A stretch of 7,570 bases of DNA from Neoechinorhynchus agilis (lineage: Eukaryota; Animalia; Acanthocephala). The DNA lies in contig JBMGUZ010000093.1 of assembly GCA_051530055.1 (NCBI GenBank), forward strand, positions 1 to 7,570. Reading direction: 5' to 3'. The notes under the pieces were generated by a model that was not told the origin of the DNA, did no database searches, and was given only the letters and a program-made list of their open reading frames with translations. This document shows positions 1 through 7,570 of the stretch, piece by piece; within the stretch, counting starts at the first letter, position 1; every line of letters begins with the position of its first letter. Made by a program: the position numbers and the translations under genes.

Positions 1-37
1 TGAGCAAACTCATCTAACAGCACAAATACTCGTGTAG

Positions 38-193
38 GCGTTTTGGGTTTACTCCTTCGATAAGGTGATGTACCAAGTTGGAACCGAAGTCGAACTACTT
101 GAAGATGGCCTAAAAGTTATCACATACAATCCTAACTATTATAAACGAAAGCAGAGAAAGTGCAAGAAAAAAAAGAAACGAGGAAAGAAATAA
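38..193 (+). CDS. Probable 3'-terminal coding exon of an upstream gene; unknown product with a Lys-rich C-terminal tail
   Basis: Positions 1-37 look like an intron end (TGAGC..., CTAAC branch-like motif, TGTAG acceptor at 33-37). An open frame follows, AFWVYSFDKVMYQVGTEVELLEDGLKVITYNPNYYKRKQRKCKKKKKRGKK*, with TAA at 191-193 and AATAAA at 260-265. No family recognised. Confidence 0.45.
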   Translation, partial: AFWVYSFDKVMYQVGTEVELLEDGLKVITYNPNYYKRKQRKCKKKKKRGKK

Positions 194-259
194 TCGTTAT
201 TGGTAGACCTTAGTTTACGTAGTTCATTTAGCTCTAGAATTCCTCTTAGAATCCATCAC

Positions 260-265
260 AATAAA
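260..265 (+). promoter_or_regulatory. Candidate polyadenylation signal for the upstream gene
   Basis: AATAAA about 67 nt after the TAA at 191-193. The hexamer is common in AT-rich DNA. Confidence 0.3.
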
Positions 266-1813
266 TTAGTTTTTGCAATTGGCAATGCCGCATGATATTG
301 ACCAAGTGAAAACACCATAAAATAATTAAGCGAACTTGATAATACTTATTTAAAGTAATCGCCATTATCGGAAATGTAAATCGCTATTTCGACATTCTAT
401 TCGCTCTACTTATCACGTTTTATCTTTCTTTATGAAACAATGGTTGACAAAAGTACATGAACTTTAATCTTACGAAAATTTCAGGTGCTGTTTTTATTGT
501 AGAAATTTCTTTTTCTGATTATAACTGACTCGATTCCACTAAATTTTTTTCAGATTTTGTTGTCGTCAAATACATGAACCTGAATTTTAAGTCTTGGCAT
601 TTTCGAAAATGCAATTATCTAAAAAAGGAAATCGATAGTTAAACAGCGTGATTCAGAAACTTAATAGCATCAATAAATTGTCCTTTGTTTTGATGTGATC
701 CAATTTAAGAAATATTCCAACGAGTACCCAAATCATCTTTAAGGTTAATGACAGATACTTCCAATCACTATTACTTGGTTAAAATCCGAAGCGTCGTAAT
801 CGTTATCTTCAATTAATCTGTAAAATTTTCAAACAAATCCGAATATCATAAGAATTATACATACATTCACAATGATTTCTTAGCGAAACAAAGCTCATGA
901 CTTCGTTTAATCATTTTAGATAAAAGCAAATCGAAAAATCGTGGAATTGGGTTGTGACTCTAAACTTTAAGCGCCTCGCGGCGAAAAAATGCAATTTAAG
1001 TCACTTGAGTCTCCTGTTGTAGACGCTGCTGGCAATATAATCAAGCATTCCCCCAACCAAAATTCTTTAAGTTTTTGGGTTTTTTACTGAAAAAACTGGA
1101 AAAATGAAAAGTCACTACTGAATTGCACTTGTTGTTAGGAATGATTATTAAATTAAACTGGAAGAGAGGACTGATAAGGTACTGCAACACTACCATTTAA
1201 TTAAAGAATTTACTATCGCATGAGTTTAGGCCATTAAAGAATTAATGCTTTCAATAAAGTTCAAATTTGCAACGGCTCGCCCATTTAAATACCTGAATCA
1301 TCGCAACGAAATAAATTTATTACTTCATAAAATTTAAGGATTTTGTATTCTTATTGAAGCGGAGTAATTGTCTTGTAGCTTCAGAATTAAGCATTCAAGC
1401 AGTAACGAAACAATCATTCTATTACGATTTGTTCCAAGATACAAAAATTTCATTCTGAAAAAATTGAAACACTTAGTTGAAAGAAATTTCGAAAAGCACA
1501 AAAGATCATTTGCGTTCACGGTGAGACGCGTTTTACAAGCAACGACTAAATCATTCCTAGTCAAAACAACTATATTCTTTGTCTTTCTCTATTGTTTCAA
1601 TACTTAAATTATAAATTAGCAAAATACCAGGCCTGCTTTTTGATTGGTGGATCTTAATTTCAATGAGAATAACGAAAATTTCTCATAGGTTATTACTGAA
1701 TAACGAATTTCGAAAAATCAAAGAAAAAGAACTCAAGCAAAAATACTAAATTTATATCAGATTTTGTTCACCTGTGTTAAATCTCTTTTAAAATGACAAC
1801 GATCATAAATATG

Positions 1814-1819
1814 TTTATT
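1814..1819 (-). promoter_or_regulatory. Candidate polyadenylation signal of the C1GALT1-like gene
   Basis: AATAAA on the - strand 10 nt after the TAA stop at 1832-1830. Confidence 0.45.
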
Positions 1820-1829
1820 AATAAAAATT

Positions 1830-2767
1830 TTACTGACAAAAGGCATCAATTAGTTGTTTGTAATTAAGCATATCCTCTGGCGAAACATAGTGGAACGAAA
1901 TTACGTTCTTTGTGCAGAAACCAGCTCCCTAAAATTAGATAATAGGTGCAAATTATTTATGTATCATTCTCTACGAACCGTTTTGATTGCAGTACGATTC
2001 ATTTGAAACATCCAGTCAGGAATTGTATTGTTCATGAAACGTTGCAGTGAAAGTGGATGGAAGAGAAAAGATCCGTTTTCCTCGACAGCATTTCCAAAAG
2101 GCACATCAGAACTATTGAGGCAAAACGAGAACGCAAGATCCTCTGCACCTGTTTCATGTCCTTCCAAGGTACACCATTTATTAGTTCTAAATTGAACTTT
2201 TCCCAGGGCGGCTCTACTGATCACATATCCGGCACCCCCACTAAAATGGGTTTTAAACCTGTATCCATATGCGATTGGCTCAGATGAATTTTTAACAGAT
2301 AGAAATTTTTCAAGATTCGCCGTGTGAATAAATGTGTCATCATCCGCTTTAAGAATCCACGGGCACTGGTCCTTTAAATTGTCTCGAATGTATTCCATTC
2401 CCATCAATGTTCTCTCATACAGATATTGATGATCTGTGTGCTGGGAGTTAAGGAAGATAACATCTTCGTTCTTGTGTGCAACTTGTTGAATCTCGTTAAG
2501 ACTTGGACCAATGACCAAAAGTGGTTTGCATTCCTTTGCCCATGCTTCGTAAGTACTATTAAATTTCTTGAACTCTTTTGGATTAACCGTCAAAATGCAG
2601 CAAAACGTGAATCCTTGTGTTGGTATCAGAATTTTAGGAAAATCACGAATAGTTACTTTTAAATCGAACCAATAAACAAGCGCCGAGAAGATCGTTAGTG
2701 CTGCAGCGGCTAAACAAGCTACTTTTGTTCGTCGATAATTGATTTTATACGAGAGGGTGTTAAACAT
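1830..2767 (-). CDS. C1GALT1: Glycoprotein-N-acetylgalactosamine 3-beta-galactosyltransferase 1-like (GT31, T-synthase-like), 2 exons: 2767-1979 and 1928-1830, 295 aa
   Basis: Type II membrane N-terminus (VACLAAAALTIFSALVYWF) and C1GALT1-family motifs FCCILT, WAKEC, WILKADDDTF (DxD), SGGAGYVISRAAL, EDLAFSFCL, FHP. A 50-bp phase-0 intron (1978-1929, GTTCGT...CTAATTTTAG) joins a last exon GAGFCTKNVISFHYVSPEDMLNYKQLIDAFCQ*, which carries the family SFHY motif. The first real ATG is at 2767; the ORF track's 2776 start is a TTG. Ortholog versus paralog status is not resolved. Confidence 0.9.
1929..1978 (-). other. Spliceosomal intron (50 bp) of the C1GALT1-like gene
   Basis: GTTCGT donor, CTAAT branch-like motif, TTTTAG acceptor. 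Removing it restores the conserved ISFHY C-terminus in frame. Confidence 0.85.
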
Positions 2768-3396
2768 TGTTACCAACTCGTATCAAAATACCTGAACTCG
2801 GCTCTCGTTTAGATTGTTGGTTGCTTACCACTTATTTTATGCTAGACAGAACTATTATAACCGTGTAATATATAATCTGAAATCGGTCGGAGTACCGAAT
2901 TCGTCTATTTAAAACAAGTGAAAAGTAGATACAGGAAAGTAAAATTCTTGCTTTACAAAAGATGACACGAAATTTTTTGCAGGCAGATGTGACTCAAGAT
3001 AACTCTTTAAGTTCAATATTAATAGCTGTTCATCTTATAATCGATTACACGGATATAGTAAATAACATACATCTCGGTGTTGGCCAATAAATAATAATCG
3101 TACCCTTTTTAATCTCTTAAAGTTTAGTTATACATTTCTAAATCGCGCAAATCGATGAAGGTTTTAGATTGCACATGCAGTTTACTTGCACGTCGGCTTC
3201 GCTTTTTAATGAGACATCATCGTCTGCCCGCTATTGAACCTAGCCTCAATTCCTGAGAACATTTTATAGCCTCAATTTTATGAAATAAAATGCTGTAACT
3301 TGCAACACTTTTTAATTGTAAAATATTTCGAAATCAACGCTTAAATATTCATCATGCGAGCAAAATCTATATGCTAACAACATTAAACCTCAATAT

Positions 3397-5045
3397 TCAG
3401 ATGTATTTCTTATGTTTTGAAGAATTCACATAATCTTCTTTTCCTGCATTTTTTGCTCGAACGCATCCATTACCAAACACAAAGTCTTTTCCTTCAATTT
3501 GCGCAACAATCGCTGATAGCTCAAATCTGTATCTTTTCTGCTGCCGTCTGTATTTTACGTATTTGCAGCAAATAATCGATTGTTGTTCCCCATCCAAAGA
3601 ATTATGTACCGAAATATCATCGTCTGAATTTAAGGGATCATCCTCTACGCCATAAGATTCAACCTTACACAAATAGTCCTTAAAAATGTCGTCCGTGTTG
3701 CCCATTGTGAGACATTTCTTCAAGTCTGGGTTGAGACTTTTATCGTTAATTCCACAATCACGAATGATACAATTTACATCGATTCCCTTGTCAATATTTT
3801 CCATTGTTTCAAACTTTGAAACGCTATTTTTACGCTGCTTAAATTCATTGAGATAATGCATAGTTTCTTGTTCATCAAAATCTATATCCTCGTTCATATT
3901 AATTTCTCCTTTCGAACGATTAGTTATTACAGCGCAGAACGGTTCGATCCCTAATTCAACCGAATCTCTATCCTTTGTATTTTTACATTTTGAGTGATCT
4001 ATCTTAGACCGATCCATAGAGGACTTCTCGATACAATCAATATCTACCGTGCTTGAACTTGAAAGATTGTAGATGATTTCACTACTCCGCCTCACATTTC
4101 TATCTAAAAATTCACAATGAATTATGAAAATTCTATCCAAGTTAGTTTTTACCATCGCCATGCGGTGCTCTTTCCTTTCTACAAACGAACGCCTCTTTTT
4201 GGGTATTTAACAATAACATAGAGTCGTCCAGATTGTTCGCTTGGTCAGCCTCATGCTGTTCGCAACAAGGGAATGAATCCTCGAATTTAAAGCACATAAG
4301 CGAATCCATTCGCCTGACTTTTGATTCTAGGCATTCGCAGTTTATCGTCAGGAAGTGTCTGAAATCACCTCTTACCGCTACCATTTACAACGACTTCCTT
4401 TTCCTCGATGTTTTCATCATTTTGAGCATTGTATAACAGTACTGCATCATATATGATGCTCGCTTGATTCCATTCTCTTTCAGGCCAGTAGCCATGTCTG
4501 TTGCCAAGGTTGAGGTGTTGGTGCAGCTCTTCGTGTAATCGCTGATGCATTTTGTTGTGTTCTTGTCCACTGTGATTTCCATTAATATGCGAAAATATAT
4601 TTTGGAAAGAACATTCACAATTCACATTAGACGACTCGCATTCGCTTTTTAAATTCTTAGAAGAGAAGCGTGGACAATCTTCAACTAATAGCAATATTAT
4701 AAGATCTAAAGATGGATATCATTATTCAAATTAACCTTTCACTTTGGCTTCAATTGCGGATTGCTCTGTAAGTTTCACCTGCCATCTCTATTCTTTGGTA
4801 TAGAGGTACTAATTAGAAAACCCGTCTTACCCTAGACACGAGTTTAAGGAGTTCATCGCTGCACACACTTTCTTTACGAAGTATTGAAAGAAGTTGTGAG
4901 ATCAATCCTCGATAAATTCGCCTCTAATGATCTGATTAGTCGATTGGTAGTATCGAGAATGACATACTGTTCTTATCTTGGATTGCTCCATATAAACTCT
5001 CCGACGAAGACCTCTTCGTCCGACCCATTTAACGTCTTTTTTCAT
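3397..5045 (-). CDS. GTF2A1: Divergent transcription initiation factor IIA large subunit (TFIIA alpha/beta, GTF2A1/ALF/TOA1-like), 6 exons: 5045-4968, 4923-4831, 4787-4736, 4684-4376, 4326-4153, 4103-3397; 470 aa
   Basis: The C-terminal block VEDDPLNSDDDIS...QSIICCKYVKYRRQQKRYRFELSAIVAQIEGKDFVF matches the recalled TFIIA beta module (EEEPLNSEDDVS...NVVVCQYDKIHRSKNKWKFHLKDGIMNLNGRDYIF). Spliced exons 2-3 give RRIYRGLISQLLSILRKESVCSDELLKLVSRRWQVKLTEQSAIE, matching the TFIIA alpha module (PKLYRSVIEDVI...EQVLMELKTLWENKLMQSRAVD). Five GT-AG introns (44, 43, 51, 49, 49 bp) all have compatible phases. An alternative start is the ATG at 4991, and intron 3 has an alternative in-frame acceptor at 4706. 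The symbol denotes family; orthology is uncertain. Confidence 0.8.
3400..4103 (-). CDS. Last exon of the TFIIA-L-like gene (acidic linker plus beta-barrel module)
   Basis: TTTTTAG acceptor at 4104 in phase 1; contains PLNSDDD and the CCKYVKYRRQQKRYRF block; TGA at 3399-3397. Confidence 0.85.
4736..4787 (-). CDS. Exon 3 of the TFIIA-L-like gene (W-x-x-K-L motif)
   Basis: 52 nt, flanked by AATAG acceptor and GTTAAT donor; encodes RWQVKLTEQSAIEAKVK, equivalent to the conserved LWENKL. Confidence 0.7.
4831..4923 (-). CDS. Exon 2 of the TFIIA-L-like gene (N-terminal helical alpha module); absent from the ORF track
   Basis: 93 nt, flanked by CATTAG acceptor and GTAAGA donor; encodes RRIYRGLISQLLSILRKESVCSDELLKLVSR. 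Confidence 0.75.
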
Positions 5046-5084
5046 TTCTGTTTGAAATGTTCTAAAAGGACACACATTGAAGGG

Positions 5085-5264
5085 ATGTGGTTAAGATTCC
5101 CTAAAACCCCAAAACAACCCTTAGAACGCCATTCGTTGTGTCATTTTGTAGAGGATACATAAATAACATACTTTATGTGGCATAGATTCGTAAAAACCTC
5201 AAAATAACTCATAGAACGCGATTCGTTATATCATTTTTTAGAGGATGCGCAAATAACAACCTTC
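5085..5264. repeat. Tandem duplication of a 90-bp unit (2 full copies, plus a degenerate partial third to about 5290)
   Basis: 5085-5174 versus 5175-5264 align without gaps at 70/90 identities by hand, e.g. TAGAACGCCATTCGTTGTGTCATTTTGTAGAGGAT vs TAGAACGCGATTCGTTATATCATTTTTTAGAGGAT. Confidence 0.9.
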
Positions 5265-5335
5265 CTATTTGCAATAAATTACGTAAACTCTTTTGTCGAG
5301 CAAATGACGATTTTTTGTTTAATAATATAACTTAC

Positions 5336-5770
5336 ATGATAAAAGTAACGCTTTCTAGCAGTCTTGAACTGTTACTGTCCTGTTTCCCTCTCGTTCGATA
5401 TTCACCTCTTTATCTGCGACAAAGTTTAGACTGTAGAGTATAAAATCTTTGGACCTGTACCACTGTTGGTTGACTCCCAAATCTGTTACATTGAACGGTA
5501 TTTTAACAGCCTCCCAGCTTTAATAAAACATTTAAGAGTACAACGTTTTAAATTATTTTTTGTTAAAATTTTCCCTTTGGTGCACAAGGACATGGACGCT
5601 GTAGTTGTGAAGATTTTGCTATTGACAAAGTGAATAATAAACATAGCTTTTTTTATGAAATTAATCGGCATAATGCGGACTTCATTCATGTAACTGAACG
5701 ATCAAATGAATGTATTTTATTGAACATAATAGAAGGGCACTTAGGAATATGCTTCCCGTATATCATTTAA
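5336..5770 (+). CDS. Speculative small 3-exon gene (5336-5392, 5430-5544, 5589-5770; about 117 aa), unknown function
   Basis: Two overlapping stop-free stretches (5430-5633 and 5567-5770) can be joined by a 44-bp GT-AG intron (5545-5588). A 37-bp intron (5393-5429) links them to an ATG at 5336. No recognisable motif; splice sites are weak. Confidence 0.2.
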
Positions 5771-6159
5771 ATAACGGACACATGAACTCAATTTTTATAT
5801 AACGATCAACATTCTTTAAAGAAATCTACAATTAAAGATCTTTTAATTTTTCACCTCCCATTCATAAAATCCAAGCTACGTCAATGGAGAACAATTCTTT
5901 GATTTCCGTAGCTTAACACCTTTCACACGTCTACCGATTCGATTTCATTGGAAAAACCCATATATATTTTATTTTTTATTTCATAAAATTATCAGCTACG
6001 CTAATACTAATGAAGTGATCCGAGAAATGCATCGATATAAAACCGATCGCGTGAGTAAACATGGTAACCGGGACATCTATTTTATTTACAAATAAAATTA
6101 TCGAATGACTTCTGACCAACCGTTGGAGCGATTGTTAATTATTTATTAGGATCGGCACT

Positions 6160-6403
6160 ATGGAGATTTCATGCAAGATCACATTCGATTAGAACGATAT
6201 TCTCGTAGCCAATAAGTGTAAAAGCTGGGAATTTTATCATTAAGGAGGGTGACGAAGGTGATAGTGAGACCGGACAATGGAGGGAAACAAGGCTAGTTTC
6301 GGCCTCACTATCACCTTCCTTAATGATAACATTCCCAGCTTTCACACTTATTGGTTACGAGAATATCGTTCTAATCGAATGTGATTTTTCATGAAATCTC
6401 CAT
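6160..6403. repeat. Long inverted repeat (fold-back): arms 6160-6274 and 6298-6403, 23-nt loop
   Basis: The reverse complement of the right arm matches the left arm over 106 nt with 7 substitutions and one 9-nt indel (6246-6254 present only in the left arm). Confidence 0.97.
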
Positions 6404-6582
6404 GTCACCACATTTTCCCCGAAATTCGCGATTATTTTCTTTGCGCTTAATTCAAAGTCCAATGACACCCTTTTGTCCGTTCTCTTCTTTGTGAGAGTAA
6501 ACTGGAGGCCTAAGTTCAACACTTCATTTTCCTCACTAGTAAACGACCTCTTCGTTTTGCTAATGATGCCATTCGGTATTGT
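6298..6582 (-). mobile_element. Degenerate Penelope-like retroelement (PLE) ORF fragment from the region N-terminal to the RT domain
   Basis: The - strand frame gives PNGIISKTKRSFTSEENEVLNLGLQFTLT (6561-6499 core), resembling the recalled PLE motif NLS...L(S/T)..E..vL.kGl.F. About 60 codons later, after an in-frame TAA at 6357, it gives VKAGNVIIKEGD; the left-arm copy reads NFIIKEGDEGDS, resembling the PLE IIKPADKGNS motif. No ATG and no RT catalytic motifs are present. Confidence 0.55.
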
Positions 6583-6921
6583 CTAATCCTTCCCTGCTCG
6601 GTCGGATCGTCAATGATTCATCTGAGTCTCTTCGACAATCGCTTGATCAGGTCTTGAGATGCGGTACCGAATGACTAGAGTAACGGGGCGCCAAAAGGAA
6701 GAGCATTTAAAGTTTAAAAAGGTTTTTGAGATAGTTGACCTCGACAGATCATGATTTTTTTGATAAACAAAAATAAACAATAAATCTTTGTTGTTTCCAT
6801 CAAAATTCCAAACAATAAGAAAAACAGATTTGTACGGAAAATGCTTAAAGTTTGATACGAATGTGATTCAAGAATATCTTGCATCTATCCAAAACTCCGA
6901 CAGATTTACCGATAACGTCTA

Positions 6922-7570
6922 ATGAATGCTAGAAAATTCAGAGCATTGGGTATCGCAACTGCAACTTTGTTCTTTGCTACTTCAATTTTAAGTTGGATTT
7001 CAATATGCAGCCATCATACGTGGACACGAGTTCGGGGTACGAATTTCACCATTAGAATCTTCGGCCATTCATCCAGGAATCAGACGTCGCCTCTGCCTCC
7101 GATTTACTTCCCTTTCATTGAAAGTGAGTTTCCTTGTTTCTTTTATAAAATTCCTTTTGTTAGAAAGACTAATAGGCATGTTGCTGGTAATGTGCGCAGG
7201 ATTCGAAACAGCGGCTATTCTCATGGCCGTGTTTCATTTTCTATCCCAAGGACGGCTCCGGATCTTGTGGCTGCAAGTTTCTTCGGTCTTTGGACAAATC
7301 TCTTGTAAGTGTCGCCTACTATTGTAAATATTCTTGATCTTTGTCCTAAGTGACCTATCAACAAGTGGGAATCGGATCGTTTGTTTTCTACGTCAAAGAG
7401 AAGGACCGTCGATTTTGCTATCCATTTTATTTGGTGATTGCAAGCTGCCTTTTTTCGATCTTATCCTTTATATTCTCTCAAACAGCGACATTTATTCTCG
7501 GCACGGAGGTAAAGAAAATATCAGAAGAGTTTTCTGAAACGCTTGTTCCTCCACTGAAATATTTCCTAGA
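6922..7570 (+). CDS. Four-transmembrane protein, claudin/PMP22/EMP superfamily-like; exons 6922-7123, 7164-7304, 7351 to at least 7508 (runs to the window end)
   Basis: Introns 7124-7163 (GTGAGT...TTGTTAG, 40 bp) and 7305-7350 (GTAAGT...CCTAAG, 46 bp), both phase 1, give a continuous frame. TM1 ALGIATATLFFATSILSWISICS is followed by HHTW and sequons NFT and NQT. TM2 is LIGMLLVMCAGFETAAILMAVFHFL and TM3 is RILWLQVSSVFGQISLTYQQVGIGSFVFYV. TM4 FCYPFYLVIASCLFSILSFIF resembles the (F/Y)G(W/Y)SFYL motif. A further intron at 7509-7569 is possible. Confidence 0.7.

Follow-up and report, generated by a model that had tools for sequence, protein, structure and literature searches.

The acanthocephalan Neoechinorhynchus agilis carries a six-exon gene for a homolog of the large subunit of the general transcription factor TFIIA (TFIIA-L), which retains both TFIIA modules and is far more diverged than is usual for the family. 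A gene for a TFIIA-gamma-like protein adjoins it, and we slightly favor the reading in which the two genes are the sole, co-evolving TFIIA pair of this worm over one in which they form a linked pair of paralogs.

Gene structure

The gene was rebuilt from the sequence of a 7,570-nt contig (JBMGUZ010000093.1), the whole of which is referred to as the window. Six minus-strand exons, separated by five GT..AG introns of 44, 43, 51, 49 and 49 nt, in order, encode a protein of 470 amino acids between a start ATG at 5045-5043 and a TGA stop at 3399-3397 (Table 1). From end to end, the spliced model agrees with KAL7667358.1 of N. agilis ("hypothetical protein ACOME3_010826"; 100% identity, 100% coverage), which was predicted by BRAKER under the guidance of mRNA-seq (PMC12690905). 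This identity bears out the six-exon TFIIA-L-like gene proposed in a sequence-only reading of the same DNA. That reading had also called the gene hidden, which holds for the open reading frame track that missed it but not for GenBank, where the model already exists, albeit with neither a TFIIA name nor a Pfam hit.

Since TAA and TAG codons interrupt the sequence so often and the stop is TGA, a ciliate-type genetic code was considered in place of introns; this was rejected because the TFIIA-like frames change between fragments and the GT..AG introns of 43-51 nt reproduce the deposited model. An alternative acceptor for intron 3 (30-nt intron, 477 aa) was also discarded, as the 51-nt intron agrees with the GenBank protein. 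Within exon 1, M19 is an alternative start, from which the N-terminus would have canonical length. Neither Rfam nor a tandem-repeat search yielded a match in the window.

Table 1 Features located in the window (coordinates in nucleotides)
Feature	Position	Strand	Basis
Block collinear with chromosome CM121342.1 (about 13.149-13.155 Mb)	44..5645	.	sequence comparison
TFIIA-gamma-like gene, 3′ end (last ~49 codons and stop), copy of ACOME3_007778; homology stops at base 44	44..193	+	sequence comparison
Galactosyl_T/Fringe-like glycosyltransferase gene, between the two TFIIA genes in the duplicated block; not TFIIA	1830..2767	-	domain match, copy comparison
TFIIA-L-like gene ACOME3_010826, entire coding span including stop	3397..5045	-	splice model, identity to KAL7667358.1
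Exon 1, residues 1-26	4968..5045	-	splice model
Exon 2, residues 27-57, first part of alpha module (RRIYRGLISQLLSILRK..ELLKLVSR)	4831..4923	-	splice model, alignment
Exon 3, residues 58-74, end of alpha module (RWQVKLTEQSAIEAKVK), with invariant Trp59 and Lys62	4736..4787	-	splice model, profile, alignment
Exon 4, spacer without conservation	4376..4684	-	splice model; pLDDT <50
Exon 5, spacer without conservation	4153..4326	-	splice model, copy comparison, predicted structure
Exon 6, spacer, vestigial Taspase-site region (IIRDCG vs Q[VL]DG) and complete beta module	3397..4103	-	splice model, alignment
Beta-module coding part, residues ~385-458 (YGVEDDPLNSDDD...CCKYVKYRRQQKRYRFEL...GKDFVFGNGCVRAKNAGKEDY)	3436..3657	-	human TFIIA-beta match, hhalign, five predicted strands

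Homology of the two modules

On sequence grounds, the C-terminal module is significantly homologous to TFIIA-beta and the C-terminus of yeast TOA1. Residues ~382-458 match human TFIIA-beta (1nvp_C) with an E-value of 1.6e-7 and the yeast counterpart (1nh2_C) with one of 0.021, and hhalign against a TFIIA-L/ALF profile of 15 sequences gave a Prob of 97.4% and an E-value of 1.5e-11. In a phmmer search that was exhaustive over 1.84e9 proteins, nine foreign matches could be identified, by source name or otherwise, and all proved to be TFIIA-L or ALF-like; the remaining foreign matches, which lack names, share the same C-terminal motif. The family pattern PLNSDDD...C.Y.K..R......F.L....G.D.VF is present in the module and predicted as beta strands, five of which AlphaFold places at residues 412-462 (pLDDT 70-83); the peptide CKYVKYRRQQKRYRF, quoted in the sequence-only reading, corresponds to residues 415-429. 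The alignment further shows that the DNA-facing stretch has kept its basic character.

The alpha module (residues ~27-73) is weak by sequence. It scores only 5.9 bits against the canonical N-terminal profile, a value equalled by 2 of 2000 shuffles, and -3.1 bits in direct sequence comparison, which is insignificant by itself; it keeps Y30, W59, K62 and L63 and loses F, L, L and K of the family positions. Support for it comes from its location, N-terminal and collinear with the family in the alignment, from two predicted helices (residues 10-43 and 49-65, pLDDT 74-80), within which exon 2 falls, and from introns 1 and 2, which bound the module at the same codon positions and in the same phase 0 as in TFIIA-L of the leech Helobdella. 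The donor of exon 1, GTATGT, lies three codons upstream of the invariant Tyr, as it does in the leech gene, and exon 2 comprises 31 codons against 34 in its leech counterpart, both boundaries matching in position and phase. The position of intron 1 is also common to locus L005. Collectively, the claim that a single protein carries both TFIIA modules stands, the beta module by significant sequence similarity and the alpha module by position, helices and introns. The predicted order of helices, ~310 disordered residues and strands is that of TFIIA-L. When the whole model was submitted to Foldseek, TFIIA large-subunit chains accounted for 11 of the 22 top matches, none of them significant because ~70% of the model is disordered.

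Degree of divergence

Eukaryotes universally possess the basal factor TFIIA, whose two folded modules typically count among the better-conserved parts of the initiation machinery. The Pfam search suggested in the sequence-only reading does retrieve the TFIIA family (PF03153), with 15.8 bits for the full protein and 25.1 bits for its last 102 residues, but below the gathering cut-off of 36.2; the chromosomal copy of the gene (see below) scores 15.1 bits. Canonical TFIIA-L reaches 200-235 bits in animals, and the same model gives lamprey 234.8, Meloidogyne 200.4 and a teleost ALF-like protein 127.7 bits. Heavy substitution of near-invariant positions, the other observation of that reading, is evident from the 27 columns invariant among 15 other TFIIA-L/ALF proteins, of which 16 are kept and 11 lost, including the terminal Trp. 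Identity to canonical animal proteins is 22% in the alpha and 36% in the beta module, compared with 31-40% and 53-57% for teleost ALF-like proteins and 51% and 61% for fast-evolving nematodes. The Taspase1 site has been lost (IIRDCGINDKS, at a site where the 15 other proteins invariably have Q, D and G) and the acidic run is absent after its vestige. The protein also has a 6-residue insertion, a C-terminus in which GxAEW is replaced by AGKEDY and followed by an 11-residue tail, and an unusually Cys-rich spacer. Only ~115 columns are alignable, and the N. agilis branch is very long. Two database matches, P0002 and P0015, were considered as acanthocephalan or rotifer intermediates and rejected, their nearest named relative being fish ALF.

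A neighboring gamma-like gene and the lineage context

On the chromosome, the gamma-like gene ACOME3_007778 lies 3.1 kb from ACOME3_007777, the chromosomal counterpart of our gene, and the two have consecutive locus tags. Its product aligns over the full length with human TFIIA-gamma (E-value 5e-9) and keeps a Tyr and a Trp aligned with human Y65 and W72; together with its proximity, this is circumstantial evidence that the two products may pair and bind TBP-DNA. In Pfam, its N domain (PF02268) scores 37 bits, above the cut-off of 33, and its C domain (PF02751) 14 bits, below the cut-off of 27, versus 75.7 and 66.7 bits for human gamma. Both N. agilis subunits are farther from the human proteins than the yeast subunits are, and to a similar extent: as a fraction of the yeast-to-human score, the N. 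agilis-to-human score is 0.61 for gamma and 0.65 for the beta module. Ancestral adjacency of the two genes in Spiralia was rejected, as no gamma gene is found within 10 kb of Helobdella TFIIA-L.

The genome of this fish parasite is compact (46 Mb, 13,655 genes), with gene loss as the dominant trend, and 44.7% of metazoan BUSCOs are missing from it. For a GMPPA exon, the match to human amounts to just 44.8 bits per 101 aa. It had been argued from the sequence that equal divergence of other core factors would speak against a specialized paralog, and here the evidence is divided: the adjacent gamma is equally diverged, whereas other RNA polymerase II factors, namely XPB, TAF2 and a TFIIH subunit, are BUSCO-Complete. 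Together with the canonical H2B gene next door, the latter indicate that the lineage is not uniformly hyper-diverged. A published table lists BUSCO 606748at33208 'TFIIA subunit 2' for N. agilis as a Complete, single-copy entry. RNA-seq is available for 36 males and 30 females (PRJNA1223661); the paper reporting it makes no mention of TFIIA.

Two copies of the locus

The window is a second copy, roughly 98-99% identical, of the chromosomal locus carrying ACOME3_007777, the only other N. agilis copy found, whose product is 96% identical to the window protein. Within the collinear block, substitutions amount to ~1% across the TFIIA-L-like gene and its surroundings and to ~1.85% downstream; identity in the downstream half is 94% once indels and gaps are counted. 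Bases 1-43 and about 5650-7570 have no match at the CM121342.1 locus, and probes from window positions 5881-7050 were not found in the 21.7 kb surrounding the chromosomal gene. A pool of some 50 worms supplied most of the material for the assembly, and the window copy is most likely an alternative haplotype from this pool. A simple haplotig was rejected, given that collinearity is limited to the block, and the window may also reflect structural variation, a genuine duplication or chimerism at the end of the contig. The glycosyltransferase gene has two in-frame stops in the chromosomal copy and is intact in the window, a pattern equally compatible with a true duplication and with a haplotype.

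Comparison with known TFIIA systems

As in canonical TFIIA-L (GTF2A1, TfIIA-L or yeast TOA1; PF03153), the N. agilis protein has a two-helix N-terminal module that includes the W..KL motif and the invariant Tyr, an extended disordered spacer and a beta-strand C-terminal module; two intron positions are shared with the leech, and a TFIIA-gamma-type gene is present in the same genome. It differs from canonical proteins in its Pfam score, in the change of the Taspase1 motif Q[VL]DG to RDCG, in the missing acidic tract, the Cys-rich spacer and the altered C-terminus, and, unlike in Helobdella, its gene adjoins that for gamma.

ALF (GTF2A1L), the vertebrate germ-cell member of the family, is likewise a diverged TFIIA-L that keeps both modules, and represents a germline TFIIA-L paralog in animals (PMC5006001). 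Teleost ALF-like proteins are the top database matches of the N. agilis protein (P0002, 40 bits) and share with it the VFG motif and the replacement of KF by RF. However, ALF retains a Taspase-type QxDG and the terminal GxxEW (128 bits on Pfam), coexists with GTF2A1 and uses canonical gamma, whereas the gamma neighboring the N. agilis gene is itself diverged. Since ALF is vertebrate-specific, the two genes have no shared origin. Drosophila Moonshiner, a TFIIA-L paralog driving piRNA-cluster transcription, offers a precedent for a lineage-specific alternative TFIIA; compared by description only, it resembles the N. agilis protein in extreme divergence with N- and C-terminal TFIIA-L regions kept. 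Moonshiner is a demonstrated paralog, restricted to the germline, recruited via Deadlock/Rhino and acting with TRF2 and the normal small subunit.

Interpretation

The reading that we slightly favor, and to which we assign an even chance, is that this is the gene for the TFIIA large subunit of N. agilis itself (the GTF2A1/TOA1 homolog), forming with its gamma-like neighbor the sole, fast co-evolving pair. The equal divergence of the adjacent gamma and the fast lineage fit one co-evolving pair of orthologs, and parsimony favors it, since it calls for one adjacency event, whereas the alternative takes two duplications plus an adjacency. The N-terminal helices of the large subunit would pack with the helical domain of the ACOME3_007778 product into a four-helix bundle, and its C-terminal strands would combine with those of the small subunit into a beta-barrel docking on TBP and upstream DNA, the basic KYRRQQKRYR stretch supplying contacts to the DNA backbone. 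The ~310-residue middle would be a nearly unconstrained disordered linker from which Taspase1 cleavage and the acidic tract have gone, and the two subunits would have co-diverged as a single pair. We infer heterodimer formation, binding to TBP and DNA and the absence of a canonical copy elsewhere. Counted for the sole pair were the gene model, the homology of both modules, the fold pattern, coding constraint, the linked partner, proportional divergence, the fast lineage and the pooled-worm origin of the haplotype; counted against it were the BUSCO-Complete gamma and polymerase II factors, the sub-threshold Pfam score, the glycosyltransferase stops and a divergence exceeding that of known ALF-type germline paralogs.

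Possible, if rather doubtful, is that ACOME3_007777/010826 and ACOME3_007778 are a linked pair of paralogs constituting an alternative TFIIA, with canonical TFIIA encoded elsewhere, which by analogy with ALF or Moonshiner would serve a specialized program (e.g. in the germline or with a TBP-related factor). This extends to both subunits the specialized-paralog idea of the sequence-only reading. The linked gamma is so weak on gamma models that it may miss the BUSCO cut-off, in which case the 'Complete' entry would point to another gamma of canonical sequence; BUSCO scores other basal factors as Complete, teleost ALF-like proteins and fast-evolving nematodes are less diverged, an ALF-type protein is the best database match, and germline TFIIA-L paralogs are known to evolve in animals (ALF, Moonshiner). 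Against this, both genes must have duplicated and ended up adjacent in a compact and reduced genome dominated by gene loss, and the similarity to ALF amounts to a few substitutions shared on long branches. Neither a canonical N. agilis TFIIA-L nor a canonical gamma was seen, the 29 TFIIA-L clusters returned by the profile search being too few to carry weight.

It is improbable that the gene is a decaying relic, that is, a drifting or neofunctionalized TFIIA-L derivative that is transcribed and spliced but binds neither gamma nor TBP. Nucleotide changes between the copies comprise nine nonsynonymous and one synonymous, with a nonsynonymous rate of ~0.8% against ~1% in flanks and introns in this two-copy comparison, which, like the lost invariant residues (terminal Trp included) and the Pfam score, would suit such decay. 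Yet both copies have preserved the open reading frame, despite a 36-nt indel that stays in frame, as well as the splice sites, and all eight amino acid differences (two of them in exon 4) are confined to the spacer, leaving the modules unchanged; moreover, the modules are confidently predicted to fold, the DNA-facing stretch is still basic, and an intact partner gene adjoins. A chance resemblance or a gene-prediction artefact stitched from unrelated reading-frame fragments, to which the insignificant N-terminal module and the sub-threshold full-length score might point, is extremely improbable in view of a C-terminal match significant in three independent tests, intron positions matching a canonical gene, identity to an RNA-seq-guided model and a second copy of the same structure.

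If these are the only TFIIA genes of N. agilis, they would serve as a natural experiment in the amount of drift that the TFIIA-TBP interface tolerates without loss of function and would exemplify the co-evolution of linked partners in a compacted parasite genome, and two GenBank "hypothetical proteins" would gain names. The adult body of the parasite is largely given to gamete production. Should the paralog reading be true, this would be the first case of a dedicated, physically linked paralog pair replacing both TFIIA subunits; with a canonical pair present as well, the linked genes would represent an unusual, new type of alternative basal factor.

A divergent TFIIA large-subunit gene

The window is eukaryotic DNA, rich in AT. 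Three-frame translation of positions 3300-5200 revealed TFIIA-like peptides that change frame along the minus strand, and their joining at GT..AG boundaries yielded six exons, separated by introns of 44, 43, 51, 49 and 49 nt, with a spliced product of 470 aa. From end to end, this model matches KAL7667358.1 in NCBI at 100% identity, a protein encoded on contig JBMGUZ010000093.1 (GCA_051530055.1), the 7,570 bp of which are the entire window; therefore, the coordinates, exon count and length proposed in the sequence-only reading are exact, and the observation of a TFIIA-L-like gene is confirmed. The record shows that the gene had already been predicted, but without a TFIIA name or a precomputed Pfam hit. 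Neoechinorhynchus agilis is an eoacanthocephalan that parasitises mullets; its 46.2-Mb genome was annotated using BRAKER with mRNA-seq (PMC12690905).

Features of the window and of L004, the stretch fetched around the homologous locus on chromosome CM121342.1
Feature	Position	Strand	Remarks
TFIIA-gamma-like gene, 3′ end	window 44-193	+	last ~49 codons; copy of ACOME3_007778
Galactosyl_T/Fringe-like glycosyltransferase gene	window 1830-2767	-	intact, between TFIIA genes
TFIIA-L-like gene (ACOME3_010826)	window 5045-4968, 4923-4831, 4787-4736, 4684-4376, 4326-4153, 4103-3397	-	six exons
Acceptor-like CCTTTTAG	window 5046-5075	-	good match; 21 nt upstream of TFIIA-L-like ATG
Tandem pair, ~91-bp unit	window 5085-5270		69 identical columns (~76%); 40-225 bp upstream of the same ATG
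Inverted repeat	window 6160-6403		long, near-perfect; 93-nt arms, 94% complementary, 58-nt loop
Multi-exon ORF, unannotated	window 6922-7570	+	spliceable via ~46-60 nt GT..AG introns
Inverted-repeat element, ~170 bp	L004 9100-9270		just upstream of end of homology with window
Glycosyltransferase copy	L004 ~12264-13066		no gene annotation
TFIIA-gamma-like gene (ACOME3_007778)	L004 14810-15205	-	annotated as hypothetical protein only

The tandem pair, both copies of which are kept at the chromosomal locus, may be a repeated promoter element. Spliced-leader trans-splicing is in use in bdelloid rotifers and, if acanthocephalans use it too, the acceptor-like motif could be a trans-splice site.

Homology to TFIIA-L, as the sequence-only reading had it, is well supported. 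Residues ~382-448, in the C-terminal beta module, match human TFIIA-beta (1nvp_C) with E 1.6e-7 and the C-terminus of yeast Toa1 with E 0.021, and hhalign of the protein against a profile of 15 TFIIA-L/ALF sequences returns Prob 97.4% and E 1.5e-11. Exhaustive phmmer comparison with 1.84e9 representative proteins returned 14 foreign proteins at E <= 1e-3 (best 40 bits), all aligned via the beta module: five fall in clusters that are named, or can be identified, as TFIIA-L (spider, Meloidogyne, lamprey, nemertean and one JGI record), two are ALF-like proteins of teleosts, a further two resemble the latter by sequence, and five are unnamed and carry the same C-terminal motif. The Pfam TFIIA model (PF03153), suggested earlier as a check, did not reach its cut-off of 36.2 bits with either the whole protein (15.8 bits) or its last 102 residues (25.1 bits); lamprey, Meloidogyne and teleost ALF-like proteins score 234.8, 200.4 and 127.7 bits, respectively.

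The claim that both modules are present also holds, the beta module through significant sequence matches and the N-terminal alpha module through position, predicted helices and intron positions, its sequence signal being weak (5.9 bits against the canonical N-terminal profile, reached by 2 of 2000 shuffles). Three independent observations support the alpha module: (i) in a MAFFT alignment it is collinear with the family at the N-terminus and keeps the invariant Tyr (Y30), Trp (W59) and K62; (ii) AlphaFold2 predicts helices at residues 10-43 and 49-65 (pLDDT 74-80); and (iii) introns 1 and 2 lie exactly where the canonical TFIIA-L gene of the leech Helobdella robusta is interrupted in phase 0, at points three codons ahead of the invariant Tyr and a single codon ahead of the invariant Trp. 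The exon between them spans 31 codons, compared with 34 in the leech, the 3-codon difference agreeing with the gap in the alignment, and the first of the two positions recurs in a genomic ORF of another animal. Further along the AlphaFold2 model, residues 72-388 form low-confidence disorder and five strands follow at 412-462 (pLDDT 70-83); the predicted order of helices, disorder and strands is that of TFIIA-L. Foldseek searches with this mostly disordered model found nothing significant (best E 0.069); TFIIA large-subunit chains make up 11 of the 22 top matches, all non-significant.

The heavy substitution of near-invariant positions noted previously is borne out, with just 16 of the 27 columns invariant across 15 other TFIIA-L/ALF proteins retained. 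Identity to eight canonical animals is 22% in the alpha and 36% in the beta module, as against 48-68% and 76-84% among those animals themselves, 51% and 61% for Meloidogyne, and 31-40% and 53-57% for teleost ALF-like proteins. The Taspase1 site Q[VL]DG, invariant in the 15 proteins, is replaced by RDCG, and the acidic tract that follows it is gone. The C-terminal K.xGxAEW has become AKNAGKEDY, preceded by a 6-residue insertion and followed by an 11-residue tail, whereas RSKNKWKF, now RRQQKRYRF, retains its basic character.

A near-identical chromosomal copy and the origin of the contig

The second N. agilis member of the same 90% identity cluster, KAL7672898.1 (ACOME3_007777, 482 aa), is encoded on the 16.4-Mb chromosome CM121342.1. 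The two proteins share 96% identity, differing by 8 substitutions and one indel of 12 residues. All 10 coding substitutions (9 nonsynonymous, affecting the 8 residues, and 1 synonymous) are in the spacer and none in the alpha or beta module; the reading frame survives the 36-nt indel, and every splice site is kept. The window is collinear with the chromosomal locus from 5645 to 44, with ~99% identity in and around the gene and 60 mismatches per ~3,250 aligned bases, plus indels, downstream of it. Positions 1-43 have no match to the locus; nor do three probes taken from 5881-7050, inside the non-collinear ~5650-7570, occur in the 21.7 kb retrieved around it. The assembly rests chiefly on ONT and Illumina data from ~50 pooled worms, with purge_dups run afterwards. 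Given the collinear, near-identical copy, the module-free differences and the pooled worms, the contig most likely stems from an alternative haplotype, structurally different, that was left uncollapsed. A recent segmental duplication is possible. Contig ends lacking a counterpart within 21.7 kb of the locus would fit a haplotype carrying structural variants, a genuine segmental duplication or chimerism at the ends. With the ~170-bp inverted repeat beside the end of homology, insertion or deletion of a mobile element may explain the breakpoint.

The chromosomal glycosyltransferase copy contains two in-frame stops and ~17 amino-acid changes relative to that of the window, and the copies differ by 21 mismatches per 1000 nt, nearly all nonsynonymous. 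The inverted repeat at window 6160-6403, in the part of the contig absent from the chromosomal locus, folds as single-stranded DNA at -99 kcal/mol (z = -21.6 vs shuffles) and has no Rfam match; its appearance suggests a foldback or MITE-like element, or a locus for hairpin RNA. The unannotated ORF encodes a hydrophobic product of at least 163 aa, probably a multi-pass membrane protein, which runs off the contig end and has no Pfam match.

A linked TFIIA-gamma-like gene

ACOME3_007778 (KAL7672899.1, 131 aa) lies 3.1 kb downstream of the chromosomal TFIIA-L-like gene, in convergent orientation. It scores 37 bits on Pfam TFIIA_gamma_N, above the cut-off of 33, and 14 bits on gamma_C, below the cut-off of 27; it aligns over its full length with human TFIIA-gamma (E 5e-9) and preserves the Tyr and Trp that line up with Y65 and W72 of the human protein. 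The window holds the 3′ end of a copy and so starts inside that gene; homology to the chromosome ends at base 44, with an in-frame TAG just upstream (35-37). No gamma gene was found within 10 kb of Helobdella TFIIA-L. Compared with human, gamma subunits score 65.6 bits for yeast and 39.8 bits for N. agilis (ratio 0.61), and beta modules 51.5 and 33.6 bits (0.65). By these scores, both N. agilis subunits lie beyond the yeast-human distance, in equal proportion.

Sole ortholog or specialised pair

We give an approximately even chance to the two genes being the sole TFIIA ortholog pair of the worm, co-evolving fast. Parsimony favours a single fast-co-evolving TFIIA, requiring one adjacency event as opposed to two duplications plus adjacency, as does the proportional divergence of the partners. 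Further points in the same direction are the compactness of the genome, which is poor in genes and lacks 44.7% of metazoan BUSCOs (PMC12690905), and the low score of a neighbouring GMPPA exon against human, only 44.8 bits per 101 aa. A linked pair of specialised paralogs, L-like and gamma-like, which extends the specialised paralog of the sequence-only reading to both subunits, is a less probable but live alternative. On the gamma models the linked gene totals just 51 bits, vs 142 for human, a score low enough that it may be a different gene from the one scored as BUSCO 'TFIIA subunit 2' (606748at33208; Complete, single-copy). Furthermore, the BUSCO-Complete genes include XPB, TAF2 and one TFIIH subunit, and the adjacent H2B is canonical; divergence in the lineage is therefore not uniform. 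The last profile search for TFIIA-L retrieved 29 clusters in all, a result that says nothing on the absence of another copy. A non-functional relic or an artefact takes the small remaining share of probability.

By analogy with the solved structures of the family, the two N-terminal helices would form a four-helix bundle with the gamma N-domain, and the C-terminal strands would complete the beta-barrel that the two subunits share and that makes contact with TBP and with DNA upstream; the spacer would be a disordered tether, evolving near-neutrally and no longer cut by Taspase1. Of the new findings, those of most use are the gamma-like gene, which is linked and equally diverged, the conservation of intron positions and the almost identical copy on the chromosome.
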